A stretch of DNA of 56,275 nucleotides from Ascoidea asiatica JCM 7603 (lineage: Eukaryota; Fungi; Ascomycota): contig BCKQ01000002.1 in the NCBI GenBank assembly GCA_001600695.1, positions 304,613 to 360,887 on the forward strand, read 5' to 3'. The notes under the pieces are model-generated. The model searched no databases and had not been told where the DNA came from. It saw nothing but the letters and a program-made list of their open reading frames with translations. The position numbers and the translations under genes are program-made. Below, piece after piece: positions 1 to 56,275 of the stretch. Position 1 is the stretch's first letter; each line of letters begins with the position of its first letter.

Positions 1-40
<40 letters not shown>
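1..40. repeat. poly(A) homopolymer, at least 40 nt, at the window edge
   Basis: Directly visible. Confidence 0.95.
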
Positions 41-41
<1 letters not shown>

Positions 42-340
42 AAGCATAAAAACGACGTTAGATATGAATAAAAATGAGAAGAAAATGAAAAAGTAAATAA
101 ACAAATAGAAATAAGAAAGTCAAAAGATTTAAATATAAAATTAGAATAAAACAGCGGAATAACAACAGTTTAATAACAAATAAAGAATAATTTAAATCAA
201 TTTTAAAGAATTGTAAAATAAATAAAAAAAAGAATTGAAATTAAAAAAAAAGATGAGTTTATGAGTTGTGAATGATGATTGAAGATTGATGGATAATATG
301 TTGAGAATTGAGGATGAGTTGAGGATGTGAATTGAGGATA

Positions 341-379
341 TGAATATGATGAATATGATGAATATGATGAATATGATGA
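341..379. repeat. 9-bp tandem repeat (TGAATATGA) in the 3' flank of the SUR1-like gene
   Basis: About 4 copies, followed by degenerate copies up to about 420. Confidence 0.8.
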
Positions 380-429
380 GTATAATGAGTTTAATGAATA
401 TGATGAAATTAATGAAATCTAATGAAATA

Positions 430-734
430 TTAAACTTCTTCTAAATGAGTTGGAAGTTGAGAATTATTATTTGATAAATTTTGATATAAATTTGAATCTT
501 TTCTATTTCTATTTTTTTTCTTTAAAAAATTAGCTAAAGCAGCATGTTTTATTGGAACTATATCACTTAAAGATATACGACCTTTTATGATTGCATTTGC
601 AGAAGGAGTAACAAATACAGTTGAATCAACATCATCATCAAGATTAATGTTTTCATAAAATATTTCTTCATCTGAGTTATTATTATCTAAATTATTTGAA
701 TTATTTGAAGTATTATTATTATCATTTTGATTAA

Positions 735-765
<31 letters not shown>

Positions 766-1776
766 TAAGAAAGAATAATTAAATTTATCTTCAAATTTAT
801 TAAACCATTTAAATTTTAATAAAAATTTAATTATGAAATTATTTTTTAAAAGATAATTATTTTTTTTTGATCTATTACGATTTGATAAAAAATTAGATAA
901 CCAAGAATAAAGTAAATATTCAAGATAAAAAATAATAAAAGCAATTAAAAACCCAAGTACAACACAAGTTGGAATATGATTACCTAAACTTTTAATAAAT
1001 TTAGCATCATCAAGATGCCAAGAAGAACCTTTTGAAATTGAGAAAAAAGAATAAGTATGTTTTTTATAATCAGAAGGTTGTAAAATTCTTACAACACCAT
1101 TTTCAGGAACACCCCATCTTTTATATTGTTTCCAAATTACAGATAAAAATAAAGGACCAGTTGAATACATTATTGTTAAATATGGAATTAAATAATTATG
1201 ATCATATTTTTGTAAATTATCTAAAACTTTTAAGAAAAAAGGATGTTTTGGTACTGAACCCATAACATCATTACTTACACCAGTTGGAGTTGTTTTTCTT
1301 ACAAAAGCAGGTACAGATAATAAAGGATCTAATCTTCTTATACAACCATCATCTAAATCTATATAAATACCACCAAAATGAGATAAAGCAAAATATCTTA
1401 TTGAATCAGCTCTTTCAATTGGATATTTATAATTATCCCAAGTTTTTAAAAACCAAGGATATTGTTCATTAATAAATTCTCTTGCCATTTCATCAGTCCA
1501 TAAAATATATTGATAATCAGGATGTAAATCAATACAAGCTTGTTGACCTTGTTTCCAAATTTCAGGAATATTATTATTTTTATAAGTTTGATGAATAATT
1601 TTTGGTATTAATTCAATTTTTTTTGGAGAACCTTCAGGTGGATTTAAATCAACATCTAATAAAGCATCTTGAAAAGAATCATCATAAATTAAAGTTAATA
1701 AATCTGCAACATTATATAATATTATTAATATGAGAGTTAAATGGATATAAATTATAATTTTAAATTCTTTTTTCAT
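430..1776 (-). CDS. SUR1: Mannosylinositol phosphorylceramide synthase catalytic subunit (GT32), SUR1/CSH1-like
   Basis: N-terminal TM segment, IPKIIHQT, ERADSIRYF, GGIYIDLD (DxD), STGPLFLS, second TM segment, Asn-rich tail. SUR1 versus CSH1 cannot be separated. Confidence 0.9.
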
Positions 1777-2379
1777 TATAAATTGAATTATAAATTATAT
1801 TTATTGTAAATTATATTGTATTATATTATATTGTATTATATTATATTATTGAAAGAAAGTTGATTAAGGAAAGGATAATAAAGAGAACGAAGAAGAGAAC
1901 GAAGAGAATGAAGAGATATTGGATTGATAATAAGTATTTAAGTAATTAAGTATTTAAATAGAAGAAGTAATGGAAGTTAAAGAATGAAATATATTTAACA
2001 GTATTGAAGTATTGAAGTATTGAATTACGTGGAGTAGGTAGTTATATTTAGTAAATATTGTAATAAAAAAGGTAATAATAATGCGAGAAAAGAAAATAAT
2101 TTTTTTTTTTTTTATGAATATTAATATTAATATGTTTTTAAGAGATTGTGATAATTCTTTGATATTCTAATGATATTTTATAATATTTTATACAAATATA
2201 TATAAATATATATAAATATATATAAATATATATAAAAGAATTAAATCTTTTGGATAAATTTTAGTACTTTTTAATGGAATTTGAAGTTTTGTTGATGTTT
2301 TTTGGTGGTAATTCGTTGATGATTTTCATTATTTTCTTGATTTTCTTGGTTTTCTGGATTTTCTTGTTCTTGTTCTTGT

Positions 2380-3095
2380 TTTCGTCGTGGGTTTAAATCG
2401 TCTTTTAAAATATTCGTTCAAAAAGCAGTGCAGCAGCGAAATGGAAATGGAAATGGAAATGGAAATTAAAATGGAAATGGTGACAAACCGCTAACCTTGT
2501 GCTAAAGTACTACTAAAATACTAAAATACTAAAATACTAAAGCATTAAAGCAAAGTAAACCTGGTGAGATCTGGCGAGATCTGGCTATGCTCTGTTAGCA
2601 GTGCTCTGTTAGCAGTGCTCTGTTAGCGTATCGGCAGGAGGCAGAGGAAGTTAACCTTAACACAAACACAACACAACAACAACACACACACAGCGCCACT
2701 CCTCTGGCTCTGGGGCTGCTATGCTTTAACGAGGCTTATTCTCACACACAGGCCGCTTCCCGGAACGCCTCGTCCTTGAGCCGGCCTGGCTTCCGTGCCG
2801 GTGGTATGCCGTGTCACGTTCACATAAAAATCCCGTGACACTGATCCGCAGGGTGTCTGTTGGCAGTCCGGGCCAAGGAACCTGGCGCAGTTTCCGAGAG
2901 GTCATGTGTTCCGGTCATGTGCCCTTCTGTTTTGTTGGCCGTTTGAAATGGCATGTGAAACAGCAGCAGAAGTTGCAGGGTAACGCCAACATACTCTCCT
3001 TCCACTATTACTACTGCTACTTCTACTGCTACTGCTACTGCTACTATTAACACTACAGCACTAAACGCAGTAATAGCCCAATAACCCGGTAACTC
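2380..3095. promoter_or_regulatory. GC-rich divergent promoter island between SUR1-like and DGK1
   Basis: Abrupt GC rise between head-to-head genes. Contains TTCCCGGAA (2757-2765), TGTCACG (about 2812), GTCATGTG twice (2901, 2914) and CATGTGAAA (2952-2960), which resembles the Ino2/Ino4 UAS-INO. Confidence 0.7.
2588..2627. repeat. 14-bp tandem repeat TGCTCTGTTAGCAG, nearly 3 copies
   Basis: Directly visible. Other short tandem repeats lie nearby: (GAAATG)n 2438-2480, (AAAATACT)n about 2515-2540, (CTACTG)n about 3010-3045. Confidence 0.9.
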
Positions 3096-3369
3096 AATAA
3101 ACTTGTTATTTCAACATAACAAATAATAAAATGCAATGCAATACAATACAAAATAAAATAAAATAAATAACGTTACTAAAGAAATACTGAATAAACAGTA
3201 AATAAATAATAAATGTATCACTGATTTAAGAATATATATTTAAAACTTTTTATATCCAATAATAAATCCATTATTATCTAATCAATCTGATATCATTTAG
3301 ACATTATCTTCATACTAAATACTTATATCCATATCCATAATCATTATTATAATTATTATTATAATCATT

Positions 3370-4638
3370 ATGTCTACAAATATTGATTCTTCTTTATCAA
3401 ATTCAGATTCTGCAACATTAATCTCAAATAATTATTCATCTTTATTATCCGAAAATTCATTTAATAATCTTAAAAATGATGATATTAATCAATCAAATGA
3501 TTCTTCTTTTTTAGAAACTGAAACTGAAACTGAAGATGATGATTATGAATACATCGATGATGAAGATGAAGATGACGATGATGATGATCAAGAAGATGAT
3601 ACTGATGATAGTGATGATGATGATGATGATGATGACGATCAAGAATCTCAACTTTCTTTAAATTCTCAAAATTTAAAAGATTATAATCATAATAATATTA
3701 AAAATCTTAAAAATATTGATAATAATACTTCTTTATCTTTATCTTCAACTTCAACTTCCTCATCCATAACAATAAATAACAATGATAATAATGATAATAA
3801 TAATAATAATAGTAATATTTTATCTAAAGATCAAAATTTAGATCTAACTCCTATAAATACAGTAAATAAAGTAAAACCTTCAGATTCAATACATATAACA
3901 AAAAATGAAATAAAAAATTCAAAATTTTCAAATTTATATCTTTTTCTTAAAAAAAATGAATTTCCAAGAAAACTTTTACATGTCTCAATAGGTTTTATAA
4001 CTCTTTATTTATATACTAAAAATTTTGAAATTAATCAAATTTTACCATATTTAAAAATTTCTTGTTTAATAATTTTTATTTTTGATTTACTTAGATTTAA
4101 ATTTAAAAATTTAAATTTAATTTATTGTAAAATTTTTGGTTTTTTAATGAGAAAAAATGAAATTTTAAATTCTTTTAATGGTGTAATTTATTATTTATTA
4201 GGTTTAATTTTTGTTTTTCAATTTTTTAAAAAAGATATTTCAATAATTTCTTTATTATTATTATCTTGGTCTGATACTGCTGCTTCAACTTTTGGTAGAA
4301 CTTTTGGTTATTTAACTCCAAAATTACCTTTTAATAAAAATAAATCTTTTGCAGGTTCAATTGCTGCTCTTTTTTCTGGTTTTTTTTCAACTTATTTATT
4401 TTATGGTTTTATTATACCTTTAACAAATTCAAATTTTGATTCAAATTATTTAAATAAAAATATTATGTGGTCAAATGAAAAAAGTTATTTATCTTTATTT
4501 TTTTTATCTTTATTATCAGGTTTAATTGCTTCAATATCTGAAGCAATTCAATTATTTAATTTAGATGATAATTTCACCATCCCAACTATTTCAAGTATAT
4601 TTTTATGGTCTATAATAAAATTATTTGAAAAAGTTTAA
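3370..4638 (+). CDS. DGK1: CTP-dependent diacylglycerol kinase
   Basis: EFPRKLLHVSIGF, cytidylyltransferase-type motif SWSDTAASTFGR...KSFAGS, LDDNFTIP, several TM segments, acidic/Asn-rich N-terminus. Confidence 0.93.
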   Translation: MSTNIDSSLSNSDSATLISNNYSSLLSENSFNNLKNDDINQSNDSSFLETETETEDDDYEYIDDEDEDDDDDDQEDDTDDSDDDDDDDDDQESQLSLNSQNLKDYNHNNIKNLKNIDNNTSLSLSSTSTSSSITINNNDNNDNNNNNSNILSKDQNLDLTPINTVNKVKPSDSIHITKNEIKNSKFSNLYLFLKKNEFPRKLLHVSIGFITLYLYTKNFEINQILPYLKISCLIIFIFDLLRFKFKNLNLIYCKIFGFLMRKNEILNSFNGVIYYLLGLIFVFQFFKKDISIISLLLLSWSDTAASTFGRTFGYLTPKLPFNKNKSFAGSIAALFSGFFSTYLFYGFIIPLTNSNFDSNYLNKNIMWSNEKSYLSLFFLSLLSGLIASISEAIQLFNLDDNFTIPTISSIFLWSIIKLFEKV

Positions 4639-4639
4639 A

Positions 4640-4715
4640 TTTTCTTTTTTCTCTTTTCTCTTTTCTCTTTTCTCTTTTCTCTTTTCTCTTTTCCTTCTTT
4701 CTTTCTTTCTTTCTG
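4640..4715. repeat. (TTTTCTC)n/(TTTC)n pyrimidine microsatellite just 3' of DGK1
   Basis: Directly visible. Confidence 0.85.
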
Positions 4716-5028
4716 TACTCTTTTCTTTTCTTTCATTCTCTTGTTTAATATTAATATTGTTAATCTCACTTAATTCTTAATTCTATTTACAATTTTTATT
4801 TACAATATTCTTCTAAAATGTTCCTTACAATATTATTTACAATTTTACTTACAATTTTACTTTTACTATTCGGTTTCTCATCTCATTTTCTTTTTTACAA
4901 TATCATACACCTTTTATATATTATTTATATATACATTATTTTATATATATATACTGTATATATATATAACTTTAATTAAATAAACAATTTCAATTTCATT
5001 TTTAATTTCATTTTACTTTATTCTGTAA

Positions 5029-6321
5029 TTAAATTCTACCACTTCTTGATGGATAAAGTTTTTCATTATAATTCTCATTCCTCTTCCGACTTCCATCTCT
5101 ATTACTATTGTTATTACTATTATTATTACTATTATTACCATTACTATTACCATTACCATTACTATTATTATTATATTTTAAATTATTACCATTACCATTT
5201 CTTGGAAAATCAAAATTAAAGGAAGATGAAGACGGTATTGCTCCACTTCTTGAAGGTGTTGGAGGTTGTGACAGTAATGAAACTTTTATAGGTTTACCTG
5301 TTCTACCTAATCTTCTACTATTAAAATTTCTTTTATTTATATTATCATTAATATCTTGTCCATAATCTAAATCTGGTGTATTATTATTTGAATTCCTAAA
5401 TCGTGCCGCCAGTGGTTTATTTGGAAATGAACTTAATGGCCTGCTAGGAAATGAATTTAAAGGTTTATTTGGTATTGAACTTGATGGTTTATTTGGAGGT
5501 TCATATCTTTTAATTCTTTTATTTGAAAGATAATTGTTATTGTAACTACTATCATTATTACTATTACTATTATTATTATTATTATTATTGAATTCATGAT
5601 ATTTTCTTTTTTTTGAATTATATTCAATATTATAATTTGAATTATCATTATAACTATCATTATATTTATCATTATAACTATCATTATATTTATCATTATA
5701 ACTATCATTATAATTATCTTCAACTTGAAATTTTTTAATATTATCCCAATATTGTTTTTTTAAATATAAAGGTAAATTATTACCTGTAAAAGCACTACCA
5801 TCAAAATTACGTACAACTGAATTTCTACTCTCAGGACAATCATCACCATAATGACCTTTTTTAGCACAATTATAACAAAATATATTCATATTTGATAAAT
5901 TAATTTTTTTTATTGAATCTGAATTTAAAATATATGATCTCCATATTGTTGGACATCTATCTGTTATATGATAATGAGAATTACAATTATTACAATAAAT
6001 TCTTTTTGGTCTTTGTTTACAATCTTTTCTTATATGACCTAATTCTCCACATCCACTACAAACTGCAGTTGTTGGACATTGATGAAAATAATGATCATTT
6101 AATTTTCCACAAAAATGACAATATACAACTTTACATTGTTTCATTTTATGACCTTCTTTATGACATATTAAACATAATGGACCTGAAGGTTGATTTGATG
6201 TATTATCACCAAAATATCTTCCTTGACCTCTTAATGCAATTAATTCATCAGGATTATCATTTACTTCATCCATAGACAAAGAAACAGTTACTTTTGAAGT
6301 TGGAAGTTTTGGTGATTCCAT
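5029..6321 (-). CDS. AIR2: TRAMP complex zinc-knuckle RNA-binding subunit (Air1/Air2 family)
   Basis: LRGQGRYFG, five CCHC knuckles, IWRSY motif between knuckles 4 and 5, low-complexity C-terminus with DSYNDKYN repeats. AIR1 versus AIR2 is not resolvable. Confidence 0.9.
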   Translation of the reverse strand: MESPKLPTSKVTVSLSMDEVNDNPDELIALRGQGRYFGDNTSNQPSGPLCLICHKEGHKMKQCKVVYCHFCGKLNDHYFHQCPTTAVCSGCGELGHIRKDCKQRPKRIYCNNCNSHYHITDRCPTIWRSYILNSDSIKKINLSNMNIFCYNCAKKGHYGDDCPESRNSVVRNFDGSAFTGNNLPLYLKKQYWDNIKKFQVEDNYNDSYNDKYNDSYNDKYNDSYNDNSNYNIEYNSKKRKYHEFNNNNNNNSNSNNDSSYNNNYLSNKRIKRYEPPNKPSSSIPNKPLNSFPSRPLSSFPNKPLAARFRNSNNNTPDLDYGQDINDNINKRNFNSRRLGRTGKPIKVSLLSQPPTPSRSGAIPSSSSFNFDFPRNGNGNNLKYNNNSNGNGNSNGNNSNNNSNNNSNRDGSRKRNENYNEKLYPSRSGRI

Positions 6322-6619
6322 CTTGCTCTTTTTCCTATTATTTATTGACTTTGTAGGATAATATATACCTATTTAAGCTGTCGATGAAATTAATTAAAAA
6401 TTCCAAAATATAAAGAGTATTGAATAAATATTTGAATAAAAAAAACAATTGAAGTGTATTTATTATATGATAAGGTTAGTAAACTAATTTTCTTTTTCTT
6501 TTTCTTTTCCTTTACCAAACATAAAATTGCAATATTATTTTGCCGTAACGCTACTCATGAACAATTTTATTTTCACTGAATAAATAAATAAAAGAATAGT
6601 TTGTGAGTTCTCAAGAGTT

Positions 6620-6740
6620 AATGTTACCGCTTAGACGCCCTCAGATACGACCGGGCACCTAAGAGAGACACGTGCAACCTGCACTTCTTTAACCGGAAGT
6701 GGAGCTGCTCAATTTCTTGTTTTGGCGCCCATCTCTATGC
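6620..6740. promoter_or_regulatory. Small GC-rich promoter island upstream of the AIR gene, with CACGTG and CCGGAAGT
   Basis: CACGTG at 6669-6674 and CCGGAAGT at 6693-6700. Confidence 0.55.
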
Positions 6741-6828
6741 TGTATTTATAATTAATTAATAAATTGTAAGAAAAGTGTTCTGATGAAAATACGTTGATTT
6801 GATTATTTATTACTGGATTTCATTTTTT

Positions 6829-7524
6829 TTAAACGCTAATCTTTTCAAGAGTATCGAAGAATTCTTTTGTAGTATCAACTGGAGTTCCTGAAGGAAATTC
6901 AATTGAACTTTCTTGTTGATCTATTTTACCCTTTAATCTTCCTTTTATAATCATTTTTGAAATTAAAAAAATTAAATCATTAATTGTATAATTTTTTAAA
7001 TATTTACCATTAACTTTTTCTAATTCTAATAAGGAATAAATTCTTGAAAAACTTGTTTTTAGATAATAAATTGATATAATTAGAATATTATATTCAAAAA
7101 TTGATTCCATTAAATTCCTGAAAATCAAATTTAAATTTATTTTGAAAAATTTGAATGATCCAATGTATGAGTTTTCATTGAAAATATCCTTCTCTGTTTC
7201 TAATATTAATTCATTTAACAATTCACTTTCAATCAACTCTTGATTTTTGATTTTTTCAAGTATTGTGAAAAGTATTTGTTTTTCTGAATTCAATTTAAAT
7301 GAGAGATTAGAATTGATTAAATTATTATATTCCGATAAAACTTTTGTTTTCCTCAAGCTTAATATAGGTTCACAAAGCACCAAAAATATACCTTTTTCTA
7401 AGAATTTTATATCATTACTATGCTTTGAAATTTTAATCAATCGCAAGTATCTCATAGATGTCTTAATATAATCATTTTGATTTTCGAATTCTTCTTCAAT
7501 TTCTGTAAGAAACGATTGATCCAT
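6829..7524 (-). CDS. Short PCI-domain protein, COP9 signalosome subunit 4 / Rpn5-like
   Basis: C-terminal ESIFEYNILIISIYY...SFSRIYSLLEL...ISKMIIKGRLKGKIDQQESSIEF matches the PCI winged-helix pattern (Csn4-type EHNLL...QMITEGRM.G.IDQ). Confidence 0.7.
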   Translation of the reverse strand: MDQSFLTEIEEEFENQNDYIKTSMRYLRLIKISKHSNDIKFLEKGIFLVLCEPILSLRKTKVLSEYNNLINSNLSFKLNSEKQILFTILEKIKNQELIESELLNELILETEKDIFNENSYIGSFKFFKINLNLIFRNLMESIFEYNILIISIYYLKTSFSRIYSLLELEKVNGKYLKNYTINDLIFLISKMIIKGRLKGKIDQQESSIEFPSGTPVDTTKEFFDTLEKISV

Positions 7525-8799
7525 TATTTATATATGAAAGTTGCTATGATTGAATGATCATTTGGTTATTCAATTCTATTCTAGTTTGCCTATTTTTATT
7601 TCTTTGGTTATCTCCCACTGAGAAGTATTTATTGATTGGAAAATTGCTTACGTTACGGAAAACGTATGGTAACAAGAAGTGGTCGGTAGTCAACGATCCA
7701 TATTCTCGGGTGCTGTCCCGAAAGCCATATTTAAATTTTGAATAAATTTTTAAAAAAGGGTTTTTATTTACTATTTACGAATTAAAAAGGAAAATATTTG
7801 ATTAAAGAGTATTTATTGATTTACAATTATATCAGGATTATTCATAGGATAGCTGATAGAATCATTGATGGGATGATTTTTTAAATCAATTAAAAAAGTT
7901 ATCATTTAGTTTAGTGATTTCAAAATTTAGAATATATGTATGTTGATGAAATAGTATATAAAAAAAATAAAGATTCACTTATTACATAAATATATAATTT
8001 CATTTCTATTAATAAAATAATGAAAAAAATAAATGGATTTATTAGAAAAATTATTGTCAAGAACAAAAAAGCTTTTTTGGAAATATTTTGAAATATCTAT
8101 AATTGATCATAATATTGATCCATGAAAGTTACAACTTTCAAAACTTTACATAGTAATTATGATTCCTAATGATACTTCCATAACAAACTTTTCAATTGAA
8201 TCACCCATTTTTTATAATAGAATTTACCAATATTATTATCATTGAATATGTATGTATATACAACAACAAATTTCAATTGAAATATAAATTCAAATTGCTT
8301 TAAATACGCTTGAATACTTTTAAAAAAAATGAATTTATATCAATATACGGTATTATATATAATTTCTAAATGAAAAATGGTTGTTAGTTCAATTAAAAGC
8401 AGCTTCAAGACAAGGGCCATGAAACTAGCGTTGGAAGCTTGAACAGTAAAATATATACAGTATTTAGAACCATTATATCCTATTCTTTAATAACTGACCT
8501 ATTATTGATTTTTTTATAAAACATTCAATATAGAAAATAGAAATTATTATGTAATTACAGCTGCCCGTTTCTACTTAAATTAAATATCTGGGAGCCGACG
8601 GTACGTTGAATGAAATGGAACTTTTTCTAAATTTTGCCCCTGGGTTACAATTCGTTATTCAACGATATCGATACTGTAACAGTTGACTTTCCAAATAAAT
8701 ATCCATAAAATTCATAAATTTAATCACTACTGGTACTCGACGGTTAAATAATAGCCATTGAATAATAAGAATATATTTTAGTTTTATTTTTTCTTTAAC

Positions 8800-9165
8800 A
8801 TGAATCAAGAACAAAACTTGAACTCTAGTTCTTTTGAAAGACATAATAGTAATTCATCAAATCTCCCATCATCTAATTTAAGTAATCGAAAAGATAAATT
8901 TGCAAATCTTTTTCAAATAAAATATAATAAGAAAGAAGAGCAAATTAATCGAGAAAGAGAGTTTTTCAATGTTATTGAAAATAATGATTTGGTTCTTATT
9001 CAATCTCTTAGGAAAGAAACTTTTGAGCTAAAGACTGAACCATCTTATGATACTAAAATAACTAATACTGTTTCTGTTATTTCCAGTGATAGTAAAGAAG
9101 AATTTCCAATTAGTATGACCAGAGCAAAATATGAACTTTATTTGAAGTTGATTGGCAAAGATTAA
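8800..9165 (+). CDS. Hypothetical 121-aa protein
   Basis: ATG start, hydrophilic protein-like composition, small GC patch upstream (about 8555-8650), convergent with the next gene. No recognised domain. Confidence 0.6.
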   Translation: MNQEQNLNSSSFERHNSNSSNLPSSNLSNRKDKFANLFQIKYNKKEEQINREREFFNVIENNDLVLIQSLRKETFELKTEPSYDTKITNTVSVISSDSKEEFPISMTRAKYELYLKLIGKD

Positions 9166-9244
9166 GTTATGAACTAAAATAGTTGCAAATTATCGTTTTA
9201 TTAAGGGGAGTAAATTACAAAAAAATTTCAATATAGTTAATTAA

Positions 9245-10974
9245 TCATGTATTAAAATATAAAACTTCGACATTCATGGAATTATTATCAACTAATCGGG
9301 CAGAATCAACAAAGGACTTTAAATTATCAGGAAGTAAATTCCGAATTTTTTCACAGAATTTACTAGCCATTTCTTTATTTAAATCTTCATTAGGATATAG
9401 CCATAATGTACAAATACAATATAAATTTTTATTTTTCCACGAAATTCCACAAACTGAATTACATATGTCTAATGAATCACATAATTTATCCTCTAAAATT
9501 ATTTGTAATAGATTTTTCCAAAAAGAAAATTCTAAGTTACCTGTAACCTGAAAATTTATCGTTCCAGACTCTTTCAATAATGGATTACTTCTCTTTGGTT
9601 TAATATTCAATCTAAATATATGTGTCTTGAAAGATTCATCATTATAGATAGAATCCTTATGATTTTGAAGCAAAAGATTTAGTTCCTAATGAAAAAAGTT
9701 AGTATATTTTATAAAAAGTGCTTTAAATTTCTGGTATTTTCATACTTTTTTGGTTTCAATTGTTCTTTCTATATGAAGCTTTCTCCTCTTGATTATGCTA
9801 TTATCGTCTTCAGCTTGAACAAATGTCGTAGTAGCAGATGTTGTCGGTCTAGAGTCACCATCCTCATATGGTCTAAAAGTTAAAAGACAAAAAAAAAAAA
9901 CAGAAAAGAAAATATGTTTTTGATTAGTATTCTGAACAGAGTATTGAATTCAAATAAACGGTAAAAAATAACTTACATATCACTCCAAACAACCCAAGGA
10001 AAGCTTAAACAATAATTCCCTTTTAATTTAGCTTTTAAAATGGCTCCCTGAGTTTTAAGAGAATCTGCATCATATTTTTCAAATAATGGAAGTTTTGATA
10101 AGGAATATTGAATATGACTAAAGCTATTAGGACTATTTGTTTCTGGCTTTATATCAAATAAAGCTGCTAATTTTGAAGAAGAGCAATCCATATTTTCCTT
10201 GATGCTTCTGATAGAGGTATTTCTAAAAGAAAAACTTGAATTTTGATCTGATAGCTCTTTTGATGGTTCCATGAAACCATGTGTATGCTCTATAGATTCT
10301 TCTATTTTAGGAGTATTTATAGATCTTTTGAAACCAAAAAAATAACAAAATTTATCTCTTAACTTTAACGAACTTCTGGTGGAAGATTTCATATCAGCCG
10401 AATCAACAATATTTTCAATCTCGTTACTTTGGGGTAATAAAGTTTCTCTAGACAACTCATTATTAGATTCTTTTAAATCCAATGTCTCATTTTTTTCTTT
10501 GTGCTTATCGGTTACAAATTCATCTTCTAATTTATCTAAGTTTTTTTTTTTTGAATTTTTCATATCTTTTTCTAAATTAAAATAATTCAAAAGCATTTTC
10601 AAATCTTCTTCCCCGATAACACTTTTTTCAACGTCATTATCATCATAATCAACAATACCTTCATAATCATTTGTGTTTTCTTTTGTATTAATATTCAATA
10701 CTTGAGGTTTTACAGCAACATTTGAATTATTGTTTTGGACAAACTTCACTTTCTGAAAGGAAGAATCATTTGAAGTGTTTTGATTTCGTTCACTTAAAGG
10801 AGTCATTAAATCTTTTGAACTAGACTTATTTTCATTGTTACAATCTGATCGTGTTATACTTGATGATAAGATTTCTATTGAATTTGAGCTTCCAATGCTA
10901 AGCTCTTCATGCAAACTTTTAGATTTGTTCAGCAGCTTTAAGGGCAATCTTTTATTATTATAAAAACTTGACAT
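9245..10974 (-). CDS. Three-exon gene for a divergent eIF4E-fold protein with a long N-terminal extension (521 aa); exons 10974-9977, 9872-9746, 9685-9245
   Basis: Both introns have canonical signals and splicing gives one continuous 1566-nt frame. eIF4E-like blocks: YCLSFPWVVWSD, THIFRLNIKP, FWKNLLQIILED, SVCGISW, ICTLWL. Confidence 0.8.
9686..9745 (-). other. Spliceosomal intron 2 of the eIF4E-like gene (60 nt, phase 0)
   Basis: GTATGA donor at 9745, perfect TACTAAC at 9704-9698, TAG acceptor ending at 9686. Joins in frame to the 9673-9245 ORF. Confidence 0.85.
9873..9976 (-). other. Spliceosomal intron 1 of the eIF4E-like gene (104 nt, phase 2)
   Basis: GTAAGT donor at 9976-9971, TACTAAT branch at about 9929-9923, long T tract, TAG acceptor ending at 9873. 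Confidence 0.85.
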
Positions 10975-11192
10975 TATTAAAGTGTTTAGTTAATGAGTTA
11001 TTCAATTCTTCGATGATTCAAAATTTATTTTTCTAAAAAGAATAAAAAGTAAAACATATTAATGAATTGGCTTAAAAGTCTTTTGTTGTTTACTATCTGG
11101 CTTTCTCTCGATCTCCAAAGTGATACTTTACAATATTCATCATCAATGTTGAGCCATATATTGAACTTACTTCTTATCACTTTCAAATCTCG

Positions 11193-11204
11193 TTTTGTGT
11201 CACT
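11193..11204 (-). promoter_or_regulatory. Middle sporulation element (Ndt80/Sum1-type), AGTGACACAAAA
   Basis: Matches gNCRCAAAW and the Sum1-extended AGYGWCACAAAA. Lies about 220 nt upstream of the eIF4E-like ATG. Confidence 0.6.
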
Positions 11205-11279
11205 TACAACTTTGAGTTTTATTTTAATCTGATTTATTCAAATCTCCCAGTTTTAACAACTCTAATTCCTGCTATCAAA

Positions 11280-11440
11280 AAGCTGTCTCCGAGGCATACT
11301 ATAACAGCTTCCGGATTTTAAATTTTTCAGACTGAGTTACTTTCCGGATTCGAAAATATCCGGATCCATGCACGAGTTCTAATTTTTTTTTTTTCATTTG
11401 ATTATTAACAATTTCGGCATTGGCCCACAAACCTGGTTTT
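11280..11440. promoter_or_regulatory. Divergent promoter core for UTP7 and the eIF4E-like gene: RRPE-like element plus three TCCGGA sites
   Basis: AAATTTTTCA (TGAAAAATTT on the minus strand) at 11320-11329, typical of ribosome-biogenesis genes. TCCGGA at 11310, 11343 and 11359. Confidence 0.55.
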
Positions 11441-11591
11441 ATTTTAAGAAAAGAACCTAAAAAAAAAAATTTATTTTCAAAGCTTAATGAAAATTAACGA
11501 AAATTAATATTCAAAATACAAACTCTTACCAAATTTTAAATCAAAACTTTTTATTTTTAAGTCAAGTTTATTATTAGAATATAAGGAAATT

Positions 11592-13187
11592 ATGTCAGAT
11601 ATACGAAAACATAATAATGGTAATCGTCGTAATAAAAATGCTTCTGAAACAATACTTGTAAGAGCAGGAGGAGATGGAAAAAAAAAAAGTGGTAGAGTAG
11701 ACAAAGTCAGACATTATAAATCTCAAAAGAATGCACTTCAATTATCTAAAGAGACAGAACTTTTATTGACAGAAGAAGCTGGTTTCATTGAAGCTGAAGG
11801 TTTGGAAAAAACATTTAAATTTACTCAGAAAGAGATTAAAGAAAATGTAGATGTAAGTACTTCAAACAAAGGATTTGATTTGAAATTAGATCAATTTGGT
11901 CCTTATTCTTTAGATTATTCTAGAAATGGTAGAAAAATGTTAATAGCAGGTCGTAAAGGTCATATTGCATCTATTGATTGGAGAGAAGGAAATATGGATT
12001 GTGAATTAAATTTAAATGAAACTGTACAAGCTGTGAAATACTTTCATAATGACCAATATTTTGCTGCAGCCCAAAAAAAGCATACCTTCATTTATGATTA
12101 CGAAGGAACTGAATTGCATAGATTAAAACAACATATAGAAGTAACTTCTCTTGAATTTTTACCTTATCATTTATTATTAGTTACTGCTGGAAGAACTGGT
12201 TACCTAAAATATCATGATGTTTCGACTGGACAAATGGTAATGGAATTGAGAACAAAATTAGGGCCTACTGTTTCTATGAGACAAAATCCATGGAATGCAG
12301 TGATGAATTTGGGTCATTCAAATGGTCAAGTTACACTCTGGACTCCAAACTCATCTAAACCAATCGCAAAACTTCAAGTTTGTAAAGGTGCAGTTAGATC
12401 ATTAGCAGTATCAAAGGATGGTAAATATATGGTTTGTGCAGGTAGTGACCGATCTTTAAAAATTTGGGATATTCGATCATTAGCTTCTTTAAAAGAAATA
12501 GATACATATTCCACTCCAACTCCTGCAAAATCTTTAGACATATCAGATACAGGACTAGTAAGTGTTTCATGGGGTCCTCATATAACTGTTTGGAAAGATT
12601 TATTCAAAAGTCGTCAGAATTCTCCATATATGAATCATTTAATACCCGGTTCTCAAATAGAGACTGTAAGATATGCACCATATGAAGATATTTTAGGAGT
12701 AGGCCATACAAGCGGTATAAGTTCTCTTATCATTCCAGGTTCTGGTCAAGCTAATTTTGATGCATTCGAATCTAATCCTTTCGAATCATCAAAACAACGT
12801 CAAGACAATGAAGTAAGATCTCTAATGAACAAGTTAGCTCCTAATTTGATATCTTATGATCCATTTAGTTTGGGAGTTGTAGGAAAACAAGCTGATAAAA
12901 ATGTACAAATCAAAAAAGATCATTTACAGAAAATGTCTGGTGATAGCCCTGTGGAGAAGGAAGCCAAAATGGAAATAAGACCTGATGTTAAGGGAAAAAA
13001 CTCTGCCCTTCGTACACATTTAAGAAAGAAATCCAAAAATGTTATTGATCAGCGTAGGCTAAGAATTGAAAGTAATTTAAGAAAAGAAAAGGAACTTCGT
13101 CAAAAAAGACTTCATCCGAATGATAAAAAACATGATAGCAGTGACTTATTGGCGCCTGCTCTTTCAAGATTCCAGAGAAAAAAATAA
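11592..13187 (+). CDS. UTP7: U3 snoRNP / SSU processome WD40 protein
   Basis: LLLTEEAGFIEAEGLEKTFKFTQ, FGPY.LDYSRNGR, WD40 repeats, BING4CT-type IIPGSGQANFD...NPFES..QRQ..EVRSLMNKL. Confidence 0.95.
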   Translation: MSDIRKHNNGNRRNKNASETILVRAGGDGKKKSGRVDKVRHYKSQKNALQLSKETELLLTEEAGFIEAEGLEKTFKFTQKEIKENVDVSTSNKGFDLKLDQFGPYSLDYSRNGRKMLIAGRKGHIASIDWREGNMDCELNLNETVQAVKYFHNDQYFAAAQKKHTFIYDYEGTELHRLKQHIEVTSLEFLPYHLLLVTAGRTGYLKYHDVSTGQMVMELRTKLGPTVSMRQNPWNAVMNLGHSNGQVTLWTPNSSKPIAKLQVCKGAVRSLAVSKDGKYMVCAGSDRSLKIWDIRSLASLKEIDTYSTPTPAKSLDISDTGLVSVSWGPHITVWKDLFKSRQNSPYMNHLIPGSQIETVRYAPYEDILGVGHTSGISSLIIPGSGQANFDAFESNPFESSKQRQDNEVRSLMNKLAPNLISYDPFSLGVVGKQADKNVQIKKDHLQKMSGDSPVEKEAKMEIRPDVKGKNSALRTHLRKKSKNVIDQRRLRIESNLRKEKELRQKRLHPNDKKHDSSDLLAPALSRFQRKK

Positions 13188-13349
13188 ATATAATATACTT
13201 TTTTTTAGTATGAATAAAATTTTTCTAGAATTATAGAGAATAAACAATAAACACGTAATTTACGTAATAACCTAGAAATATTAATAGATTAGTAGTATAT
13301 ATGTGTATTTGAAAATAATGCTCAATTATATATAAAGCTTCGAAAATAC

Positions 13350-16178
13350 TTAAGATTTTTCTGGTTCTTCAAGAATAAAGACATCAGGAAGTGGAGCTTC
13401 TTTATTATTTAATTGTCTTACCGTTTTGATAGTTTTACATTTTGATTCTGGTTCTTTATCAATTAACATCACAACTCCGTCCGTTCCTCTAAACTTTCTA
13501 ACAGGTACAAATCTTCCTTCTTTATCAAATGAAATAAATCTTAACTGAGCTGGAAGCACTCTACTCATATTTGGTATTTTATAAGCCTCTGAAGAATATG
13601 CATCTATAACTGGTTCAGCCTCAGAAAATTCAGCATTCAAAGGTTCAGGGGAAACCTTTTCGGATAATTCAGGACTCTTTTGTTCAGTAGAATCATTTTT
13701 CTCTTCAAAACTTTCTAAATTTTTATTCAACTTTGCTCTAGTATTAGCTTTCTTTGTAGTTGATAGTACAGCGGTTTTGACCTTCTCTGGGGCTTTTTCA
13801 GTTTTTTCCTCTACCTTTGGTGGATAGTCAAAAAATTCCTTCTTACTATTACAATTTATTTCAAAATCTGGGATTTTAAGATCTTCTTTGAGGCCAATAA
13901 TAGATGTTGTTTGTAGTGATAAAGAGAGAAAATGAGTTAATGGGAACCAATACCAATATTGGGCAAAAACTGTCAAACCAACTATAGCTTTGATATTTAA
14001 AGTTCCAGTGGAATAATTTTCAAGCTGAATAGTAGCATTTTGTCCTCCGGCATCTATAATACCTTGAGCTAAAGCTGATCCAAATCTGGCAAGACCAGTT
14101 TGTGATTTTGATTGAAGATAAGAAGAAAACATTTCTTTAATTTCTTTAACTTTAGGAAAAGTTTTTTCATTTTGTTGAATTAAAACCATAGAAATAGCAA
14201 TTAGTGCACCTTGACGAACAAAATCTACAGGATCTTTACATAAAGTTTCTAAAATATCAACAGCAGAATGTAGACCTCTACCAGCACAACAAATACCAAG
14301 AGCCATAGCAGTTCCGTATCTAACATGAGGATTATGTGATTCAGCTAAAAGTTCAACAATTGTTGGAAGAGTCTTATACTCTCTAAGCAATACAAAACCT
14401 AAAGCCATAACTGCAGCTCTTCTAACATCATCACTAGAATCAGAAACAGCTATATGTAATAATTTTCGAACAGCTTTGTTTGATCCAGTTCCGCAATAAG
14501 CTAATGCAATAGTAAAAGCACCACCGTAACGCAAAATAGAATTCTGATTTTCCAATAACTTTTCTATAACATCATCTGCATCAGACTCTCTACCATAATT
14601 TAAAAGTGATATTCCAATGGCAAGCCCTCTTATTATATTTCCATGATTAGTTTGTTCAGAATATTCAAGCATTTCGGCCAAACATGCAGAGTTTGCTGTT
14701 CCTAACATGACTAATCCCATGGATAAAGCTGCAGCTTCTCCAGAAGTTGCAGAATCGGAATATAATACACCTCTTAATGCGTCCAAAAGTTCAGCATTTC
14801 CGCTTCCCATTCCAGCTACACCAGCACCAAGACAAGCTCCATGAGAAACAATATCAGTATCATCAGAATCAGCTCCGAAAACGATATACTGCTTAATATA
14901 ATCAAGAACTTCTCTACCATGACCAGCATAAATTATACCCAATCCATATAAAGCCCCTCCATTATAATAAGGGGAGCCACCTTTTTCTGGTAAATAAGGC
15001 TCTAAAATAGCTCTACCTTGAGATAAATTTCCTTTATGAATGACACCAAGAGCAGCTGTTGCAGAGAATTTGGTCCAGTTTGTAGCTTTTCCAAGCCATT
15101 CTAAATTAGATCTTATAAATTTATCGTTAGTTGTTCCACTATGTAAAAGAGCATTTTGAAAAGTGACAGCATTATGAAACATTGAATTTTTACCATCTAA
15201 TAGAGATTTTGCCTTTTCTAAAATTTGACTATCAGTATGGTCATTTTTATAAAGGAAAGTAATATCAGCATCACATGAAGGAACCCCGGAAAGAATAGTG
15301 ACGATTTTTCGATACAAAGGATTAGCTTTAATTGATGAATCGTCTTCTATAACTTTGATTAAACTATCCAATAATTGTTGAGAAGCAGAATGAACCAAAT
15401 CAAAAGCAACTTGAAAAGCAACCAACTTTTTGGTATCATTGCCAGCATCAATTAGATTTTTTAATAATTCAGAAGCAAGCTTATAATCATTCAATCGAAT
15501 AATTATTTTTGAAATTAAAAAGTAATCTGGATTATACAATTTTAAAATTAGTGTAACCAATTTATTTAATAGTAATATTCTGAATTGTTTGTTATTTAAA
15601 ATTGTATTGGATGAACACAATAAAACATAATTGATTGAAGATAAAGGAAGTTCATCAGAATCATGGTTACTAATTTGATCAGAAATGATAGAATTGATAA
15701 TATCAAGTCTATAACTCTCTACAGCTATTCCAAGAGCTAATTTCCATTCATTTTTAACACAGCAATTATCAATCATTTTTTCGACAACTTTAGTTAAATT
15801 GGGGTCAATTTTAACATTCTTTAAAGTAAAATTTTTTTGTGATAAACTAATATAAGATTCAACAGCTTTCGAAACAATTGTTTCTACATATTCGGATTGT
15901 TCATCAATATCAAATTTATTATCAGCAACTAAAGCATATTTGATAGCTAAATCAAAATCTCCTAAATAATAATATACTTTGGATACAAGAAGAGCAGCTA
16001 ATTCTCTATCTTGAAATGTTTCATCTTCATAAAGTTCTTCAATTTCTGGTAAATTGTTAGAAATTTCAGCCCATAATTCATTTACAACACCATTTAAAGA
16101 AGTTAATGAGTAAGTTTTTAAATTTGGGTCATCTTCTTCTAAAAGCGATAAATACGGAGCTGCAGAAGTTAATGCCAT
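13350..16178 (-). CDS. RPN2: 26S proteasome regulatory particle base subunit
   Basis: MALTSAAPYLSLL start, NWTKFSATAALGVIH, PC repeats, SDDVRRAAV, QYWYWFPLTHFLSL, TAVLSTT. Confidence 0.97.
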   Translation of the reverse strand: MALTSAAPYLSLLEEDDPNLKTYSLTSLNGVVNELWAEISNNLPEIEELYEDETFQDRELAALLVSKVYYYLGDFDLAIKYALVADNKFDIDEQSEYVETIVSKAVESYISLSQKNFTLKNVKIDPNLTKVVEKMIDNCCVKNEWKLALGIAVESYRLDIINSIISDQISNHDSDELPLSSINYVLLCSSNTILNNKQFRILLLNKLVTLILKLYNPDYFLISKIIIRLNDYKLASELLKNLIDAGNDTKKLVAFQVAFDLVHSASQQLLDSLIKVIEDDSSIKANPLYRKIVTILSGVPSCDADITFLYKNDHTDSQILEKAKSLLDGKNSMFHNAVTFQNALLHSGTTNDKFIRSNLEWLGKATNWTKFSATAALGVIHKGNLSQGRAILEPYLPEKGGSPYYNGGALYGLGIIYAGHGREVLDYIKQYIVFGADSDDTDIVSHGACLGAGVAGMGSGNAELLDALRGVLYSDSATSGEAAALSMGLVMLGTANSACLAEMLEYSEQTNHGNIIRGLAIGISLLNYGRESDADDVIEKLLENQNSILRYGGAFTIALAYCGTGSNKAVRKLLHIAVSDSSDDVRRAAVMALGFVLLREYKTLPTIVELLAESHNPHVRYGTAMALGICCAGRGLHSAVDILETLCKDPVDFVRQGALIAISMVLIQQNEKTFPKVKEIKEMFSSYLQSKSQTGLARFGSALAQGIIDAGGQNATIQLENYSTGTLNIKAIVGLTVFAQYWYWFPLTHFLSLSLQTTSIIGLKEDLKIPDFEINCNSKKEFFDYPPKVEEKTEKAPEKVKTAVLSTTKKANTRAKLNKNLESFEEKNDSTEQKSPELSEKVSPEPLNAEFSEAEPVIDAYSSEAYKIPNMSRVLPAQLRFISFDKEGRFVPVRKFRGTDGVVMLIDKEPESKCKTIKTVRQLNNKEAPLPDVFILEEPEKS

Positions 16179-16304
16179 TTTATAAATAAGAATTATGTGA
16201 ATATTAAAGTCTGCAAATTATTCTTTAAATGACAATTAGATGCTTAAGAGTAATTCGAGTTCTTTAATTATATTGACTTTTGGTTTATTCACCTTTAAAG
16301 TAAA

Positions 16305-16409
16305 TCGCCACTTTATCAATAGCCTTAATTACAGTAAATCTTTGAAGGTTTGAACAAATTCAAGATTACCCGGTCTTTTGAAATTTGAAACTGCTAAGAA
16401 CCTTACCCG
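16305..16409. promoter_or_regulatory. RPN2 promoter: PACE-like AGTGGCGA (16312-16305) and two Reb1-type TTACCCG sites (16366, 16403)
   Basis: Motif matches 130-230 nt upstream of a proteasome gene. The PACE match is imperfect. Confidence 0.5.
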
Positions 16410-16734
16410 CAGACTTATTAATAATTTTGATCAGAGCTTTAACCTTTAGCTCTACTTCATCACTTTATCATACTAATTCAACAAAGGAGAACCTAGCTTT
16501 GTTCATCATAGCTTATTTCTTGGATATTTTATTTCTCGATTCAAGATTTCTACAAATGCAATTCCTTTATTCCAAAGTGAAATATATTGTTTTATTTTAA
16601 TAAAAAGTACTGAAACTTTTGAAACAACAAAGCTATAGTGACTAACAAATACTATAAACTTTTGATAACAATCTTTAAAAAATTTTATGGGCTATCCTGG
16701 ACTAGAAGAAATAAAGAGAAAAAATATTATTGGT

Positions 16735-17718
16735 TTAGTTTTCATATAACTTGCTATATCCTTCAGGACATGTAGACAAATCTTTAATAATAGAGTTATC
16801 AATATGATCAATAGTTTTTGTTAACCATTCGAAATTATGGATTGAAGCTTTTTCAAGTTTGAAATGAGGGTTTACTTCTTCTTTATTTGGCCAATTGAAA
16901 TCATCAATTTCAATTTCTCCCTTTTCTTCGAATATCAGCAAATTTTTACAATTTTCGATAATAGCTCTTTTTGATTGAACATTCAAATATATTGAACAAT
17001 TATTGGCATTGTGCAATCTTAATTGATGACATTTAACGATTAAAGTAACATTTTCCAAATTATGAATAAATATAGGGCCTGATGAAATTAAATATAATAT
17101 AGAATTTTTAGAGTTCTCTAAATGAATAGAACCCGGGGGAAATGGTTGCTCATCTATAGCAATAATGCATCTAGTTATATCTTTAATTAAAACATGTTTG
17201 GAAGGATAATTAATAGTTATGAATTTATCTGATAAGCCTGAAAACAAAGGTTGAATTTGCGAGATTGGCTTAATTGTATTGTTATTATTTAAGACTTGGT
17301 TGATTGTGATATTTTTCTCAACATTGGCTAGTTTTTTTCTAAAAGAAAACTTTTTCTTTCCCTTTCCTAACTTTAGCTGCTTGTCTTCTGTCATATCTAG
17401 TAAAGTTTTTATGCCATCTGAATAATGCCTTTGATCGTAAGAAGGAACTTTTAGCTCATCGATTTTAGAATGAATATTATCACTTAAATCAATTATTTTT
17501 TCTTTGATTAGCATTAGCTCTTCTTTGTCTGGACATTCTGAAATATTGTTCTCCAATTCTTATTTTGATAGTGAAAGCAATTTGAAAATTTACATTACAT
17601 ATGTTAGTTTACAATTAATATTTAAAGGAGGAATTATTTTACAGAAAATTATGAAAAGGAACTTACCATGTTTAGATGCACTGAAATACGTATAAAGATC
17701 TTTAGGAGCTTGCTCCAT
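16735..17718 (-). CDS. CIN2: Tubulin-binding cofactor C (291 aa); exons 17718-17667 and 17558-16735
   Basis: PSYDQRHY, KKKFSF, C-CAP/TBCC beta-helix (GPIFIH, CHQLRLHN, RAIIENC, IDDFNWP...NPHF). The track ORF lacks an ATG; a 52-nt ATG exon (MEQAPKDLYTYFSASKH) splices to it in frame. Confidence 0.88.
17559..17666 (-). other. Spliceosomal intron of CIN2 (108 nt, phase 1)
   Basis: GTAAGT donor, AACTAAC branch at about 17609-17603, first downstream AG (AAG) at 17559 restores the frame. Confidence 0.82.
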
Positions 17719-18260
17719 CTCAATTTCAATACAAGCTTGTGAAAAATGCTGTATAATACATTATTCAGACTAAGTGATTTGAAATAATTTTCCAGCTTTG
17801 AATTCAAATCATTTCTTGAATTAGGTACATGAATCGATACTGAATCTAAGCTAATTCTTCTGCTAAAAGTTACCTACAGTTCTGTATTATCCAAATTCCT
17901 CATTTTTCTTTTCACGGAATATACACGATATTACCCTGTTATTTCAAATGCTTCTCTGTCCAAAAATATACAGGCTTACACAGCATTATGCGTGAGTACC
18001 CGAACCTTGGATTAGGATATATCAGCACCATTGAAATGGTTTTTTAATTTTGTCTAGATCGGGAAAAACAATAACAACCCAAAAATGATTCTTTGTTTAC
18101 TTTCATTGAAATGTTATTTTGGGATTCCAGATTCTTATTATATTTAATTAAACTTTTCCTCTTCTAGGTTTCGTTAAATTTTCTAAATTCAACCTATTTT
18201 TCATTTTTTTATTTCAAGTAAAAACATTAGTTGGGAATAATAACTAACCAAAAATCAATA

Positions 18261-21200
18261 ATGAGTTCAAAATCGCCAAGAAAAACAAATAAATTTGCTT
18301 CAAGATATATAAATTTGATAGACAATGATGAAAATCAACAAGAAAAATATCAATCATCAAAAGTGAAATCTATTTCAAGTAAACCGGCCTTGACTCAAAG
18401 TCCAAGAACTGCTTTAAAGACCATATCTACTTCTTCACATTCTCCTTTAGTAGATAAGAAATCTACGTCATCTTTAAATCAAGCCGGTAGAAAAAGTATA
18501 TTAAATTATGATATTGAATATCTTACTGATATGATTTTTTCGGATGTAGAAACTCCTAATCATCCTGAAATTTTTCTGGATTCTCGTTCCTCTGGATCTT
18601 TAAAACATCCAATTTCACCCACAAAGCAATCGCCAAATAAAAAGACAAAAATTCATTTCAAAAAAAGTATACCTCAGAATAATTTTCAAGAACACCAAGC
18701 AATAAACCATACAAGAAGTATTTCTAGAAATAGTAACTTAAGAAAAAAAGGTCAAAAAACTCATAAAAAAGTTCAACTTGACCCAAAAATAGAGGTTATT
18801 GATTTAGAGGATGCGGATGAAGTGACAGGAATGAAAGGAAGAAAAAGACTTCAGAGAAGGAACTCAAAAGATTCAACTACTTTATTATCTACCACCTGGG
18901 TTGATAATTCCAGACAATCATTGCAAGGTTATGAATATTTATGTAGAGTTGCCGAAGCTAAAAAATGGATTGAACAGTGTATTAATGAAAAGCTACCTCC
19001 TGTTAAGGAAATTATATCTGATGCACTAAGAGATGGTGTAATATTAGCAACATTAACAAAAGCTTTTGCACCAGAGCTTGTTTCCAAAATTATTCCAGGA
19101 TCTAAATTTAATAAACTACAATATCGTCATACTGAAAATATAAATTATTTTTTTGACTTTTTAGCAATGGTTGGAATGCCAGATTTATTTAATTTTGAGT
19201 TAACTGACTTATACGAAGGTAAAAATATTCCAAAAGTAATTTTTTGTATTCATGCCCTAAGTTTTATTCTAAAAGATAAAGCACCAAAAATGCAAAATTT
19301 AGTAGGAAAATTAGATTTTTCCGATGAAGAAATTAAGCAATCTCAAAAATCCATAGATGCATCAAAAATGCCAAATTTCAAGTCTGTCAAAGATGGAGGA
19401 GAAAAAGCTCGAAATTTAGGATTGAAATCCTCCGATAGTATCCATGATATTAGCTCTTTGAAAGTTAAGGAAAGCTCAGTCACCGAAAATCAGATAGAAG
19501 TAATAAAGGATCCTGAAGATTCAAAAGATGTTGAAGAAATTAGTGAAATTTCTTTCAAAGTTACTCCACATAAATTAAAATCAAAGTCTCCTTATCCAAA
19601 GGTGGAACCTTCAAGTCTTTTAAAGGAAGATGCCAACCAAACATTTAATGAATTTTATGATGAAACAACTCAAATTCTTCAATTAGATGAGCCTTCTGAT
19701 GAGGATTTAGATATGTATATTAGATCAATACTCCGAACTCAGAGAGCAGCAAGAGGTGCCATTGTCAGGTATAAAATCTTTGTACAAAAATTAATGGTTG
19801 AATCATTCTCCACGGAAATAATTTCATTACAATCAATTGCTAGAAAACACATTTTTTTGAAATCTGATCAATTCTTGAAACTTTCTGCAAAAAGTTCTGA
19901 GAATTTTGGGTCTATTGTAGCTTTTCAATCAATCTGTAAGAGACTTTTAATTAGAAAATATGTCCTAGAGGCGAAAAAGAGTCTTATTTGCAATGATAAC
20001 TTATCAAAAATTACTGAATTACAAGCAGCTATTCGATCCAAATCAACTTTTAAATTAGTCAATTCTGATTCGTTTGTACTTAGCATGAGCACAACAAAGC
20101 TAATTTTCTTACAATCTTTTATCAGAGGTGTCTTGAAGAGAAATTCAATAAAGTCTCTAAGAAATAGTATTTTATTTGACAGTGTAACAAGCACGTTAAT
20201 TGCTATCAATAAAGGTAAGCAAATCAGGAACAATCTTTCGAATATTATTTACTCTTTGAAAAAAAACTCTAACAAGATCACTTATATTCAAGCCATTATT
20301 AGGTCTAATATGAAACAGAAACAAATCTTTGGAAATGTTTCAATCCTCAACTCGATAGATAAGGCTTCTTTAGTTCAGCTTCAATCAAGTGCAAGATCAA
20401 TAATTGTTCAAAGAAAGCTTATTAAAATATTATGGACTCTTAACCACTCTTCTGGTTCAATAGAAGAACTACAATCCCTCTTTAGAGGTAATTGCCTCAG
20501 AAATGCTCTTAAAAGTAGTCATTTCAGTCTATTTAAAATGGATATGAAAATATCAGAACTACAAACAATCGCAAGAGGGGGCTTGGCTAGATCGAGAATA
20601 ATTCTCGTCCTTGATCAAATAGCTGAAAATGAGCGGTTTATGCTTGGATTTGTTGCACATTGTAAAGGAATTTCAGAGAGAAAAAAAATTCAAAACAAAG
20701 GAGCCATTCTATTCCAAAATAGTGGTTCTATTATAGCAATTCAATCTATTTTCAGAGGGGTTATTTCTAGATTCAAAAGAGAACTTTTATTTGATGAACT
20801 TTATGATAAAGAAATAACTTTTGTTAATATTCAGGCACTTTCTCGAGGAGCTCTACTTAGAACAAAAATTGCAAAAATGGAGCAGTATTATAGAGATCAT
20901 GTTGATGAGATTACCAAAGTTCAAAGCTATATTAGAGCTAAATATCAAGGCGGTGCCTATAGACGCTTAATTACTTTGAAAAACCCGCCATTGACAGTTA
21001 TAAGAAGATTTGCTCATCTTTTAAATGACACTGAAAAAGATTTTGAAGAGGAGTTAAAAATAGATAAAATCAATGAAAAAATCAAGCTGAAATCTGCTGC
21101 TAATGAAAGAATTGAACTTGAAAATGAGCAATTGGACTCCAAGATTGCTTTATTGTTGATGAATAAGATTACGTTTGATGAAATTTTGCACAATCAAACT

Positions 21201-23465
21201 TTTAATCTGAAAGGAAAATCTCTGGGGTCAAGCTTATACTCTACTAAAAGCTTTTCCAGTAGTGTTATATCTAATAAAAGTACAAGCTCAGATAAAATAA
21301 GTCTTAGAATAGATGCATCATCGTTGAGTAAATCTGCCAAACAAAGAATCGAAGGTTACCAAAGCTTATTCTATTTATTACAGACACATCCTTGTTATTT
21401 TGAGAAATTATTGATAAATTTTGAAAATAATAGAAATGAAAGAAATAAAGTAGAATCTTATATTCTTGAAACTTTTAATATAATCAGTGGCCCTGGAAAT
21501 GAAGATAAAACTGAATTTAATTGCAAATCTAATCAATTAACCAAGAGGGAAGAGTATTTATTTGTACGATTTCTTGGATGTTTAATTCAGAATCAAATAA
21601 ATAGTAGTAAAAGTTTTGAAGATTTTGCTAAATTTCAAAATTCTTCATGGCAAAGACTACTTCAAAAATTTAATGGAAAAAAGTCAAATCAAGAGAGATT
21701 AAAAAATATTTTTGGTGATTTAATTACAGAAATATCACGTATGAATGATTTACCACTTGAAAGCAATCCTTTACAAATATACAGAAACAATTTGAAAATG
21801 CAAGAAAAAAAAACAGGCAAAAAATCCACTAAATCTATGAATATTACTGTCGAGGAAGCTATTTTAGATCCAGAAACAAGAGAAAAGTTTGTTGCTAATT
21901 TAAATACACTTCGTGGAATTTCAAATAAATTTTTAGTATTACTTGAAAATCATTACAAAGATCTTCCTAATCATATGAAAGCTCTTTGTTATACTGCAAA
22001 TCAAGAAATTAATAAAAAATTTCCAGCTTTAGCAGAAGACGAAAGACTCTCAATTGTTGGTTATATACTTTTTTCGAATTGTGTTAATGATATTATTTTA
22101 AATCCAGAAAAATATGGAGTTAGTTTAGTGGCATATTCAACTGGAGATATTTTAAAATTAAAGTATAACTTAAAAGGGATAATTAAAGTATTAAATCAAA
22201 TTGTTGTTATGAAACCATTTCCTGAAAAAGATATATTTTTTCACCCTTTAAATGATTATATTATAAAATCATCTGAGAAATGTTTATCCATATTTAAAAA
22301 TATGATAAATTTTGGTGATGTTGATAAAATATATGAAAAATCATTATATGATGATATGACATCATATTCAAGACCTTCATTATTAATTAACGTTGATATA
22401 ATGCTTTCTATAGAAACATTTTTAGACATGAATATTGAAATAATAGCTCCTTCTAAAAATGATCCTATAAGAAAACATATTAAAACTATAACAGATCTTT
22501 CATCAATAGGTAAAGATATTAAAAAAATAATACCAAGTAAATTATTTAAATTAAGTCTTAATCCTTGTAGTATTGATAATTTTAATAAAACTATTAAAGC
22601 ATCATCATTATTAGTTCAAACCAAAAGATGTGTTGTTTATTTAATGCTTGTTCAAGATAATGCTATAACATTAATGGATTTACTTTTATCAAAAATATCA
22701 GAAAATAATGAAAAGAAATTTGAATTATTAATGAAAGAAGGAAAAATTGATTTTGGAGAAAATAATATTTATAATAGTAGTAATACATTCCTTGGAGAAG
22801 ATTTTAGTAAAATGTCATATCATGAATTAAAACGTATATCATTAGAAAAACTTCTTGAACTTGAAGAAATGAAAATCATTTCAAGAGAAAATAATTTTCA
22901 AAAATTATTAAATGATATTGCAATTGATATAAAAACTAAACATGAACAAAGATTAGAGCGTCAAAAACAATTATTTACATTAAATAGAACATTAGAAGGA
23001 TTAATTGAAAAAGAAAAATATTTAAAAAATATTTCTGAAACATATTCAACATATATTAGTAAAGCAATGACAACATTACAAAAAAGACCATCATTTAAAA
23101 AAATTATTATACCCTTTACAAAAAAATATTTTTATCAAAGAGAATTAAAAAAAGAAGGAAAAACAGCTAAATTTGGATCATATAAAATGAGTTGTAAAAG
23201 ACTTTATGAAAATGGAGTTTTAAAATCAATTAAAGATCAAAGAAAATTAAATTTTATTATAAGTTGTGATAAAGTTGGAAGTTTTAGAATTGAAGCTCAA
23301 AGTAATATTATACCATTAGCTAGACCTGTTAATATTATAAGTTTAGATGAAATTTTACAATTTCAATATGAAAATAATCATGAGATTTCAATGTTTGATG
23401 GTGTTGTAATTTTTGATACAGATGGATTTTTAGCATTTCTTTTTAAGAAATTTTATACAAGATAA
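18261..23465 (+). CDS. IQG1: IQGAP-family cytokinesis scaffold
   Basis: Calponin-homology domain (YEYLCRVAEAKKWIE...DLYEGKNIPKVIFCIHALS), many IQ motifs (LQS..RG...R), RasGAP-related and RGCT regions. First ATG is at 18261; the track start is a TTG. Confidence 0.95.
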   Translation: MSSKSPRKTNKFASRYINLIDNDENQQEKYQSSKVKSISSKPALTQSPRTALKTISTSSHSPLVDKKSTSSLNQAGRKSILNYDIEYLTDMIFSDVETPNHPEIFLDSRSSGSLKHPISPTKQSPNKKTKIHFKKSIPQNNFQEHQAINHTRSISRNSNLRKKGQKTHKKVQLDPKIEVIDLEDADEVTGMKGRKRLQRRNSKDSTTLLSTTWVDNSRQSLQGYEYLCRVAEAKKWIEQCINEKLPPVKEIISDALRDGVILATLTKAFAPELVSKIIPGSKFNKLQYRHTENINYFFDFLAMVGMPDLFNFELTDLYEGKNIPKVIFCIHALSFILKDKAPKMQNLVGKLDFSDEEIKQSQKSIDASKMPNFKSVKDGGEKARNLGLKSSDSIHDISSLKVKESSVTENQIEVIKDPEDSKDVEEISEISFKVTPHKLKSKSPYPKVEPSSLLKEDANQTFNEFYDETTQILQLDEPSDEDLDMYIRSILRTQRAARGAIVRYKIFVQKLMVESFSTEIISLQSIARKHIFLKSDQFLKLSAKSSENFGSIVAFQSICKRLLIRKYVLEAKKSLICNDNLSKITELQAAIRSKSTFKLVNSDSFVLSMSTTKLIFLQSFIRGVLKRNSIKSLRNSILFDSVTSTLIAINKGKQIRNNLSNIIYSLKKNSNKITYIQAIIRSNMKQKQIFGNVSILNSIDKASLVQLQSSARSIIVQRKLIKILWTLNHSSGSIEELQSLFRGNCLRNALKSSHFSLFKMDMKISELQTIARGGLARSRIILVLDQIAENERFMLGFVAHCKGISERKKIQNKGAILFQNSGSIIAIQSIFRGVISRFKRELLFDELYDKEITFVNIQALSRGALLRTKIAKMEQYYRDHVDEITKVQSYIRAKYQGGAYRRLITLKNPPLTVIRRFAHLLNDTEKDFEEELKIDKINEKIKLKSAANERIELENEQLDSKIALLLMNKITFDEILHNQTFNLKGKSLGSSLYSTKSFSSSVISNKSTSSDKISLRIDASSLSKSAKQRIEGYQSLFYLLQTHPCYFEKLLINFENNRNERNKVESYILETFNIISGPGNEDKTEFNCKSNQLTKREEYLFVRFLGCLIQNQINSSKSFEDFAKFQNSSWQRLLQKFNGKKSNQERLKNIFGDLITEISRMNDLPLESNPLQIYRNNLKMQEKKTGKKSTKSMNITVEEAILDPETREKFVANLNTLRGISNKFLVLLENHYKDLPNHMKALCYTANQEINKKFPALAEDERLSIVGYILFSNCVNDIILNPEKYGVSLVAYSTGDILKLKYNLKGIIKVLNQIVVMKPFPEKDIFFHPLNDYIIKSSEKCLSIFKNMINFGDVDKIYEKSLYDDMTSYSRPSLLINVDIMLSIETFLDMNIEIIAPSKNDPIRKHIKTITDLSSIGKDIKKIIPSKLFKLSLNPCSIDNFNKTIKASSLLVQTKRCVVYLMLVQDNAITLMDLLLSKISENNEKKFELLMKEGKIDFGENNIYNSSNTFLGEDFSKMSYHELKRISLEKLLELEEMKIISRENNFQKLLNDIAIDIKTKHEQRLERQKQLFTLNRTLEGLIEKEKYLKNISETYSTYISKAMTTLQKRPSFKKIIIPFTKKYFYQRELKKEGKTAKFGSYKMSCKRLYENGVLKSIKDQRKLNFIISCDKVGSFRIEAQSNIIPLARPVNIISLDEILQFQYENNHEISMFDGVVIFDTDGFLAFLFKKFYTR

Positions 23466-23879
23466 AAGTAAATTTTTTTTTTTTCTTTTTTTTTTAATTA
23501 TTTTTGTTAACCCTCTTTATTTTTCTATATTTATTTGCTATATTTATATTTTTTTTGTTTTATTTGATACCCTTCTGTTTTATAACGTTTATTTTTAATA
23601 ATTATTTAATTAGATACCAAATTATATTTTGCTCTTAACAATTTGTACCACAATACAAATACAAAGTTAATTTATTTTAGTAGTGACAATAATTTAAAGT
23701 AGAAAATCCGTAAATTTGGCGACAGTGTTAAAAAAGCTTCCACGCATGAAAATGCATGAACTGTGCTCTTATGATTTTTTTAATTTGGTTTTAAATTTAA
23801 CAATATTTAAATAAAGTATTGAAGTTATAAATAATGGTAGTGTATTAGAAATAAATGACAATGATATATAATCATCAAA

Positions 23880-24410
23880 CTATTTTGATTTTGTTTTTGA
23901 CTTTGTTTTAGGTTTCAGCTTTGATTTTGATTTTAACTTTGATTTTGAATTAGTTTCCAAGGTAGAATCAGATTGCGAAGTTTGAATATTATCAAAAAAA
24001 TTACCAAGTTTTAAACTTTGAGCAGCAACTTCAGTTATAGATCTGAATCTTTTAGGACCTAATTGAGTTCCACCATACCATCTTGTCACCACAACTAAAA
24101 CATTCATAATATTTGCTCTTTCTAATAATACAAGTAATTTTTGACCTGCACCACTTTCACCACAATCATTGAAACCTTGATCAGATATTTGATTGGTTTT
24201 AATTTGAGGAATATTTTTTCCTATTCTCCAAGCCATTATGGCAGGATGAGATGCTTTTGAAATGTTTTTTGTTTGTTCTAGTAAACATTTTATCAAACTC
24301 GGGATTTCTTCAGTACTAGATAAAAATGTTGAATGACCTTGAAATTTTGATTTTTGGCAAATCAAAATCTCAGAAGAGTACCAAAGCTGTTTTTTCAAAC
24401 ATGCGTTCAT
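23880..24410 (-). CDS. IMPACT/UPF0029-family protein (YDL177C-like, about 176 aa)
   Basis: KSKFQGH, ASHPAIMAWR, DCGESGAG.KLL, VVVTRWYGGTQLGPKRFR. The ATG at 24410 is preferred because the upstream extension is non-conserved-looking and overlaps the promoter island. Confidence 0.85.
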   Translation of the reverse strand: MNACLKKQLWYSSEILICQKSKFQGHSTFLSSTEEIPSLIKCLLEQTKNISKASHPAIMAWRIGKNIPQIKTNQISDQGFNDCGESGAGQKLLVLLERANIMNVLVVVTRWYGGTQLGPKRFRSITEVAAQSLKLGNFFDNIQTSQSDSTLETNSKSKLKSKSKLKPKTKSKTKSK

Positions 24411-24519
24411 TAAATTGAGTATGAATTCCAAGGAAATGAAAGAGTAATTGAAAATACTCAATGAAAATACTGAATAAAGATACTGAAGATACTGAAAAAG
24501 AAGTGTCAACCACAAAGAA

Positions 24520-24720
24520 AGAAAATAAGAATAGGACGACTGTCCGTGCCAATGTGGATATGAACCGTGGTGCGGATGACAAAAAAATATAATTTTAATC
24601 AGCCACGTCATGTGACTTTGATTTGATTGAGGCTTGCGGCAGATTTCACATTTTGATTGCTCGGCGGAGGAAGATTCAAGTTTCCATGTGTTTAATCCCG
24701 GTTTAAATATCAGTTGCCCA
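24520..24720. promoter_or_regulatory. GC-rich divergent promoter island (IMPACT-like / YET)
   Basis: GC rise between head-to-head genes. CCACGTCA overlaps GTCATGTGAC (24607-24616); TCGGCGG at 24661. Confidence 0.6.
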
Positions 24721-25034
24721 TCAGAAAAAAATACCCTTTTTTTGAAAAAGGATCAAGAATAAATAGTGTTGTAAAATGTAATGAATTAAAGTGTCAATTG
24801 CCTTATCAATTATTTGTTAATCAAAGACTTGCAAAATTAAATACTTCTTTTCTTTCATATAAAACAAAGTAAAACTAAATATCAATTCAATTCAATTCAA
24901 TTCAAATCAAATCAATTCAATTCAATCAACCTTTTCTTCTAACAAGGTTTTTTTTTGCGCTTCATTCAACTCTCATATCAATCTTCTCATTTAAACATTA
25001 TTAAAATTTATTAATTCAATAAAAAATATCAAAA

Positions 25035-25742
25035 ATGTCTATTTATATGTCATTTATCTTTATTTCATTAGTAATTGAAATGATTATTTTAATTTTATTA
25101 GTAATTCCATTTCCATTACCAATAAGAAAACAATTTGTTACAATTTCAAAAATCTTAGGTACTTCAGTTCATTTTAATATATCTATAAAAATATTTGGTG
25201 GTTTAATATTAATATTATTTTTAGATGCAATTAATCGTTCTTCTTCAATTAGTTTACATGGTCAAAATGGTTCTATTATGAATAATAATAATAATAATAA
25301 TAACAACAATAATAATGTAAATAATAATATGAATAATAATATGAATACTCCAATTATAGTAACTCCAGAAATGATTGCAAGTAAATTTTATCATCAAAGA
25401 AATATTTATTTATCAGGTGCTGTTTTATTTTTTTTAATGGCAATTCCAACTGTTTTAACAATTTTAGGTAAAATTGTTAAATATAAATATCTATTACAAG
25501 ATATTGAAAAAATTAATAATAATAATAATAATAACAATAATACTAAAAATAAAAATTCTTCAAAAGAAGATACTAAAGAAATTTCAATTTTAGAAAACGA
25601 ATTAAAACAAAAAACAATTGATTATGAAACTTTAATGAAACAAGTTAATAATTTACAATCTGCTTATAATGAAAAAGCTGATAAAGTAAATAATATTAGT
25701 AGTAATATTGAAATGAAAAATATCAATAAAAAAGATTTATGA
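25035..25742 (+). CDS. BAP29/BAP31-family ER membrane protein (Yet1/2/3-like)
   Basis: Three TM segments, LFLDAINR, KFYHQRNIYLSG..LFL, C-terminal coiled coil, KKxx ER-retrieval end (KKDL). Confidence 0.9.
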   Translation: MSIYMSFIFISLVIEMIILILLVIPFPLPIRKQFVTISKILGTSVHFNISIKIFGGLILILFLDAINRSSSISLHGQNGSIMNNNNNNNNNNNNVNNNMNNNMNTPIIVTPEMIASKFYHQRNIYLSGAVLFFLMAIPTVLTILGKIVKYKYLLQDIEKINNNNNNNNNTKNKNSSKEDTKEISILENELKQKTIDYETLMKQVNNLQSAYNEKADKVNNISSNIEMKNINKKDL

Positions 25743-25828
25743 AATCATTGCTAATTCATATATATAATTATACAGTATATATATATAATATAATATAATA
25801 TAATATATAAATAAAATTAAGTTTATAA

Positions 25829-27436
25829 TTAAAATGTAGTTCCAATAGAAATTAAATATATTGGTGGTTCACCAGTTTTTTCTCTTTTACTTTTTGAAAT
25901 TTTTCTACCTGCTTTCCAACTACCAGCTTCAATTAATTGTGGTAATGTTAAATTTGCATTTAATTTTTTATTAACTAAAGGTAATAAATAATCTAAAAAT
26001 CCAATTGTAATTGCTCTCCATTCAACAATTATATCATCACTTGCATAATAACATGGTACATTATAAGGATTTTTAAAACTATCTTCAAATGTAAAACTTT
26101 CTTTAACTTTTTCACTATTTTTAGCACCTTCATCTAAAATTTTATCTTTAATTGTTAATAAATTAAAATCTAATAATAAACCACCATTTCTATATTCTGG
26201 TAAACCTGTTAATAAATGTTTATTTTTAAATTTTAAATTACCTAATTCTGGATTTTCTAATATAACAATTAATGAATATGTTAACCATTGTAATAATTTA
26301 TGAAATGGTATAACTTTTAAATTACCATTATCATTATATTGCCATGCATCACCTAATGGAATTCTATCTTCTTCAGTTATAAGTTTTGATTCCCAAATAT
26401 CATTAAAACATTTAATTAAAAGATCCCATAAATCAGCAGTATCAACTTCATTTGTTGAAGAATTTTCAGATAAAAAAATTAAAAAATCAATTAAATTACC
26501 TGGTCTTAAAGATTTTTCTTCATTACTATAAAAAATATCAGGATGTTCTTCTAAAGAAACTCCTAAATCATTTAATAAAAGTAATCTACTACTTAAACCA
26601 ATTAAAAGATTTTTTTGATCAATTTGTAACATATAATTTAAATCAGAAAAAGTTACATTTTTTAAAGATGTTGAATCAACAATATAAGGATCTAAATGAT
26701 TAGAAGAAAAAAAACCTTTAACAAACATATTATAAGTTGCAATTGCCATACCTTCAGAACGTGTAAAAATATGATTTGATAATGGATCTTTATAAGACCA
26801 ATTAACACCAGTACCAGCATCTAAAAGTACAGAAACAAAAAATAAATCAATAAGTTTTTTAGCTTTAGAAATATTTGTAATATCTTTAAATTGATCAGGT
26901 AAAATTTTATCAATTAAAATAGAAATTCTTTTAATTGAATCAGTTTCAAAATGTTGCCATCTTGAATGTGGAGGAATTTTATTATAATCTGGATAATAAT
27001 CTTGTTTAATTAAATCAGAAATATAATTTACACAATTATCTAAATATTCTGGATGAGAAGTAAAATTTGAATCAAAATTATTTAAAGTATTTGTAAAAAC
27101 TTTTTTAAAAATTGGAGTTGATAATTCTCTAACAGATTGTAAAGATAATAGATATTTTGAATCTTCACCTTCTAAATAGTCAACAGTTGAAGAATTTACT
27201 GTTTTTTCAATTGGTTCATTAGGTAATTGTTCAGGTAATTGTTCATGTAGTTGTTCATGTAGTTGTTCATGTTCTTCGTTTGGATTTTCATGTGATTTCT
27301 CAGGAGTTTCCTCTGGTGATTTCTTAGAAGATTTCTCGGAAGATTCAGTTGGTGGTTCATTAGGTGATTGGATAGATAGTTCGTTAAATGATTGAATAGG
27401 TGATTCAGCAGGTGTTCCACGAGGTGATTGATCCAT
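25829..27436 (-). CDS. URC4: Uracil catabolism protein 4 (DUF1688 family)
   Basis: YLLSLQSVRE, IPPHSRWQHF, DLFFVSVLLDAG, RSEG.A.A, PFHKL.QWLTYSL, TGLPEYRNGGL, IVEWRA.T, EAGSWKAGR, terminal GTTF. The N-terminus has EQLH/EQLP repeats. Confidence 0.9.
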   Translation of the reverse strand: MDQSPRGTPAESPIQSFNELSIQSPNEPPTESSEKSSKKSPEETPEKSHENPNEEHEQLHEQLHEQLPEQLPNEPIEKTVNSSTVDYLEGEDSKYLLSLQSVRELSTPIFKKVFTNTLNNFDSNFTSHPEYLDNCVNYISDLIKQDYYPDYNKIPPHSRWQHFETDSIKRISILIDKILPDQFKDITNISKAKKLIDLFFVSVLLDAGTGVNWSYKDPLSNHIFTRSEGMAIATYNMFVKGFFSSNHLDPYIVDSTSLKNVTFSDLNYMLQIDQKNLLIGLSSRLLLLNDLGVSLEEHPDIFYSNEEKSLRPGNLIDFLIFLSENSSTNEVDTADLWDLLIKCFNDIWESKLITEEDRIPLGDAWQYNDNGNLKVIPFHKLLQWLTYSLIVILENPELGNLKFKNKHLLTGLPEYRNGGLLLDFNLLTIKDKILDEGAKNSEKVKESFTFEDSFKNPYNVPCYYASDDIIVEWRAITIGFLDYLLPLVNKKLNANLTLPQLIEAGSWKAGRKISKSKREKTGEPPIYLISIGTTF

Positions 27437-27714
27437 TTGTTAATAAGTTTATTATATGTTTAGTGATTTTAATTGATGAATGATTTTAATTGATTAATGA
27501 TTTGAATAATTGAATAATTGAATAATTGAATAATTGGCTGTAATTGATTGAATAATTGATTTCGAAGAATAAAAGAAATAATTGAATGAAAAAAATATTA
27601 AATGAAAAAAGGGAGTATTTATATCATTTATTATACATTGTGAATTGAATTGACTAGAATACAATAGCAATATTATAGACAATTGAAATTGAATATAAGT
27701 TTAATCGAGTTCTA

Positions 27715-28200
27715 ATCCAGTCTCGAAAACAATAAGAGAGTCAAGCCTCGGATATACCTCGGGAAAGTGAGGAAGATCCCCAGAAAGGGAGTCAACAAGG
27801 CACGTGTTTTATTCTTATCTTATCTTTCCGAGTAACTCAACTCAAGCAATAGAGATCCATTTCAGTGGCGTTTCATGTGTCACGGGACCTTTTAGTGCTT
27901 AAAGATTGCAGTTGCTTTTGAAGTGAGCCCCGCGAGGCTTTTGACCCCCGGTTTGATTTGCTTGCGGGTCCAATGTCACGTGCTTGGTTGATCCGACCTG
28001 TTTGCTGCCAGCGCTGCCGTGTTCAGAGCGTTAGCGTTGCTGCTTCTGCTCCTACCACTGCCGCTGCGCGAGGAAAAAAGAAGAAAAGAAGAAAAGAATA
28101 ACAGACAAAATTGCTCTAGTGAGTGTTTAGCGAGTGCTTAGCAGAAAGAGAAAGAACCCTTTTTATTGAGTTGAATTCCATCGTCGTTTCACTTGAAATC
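27715..28200. promoter_or_regulatory. GC-rich divergent promoter island (URC4 / SKG3-CAF120-like)
   Basis: CACGTG at 27801 and 27977, TGTCACG twice, direct CTCGG repeats at about 27747-27762 (possible Zn-cluster sites). Confidence 0.65.
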
Positions 28201-28951
28201 AATCCTCTGACTCCAGCTGTTCCTCAAGATTCAATTTGAAATAGATAATATTGTAAAGCAATACAGAATATAATAGAATACAGAATACAGAATACAATAT
28301 TCAATATTCAAAATTCAAAATTCATAATTCAATATCAATTATTAGTTATTATTCCAATTAGAATTAGAATTTCTGATTCATTGTCATTGTCTGTATTCAT
28401 ATTCATATTCATATTCATTTTCATTTTCATTTTCATATTCATTTTCATTTCCTTCCATAAACATAAACAAATCATAAACAAATCATAAACAAATCTATCA
28501 TATCCTCTCATCTCTTCTCAGCTCTTCTCATTTTCTCAATCTCTCATTCTTTCAATTATTTAATTTGGGTATTTCTATTTCTCATAAATTTTGAATCAAT
28601 CATTGAGAAAAATAATCATAAACCATTAGTAATAAATCATAATTTATAAGCCATATATTATAGATCATAAACTCATCTTTTGTCTCAATTTTTCACTCGT
28701 TTTTTTTTTTATTTTTCTAACGTAAATAAACTAAATTACCTTTTTGCCATTCATTTCTAATTTTAGTACTTAATATATTAAATTATTCAATAATAATCAA
28801 TATTTGTTATTTAATTTATTTAAATATTCAATCTTACTCATTTAAAATATATTTATTTTCATTCTTCAAATCTTACTCTTAATTCAATCATATATATATT
28901 TAAAATATATTATTATAATATTAATTAACTATTTTTATTAACTCCATTAAA

Positions 28952-29454
28952 ATGCCTTCCTTTTCAAAATTCTTTTCAAAATCAAAATCAAAATCAAATA
29001 AATCAAAATCTGATTCAAAATCTGATTCAAAATCAAATAATAATTCAAATACAAATTCAAATTCAAATTCAATTCCAATTCCAATTCCAATTCCAATTGG
29101 TCAAGCACCAACTCCTCCTTCAAAATCTAATTCTATTAATCCTTTCAATTCATCTCAAGAAACTCAAGAATCTCAAGATGAAAATATATTTGCTGATCGA
29201 TCTTTAAATAATAATAGTAATAATAGTCCTCAATTACAACCTCCTGTTCAATTAGATCATGATAATATCAATAATATCAACAATTTCAATAATAACTCTA
29301 TTATTAATAATAATTTATCTTCCTCTTTTCAACAAACTTCAATTCCAACTTCTTTCATGAGACCAAGATCCTCTTCAAGATCTTCAAATTTGCAATCAAA
29401 TTTACAATCTTTTCCAATTAATGATATTCTCACTACTACCACTACCACAACCAC

Positions 29455-29489
<35 letters not shown>

Positions 29490-31732
29490 TACAGGATTAT
29501 AATAAACATAACAAAAGACAATCAGTTAATAGCCAAAGAAGTTTTTCAATAAATTCAATTGTCTCAAATAACTTAAATACTCCAAATCAAAATCATATCA
29601 ATAATAGTAGCAATAATAATATCAAAAAAAGAAATTTATCTTCCCCTTGGGAATTACCTGATTCAACTCCAGAAGAATTAATTCCAATCTTAACTTTAAT
29701 TGGTTCTCAACAAGCAAGACTCTATAATGAAGGCTTTTTTAAAATTTCTATAAAAAAATCAAATTTTATTTCAAATGCTCCAATTTTATCTCCTCAAATT
29801 CAACAACAATCTCAATCTCAACAACAACAACAACCATCTTCTGATATTGATGATGATTTCTTTGTTGTTTATGGTTCATTATCTGGTAATGAATTAGCAA
29901 TTTGGAAATCAGATGATACTCAATTTAAACCAATTTATATAAATATTAGTGATGCAGTTTTTAAAAATGATTTTAAAAATTTCACTTTAAAAATTATTTC
30001 TCCTTCTTTAAATACTTATATTTTAAAATTTGATTCAATTTTAATTCAAAAAAATTGGTTTTCTGCTTTATTATTATCTTATTTTGAATATAATTGTTTA
30101 CATGAAGCTTATACTGGTGCTTTATTATCTTGTAAAGCAATTCATTTATCTGATATTAAAACTTTATTATCTGAATCGAGATATTCTGTTGCAGAATGGT
30201 GTAATATAAAATTAAATTATATTAATTCAAAATGGTCAAAAGTTTATGTAGTTGTAACTCCTGGTCAAAAAGATAAAAATAAATTTGGTTCAATTTCAAT
30301 TTATAATTCAAATAAAACAAATAAAAAAAATTTAATTTTAACAATTAAAAAAGCTTTCACTTGTTTTGCTGTTTATCCTCAAGGTCCTGAAGTTATTGAT
30401 GAAAGTTCTTTATTAAAAATTGAAGGTGAAATTACTGTATATAATTGGAAACATTTAATTTCAAAAAACGTAAATAATATACTTTCTGCTTCAAATACTC
30501 CTAAAATTAATCAATCTGTTAATAATAGTTCTAATAATTTACCATTTTCACCTTCATCTTCTTCTCATTCTTCTTTTAAAAATCGTTCAAGATCTTCTTC
30601 AATTGGTTCTTTTGTTAAAAAGAAATCTTCAAATTCTTCTTTAAGTAGTTCTTTCTCAAATTTTAATCAAAATGAAAGTTCTGATAGTATAAATAATTTA
30701 TTTGGTAAATCTTCAATATTGAATACTTCTTTATATTTATTACCTGAAAGACATCCTTCTGTTAAAAATTTTGAAACAATGATAAGATTTTTAATTCCAA
30801 TTTTTGATGCTTTTAATTTATATGGTAGACCAAAAAGATTAATTTCTGATAAAGGTAATTTAAGCTCATTATTATTTGGTTTACCAGTTTTACCAAAAAC
30901 AAAATATTTAAATTATTCTGATTGTGTAGATTTGGTAAGTAAAAAAATTGATGGAATTCCAATTCCAAGAAATATTTCAATAGATTCTAATGAATCTTCA
31001 GTTAATAAAAAAAGTTCAAAAAAAATTAAATTTGGATTAACTGCAAAACAAAAAGCTAAAGAAGATGAAAAATCTAAATCAAATAAAACAATCGAAGAAT
31101 ATACTAATCTGTTACCAATTTCAGATTGGACAAATAAAGAATGGATTGAATTTTTGAAAACAGAAATTAAATATAAGTTAAATAACGGTTATCAAGGTTC
31201 TGGTGATTTAGTAACTGATTTAAAGTCTGCAGTTACTTTAACTCGTGATTCAGATTTTTCTGTTCGTGGTTATGATACAGCTAATACTATTTCAAGAAAA
31301 AGTTCAATGTCTAATAGAGATTCAATTCCAAATAGATCTAATAGAAATTCATTAATTGCTAATCCATTATTAGCATCCAAAAGAAATTCATTGACAAATT
31401 TTGGTCTTGGATTACATATAAGTTCTGCTTCAAATTCTTCTAATAATTTTACTTCAAATCTTCGAAATAATGAAACTGAAAATTCAAATCAATATCCTTA
31501 CTTAAATCAAGATTCTTCTAATTCAATTTCAACTCAAGGTTTCAATAATGCTTCATTAAGTGTAGATAATATTTCAAATTCAAATAATTTAGGTCTTCCA
31601 GAAGGTGATGAAAGAAGAAAAACCTATACAACTGTTAATGAATATATTAGTTCATATGCTGATGGAGGAGATCTGACTTCTCATAATGGTGAAGTTATAA
31701 GTTCTTCGGCAATTCCTGTTGCTAGTAATTAA
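28952..31732 (+). CDS. Skg3/Caf120-family PH-domain protein
   Basis: PEELIPILTL...YNEG, LSGNELAIW...KPIYINISDA, LHEAYTGALLS, AVYP......SSLLKIEG, LPERHPSV..FETMIRFLIP.FDAFNLYGRPKRL, SLLFGLP. Confidence 0.85.
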
Positions 31733-32644
31733 AATCAAAATTGTTAGGTTTTTGGCTTCTTTGATTATCTTGTTATTTATTTCTATTCTATTCCAATTTA
31801 GGTCATAGAGACATATTGTATTAATATTATATATAATATCTACAGTATGTTTTTTTACCGAATTATTACTTATTTCTTTCTAAAAAAAATTTATTATATT
31901 TATTTTCATTTTCATTTTCACTTCCAATTCGAAACCAATTTCAAATACATTTTTATTTTCAATTTTTTATTTTTTAGATTAAATCAAAAAAAATTTTTGT
32001 TTACCGTTTTGTAATCAAATTCAATTTAATATTATATAAGAACTAACTGTAGCCTAAATATAATTATAAAATAATTTCGTTCGTTTTCTATTTAATTCAG
32101 GAAATTGAAAAAAAAATAGCTATCAAAAACTTAAATTAACCTATTTTTTATCAATTATTGTCAAGTTATTAAAGTTCATTTGTATTAAAATCTATATTGT
32201 AAAAGGGATTGAATTTAAAGGGTATATTCGAAACTGATCTTAAGCAAAAGATTGAAGTTGTTGATTTAGCCTGGTTATAGATGGAGCTAATTTACAATTA
32301 AGTTAGGCTGAGAAGAAAAAAATAAAAGGTAAAGAGAACAATAAACAATTAAAGATAATGGGATAAGCTTTCAAAAATAAAAATTAAAGAATAGGAAACA
32401 AAATAAAACAAAACGATGAATATAATAAAATAAAATAAAGTAAAAAAAAAGTAATGGAACAAGATATAAAAAATTAGAAAATAAAAGAAAGATTTTGAAG
32501 CAAAAAAATAAGAAAGAAATCAAAGGCAAAAGCAAATATCGAAGGTTAATTAAAACAAAACCATTTGAACTAGAAAATAATAAAAGTTTATAAATTGAAA
32601 AAAAGATTTGAAATGTTTTATAAGATTAATTATTAATTATTAAT

Positions 32645-34375
32645 TTATTCAGGATTTTCATGTAAAAAATTTAAATGATCAGTCATTATTGAACATTCTT
32701 GATCAATATCATGATCTTTAAAATATTTCAAATCTACACCTAATAATCTTTCTTCAACAGGAGAATCACCATTATAATTTTTACAAAGAGAAGAACATAA
32801 AATTTCCCACATTCTTGCTTCAAAATCATAACCAATTTGAGAAGTTGAACTCAGATACATTCTTCTATGAGAACCATCAGATCTTTGTAATTCTTCTTTT
32901 TGAATCATTAAATCTGGAATTAATTTTGGATAAGATAAATGCATGAATAAAATTTTTGGATCAATAATTTTATCTTTTGATTTTTCATCATCATATTTTA
33001 AATCATTTTTAAAATTTTGATAATCAATTAATGGATCATGTTGACCAAGAGCTTTTGCATGAAATGAATCATTTTCATGATAACCAATCCAAGCAAATTT
33101 TTTTTTAACTTGATAATAAGGTAAACCTAATACAAAAGCAGCAGCAATAAAAGTTTCTTTATCACCTTGACCTGCGGAACCTTGAGTAAATAAAGGATAA
33201 TAATAATCAGGACCAAAAATATTATAATATAAAGATAATAATAAAGTTTTTGAATGTTTTTTTTTATTAACTAATAACATTCCAGATTCAGAAGATGGAT
33301 TTGGTAAAGTATTCGCAAGATCATGAAGATTAACATCTTTAAAAATATTAATTTCATTTAAATTTTTCTTATTACCTCTTAAAATTTGTTTACCTAATTT
33401 TATACCAGCAATTTCATACCATTTTGGATTTGTTGTTCTTGCCCAACTATCAGGCCAAATAACTAAACCTGTAACATTAAAAGGTTCAGAATTAAATAAA
33501 TAATCAACATTATTTGTTGGAATATTATCAGCATCAATAAATAAAATATTTTCAAAATTTGAAATTAAAAATGCTAAATTTTTATATTGATAACCTTTAA
33601 TTTTAATTGAATTAAAAAAATTCATATCAACTTTTTTAAATAATAAAGAACATTTTGCATTAAATTTTGGTAAAATATTTTCACAAAAATTTAAATCATA
33701 ATCATCTTCATTTGCAATAAAAACTTCAATTGAAGTTATTGAATTTAAAATTCTTAATTGTTGAATACTTAATAAAGCTAACCAATTAAATTTTCCACCT
33801 CCAACATAAACAATACCATTTTTATTTAATTTATTATTTTTAATATCTTGATTTGAAATTTGATTATTTGAACCAAAAATTTTAAAATTTGAAGATTTTA
33901 CCATTTTTAAATAACCATTATGATTTTCTTTTAAATTAATTAATTGAAAATCATTAATTTGTAATAAATTTATAAGATAATCATAAGAGAATATAAAAGG
34001 ATCAGTATCAAATAATTCTTTTGCATGTTGATCATTTTTATAAATTTCCAAAGGTTTTGCACTTGGTTTAAAATATTTAATTTGATCAAAAATCCATTTA
34101 TAATCTTGTTGATTATTATTTAACTGAGTATTTAATTGATTATTATTTGATTGAGTATTTTGATTTATTATATTTATATCATTACTATTATTATTATCAT
34201 TTATATCATTCTTTCTCGCTATATTATTATTAATATTTTTTTGTATTGAAGATGAAAATGGAATTGAATTTAAAGAAGAATTTGAAGAAGTTAAGAAAAT
34301 AATGAAGAAAAGATAAAGAAATAAAATTAATAGTAATATTCTACAAAATTTATTTTTTATAAATCGTATCATCAT
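32645..34375 (-). CDS. Golgi alpha-1,2-mannosyltransferase, Mnn2/Mnn5 family (GT71)
   Basis: Type II N-terminal TM, GIVYVGGGKF, GYQYK.LA.L.S.FE.ILFIDADN, WPD.W.RTTNP, SESGMLLVNK, YYPLFTQG.AGQGDKETF. Confidence 0.92.
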   Translation of the reverse strand: MMIRFIKNKFCRILLLILFLYLFFIIFLTSSNSSLNSIPFSSSIQKNINNNIARKNDINDNNNSNDINIINQNTQSNNNQLNTQLNNNQQDYKWIFDQIKYFKPSAKPLEIYKNDQHAKELFDTDPFIFSYDYLINLLQINDFQLINLKENHNGYLKMVKSSNFKIFGSNNQISNQDIKNNKLNKNGIVYVGGGKFNWLALLSIQQLRILNSITSIEVFIANEDDYDLNFCENILPKFNAKCSLLFKKVDMNFFNSIKIKGYQYKNLAFLISNFENILFIDADNIPTNNVDYLFNSEPFNVTGLVIWPDSWARTTNPKWYEIAGIKLGKQILRGNKKNLNEINIFKDVNLHDLANTLPNPSSESGMLLVNKKKHSKTLLLSLYYNIFGPDYYYPLFTQGSAGQGDKETFIAAAFVLGLPYYQVKKKFAWIGYHENDSFHAKALGQHDPLIDYQNFKNDLKYDDEKSKDKIIDPKILFMHLSYPKLIPDLMIQKEELQRSDGSHRRMYLSSTSQIGYDFEARMWEILCSSLCKNYNGDSPVEERLLGVDLKYFKDHDIDQECSIMTDHLNFLHENPE

Positions 34376-34789
34376 AAGATGTATGTATTCTGAATATATT
34401 TTAAGATTATATACAGTATATTAATATTATTATTGTTTGAATTGGAAATATAGAAATAGAGATATAAAATAGAGATATAAAATAGAGATATAAATATAGA
34501 TAGAAATAGAATTTGGAATTGGAACTAAAATTAGAATCTGAATTTGGAATTAGAATCAAAATTAGAATTAGAACATGAACTAGAATTTGATAATGAGATT
34601 GAAATTGAGAATAGAAGATTCAAAGCTTTTAATAGAATTATTTTTTTATTTATTTTGAATAAATAAATTTAATTGTAATGGAGATTATAATGGAGATTGT
34701 AATTATTATATAAATGAAAATATAATTGAAATGAAGGTTGTTATTGTGATTGTAAATGGAGTTGCATTTGAAATGCTGAAAAGGTGAAT

Positions 34790-35040
34790 TTGCAGTGAGT
34801 TGTTTGAAGCAGTTGCCGGATAAATCTAAACCTGCCCTCTCGTTTGCAAACACTGAGGAGGAGGGTCTTTCTTTCAGCGCCAACCAGCCCGAAAGTGCAA
34901 CGTGGGGCTGCAACCGCGCGGTCTTGGAAAGGGAATGTGGCGCGTGAGCCAAGACTGGGGCACTCCTGTGCGGACAGCAAAGTGGCTATTTCGGGGTTGC
35001 GTTGGGTCTTCTCTTGTCCGGATCGAAGTGTCGGCGGTTA
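34790..35040. promoter_or_regulatory. GC-rich divergent promoter island (MNN2-like / SYF1)
   Basis: Sharp GC rise. CCGGAT at 34816 and 35018; URS1-like TCGGCGGTTA at 35031-35040. Confidence 0.6.
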
Positions 35041-35204
35041 AAAAAATAAAAAAACTACAGTAGAAATAAAATAGCGATATAATAGAAATACATGGAAAAT
35101 AATAAAAAGAAGGTCCATTGCAATCAAAAATCAGATATCACTTCAATTCAATTCATCGTATTCAATTCATCGTATTCAATTCAAGCCTGTTTTCTACCTG
35201 GATA

Positions 35205-38200
35205 ATGCTTCATCGGGGCCAAGTTACTCTCTATGATAATGACAGTGATAATCATCAGAACAAAGATATAACAGAGAATGGTTCTCATGATCAAGTTTAT
35301 CCTTTGCCTGGAAAAGATGATATTCCATATGAAATTGAAATAATTAAACAGCCAAATGATATATCAATTTGGTTCTCATATATCAAGCATAAACAGAATC
35401 AGCTAGATCTAATAAAAATTGATCTAAATACCAAAGCCAATGATAATACTAAAGATAATCTTACTCAATCATCAGTTCAATCAAATTACAATAATACTTT
35501 CTTACAATTATCTTTTATATTAAAAAGAGCCTGTGATATATTTAAAAGATCATATAAAATTTGGTCAATTTATTTAGATTTAAGAATTAATCTATTGAAT
35601 AATAATCTAAATATTTTAAAATTTAAAAAAAATTTAATTCAAATTAATAATCTTTTTATCAATGCTTTATCAAATTTAAATAAATTTCCATATATTTGGT
35701 ATAAATACTTAAATTTTTTAATAATGTATTTTTTCTATGACTTAAATTTAATTAATTTAACTTTTAATAATTCTTTAAAATCTTTACCTATTACTCAACA
35801 TCATATAATTTGGGATTTATATAATAATACTTTTTTAAATAAATTGAATGATTTAAATTATCCCAATAATTATAATTTAAATTTGAAATCCTTAACAAAT
35901 CAAGATAACAATCAAGATGACAACCAAAGTGACAAACAAGATGATCAAGATGATGATGAAACAGATGATGAAAATAATTCTGATTTAGATTTTCAATTTC
36001 AATCAATAACTCAAAAAAAAACTTCATTAATAATTTCAAATATATTATTTCGATATTCTCAATTTAATCCTCAAAAAATTGAATTAATTATAAATATTAT
36101 TTTAAAATTAAAAAATTACAATCTAGCTTTAAAACTTTTCAATCTTCATATTCTAAATAATAATAACAATAATATAAACTCTAGTTTTGTTTCTTCTTTA
36201 GGAAAATCTCATCTAGATTTATATCTACAATATGCTGATATTCTAATCAACTTAGATAATTCAGATAATTCAGATAACTCAGATAACTCAGATAACTCAG
36301 ATAACTCAGATAAACTAAATTTAAAGTTAGATTCAAAAATTGAATTATTTTTATTAAATTTAATTAAAAAATTTCCTGATCAATTATCTTTGATAGTTCT
36401 TAAACTTTCCAACTTTTATCTAAAAAAGAAAAATTATTTTAAAGTTAATGATATTTTTAATAATAATATTAAAATTTGTTTAACAATAAAAGATTTCAAT
36501 TTAATTTATAATTCTTTTTTACAATTTAAAGAAAATTATTTAAAAATTTTAATAAAGTCTTTAAATCAAAAAGAAAATAAATTAAATAAATTAAATAAAA
36601 TAAAATCTTCAGATTTGAATAATTTAAAAATTGAAATTAAAAAAATCAATATAAATATTGATTTAAATATGAATCAATTTGAATATTTAATTGAAAATAG
36701 AAAATTATTTATTTTTGATATATTATTAAAACAAGATAAAAATAACTGTTTAATATGGTTAAAAAAAATAAATTTCTTCAAAAAAAAAGATCCAGATGAT
36801 TTAAATTCAATTTTAAATATTTATGTTCAAGCTTTAACTCAAATTGATACAAATAAAGCTCATACAACAAAAATTTTCGATGATGATGATGATGATGATG
36901 AAAATGATGAAAATGATAATGATAAAGATTATGAAAATGATGATGAAAATCTTCAAGAAAATCTTGAGGAAAATCCTTTAAAAAAAATTCAAAAAATTCA
37001 AAATTCAAAAAAATCATTCACTTCAGGCTTACAAAATCTTTGGATTGATTACGCTAATATTTATGAAAGTAATAAAGATTATGAAACGGCTCGTACTATT
37101 TATAATAGTGCAATTAAAGTACCTTTCATAATTCCAGAAGATTTAGTTCAAATTTATATTTCATGGGCAGAAATGGAATTAAATATTGATGGTGAAACTG
37201 AAGAAGAATTAAATAAACATTTTGAAATTGCAATAAAAATTATTGAAAGTTCTTTAGAAAAACCTGATTTCAATTCAATTGGAAAAAATTATTCTGATAT
37301 ACAATTAAATCCAAATAAAAATTCGGCTCAATTAAAAATTTTCAAATCTTTAAAATTATGGTCTTTTTATATTGATTTGGTTGAATCTTCAAATGATTTT
37401 ATTAAAACTTGTAAAGTTTATGAAGAGATTTTAAATTTAAAAATTTTAACTCCAGTTATCTTAATGAATTATATTAATTTTCTTTGGGAAAATAATTATT
37501 ATGAAAAAAGTTTCAAAATATTTGAAATTGGTTTAACGAAATTTAATTTTTTCCCTATTAAATTTGAGATATATAATGTTTATCTTGGTAAAATCTTAAA
37601 AAGATTTCAAGAACTTAATATCTCAAAAGACACAACTAATTTTATATCAATTGAAAGAATAAGAGATTTATTTGAACAAGCTATTGATGATTGTCCCGGT
37701 GATTTAGTTAAACCAATCTATCTTTTATATTCTGATTTTGAAGAAAAAAATGGCCTTTTTTCAAAATCTACAACAATTTTAAACTCTGGTATCAAAAGAT
37801 TATATTCTTGGATTAATAATACTGAAATAGAAAAAGATTCTAAGAATGATGAAAAAATTTTTAAAGATATTTGTGATATACATAAAATAATTATTCAAAA
37901 AACGATACAAAAAAGAGGATTATCATCGGCTAGAGATTTATATAAAAATATCATTAATAATGAAGAATTGCCAAATAAATTTATTTTGAAATTTTTACTT
38001 GAATTTAAAAATCTTGAAATCAAAATGAAAGATTATAATAGAGCAAGAGAAATTTTCAAATATGGTGCTGATATATTAGTAGCTCCATCACCATTAAAGG
38101 AAAGTTTAGAAAGATTTGAAAATTTTTGGAAAGAGTGGGAAGAATTTGAATTGAAATATGGTGATGAAATAAGTTTCAAAGAAATTTTAAAATTAAAAAG

Positions 38201-38303
38201 AACAATAAATATAAAATTAGGATTATCTATAAATCCGGCTACTAGATTCCAAGAAGAAATGAATGAACTTATTATAAGTGATAACAAAAATTCGTTAATA
38301 TGA
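35205..38303 (+). CDS. SYF1: Pre-mRNA splicing factor, NTC HAT-repeat protein
   Basis: DDIPYE.EI...P, RSYKIW..YL, SLPITQHHIIW, KSLKLWSFYIDLVES, SFKIFE.G, IERIRDLFEQA, FW.EW..FELKYG.E..FKE.L. Many low-complexity insertions. First ATG is at 35205. Confidence 0.92.
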   Translation: MLHRGQVTLYDNDSDNHQNKDITENGSHDQVYPLPGKDDIPYEIEIIKQPNDISIWFSYIKHKQNQLDLIKIDLNTKANDNTKDNLTQSSVQSNYNNTFLQLSFILKRACDIFKRSYKIWSIYLDLRINLLNNNLNILKFKKNLIQINNLFINALSNLNKFPYIWYKYLNFLIMYFFYDLNLINLTFNNSLKSLPITQHHIIWDLYNNTFLNKLNDLNYPNNYNLNLKSLTNQDNNQDDNQSDKQDDQDDDETDDENNSDLDFQFQSITQKKTSLIISNILFRYSQFNPQKIELIINIILKLKNYNLALKLFNLHILNNNNNNINSSFVSSLGKSHLDLYLQYADILINLDNSDNSDNSDNSDNSDNSDKLNLKLDSKIELFLLNLIKKFPDQLSLIVLKLSNFYLKKKNYFKVNDIFNNNIKICLTIKDFNLIYNSFLQFKENYLKILIKSLNQKENKLNKLNKIKSSDLNNLKIEIKKININIDLNMNQFEYLIENRKLFIFDILLKQDKNNCLIWLKKINFFKKKDPDDLNSILNIYVQALTQIDTNKAHTTKIFDDDDDDDENDENDNDKDYENDDENLQENLEENPLKKIQKIQNSKKSFTSGLQNLWIDYANIYESNKDYETARTIYNSAIKVPFIIPEDLVQIYISWAEMELNIDGETEEELNKHFEIAIKIIESSLEKPDFNSIGKNYSDIQLNPNKNSAQLKIFKSLKLWSFYIDLVESSNDFIKTCKVYEEILNLKILTPVILMNYINFLWENNYYEKSFKIFEIGLTKFNFFPIKFEIYNVYLGKILKRFQELNISKDTTNFISIERIRDLFEQAIDDCPGDLVKPIYLLYSDFEEKNGLFSKSTTILNSGIKRLYSWINNTEIEKDSKNDEKIFKDICDIHKIIIQKTIQKRGLSSARDLYKNIINNEELPNKFILKFLLEFKNLEIKMKDYNRAREIFKYGADILVAPSPLKESLERFENFWKEWEEFELKYGDEISFKEILKLKRTINIKLGLSINPATRFQEEMNELIISDNKNSLI
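36255..36308 (+). repeat. In-frame 9-bp tandem repeat GATAA(T/C)TCA x6 (DNS x6) within SYF1
   Basis: Directly visible. Confidence 0.9.
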
Positions 38304-38455
38304 AAATTATAATTAAAAAAAAAAAAAAATTCAACAGCTTGTACATTAATCAATCATATATAGTTTTATATTATAAAATGCAGTTATAGGGAAAAAAATG
38401 ATATGAGAATATAAACAAAACAGAAATTTAAAATATTTTATTAATTAGATTTTTA

Positions 38456-40159
38456 TTATGATTGTGATTGTAAAGGAAGATCATTTTTTTCAACCCAATC
38501 TTTTGAACTCATTTGATGTAAACGACTTAAAGCTCTTGCAAATGCAAATCTTTCTTCATCTACTGCAAAAAAAGTTGCTTTTTTAGCAATTTTTTTATCA
38601 AAACCATGTTTTTTAACTAAAATATCATTTTCGAGAGCATCTTCATCAATTGTATGATAATGAGAGGTTCCATCATCAGATTGAACTTGTTTTAATTGAA
38701 ACCCATGAGTATTTAAATCAACTAATTCAGGTTCAACGAATAAATCATCAAATGGGGCAACAGCAGTAACAGCAATTCTACCATTATTATCATATACAGC
38801 ATCTAAGAAAGTAATGAATCTTCTAACTTCATCTCTAACATCAACAGATAAATAAGGAATATCAGTTATTATAAAAGAAGTAAAATTTTGAGCTAAAGTT
38901 AAATAATCACCTGCAGATAAAGGTTTTTCACAAAGTTCTTTAAAAGTAAATTGTGCAACATTTGGAGGGCAAGATTTTGGTACAGTTAAAACTCTACCCC
39001 AAATTGTTAAATCAATATTTTTTTCAATTTTATGACCTTGACTAAAATAATCAAACCAAGTATTTATATGTTGTTGAGCTTGAGCTTTTGCAGATTTTGA
39101 AGTGAATGAAACACCAGGTTTTGGATACCAATAAACATTTGAAATAGGTTTTGGAATTTTTCTATAATCAGTTGGAGAATTTAAATAAACAACAGCAGTT
39201 CTATTTTTAATTAATTTTATACATGGAATAAAACTTTGTCTTTGAATACCATTTAAATATAAATCATCCGGAGCTCTATTTGAAGTAGCAAATAAAACTA
39301 AACCATGATCAGGTCTTAAAGTTCTTAATAAAACTCTTCTTAATAACATCGCATCAGCAACATCAGTTACTTGAAATTCATCAAAACATAAAATTGAAGC
39401 AGATTGAGCAATTTCTGCAGCTAAAATTGGAATAGTATCAATATCATTTGAACCATGTTTAATAATTAATTGATGAGATCTTTTATGTAAATTTTGCATA
39501 AATTGATGAAAATGAATTCTTCTTTTATGTAAATGAGATGGAATTGTTGAATAGAATAAATCCATTAACATTGTTTTTCCACAACCTACATCCCCATAAA
39601 GATATATGCCTTTTGGTATATTCAAATAATCATTATCATTATAAACTATATTGTAATTATTATTATTATTATCATTTCTACTATTAAGTTTTGATTTTAA
39701 AATATTCATTGCATTTGAAAACATTGAAAACATATGTTTTGAAGTGCTATTTTTATTATTATCAAAATGATTTAAAATTGGAATATTAACTTTTGGAGGA
39801 TAATAATTTTGTAATTGAGAATGTAAAACATTTAAATTTGAAATAATTTGTCTTTGATAAGAATCATTTCTTAATTTACCAGTTTTAACTAGATTATCAT
39901 ATTCTGATAAAGGATCATTATTTTTAAAATTAATATTATTTCCATTTTTATTCTTATTTTTATTCTTAATTGTTATATTATTTGATAAATCTTTTATGAA
40001 ATCAGAAACTGGATGATCATTTGGTAAAACTTTTTGATTTAAAGTTAAATTTAAATTTTGCTTTGAAATTGAAAAATTTCTTAAAAAAGTCTTTTCATTA
40101 ATGAAAATTGAATAATTTTTAAAATTCAAAGAATATATGCGATTTTGTAAAAATATCAT
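38456..40159 (-). CDS. AFG1: Mitochondrial AFG1/LACE1/ZapE-family ATPase
   Basis: Presequence-like N-terminus, Walker A GDVGCGKT, RIHFHQFM, Walker B CFDEFQVTDVADAM, TSNRAPDDLY.NGIQR, RRFITFLDAVYD, EERFAF.RALSRL. Confidence 0.95.
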   Translation of the reverse strand: MIFLQNRIYSLNFKNYSIFINEKTFLRNFSISKQNLNLTLNQKVLPNDHPVSDFIKDLSNNITIKNKNKNKNGNNINFKNNDPLSEYDNLVKTGKLRNDSYQRQIISNLNVLHSQLQNYYPPKVNIPILNHFDNNKNSTSKHMFSMFSNAMNILKSKLNSRNDNNNNNYNIVYNDNDYLNIPKGIYLYGDVGCGKTMLMDLFYSTIPSHLHKRRIHFHQFMQNLHKRSHQLIIKHGSNDIDTIPILAAEIAQSASILCFDEFQVTDVADAMLLRRVLLRTLRPDHGLVLFATSNRAPDDLYLNGIQRQSFIPCIKLIKNRTAVVYLNSPTDYRKIPKPISNVYWYPKPGVSFTSKSAKAQAQQHINTWFDYFSQGHKIEKNIDLTIWGRVLTVPKSCPPNVAQFTFKELCEKPLSAGDYLTLAQNFTSFIITDIPYLSVDVRDEVRRFITFLDAVYDNNGRIAVTAVAPFDDLFVEPELVDLNTHGFQLKQVQSDDGTSHYHTIDEDALENDILVKKHGFDKKIAKKATFFAVDEERFAFARALSRLHQMSSKDWVEKNDLPLQSQS

Positions 40160-40519
40160 TTAGAGACATTTAAATTTAACATAATTTTCTTTTTCTTTTA
40201 ATTTGAAATTGTTTTTTTTTCTAGTTTTATTGTTGGTTAACCAAGTAGTTTTACTTGAATATATGATCAAAAATACTTGTTTATATACATTGAATTAGTT
40301 TGAATGAACTTAATATACAATATAATTTATAAAAAATTTTCCACTAAAATCAACAAATTTAATGAACTTCTTATTTTTTATTATTAGAAATGATCTTCTT
40401 TTAATATTTGATGTTTTTATTATTTATTATTATAATCTTATTTTTTATTTTATATTATATTTTATTATGATAATTTAGTATTGTGTATGATTTTGAAAAT
40501 AGAAAAAGGTTAAAAAGAA

Positions 40520-41410
40520 ACACAGGCGAGTATTAACGCTTTCTAATAGATAAACCATGAATTTTCAAATAGCGTTACGGTACTCTTCCATTTAAGATGA
40601 AATTGTCAGTGGATTAAAATCAAAGAGCACTAAAAACAGGCAGGGAAGTTGGACTAAAACTGAAGCAGACCTCGATTAACGCCGCGAAAGCTATTTGGCG
40701 AACTCACATAGCGCCGGCGAGGCCCACTCGCGGGGGAAAGAGAGATTTTGCGCACCCGCACTCGCCATGTCCCGCTCTCTTGAAAACACACTTTTTAAAA
40801 CACAGTCTCTATTGGACAAACCGGAAGGACCCTTTGGTGTTTTCACTTCAGTGCGGGAAACTTTGAAACAAGTTTCCCGTAAAGTTAACCACTACTGACT
40901 TAGCGACATGGTACCCACTAGTCCCGCGCGCAAGTTGAAGTGAACCCCCTCTCTCTAACTCCGATTAGAGCCCTAAAATCAAATGCCCGAAAGCCATAAT
41001 AGTCAACTAATAATATGCATCAATTTTTAGCTACTTGCATATTTAAACATAAAAAAAAAGCATATCTTTGGATATTAAACCGGAAATAGTGACTTCCGAC
41101 TGTACACAATTAGTAAAGTTTTAAGCCAAAGAGAATTGCGCAGAATATGTGGCTTTGCTTTTGTGTGGGATCGTGCTTAAGGTGGCTTGATACTAGTGGC
41201 TTGTGGTTGTCACGACGGGAGATTCCACTGGTCTGTTTTCTGCTGAGTTTCTTGCTCGTTTCTTGGTCGTTGCTTGCACAAACAATCCCTGGAGTTGTTC
41301 CGTTACGCAAGGGCTGGGAGGTTAAAACGTGGAATGCCAAATTCAGAACAATTTAAGGTGTTGCAAATTTGTAATTTAACAACGCTAAACCCTCTGCCGT
41401 AGTTAAATAA
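40520..41410. promoter_or_regulatory. Large GC-rich divergent promoter island (AFG1 / MNN1-like)
   Basis: SCB-type CGCGAAA at 40683-40689, CCGGAA at 40821 and 41080, perfect 10-bp inverted repeat at 40854-40879, TGTCACG at about 41208. Confidence 0.65.
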
Positions 41411-41828
41411 TCATCTTCAATATTCAGCAGTGTACTCAAATTGGTGTCAATACTGATGATTCCCGTAGTATTATTTCTTTATTATTATTATTATTATTGA
41501 TACGTAACGCTAAGATAAGTTTTCAATAATTTTAAAATTTCATACAATAACACCAATAAAATAACAATAAATAATAATAAATTAATAAAACTATTAGACT
41601 ATTAGATAGTTGAATAGTTAAAATAACTAAAAACTATCAATCTTTCAATTCATATTCTTCGCTCTTCATTCTTTATCATTTATTGATTAAATATTTCCTA
41701 ATTTTCCTACCTTTTCTACCTTTTGATACTGTTAGTTTTTATTTTTTTTTTTGCTCAATCATCTTCATAGAAAAGTTCCTTTTTAATCAATTTTATTTAA
41801 ATTTTTTTCTTCTAAAATAATCATAATT

Positions 41829-44753
41829 ATGGCAGTATCAAGATTATTGGTACGAATATTTAGAAGACCTATAGTGCTATTATCCTTAGGTTTAATTTTC
41901 ATACTTTATCAATTAAATGTTTTAAGTAATTCACATAAAAATAATTCATATAATCAATTAACTATAAATAAAAATAAAATTAAAAATAAAAGTTCAAATT
42001 CAAACAGCAATGGTTTAGATTTTGATATAATTGATGAAAATAATAATAATTTAAATATATCATCTACAGATAATGATAATAATGATAAATGGAAAATAAT
42101 ATCCGATAATTGGAATTATCTAAAAGATTTAGCTACTCAAAATTCAAATTCAAACTCAAACTCAAATTCAAATTACAATAGTAATGATAAATATATAGAA
42201 TTAACTGAAGAAGAAATAGAAATTCAAAATGATATTTTCTTTTCTTCTATAGAAACTTTATTAAATAATACAAGTTTACAAAAATCAACTGGTTATAAAA
42301 TTTTTATTAATAAATTATTAGATCAAAATAATAATAATCCAATTTCAGAAAAAATTATTTATAATAATTTATCAAAAAATGAAAAATGTAATTTATATTT
42401 TAAATATTTATATGAAAATCCATTTGATTTAATTAAACCTGAAAATGATCAACAACAAGAAGAATTTTCAAATTTTTTACCAAATTCAATTGATATAATT
42501 AAAAATATTGAATCAAATTTAAATAATTATAATTTTGCTTTATTTGATAAAGATTATTATATAAATTTTAGATCTGATGAATATAAAGATTCAAAAATTC
42601 AAACTTTAAGAAATGATCAAAAATTAAATATTAAAAAAAAATTATCTAAAGAATTAAATAAAAATGAAGATGAATTATCTGATGAACAAATTAATAATGA
42701 ATTTGAAAATTTTATTAAAACTATTGATTTAGAAAAAGAAAAAAAAAATATTTTAATTCCAGATTCAAGTATAATAAAATTTAAAAAAGATTTTGAAAAT
42801 GAATTTAAAAATTTAATAAATATTGAACAAGCTATAAACATTATATGAGATGATTAATAGCTATATATGAAGTTCTCTCAATAAAATTTAATAAATATTG
42901 AACAAAAAATGATTGATTCTTTAACAGATTTAAGAGTTTTTGGTAGTTGTTATTTTAAAGAAAATTATATATTCAATAAAACTAATGATTTTTCTTCAAC
43001 TGTTGATAAATCAAGATCTAAAACAATTAATCTTAATAAAGATAAATCTCCATCTGAATCAAATTTATCAAAAACTGAAACTGAATCAGAAATTAAAACT
43101 GAGAATTCAAATTCTAATTCTAATTCTATACTTTATGAAGGTTCTTATCTTTTTAATTCATTTTTTAATAAAAAAAATGAAATAAATAATCTTGAAGAAA
43201 ATGATGATAGTGATAAAAATTTTGATCTGTTTATTGAAAGTAATCAAAATTTATATCTTTGTAATGATATTGAATTAAAATTATTACCTTGGCTTTCAAA
43301 AGAATTACCATTTTTTGAAAGATGGGATGGTAGAAAAGTTGTTGGAACTCCAAATATGGAAATGTTTTTGGAATCAAATAAAAATAAAGAAAATAAAGAA
43401 AATAAAAAAACTAATAAATTTGATAAAAGAAAAGGTTTTTTCTTTGATAATGATAGTTGTTCAATAAATGCATTTAGAAAATCTTTAAATGGTAAAGGTA
43501 TTGTTGTTTCAGCTTCAGATAATTATATTGAAGATATAATTGGTTTATTAAAAGTTTTAAGAGCTTTAGGTAATACATTACCAATTGAATTTGTTCATGT
43601 TGGAGATTTATCAAATGAAAATCGAAAAAAAATTGTTGATATTGGTAGAAATTTAAAAATTAAACCAAATTATGAATTAATTAAAAATGTTATAGAATTT
43701 GTTGATGATGAATATCCAAAACAAGAAATTTGGTTTGTTAATGTTAGAAGATGTATAACTGGAGATTATTTAAAATATTTTGATGGATATGCAAATAAAT
43801 TATTAGCAGTTTTATTTAATTCATTTGAAGAAATGATGTTAATTGATACAGATACTATACCAATGATACCAACAGAATCTTTTTTTATATTAAGAAAATA
43901 TGTTGAAACTGGAGCATTATTTTTTAAAGATAGAGATTTATCAGGAGATGGTATGTCAAATCATGATGTTAAATATTTTAAAAAATTTTTACCAAATGAA
44001 ATTGATGAAATTTTATTTGATATACCAAAAAGTAGTGATTTTACTTTAAAAAATCGAATTTTAGGTGATCATTTTAAACATTTAATGGAAGCAGGATTAG
44101 TTTTAATGAATAAAAGTACACATTTTACAGGAATTTTAATTGGAATTCAATTAAATTTTTGGAAAAGTACAACACAAAGAATTTGGGGTGATAAAGAATT
44201 ATTTTGGTTAGGACAATCAATTGCAGGTAATGAAAATTATTATTTTAATAAAAATTTTGCATCATCAATTGGAGAATTAACATCAATTAATCAAAGACCA
44301 AAAAATACAATCGCTCATGAAGTTTGTTCAACACATCCTGGACATATTTGGGATGAAGATAATAAAACATTATTATGGATAAATTCTGGATTTGAAAATT
44401 GTAAAAAACATAGTTGGGATGGAGATATTGAATCATATAGATATAAAAATAGATTTGAAGGAAATGTTGAAAGATTAAAAGAATATTATATGGCCCCAAT
44501 GAAAATAGATTCAGCAATTATACCACCATCAGCAGATTATATATTAAGTAATGAAGTTGAAGAACCTGCAACCGGATGGTTTAAAAGTGATGAATGTGCA
44601 ATGTATTTATGGTGTGCATATGATATTGTTGGAGGTAGTAAAAAAGTTGAACATCAGGGTATATTTATTCAATATGATAATATTACACAAAATTGGTTTC
44701 AATATTTAGGTGGATTATGGTCAGATAGATCGGAATTTTCTGAAGAAGGATAA
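41829..44753 (+). pseudogene. Mnn1/Mnt-family alpha-1,3-mannosyltransferase (GT71), interrupted by a short insertion
   Basis: The 5' part has a type II TM and an LS.NEKC.LYF stem motif. The 3' part has LRVFG.C, GKGIVVSA, LRALGNTLPIE, GYANKLLA..FNSFEEM.LIDTD, WGDKELFW and YLWCAY. Both parts are in the same frame, and deleting 75 nt rejoins them into about 949 aa. Confidence 0.75.
42808..42905. repeat. 23-bp perfect direct repeat AAAATTTAATAAATATTGAACAA (42808-42830, 42883-42905) flanking a 52-bp insert
   Basis: Directly visible. Confidence 0.92.
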
Positions 44754-44908
44754 ATTTTGATCATAAAATCAAATAAAATCAAATAAAGCTAGAAATAAAA
44801 TTAGAAATAATAAAGAAAATGATTAATAGATTTGTGTATTATAGATATAGTACTAGAGATAGAGTAAATTATATTATTTGTTGAAATACAATTATGATAC
44901 TAATCATC

Positions 44909-44941
<33 letters not shown>

Positions 44942-45269
44942 GTAGTAATAGTCACTAGTTGTTAAGTTGTTATATTTCCTTAATAATTTTCCTTTTCTTT
45001 CAAAAGATTTAAATCAAAAATTAAAAAGTGATTTCAGAATTCGAAAGAATTGTTATTAAATACTGAACTTCGTGCAATGAGATTAACTAGTTAATAAGAG
45101 TAATAATGAGAGAACTTTTAACTCTCTTTTGTTTCAGAAGCCCATTTATAAAATTAGATTAATTGATAAATTTTTATAAAATATTTAGCATTTAAAACCC
45201 AAATTGATCGATCATATTGATTAACGTTGAAATATTTTCATCATATTCACCATAAAATACTATTCATAT

Positions 45270-46340
45270 TCCTAAATAGAACCCCGGTCATGTGACTTTT
45301 GGGATTTGAATGAATTTCGGTGATTAAAAACAAAAATACATACTAAAACTAACGTCATAGACAGAAAACTGATAGCCCTACAGGGTAAGTGATTAACCAC
45401 TGAATTGGATTCTGGGCAAATATTGATATCAGAGACGAGTAAGAAACTAAACAACGTTACAAAGGGCTGGCATTTCCCAGTCTCAAGCCTCTTTTAAATT
45501 AAGGGGTCCAGCTAAGAGGTCTGATTTAGAGGCTAAAGAAAATGGTTCTGCAGTAGTGGTAATACGAGCGGTAAACACTCTGAAAAGCAATGTTAACGAC
45601 ACCGCGAGGTTGAATTATAGTGATTCATGCGAGCTTGGAAAGGATTGATTCTCAGAAAACCGTTGGATAAAAAAACCGGGCTGACCAATAGAAACTCGGG
45701 CGAGAGAGCAGGCTGTAACCCTGAGTTTGAGCAATTGCTTTAATACAGCTTTAATACAGCTCTAATGAAGCAATGTCACGGAGTTCCTGGGGCTGCCCGT
45801 AAAAACAGCCCCTGTCAGTGGAGTCTAGCAGCGCCCGTTCAAGTGGGGTCTTTGGAATGGAATCACTCGAGTGGGTTCATACAAGATCATAGACGGCCGA
45901 GATCGAATGGCCCGCTTGGGTTCTTTTTTTTCCTTGCCCCTGGAGTTTTGGCCAATCATGCTCAGCAGCAAAAGACCCACAAAAATGGTATTGCTGTTGC
46001 GTCCGTAGTTTGCCCCCTTCAGAAGTGAATCAATCCTAAGGTGTTCCAGTACGGGCCCGAAATGATGCGCGGGTTACATTTTGCACACGACACGACTGAA
46101 ACAGGCCCCAAACAGGAGGTTCAGGGCAGCATCAGTCAACCCGCAGACTGCAACCATAGCCCAGAACGCAGCAGCAAAAAGAGCAGCGAGATTATACAAA
46201 TTGAACAAAACACCGTAAGTTGATACACATAGTTGCTAAAGACACGGGTAGAGAGTGCGCTGGAGAGTGTTCCGTGAGAGTGGATGTAGTACCGCTGTAC
46301 AGCACCGGTAGTGCTACAGCACTGTAAAAGTTGCACTTTA
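45270..46340. promoter_or_regulatory. About 1-kb GC-rich upstream regulatory island of SCH9
   Basis: GC-rich block followed by about 1.3 kb of G-poor leader-like sequence. GTCATGTGAC at 45287-45296, CCAAT boxes at about 45685 and 45952, TGTCACG at about 45774. Confidence 0.6.
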
Positions 46341-47652
46341 ATACAATGGGTTTCTTCCCATATTAAAATATTAGTACCATAATAAACAACCTTACATTAG
46401 TAACAGAATAGTAATAATAATAATAATAATAAGAATATTATTATTAATTATAAAAATATAGCATACGGTAAAATATAAAATACAATAAACAATATTTATT
46501 GAATATATTAAATATAAATCCTCTTTTTTGAGTTTGTTTATTCTTGATTTTATCTTCTTCTTATTCTTATTCTTCTTCTTCTCATTTTATATTCCTTCAT
46601 CACTCTGTCCCTATTCTTTATTTTATTCTTTTCATCCTTAATAATCAATAGCATATCACCATATCATACATTTATAATAAATATTTGATATATTTCTATT
46701 TCAATTCTTTATTTTCAATTCAATCAAACAAAATTTACTATATTTTTATTTAAATATTCAAATCATAATTTAAATAATTATAATCAAACAATTTAAATAA
46801 AATTTTGTATTTTACTTAAATATTCATTATACAGTTTTATTCTTATATTGGATTATTTACGGTAGTATTTATTAAAAGGTAAAAAAAAAAAAAGTATACT
46901 GTACTTTTGTATATCCCATATACAAATATTCAATTTTTTTATCCCTTTCTTATATAATCAATTAACCAAGTTGTAAAAAAGAACTTAACTCATTAACGTT
47001 ATTTTCATTACTTCACAACTATAATAATATTATACAAATATTCATTTTTTTTTTATTTATATTGACATATATTAATACTTATCCTTTGTTAAAAAATATA
47101 CTACAATACTTTAAGACATTTTTTAATTTTATCCCTAATTTTTACTGGTTTCACTATTTCAATAATTACTCCTAAGTGCTCTTAAGTATTAAAACTACTA
47201 CTTCAATAATTATTATAAATCTAACCAATATCGCTAAAAATTATCAATAAATTATTAAATTTTAATATCTAATAACTAATAACTAATAATACACTCAATA
47301 TTATCCTTATATTTTATTTCCTATAAAATTTATTACAATATAAAATTAATCAAATTACATCAAACTGAATTAAATTAAATTAAATTAAATTAAAATTCAA
47401 TTCATTTCAATATACTAAAAATAATAATTCTATTTTTATTTATATTATACTAACGTTATCCATAGGTTATTATTAATTCCATTTCATTTATCTGTATTTT
47501 AATTTTTTCAATATCTTTATTATATTACATCAAACTTTATCCAATTTTACCTTTTATAATATTTTATTATTCAAGTTAATTTAATCCTCAACTTAACTTT
47601 TTTACACTCAATTTACATTTTTTTTTTTTTTAATTTAAAGGAGGAGGAAATA

Positions 47653-50283
47653 ATGCCTCTCTTTTTTCCTTTCAAAAATAATAATAATAACAATAACAAT
47701 AACAATAACAATAACAATAACAATAACAATAACAATAATACTAATACTAATACTAATACTAATACTAATACTAATACTAATCAAAGTGCTACTGATTCTA
47801 TAAATTTAAATATTTCTAACAAGTTTAACAATAAAGGCTCAAATATGAACTTAAATAATACTACAAATATTACTAATACTTCTAATTCAACTAATAATCA
47901 GAATTCTCAAATTCCACTACCTTTTCCAACAGCTCTTGTTCCATCATGTGTTCCAACAACTGCTTTAAGTAATAATTCGTTTGCATTTGGAACAACATCA
48001 TTATCAAAATCAAATTTAAATATTCATTCAAGACAAAAAATTAGTAATTTAACTTTATCCGTTCAACAACAACAACAACAGCAGCAAAGTCAATTACAAC
48101 ATCAACTGCAACAGCAACAAACTTTAAATAGTTCTCAATCAACTTCTAGAGGTTCAGATACTACAACCACTAGTAATTCTTCTGCTATAAATGGGTTCAA
48201 TCCTAATACTACAGATTCCCCTGCTTCAAGCCCTCCTTCTCTTGCTGAATCTCAGAATCAATCTCAATCAGATTCTCAATCAGATTCTCAAAATCAATCT
48301 CAAAATCAAATTGATAAATCTCCAATTAAAAATCAATCCCAACAAAATTCATTATCTCAATTTGGTACTTTAACTGTTAAAATCGTTCAAGCACAAAATT
48401 TATTAGTTCATCCTAATTCAAAAACCTATGTAATTTGTAAAGTTGAAAATTCTGAGTCAATTACTGCAAACGATCATAGTACTACTACTATCAATCATAA
48501 TAATAATAATCTGTCTAGTTTCATGCAACAAAAACCAAGTTATTTTGATAATATTAATAAAAATCTTAATAGTAGTAATGATAATAGTAATAATAATAGT
48601 AATAGTGATAGCAATGATAATGATAACAACAGTAATAACAATAATAACAACAACAATAAAAATAATAATAACATGAATAATCCAAATACCTCTTCCTTTT
48701 ATAAATCAATCTCAATTCCAATATCAAGAGATAGTAATAATCGACCAATTTATGCAAGGCAATCTTCTAATCAATATTTATCTGCTGATCCATTTAGAAA
48801 TGCTTTTGACCCAAAGTGGAATCATGATGCAATTTTTGATATTTCAAATCCAAATGCTCAAATTGAAATTTCTGTTTATGATTCAGTTGATAATGATAAG
48901 TTTCTTGGTTATGTCAATATTAATTTAAATTTATCAAAAGTTTCTAGTCAAAATTCTTGGTACAATTTAAAAGCAAGAAATAATGAAGATCATGTACGAG
49001 GTAGAGTTCAAATTAACTATATCTATACAACTCATAATAAGAAAAAAAGATATGGTCCTGATGATTTCAAAATTTTAAAAATGTTAGGTAAAGGAACTTT
49101 TGGTAAGGTTTATCTAGTTCTAAAAAAAGATAATAATAGAGTTTACGCAATGAAAGTCCTTTCAAAAAATTATATTGCCAAAAAAAATGAAATCGCTCAT
49201 ACTTTAAGTGAAAGAGATATTTTAGTAAAGGCTTCAAAAGGTCCTTTCATTATTAATTTGAAATTTGCTTTTCAGACTCCTGAAGATTTATATTTTGTTA
49301 CCGATTATATGGCTGGAGGTGAATTATTTTATCTTTTGCAAAAAGAAAGAAAATTTTCTGAAGATAGAACTAAATTCTATGTTGCTGAATTATTGTTAGC
49401 TCTAGAAATTTTACATAATGAAGGTGTGATTTATCGTGATTTAAAACCAGAAAATATTTTGCTTGATGCAAATGGACATATAGCTTTATGTGATTTTGGT
49501 TTATCAAAATTAAATATTATTCAGGATATTAGAGCAAAAACATTCTGTGGTACAACCGAATACTTGGCTCCCGAAATTCTACTCGATGAAGCAGGATATA
49601 CCAAAATGGTTGATTTTTGGTCTTTAGGAGTTTTGATATTTGAAATGGTTTGTGGCTGGTCTCCTTTTTATGGTGAAAGTAATCAAGAAATGTATAGAAA
49701 TATTGCTTATGGTAGAGTCAAATTTCCAAGGGGTGCTTTATCTTCCGAAGGTAGGCAATTTGTAAAAGGACTATTGAATAGAAATCCTGCAAATAGATTG
49801 GGTGCTCATGGAGATGTAGCAGAATTAAAAGCTCATCCTTTTTTTGTTGATATTGATTGGAATTTATTATCACAAAAGAAAATTCCTCCTCCTTATAAAC
49901 CACCTTTACATGGTGAAACAGATGTTTCTAATTTTGACCCCGAGTTCACTCAGACTACAGGTTCTGCTATAACAAGGGGTTTAGTTATGTCAAATACTCC
50001 ATTATCACCTAATACGCAAGCCAATTTCAATGGATTTACTTATGTAGGAGAAAGTATGTTTCCAGAAGATAGTTATGGTAGTGTCAATAATCGAAGAAGA
50101 AGTCTTTATATTACTAATAAATCACTTATACCTGGAGATCCAGATTCTCCTCGTGAAGAAGCACTTATGGATGAGAATCTTGATTATCAGGAGCCAGATG
50201 ATATGTATGATGATAGCATCAATATGGAACTTGATAGGGAACAATTGTATGATTATGATGACCCTGATCAAAATTATTTATAA
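47653..50283 (+). CDS. SCH9: AGC-family protein kinase with C2 domain, TORC1 effector
   Basis: Split C2 domain, KRYGPDDF, LGKGTFG.V, KKNEIAHT, YRDLKPENILLDANGHIALCDFGLSK, TFCGTTEYLAPE, GYTKMVDFWSLG, hydrophobic motif FNGFTY. Very Asn/Gln-rich N-terminus. Confidence 0.93.
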   Translation: MPLFFPFKNNNNNNNNNNNNNNNNNNNNNTNTNTNTNTNTNTNQSATDSINLNISNKFNNKGSNMNLNNTTNITNTSNSTNNQNSQIPLPFPTALVPSCVPTTALSNNSFAFGTTSLSKSNLNIHSRQKISNLTLSVQQQQQQQQSQLQHQLQQQQTLNSSQSTSRGSDTTTTSNSSAINGFNPNTTDSPASSPPSLAESQNQSQSDSQSDSQNQSQNQIDKSPIKNQSQQNSLSQFGTLTVKIVQAQNLLVHPNSKTYVICKVENSESITANDHSTTTINHNNNNLSSFMQQKPSYFDNINKNLNSSNDNSNNNSNSDSNDNDNNSNNNNNNNNKNNNNMNNPNTSSFYKSISIPISRDSNNRPIYARQSSNQYLSADPFRNAFDPKWNHDAIFDISNPNAQIEISVYDSVDNDKFLGYVNINLNLSKVSSQNSWYNLKARNNEDHVRGRVQINYIYTTHNKKKRYGPDDFKILKMLGKGTFGKVYLVLKKDNNRVYAMKVLSKNYIAKKNEIAHTLSERDILVKASKGPFIINLKFAFQTPEDLYFVTDYMAGGELFYLLQKERKFSEDRTKFYVAELLLALEILHNEGVIYRDLKPENILLDANGHIALCDFGLSKLNIIQDIRAKTFCGTTEYLAPEILLDEAGYTKMVDFWSLGVLIFEMVCGWSPFYGESNQEMYRNIAYGRVKFPRGALSSEGRQFVKGLLNRNPANRLGAHGDVAELKAHPFFVDIDWNLLSQKKIPPPYKPPLHGETDVSNFDPEFTQTTGSAITRGLVMSNTPLSPNTQANFNGFTYVGESMFPEDSYGSVNNRRRSLYITNKSLIPGDPDSPREEALMDENLDYQEPDDMYDDSINMELDREQLYDYDDPDQNYL
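47677..47780 (+). repeat. (AAY)n followed by (ACTAAT)n coding microsatellite (poly-Asn, then TN repeats) at the SCH9 N-terminus
   Basis: Directly visible. Confidence 0.9.
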
Positions 50284-51071
50284 AATTGGCTCAATTTTTC
50301 AAAACCTTGTGTTTAGATTCTAATAAGGATATTTAATATGAGAATTTTGATAAACTTATTCTTGCATTGAGTGCTTATTCCATATATTCGTCTTCTATAT
50401 CTATTCTGAATTATCTTTTTTTTATTTCACTAAATGCATTTTGATTCATTTAATCATTATTAATTCTACTGTCTCTCGTTTTCTTTTTTTTCTTTTTTTT
50501 CCTTATTACTAAACTTTTTCATAAAGAAGTTATTGTCATGTCAATTTTCATTTTGATAAGTATTTGGTAATTATCAATATTATTCAAACAAATTTTGTTT
50601 TTTTATGGATGTTTTCTTTTCTTCTTTTTCTCTTACTTTGTCTAATTTTTTACTGTTATCGTTACTTATACATTAATAGATTAATCTATTTTTTCATTTG
50701 TTTTATTTTTTTAATATAAAGTTATATATATAGTCTACATAATTTGCAAACTAATAAATTTTTCAGATTCTTTTGGTATTGATAGTAAAAGTCCTAAAAG
50801 CATACTTCAAAATGTTAGTCCTTCGAACACAATTCATTTGAAAAAGAGGGTGTTTTAAAAGATAGAAATCGTCGATTACGTAATATTTGCTAATTTTGAC
50901 TTTTAGCCGATAATATAAAGTTATGGAAACAATTGTTTTTGAATCTTTTGGCGTTAAGTTTGACATCAATAACTAATCAACTTCTTAATCTAACGCTCAA
51001 GTTTCAAAGTAATCTTATAAATTGTAATTCCATAAAGTAATTCATTTTAGAGGTGATAAAATCATTTTTCA

Positions 51072-52853
51072 ATGATTTTTTTCAGTAAACTTATTGAACT
51101 TCTTTCAGCAAATTTTGATCTTGGTAATAACGAAAATATTTTGCAACTTTCACTAAAATTGCAAACATCCGATGAAAGTTATTATAAATTAATCAGTGAA
51201 AGGTTTGACGAGGCTTTTAAAGCGTCTCTTCAATTATTCAAAATTATTTTAAATGCAAACAACACTTTTGAGAAAAGGATTGGCAAACTTGTTTTACCAA
51301 ACATTAGACTAAATAAAGAGGAAACCTTCAGATTCAATAATTTTCTAATATCCTTTTTCTCCTTTTATTTTGGAATAAAACCAATAGTGATATTCATCAG
51401 TTATGATGATGTTTTCCAAAGAGAGAATCCAAGTGTCCATAATAACGATACAAAATCCAAAAATAGTGAACTTAATCTCGATTTTGATGAAAATGGTAAT
51501 ATATCTAAATTCGAGTTAAAAAATTTAGATCCCGATGTCGTCTCTAAATCTACTCAAAAGAGGATAGCAGAAAAAGAAAGAAAAGAGGAAGTTAAAAATT
51601 TGAAAAGAGTCCAAATGAATTTAACTGTGCTATTAATGTTAATTCAGCTACTTGATGAATCCTGTCTCAATGAATATACTCCAATTTTTGCTACATTAAT
51701 TAGTGAATTTCAACGTTTTTTTTCAACAAAAAAATTCAATAATCGAATAGAAGATGTGAAAAGAAAATATACCTTTTTTTTCTACTTGTTTTTTATTTAC
51801 ACAATTATTTACCGGGAAAAATTAGACGATTTAAAAAAAGAAACGATTATAAATATTTTCAATTTGTACCTAGAAAACAACAAAAGATTTCTTCTAACAG
51901 GCTTAAGTGATAAAAAAAGAAAAGATAGATATTTTAATGAAGTGATATTTTGGAAACAGGAGATTATTTCAAAATCCGAAAAAGCAAAGGAACTGCCTAC
52001 TGAAAAGTTCATAAATAGCTTAAAATCGGTGTTCGATATAAAATTAATCAAAAAAGTTCTTCTTGAGTTTTTTTTGGAACTATATGATGAATTTAATTAT
52101 TACCTTGAACTAAAAGGTTTAAAATTTGAAATCTCTTCAGATAATCAATTATTAGATGCTGAGAATCAGTATTTGAAATTCAAAAAAAATCTTGAAGCTT
52201 ATCAAGAAAAAGAAGAAAGATTGAAAATATCTTTAGAATCAAAACTTGAATCTATTAGAAAAGTTGAAAATGATTGTTTTGATGCAGAAAGAGAAGTACT
52301 AGAATTTCATAAAAATATTGAAAAGGAAAACGCTTCGTTTAGAAACAAATTTTCCCAAGTTAAACGTAATGACGATTGGGAGCAAAAGCAGGCTGTAAAA
52401 GGATACAATGATGCTTTTCAAGAAGGAAAAGGCAGGTTAGAAAATCTGCAAAAAAATTATTTGGTTAAAATTAAACAAGAACAACAAAAGTCTGATGAAT
52501 TAATTGATACGAGGAAGAAGCTTTTTGAGAAACGAATAGAGGAAATGACTAATCTTCACAAAGCTGAAGTAGCAACTCGAATTGGAAGAGTCAACCTTTG
52601 GGAAGAAAAGGTCATTGCAGTTCTGAAAGAAATAGAGGAGTTGAAGATTAAAAAAGCTGAAAAAGAAAGGCGGCAAAACCAAAAGCAAGAGAATGAAGGT
52701 CATCTGAGAAGGCATCGAAACAATGAAAAAAATGAGAGGGGTGATTACAGAAGAGATTGGAGACCTTTTAATAATGGCTATAATAATAATTATGATAAGT
52801 ACGATTCTAAAGATGATCGAGATCCAGGTGCAAAGGATCTGTTAGATTATTAA
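51072..52853 (+). CDS. Hypothetical 593-aa protein with a helical N-terminal half and a long C-terminal coiled coil
   Basis: Long uninterrupted ORF in AT-rich DNA, with a K/E-rich heptad region. No recognised family. Confidence 0.75.
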   Translation: MIFFSKLIELLSANFDLGNNENILQLSLKLQTSDESYYKLISERFDEAFKASLQLFKIILNANNTFEKRIGKLVLPNIRLNKEETFRFNNFLISFFSFYFGIKPIVIFISYDDVFQRENPSVHNNDTKSKNSELNLDFDENGNISKFELKNLDPDVVSKSTQKRIAEKERKEEVKNLKRVQMNLTVLLMLIQLLDESCLNEYTPIFATLISEFQRFFSTKKFNNRIEDVKRKYTFFFYLFFIYTIIYREKLDDLKKETIINIFNLYLENNKRFLLTGLSDKKRKDRYFNEVIFWKQEIISKSEKAKELPTEKFINSLKSVFDIKLIKKVLLEFFLELYDEFNYYLELKGLKFEISSDNQLLDAENQYLKFKKNLEAYQEKEERLKISLESKLESIRKVENDCFDAEREVLEFHKNIEKENASFRNKFSQVKRNDDWEQKQAVKGYNDAFQEGKGRLENLQKNYLVKIKQEQQKSDELIDTRKKLFEKRIEEMTNLHKAEVATRIGRVNLWEEKVIAVLKEIEELKIKKAEKERRQNQKQENEGHLRRHRNNEKNERGDYRRDWRPFNNGYNNNYDKYDSKDDRDPGAKDLLDY

Positions 52854-53262
52854 CTTGAATTTCAGCTACTAGATTAATTAACGATTTGAAATCATGTTTT
52901 AGCATTTTATTTGTATCATATCATAAATAACTAGATCTGTACAGGGGATCAGGATTGCTATTTGATATATTGTTTTGCATGGATTGCAGTTTAAATTGCA
53001 TATTTTTCTTTTGGTTAGTCAAATAAATGTATTTCAGAAAACTCAAAGATGTTCACAAGATCAATGCTTTTCTAAAGGATTGATTTGCGAAAAATAACTT
53101 ATATTTTAAAGTTTCAACATGAGAGATATTATTTTTATACAATAAATTTTATTTCAAAAAGTTAGAAAATTCAGACAACTATATTACAATATACTATAAA
53201 CCGATAAAACTAGAAAAAGGTTGGGGATAAAAATAAAAAAAGATTAAGCAATCTTATAACAG

Positions 53263-55623
53263 TCAAGAAAAATTATCAAAACAATACATTCTAACAACAC
53301 CATCTTCGCCACCACTAGCAAATTTACTATCACTAAGACCAACACAATTAACACTGGCACTATGACCAGTGAACGTATGAAGGCATTTACCATTTTGAAG
53401 ATCCCAGACTTTTACAAGTCTATCATGAGCTCCACTAACAATTCTAAAAGTATCGGCAGCAATTGACCAAACACCTTCAATATGACCAAATTGAGTTCTT
53501 ACACATTTTCCTTTACCTCCATTTGCTCTTAAGTCCCACAATTTGATAGTATTATCTAAAGAAGATGTTAACATATGGGTAGGCATCTTTTTTAAAAAAG
53601 ATTCTGGTATAGCTGTTTCTGGAACAATTGGATTTTCAGACCCAGATCTAGTTAGACTTGATATCTGAGAAAAGTTTGACACTCGTTCTTCGGATATATT
53701 ATTGGGTATCAAGGCTGAAGAACTTGGCTCATGAGAAAATCCATCATCCTCTTCATCACTATCTATTTTGTCTTCGACTACAGTATCTTTCATAGTTAAA
53801 GGAATAACTGTTTGAACCTGACCAATGTGACCACCATGACCACCTTGGAATACTTTAATGCAATTATTTGTTTCTAAATCCCAAATACGTATGGTTGTAT
53901 CATCACTTGAGCTGAAAATCGTATTAGAAGCAGTATGAATTTTCACGCAATTAACCCAATCAGTATGACCTCTCAAGGTATGGCAAATTCTAGATTCCAC
54001 ATGCCAAATTTTAATGGTATTATCTGCCGAACCACTAACAATTAATTTATTTTTAAATGAGTCTATCGATAGGACAGTATCGGTATGACCTCTATAAGTT
54101 GAAATGCATGTTCCTAAATGATAGTTCCAAACTTTTATTGTTGAATCTAAAGAGCCTGTTATTAGTTTAGTATCATCAAAATGCAAACATCTTACACCTT
54201 TTTCATGTCCAGTTAATGTTCGAATTAAAGAACCAGATTTTATATCCCAAATTTTAATGGAAGAATCATATGAACCTGTCATTAAGGTTTTGTGATTAAA
54301 TTGTAAGCATAGTATACCATCTTTATGACCCTTGAATTCTCTTATTTTGAAAATACCTTTTCGCCAATTTTTTTCTACTTTATAACGTTCGGAATAAACA
54401 GACTTCCATGACCTTGTCATTCTGACAATTCTTACTTTATTTTTATCGGAATCATTTGTCCCTGGAATAAATCGTTTATTTGACTGTTCTTCAACAGATT
54501 TATCAAATGACCTTTTTTTAGAGTTTGCTTTGATAATTGATTTCACTTTTTGAATATCTATTCTTTGTGAGTTTTCACAGATATTGCCTGACTGAGAGGT
54601 GTTATTTGATTCATCAGCTCTACTTGTATTTGATTCATTGTCACTTTTATTATTTTTTGAGTTAATGTTATGCCTATTATTCTTATAATCACTATTATTA
54701 TTCCTATTATTGTAATTCTTTGAATCATTATCAATATACTGGATTTTTTCATAATGTCTAGCTCTTTTCATTAGCATTAAAGGTAATCCCCAACCACAAT
54801 TTGGACATTTTCTATCAATATGTTGTTTGCACATATAATGCCAAACTCTATCATCATCAGCTAAATTTTTCCAAGTTTTTGAAACTTGAGCAGCGTTGCA
54901 AAGTGAAGCACAATCTAAATAACACAAAATTTTTAAAGAAATTTCATTTGGCAAAGAAGATATAAAATCGATTTTAATTAAAGAAGATATTTCTTCACTT
55001 ATATAGCTTAATTGATAAAAGCAACACATTGATAAAATTCCTTTTAAAATTAAATTTTTTTGATTTGAAGGAGCTGCTGAAAATATTGACCAAATTCTTG
55101 AAATATTTTGCTTCTCAGTATGATCTAAAGTTTCTAAATTTTTTTGGATTTCCATTAATTTTGTTTGATCAGTTTGTTTATTACATCTTATATCAGGATT
55201 ATGTCTATAACAATATTTATGATAATTATTATTTGAAGAGAAGCTTGGAATATCATTTGTTATAATATTATCAAGAGTATGAATGTGATTGGTATTATAA
55301 TTTTGGATATTATGATTATTACTTGCGGCAGGAATATGTTTTGATAAAAATGAAGTAATAGAAGAATCAAAACTTTGAGAGTTAGTTTTATCATATCCTG
55401 GTTTGGCTTTCATTATCTCTTTATCATGATTATCATTACTATTATTATTATCATTACTAATATTAACATTATCTCTATCATTATCTATTATATTAGTAAA
55501 TGTTGATTCGATTGTACTTTGGTCATTTTCATTCTTATTAGAATCGATATTTAGAGTATCACTATCACTGACATTATTGTTCAATAAATTAGTAGACGGT
55601 TGGTCTATTTGGTTAAATTTCAT
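53263..55623 (-). CDS. MET30: F-box/WD40 substrate receptor of SCF, sulfur metabolism regulator
   Basis: KYCYRHNPD, IWSIFSAAP, IDFISSLPNEISLKILCYLDCASLCNAAQVS (F-box), QHIDRKCPNCGWGLPL, WD40 repeats (RTQFGHIEGVW..AADTFRIVSGAHD). Confidence 0.96.
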   Translation of the reverse strand: MKFNQIDQPSTNLLNNNVSDSDTLNIDSNKNENDQSTIESTFTNIIDNDRDNVNISNDNNNSNDNHDKEIMKAKPGYDKTNSQSFDSSITSFLSKHIPAASNNHNIQNYNTNHIHTLDNIITNDIPSFSSNNNYHKYCYRHNPDIRCNKQTDQTKLMEIQKNLETLDHTEKQNISRIWSIFSAAPSNQKNLILKGILSMCCFYQLSYISEEISSLIKIDFISSLPNEISLKILCYLDCASLCNAAQVSKTWKNLADDDRVWHYMCKQHIDRKCPNCGWGLPLMLMKRARHYEKIQYIDNDSKNYNNRNNNSDYKNNRHNINSKNNKSDNESNTSRADESNNTSQSGNICENSQRIDIQKVKSIIKANSKKRSFDKSVEEQSNKRFIPGTNDSDKNKVRIVRMTRSWKSVYSERYKVEKNWRKGIFKIREFKGHKDGILCLQFNHKTLMTGSYDSSIKIWDIKSGSLIRTLTGHEKGVRCLHFDDTKLITGSLDSTIKVWNYHLGTCISTYRGHTDTVLSIDSFKNKLIVSGSADNTIKIWHVESRICHTLRGHTDWVNCVKIHTASNTIFSSSDDTTIRIWDLETNNCIKVFQGGHGGHIGQVQTVIPLTMKDTVVEDKIDSDEEDDGFSHEPSSSALIPNNISEERVSNFSQISSLTRSGSENPIVPETAIPESFLKKMPTHMLTSSLDNTIKLWDLRANGGKGKCVRTQFGHIEGVWSIAADTFRIVSGAHDRLVKVWDLQNGKCLHTFTGHSASVNCVGLSDSKFASGGEDGVVRMYCFDNFS

Positions 55624-56039
55624 CTTAAAAAGTATTTATTTTTATTTTCTTATCAGTTTTGAAATGTTGAAATTGAATTTACTGATTATTAAATTGTTTA
55701 ATAGGTTAAATAATAATTCTATGCTTTTATATTGAAAAAGAAGTTGAATTCTAAATTAAGTTACAATTTAAGTAAGAATGAGAAGAGTTTGAGTAAAATT
55801 ATGAAATAAGATTAGAATATATCCTGCTCATTTTTATATGAATATATTAAAATATTTTTATTCAAAAGATTAAAAAGTATGAACATTGAGGTTTCTTATA
55901 GCTGACCAAATTAGGTTTAAAAAATGTTTTTAGTGTATTATTTGATTTTTAATATTAGCGTATGGTACAACTGTATTGTGTGCTTTTATTGATAGGATCT
56001 ATTTTACGGATATCTTAGTATTACTTTGTTAACAGTGAT

Positions 56040-56275
56040 CGAAGAATAACGTGAAATGCGATCAAATTGAACAGGATGTTTGTTAGATTGTTTGGTAGAC
56101 ATACACTCAGCCGGAAGTCACCATACCACGTGCTTAGCCACCATTTTATCACCCACCGGTTAAGTATTTTATTTATTTAGGACATTTATTCAAATTAGGG
56201 CGTTATAAATATTTGTGGCGCATTATCTATTTGCTTTTACAATAATGCGCTGTTTAAATCAGTGCAATTCTGTAG
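56040..56275. promoter_or_regulatory. MET30 upstream regulatory region: CACGTG (56127-56132), TGTGGCG core (56214-56220), CCGGAAGT (56111-56118)
   Basis: Cbf1-type E-box and Met31/32-type core upstream of a Met4-regulon gene. Confidence 0.6.

What the first reader, a model, noticed from the sequence alone, without database searches (positions are those of the whole stretch)
9245..10974. Hidden three-exon gene encoding a degenerate eIF4E-fold protein lacking the cap- and eIF4G-binding residues
Seen: two separate track ORFs plus an unlisted 127-nt middle exon join through two canonical introns into a 521-aa frame. The C-terminal roughly 200 aa line up by eye with eIF4E: LSFPWVVW resembles HPLxxxWxLW, HIFRLNIKP resembles YxLFKxGIxP, and FWKNLL..I, VCGI and TLWL follow in the expected order. 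Known: eIF4E stacks the m7G cap between W56 and W102 (with E103) and binds eIF4G/4E-BPs through the VEDFW73 surface. Here the core Trps (43/46/130/166 equivalents) appear kept, but P.WED reads PKRSN, exon 2 has no Trp at all, and TVEDFW appears as TKKELN. Inference: this is a lineage-specific pseudo-eIF4E with a roughly 320-aa disordered arm, acting as a decoy, scaffold or RNA binder rather than an initiation factor.
Basis: partly seen in the sequence, partly recalled or inferred. Interest (0 to 1): 0.85.

Follow-up and report, generated by a model that had tools for sequence, protein, structure and literature searches.

The report
Cap-pocket-less eIF4E-like yeast gene
This is a real three-exon budding-yeast gene whose product has a long floppy arm and a C-terminal eIF4E-shaped domain that has lost the residues eIF4E needs to hold the mRNA cap and eIF4G; it belongs to a small conserved yeast family that the latest survey of fungal eIF4Es did not list.

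Summary
Exons 10974-9977, 9872-9746 and 9685-9245 on the minus strand join through two yeast-type introns into 521 codons with no internal stop. The Ascoidea rubescens orthologue (549 aa, same RPN2-UTP7 neighbourhood) has introns at the same positions and phases, and so does Babjeviella.

The eIF4E fold is supported. Exon 3 alone scores 28.5 bits against Pfam IF4E (cut-off 28.7). A family profile hits only eIF4E chains in the PDB (best E 5e-8). Profile-profile probability against canonical eIF4Es is 97%. An AlphaFold model of the orthologue's domain matches only eIF4E structures.

In all 12 family sequences the W102 position is Arg or Lys, E103 is never Glu, and the W56 and W73 positions are never aromatic. 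W43, W46 and W166 are largely kept. The 2024 survey of 1462 fungal eIF4Es lists neither the A. rubescens nor the Babjeviella member and calls W102, E103 and W166 conserved.

My best reading is a non-cap-binding adaptor: a remodelled eIF4E fold plus an arm carrying five conserved short motifs, possibly induced in sporulation (MSE-like sites in 5 of 8 promoters). Its function is inferred, not shown. No RNA runs were listed. The joined protein was not sent to any search or fold tool.

The parts
9977..10974 (-). Exon 1: residues 1-332 plus 2 nt of the split Ile333 codon. It encodes the disordered arm (about residues 1-300), a pre-domain helix, and the first strand of the eIF4E-like domain (W327 and W330 at the W43 and W46 positions).
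   Evidence: It is 31% identical to the A. rubescens arm and ends at the same place...WVVW-x-D, in phase 2. The orthologue's residues 1-335 have pLDDT below 50.
9873..9976 (-). Intron 1, 104 nt, GTAAGT...ACTAAT...TAG, phase 2
   Evidence: The position and phase match those in A. rubescens (92 nt), Babjeviella (45 nt) and W. ciferrii.
9746..9872 (-). Exon 2, 127 nt, residues 333-375. It encodes an enlarged Trp-free loop in place of the eIF4E loop that carries W56 (conserved RPTTS motif), followed by strand 2.
   Evidence: It is 63% identical to P0001 residues 365-402. The matching loop in the orthologue model is disordered.
9686..9745 (-). Intron 2, 60 nt, GTATGA...TACTAAC...TAG, phase 0
   Evidence: The position is the same in A. 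rubescens (60 nt), Babjeviella (52 nt) and W. ciferrii, where it is read through as coding in the database protein.
9245..9685 (-). Exon 3, residues 376-521 plus the TGA stop. It encodes the bulk of the eIF4E-like domain.
   Evidence: Pfam IF4E 28.5 bits, E 1.5e-6, profile positions 52-148 of 158. It is 55% identical to P0001.
9584..9604 (-). IKPKRSN, the counterpart of the eIF4E motif G-I-x-P-x-W-E-D. R407 replaces W102 and S408 replaces E103.
   Evidence: Alignments. The family table shows Arg or Lys here in all 12 sequences.
9401..9451 (-). CGISWKNKNLYCICTLW hairpin. K461 sits at the R157 position, Y464-C465 at 160/161, I466 at K162, and W470 at W166.
10327..10368 (-). The best-conserved arm motif, LKLRDKFCYFFGFK (family pattern L-[KR]-x-RD-x-x-S-x-x-FG).
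   Evidence: It is aligned across the Ascoidea, Babjeviella, Ogataea and Wickerhamomyces members and the unnamed yeasts. It is predicted as a short low-confidence helix.
10567..10611 (-). Arm motif EEDLKMLLNYFNLEK
   Evidence: Conserved. Predicted as a helix at residues 125-145 of the orthologue.
11193..11201 (-). GACACAAAA, a match to the Ndt80 middle-sporulation element (gNCRCAAAW), 225 nt upstream of the ATG.
   Evidence: The CRCAAAW core occurs in 5 of 8 family promoters, with a Poisson-binomial P of about 0.001. This is suggestive only.

Best explanation
A genuine, spliced, selectively maintained gene of an Ascoidea-related budding yeast. It encodes a member of a small yeast-specific branch of the eIF4E superfamily. 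The C-terminal 200 or so residues keep the eIF4E cupped-hand fold and its structural tryptophans. Both cap-stacking aromatics and the guanine-reading Glu have been replaced: the W56 position is a non-aromatic residue in an enlarged disordered loop, W102 is Arg/Lys, and E103 is Ser/Thr/Ala. The dorsal eIF4G/4E-BP site is also remodelled: W73 is polar and L131 is Lys/Arg. Inferred mechanism: the protein does not bind the m7G cap or eIF4G and is not an initiation factor. The remodelled fold serves as a binding module for another ligand, most likely a protein. The roughly 320-residue disordered arm carries five conserved short motifs that recruit further partners. This is the same architecture as vertebrate SHLD3. 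Expression may be Ndt80-dependent, that is, during sporulation. Shown here: the gene structure, conservation, fold and residue replacements. Inferred: loss of cap binding, the adaptor role and the timing of expression.
For: Gene structure and conservation. The orthologue spans both junctions and has identical intron positions and phases. The RPN2-UTP7-X neighbourhood is shared by the window, A. rubescens and Babjeviella. Ogataea shares it too, with X lying between UTP7 and GET2. In W. ciferrii X is likewise divergent from UTP7.

Selection. The crude dN/dS is about 0.2 for exon 3 and about 0.4 for the arm, with dS near saturation. The domain is 55-63% identical to A. rubescens against 70% for the neighbouring UTP7.

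Fold. Pfam IF4E scores 28.5 bits for exon 3, 31.4 for P0001 and 37.8 for P0003. The family profile gives 16 PDB hits, all eIF4E, best E 5e-8. hhalign gives 97.4% probability, E 1e-11. The AlphaFold domain model has pLDDT 78, and the top 50 Foldseek PDB hits are all eIF4E at probability 1.0 with target TM-scores of 0.60-0.77. The ESM Atlas searches by features and by shape also return only IF4E.

Residues. Across 12 family sequences position 102 is always R/K, 103 is never E, and 56 and 73 are never aromatic. Position 131 is K/R in 11 of 12, and 162 is I/L/V/N. W43 is invariant, and W46 and W166 are kept in all but one sequence each.

Arm. It is disordered (pLDDT below 50 for residues 1-335 of the orthologue) with two short helices at conserved motifs. 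No YxxxxL-hydrophobic motif occurs in any arm. The domain's net charge is near zero, which gives no sign of a general nucleic-acid binder.

Precedent. SHLD3 uses the beta-sheet face of its eIF4E-like domain to bind RIF1 and its N-terminal region to bind REV7 (PMC10398656).
Against: There is no RNA evidence for expression or splicing. No binding experiment exists. The fold was modelled on the orthologue, not on the window's own joined protein. The alignment in the enlarged loop is uncertain, so a loop Tyr or Phe (Y335, F350) could in principle approach the pocket, although neither is conserved across the family. W166 and a basic residue at position 157 are retained, so some nucleotide affinity is not excluded. 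The test of the arm docking onto the domain gave no verdict. The MSE signal is absent from 3 of 8 promoters.
Confidence: 0.7

Rival explanations
1. The pocket has been retuned, not abandoned. The domain still binds a nucleotide or an RNA 5' end, such as a non-m7G or otherwise modified end or a mononucleotide. It would use the conserved Arg/Lys at position 102, the retained W166, the basic residue at 157 and the Tyr-Ser hairpin. On this reading the protein is an RNA-end reader with new specificity.
For: The replaced positions are conserved rather than random: R/K at 102 in 12 of 12, Y-S at 160/161 in 9 of 12, W166 in 11 of 12 and K at 157 in 6 of 12. The concave sheet is confidently modelled.
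Against: No conserved aromatic residue is available as a stacking partner. R112 and K162, which bind the phosphates, are lost. The domain is not basic overall. No known eIF4E family member binds a nucleotide without the W102-type stack; the 2024 survey calls W102 and E103 conserved across fungal classes and E103 and W166 the only non-variable residues in eukaryotes studied.
Confidence: 0.2
2. It is a decoy that titrates eIF4E partners (eIF4G, Eap1, p20/Caf20) away from Cdc33 and so represses translation.
For: It has the eIF4E fold. The yeast eIF4E review suggests that Saccharomycotina eIF4E2 may act as a translation inhibitor (PMC7139794).
Against: The dorsal binding site is not conserved. The W73 position is N/D/S/K/E/Q, V69 is K/N, L131 is K/R and L135 is variable in every member. 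W73 is essential for binding the 4E-binding motif in canonical eIF4E (established knowledge).
Confidence: 0.05
3. It is a decaying pseudogene or a chance ORF join with no function.
For: The Pfam score is borderline for the window's exon 3 alone. The W. ciferrii assembly has an in-frame TGA between the arm and the domain. No RNA run was listed.
Against: The 521-codon frame is intact. Orthologues are syntenic in four named yeast lineages and share intron positions. dN/dS is about 0.2 in the domain. Family-specific residues are conserved.
Confidence: 0.03

Closest known systems
Canonical eIF4E (Class I; S. cerevisiae Cdc33, human eIF4E-1)
   Same: It shares the fold and detectable sequence homology (Pfam IF4E). 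It keeps the structural Trp at positions 43, 46, 130 and 166, plus P100 and G151. The same genome also has a normal Class I copy (190 bits; sequence).
   Different: W56, W102, E103, R112, K162 and W73 are all replaced. The W56 loop is enlarged and disordered. A 320-aa N-terminal arm is added. It is therefore predicted not to bind the cap or eIF4G.
4EHP / Class II and Saccharomycotina eIF4E2
   Same: Both are extended, insertion-bearing eIF4E paralogues that do not replace Cdc33. Position 162 is hydrophobic, as in Class II as redefined in PMC11791286. Exon 3's best PDB sequence hits are 4EHP chains, though weakly (E 0.2).
   Different: Class II keeps an aromatic at position 56 together with W102 and E103, and it binds cap. 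The genome has its own separate eIF4E2-like gene that retains P-V-W-E-D.
Fungal F-Classes IV-VII (Hernandez et al. 2024, PMC11791286)
   Same: These are fungus-specific eIF4E clades with substitutions at positions 56, 112 and 162, and some have long N-terminal extensions.
   Different: All those classes keep W102, E103, R/K157 and W166. This family breaks W102 and E103. Its A. rubescens and Babjeviella members are not in that paper's table.
SHLD3 C-terminal eIF4E-like domain (vertebrate shieldin)
   Same: This is an analogy of architecture and proposed mechanism: an N-terminal unstructured region with short binding motifs, plus a C-terminal eIF4E-like domain that does not read caps and uses its sheet face to bind a protein, RIF1 (PMC10398656).

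Membership tests
eIF4E superfamily (Pfam PF01652 IF4E; homology and fold) | Significant sequence match to the IF4E profile or to eIF4E proteins | tested here: met
   Exon 3 alone scores 28.5 bits, E 1.5e-6, which is 0.2 bits under the curated cut-off. The orthologue P0001 scores 31.4 and P0003 scores 37.8, both over the cut-off. The family profile against the PDB returns only eIF4E chains, best E 5e-8. hhalign gives 97.4%. The joined window protein was not scored.
eIF4E superfamily (Pfam PF01652 IF4E; homology and fold) | Cupped-hand alpha/beta fold: a curved antiparallel sheet backed by three helices | tested here: met
   The AlphaFold model of P0001 residues 330-549 has pLDDT 78 and pTM 0.76. 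The top 50 Foldseek PDB hits are all eIF4E or 4EHP, at probability 1.0 and target TM-scores of 0.60-0.77. The Atlas shape search gives IF4E at TM 0.67. This was done on the orthologue, which is 55-63% identical to the window's domain.
eIF4E superfamily (Pfam PF01652 IF4E; homology and fold) | Structural core tryptophans W43, W46, W130 and W166 | tested here: met
   The window has W327, W330, W431 and W470. W43 is invariant in the family, W46 and W166 are kept in all but one sequence each, and position 130 is W, Y or F.
Functional cap-binding eIF4E (Classes I-VII as defined in PMC11791286) | Aromatic residue at W56, one half of the cap sandwich | tested here: not met
   The aligned residue is K361 in the window and T/L/S/K/I/Q in its relatives. 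No aromatic residue is conserved in the loop. The loop alignment is approximate.
Functional cap-binding eIF4E (Classes I-VII as defined in PMC11791286) | W102 and E103 (the second stacking Trp and guanine recognition). The survey calls both conserved across all fungal classes, and E103 non-variable in the eukaryotes studied. | tested here: not met
   The window has R407 and S408. Position 102 is R/K in 12 of 12 family sequences, and position 103 is never E.
Functional cap-binding eIF4E (Classes I-VII as defined in PMC11791286) | Basic residues at 112, 157 and 162 that bind the phosphates | tested here: not met
   The window has T417, K461 and I466, so only position 157 is basic.
Functional cap-binding eIF4E (Classes I-VII as defined in PMC11791286) | Physical binding of m7GTP or capped RNA | not testable with these tools
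   This needs an m7GTP-resin or fluorescence titration assay with recombinant protein.
eIF4F subunit or 4E-BP target | Dorsal site for the YxxxxL-hydrophobic motif (V69, W73, L131, L135) | tested here: not met
   The window has K374, N378, K432 and Q436. Position 73 is never aromatic in the family, and position 131 is K/R in 11 of 12.
4E-binding protein (Eap1, Caf20, 4E-BP type) | A YxxxxL-hydrophobic motif in the disordered region | tested here: not met
   A regular-expression scan found no such motif in any family arm. The only matches lie inside strands of the folded domain.
SHLD3-like adaptor (functional analogy only) | Sequence or profile homology to SHLD3, and binding of REV7 and RIF1 | not tested
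   No SHLD3 sequence was available by reference. Only the architecture (disordered N-terminus plus a C-terminal eIF4E-like domain) is shared.

The most novel reading that the evidence does not exclude
This family is a third, budding-yeast-specific class of the eIF4E superfamily, alongside eIF4E1 and eIF4E2. It has exchanged the aromatic cap sandwich for a conserved basic residue and breaks the supposedly non-variable E103. It would be switched on by Ndt80 during sporulation and use the old cap slot to read a different ligand, either a protein partner or a non-canonical RNA end. That would make it a natural example of an initiation-factor fold re-purposed as a developmental adaptor.
Probability: 0.3. 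Interest if true: 0.7.

Novelty: new variant of a known kind. Interest (0 to 1): 0.6.

Why it matters
eIF4E classification rests on a handful of cap-contacting residues. The most recent fungal survey calls W102 and E103 conserved in every fungal class, and E103 and W166 non-variable across the eukaryotes studied. Here is a conserved, syntenic family under purifying selection that keeps the fold but has lost W102, E103, W56 and the eIF4G site. It went uncatalogued in at least two species that survey analysed. It shows that the eIF4E fold has been re-used for something other than cap binding in budding yeasts, as in SHLD3 in vertebrates. The Ogataea member is intronless, and Ogataea is genetically tractable, so the question of what a cap-less eIF4E fold does can be tested directly.

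Tried and rejected
- RNA evidence: the look-up of sequencing runs listed no run, so read laying could not be used.
- Word-indexed protein searches: all three added almost nothing, only Ogataea species and one close relative of P0004. The family's range therefore rests on one single-sequence scan with exon 3 (14 hits) and is a lower bound.
- Arm docking onto the domain: complex prediction with the orthologue's arm motifs (residues 205-295) against its domain (312-549) gave no verdict. This counts neither for nor against binding.
- Full-length AlphaFold model: the arm motifs had only low confidence, so it gives no evidence of docking in cis.
- S. cerevisiae counterpart by synteny: I considered YER085C, near UTP7 and GET2. 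It is Ldm1, a mainly alpha-helical Myo2 adaptor (bioRxiv 10.1101/2025.02.21.639583). Rejected.
- Which eIF4E class the family derives from: hhalign against the genome's own Class I and eIF4E2-like proteins, each as a single sequence, was too weak to decide.
Not supported by conservation.
- 4E-BP idea: no YxxxxL-hydrophobic motif in any arm.
- Locus tags and accessions of the named family members: none appears in the paper library.
- Exons were searched separately by reference, and the orthologue P0001 stood in for the fold. The exons were joined only inside a local script to count codons, stops and CTG codons.

Full report
**1. The observation**

Reading the minus strand gives five parts:
- exon 1, 10974-9977;
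- intron 1, 9976-9873, with GTAAGT, an ACTAAT branch-like site and TAG;
- exon 2, 9872-9746 (127 nt);
- intron 2, 9745-9686, with GTATGA, a perfect TACTAAC box and TAG;
- exon 3, 9685-9245.

The two outer exons correspond to ORFs 9973-10974 and 9245-9673 in the mechanical ORF list. The middle exon is not listed there. A local count gives 521 sense codons plus TGA with no internal stop. Exon 2 translates without any Trp.

No RNA run was listed for the stretch, so splicing could not be checked on reads. It was checked by comparison instead.

**2. Comparative support for the gene model**

A scan of 1.84 billion representative proteins with exon 3 found 14 hits. The best is a 549-aa hypothetical protein of Ascoidea rubescens, P0001 (ASCRUDRAFT_71955). 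It is 55% identical over exon 3, 63% over exon 2 and 31% over exon 1, and it runs uninterrupted across both proposed junctions.

Intron positions agree across species:
- The A. rubescens gene has two introns at exactly the same codon positions and phases: after W-V-V-W-x-D plus 2 nt, and after I-E-T-K-K.
- The Babjeviella inositovora gene has the same two introns.
- In Wickerhamomyces ciferrii the same two introns are visible. The second is read through as coding in the database protein.
- The Ogataea copies, and a group of unnamed yeasts in which the gene lies next to DIB1, are intronless.

Gene order also agrees. RPN2, then UTP7, then this gene transcribed divergently from UTP7, is shared by the window, A. 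rubescens, Babjeviella and Ogataea, where the gene lies between UTP7 and GET2. W. ciferrii shares the UTP7 adjacency.

A crude Nei-Gojobori estimate against A. rubescens gives dN 0.33 and dS 1.6 for exon 3, and dN 0.67 and dS 1.6 for exon 1, with dS close to saturation. The neighbouring UTP7 is 70% identical between the two species. The gene is real, old and constrained. The host is most likely a relative of Ascoidea; this is inferred from the best hit and the synteny.

**3. The fold**

Sequence evidence:
- Exon 3 alone matches Pfam IF4E at 28.5 bits (E 1.5e-6, cut-off 28.7, profile positions 52-148).
- Of the ten top hits scanned, six family members match IF4E, two of them above the cut-off (P0001 at 31.4, P0003 at 37.8). 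In P0004 and P0011 the match spans almost the whole profile.
- A profile of nine family domains finds 16 PDB sequences at E up to 1. All are eIF4E, 4EHP, eIF4E3 or a giant-virus vIF4E, and the best is E 5e-8.
- hhalign against canonical eIF4Es, including this genome's own, gives 97.4% probability and E 1e-11.

Structural evidence:
- AlphaFold on the orthologue's residues 330-549, with the family alignment, gave pLDDT 78 and pTM 0.76.
- The 50 best Foldseek matches in the PDB are all eIF4E-family structures, at probability 1.0 and target TM-scores of 0.60-0.77.
- The ESM Atlas returns only IF4E clusters, both by features and by shape.

The joined window protein was not submitted anywhere. The fold evidence therefore rests on the orthologue and on exon-wise searches.

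**4. Residues**

I mapped positions through the hhalign alignment and the family alignment. Human eIF4E numbering is on the left.

| Human eIF4E position | Window residue | Across the 12 family sequences |
|---|---|---|
| W43 | W327 | invariant |
| W46 | W330 | kept in all but one |
| W56 | about K361 | never aromatic; lies in an enlarged loop that is disordered in the model |
| V69 | K374 | K/N in most |
| W73 | N378 | never aromatic |
| P100 | P405 | invariant |
| W102 | R407 | always Arg or Lys |
| E103 | S408 | never Glu |
| R112 | T417 | mostly T, also A/L/I; R only in the Ogataea pair |
| W113 | I418 | hydrophobic (I/L/V) |
| W130 | W431 | W, Y or F |
| L131 | K432 | Lys/Arg in 11 of 12 |
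| L135 | Q436 | variable |
| R157 | K461 | K in 6 of 12 |
| 160/161 | Y464-C465 | Tyr-Ser in 9 of 12 |
| K162 | I466 | I/L/V/N |
| W166 | W470 | kept in all but one |

The replacements are conserved in kind. This looks like a remodelled surface rather than decay.

**5. The arm**

A full-length model of the orthologue has pLDDT below 50 for residues 1-335. It shows short, low-confidence helices at two conserved motifs. The window's arm is rich in Ser, Lys and Asn.

Five islands are conserved across the family:
- S-I-E-I-L-S-S-S;
- E-E-D-L-x-x-L-L-N-Y-F;
- L-[KR]-x-R-D-x-x-S-x-x-F-G;
- S-F-S-F-[RK]-N;
- F-P-x-S-[RK]-L, just before the domain.

No arm contains a 4E-binding motif.

**6. What is known**

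The 2024 survey of 1462 fungal eIF4Es (PMC11791286) lists one eIF4E for A. rubescens and two for Babjeviella. None is the family member found here. [quoted passage not shown]

The yeast eIF4E review (PMC7139794) describes only eIF4E1 and eIF4E2 in Saccharomycotina. The locus tags and accessions of the named members appear in no paper in the library.

The window's genome also has a normal Class I gene and an eIF4E2-like gene that retains P-x-W-E-D. This gene is therefore a third, uncatalogued type.

The nearest functional precedent is SHLD3. Its eIF4E-like C-terminal domain binds the RIF1 HEAT repeats through its sheet face, while its N-terminal region binds REV7 (PMC10398656).

**7. Mechanism**

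*Shown:* the fold, the loss of the canonical cap and eIF4G contacts, the conserved replacements, and the disordered arm with its motifs.

*Inferred:*
- The protein does not bind m7G cap or eIF4G (my estimate, about 85%).
- It works as an adaptor whose remodelled eIF4E fold binds another ligand. A protein is more likely than RNA, because the domain is not basic.
- The arm motifs recruit partners.

A retuned nucleotide or RNA-end pocket is the main rival (about 20%). A decoy for eIF4E partners is unlikely, because the dorsal site is gone. A pseudogene is essentially excluded.

**8. Regulation lead**

Five have at least one site: the window, at 11201-11193, which is 225 nt upstream of the ATG; A. 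rubescens at -129; W. ciferrii with four sites; and two of the DIB1-adjacent loci. About one promoter with a site would be expected by chance, giving a Poisson-binomial P of about 0.001. Three promoters have none. The KEN boxes noted earlier are not conserved. Sporulation-specific expression is a testable lead, not a finding.

**9. Verdict**

The thing is a new variant of a known kind: a cap-pocket-less, arm-bearing branch of the eIF4E superfamily in budding yeasts. Its biochemical role is unknown, and it can be tested in Ogataea.

Noticed in passing
G000:C26:27241-27708 (locus L002:1162-2529): The genome has a second non-canonical eIF4E gene. It is a 455-aa ORF (IF4E 66-74 bits) that keeps P-V-W-E-D but is interrupted by long poly-Asn runs, and it looks like a Saccharomycotina eIF4E2 / Class II type. 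The 2024 survey lists only one eIF4E for the related A. rubescens.
   Followed up: partly
window 11193-11201 (minus strand), and the promoters in L004, L005, L007 and L010: MSE-like Ndt80 sites (CRCAAAW) occur upstream of 5 of 8 family members, against about 1 expected (P about 0.001). W. ciferrii has four within 361 nt. This suggests induction in sporulation.
   Followed up: partly
L010:3420-4767 (Wickerhamomyces ciferrii CAIF01000076.1): The W. ciferrii orthologue is annotated as two genes (156 aa and 231 aa). An in-frame TGA lies between the arm and the domain at about 3888-3890. Intron 2 is read through as 21 coding residues in CCH43350.1. This may be a nonsense allele, a sequencing error or readthrough.
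   Followed up: partly
window 10930-10935 (codons 14 and 15 of the gene): The gene's only two CTG codons lie side by side in the arm. If the host decodes CUG ambiguously or as Ser, as reported for Ascoidea (from my own knowledge), these two residues may not be Leu. The domain is unaffected.
   Followed up: no
window 8800-9165 (plus strand): A 121-aa ORF lies tail-to-tail with the gene and has no Pfam match. In A. rubescens the gene downstream of the orthologue is a DUF1689 protein instead.
   Followed up: no
L005:2605-5451, L007:4470-7197, L011:318-3415: In a group of unnamed yeasts (Logan assemblies) the family member is intronless. It has moved from the UTP7 neighbourhood to a position between DIB1 (DIM1 family) and an amidohydrolase gene.
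   Followed up: partly
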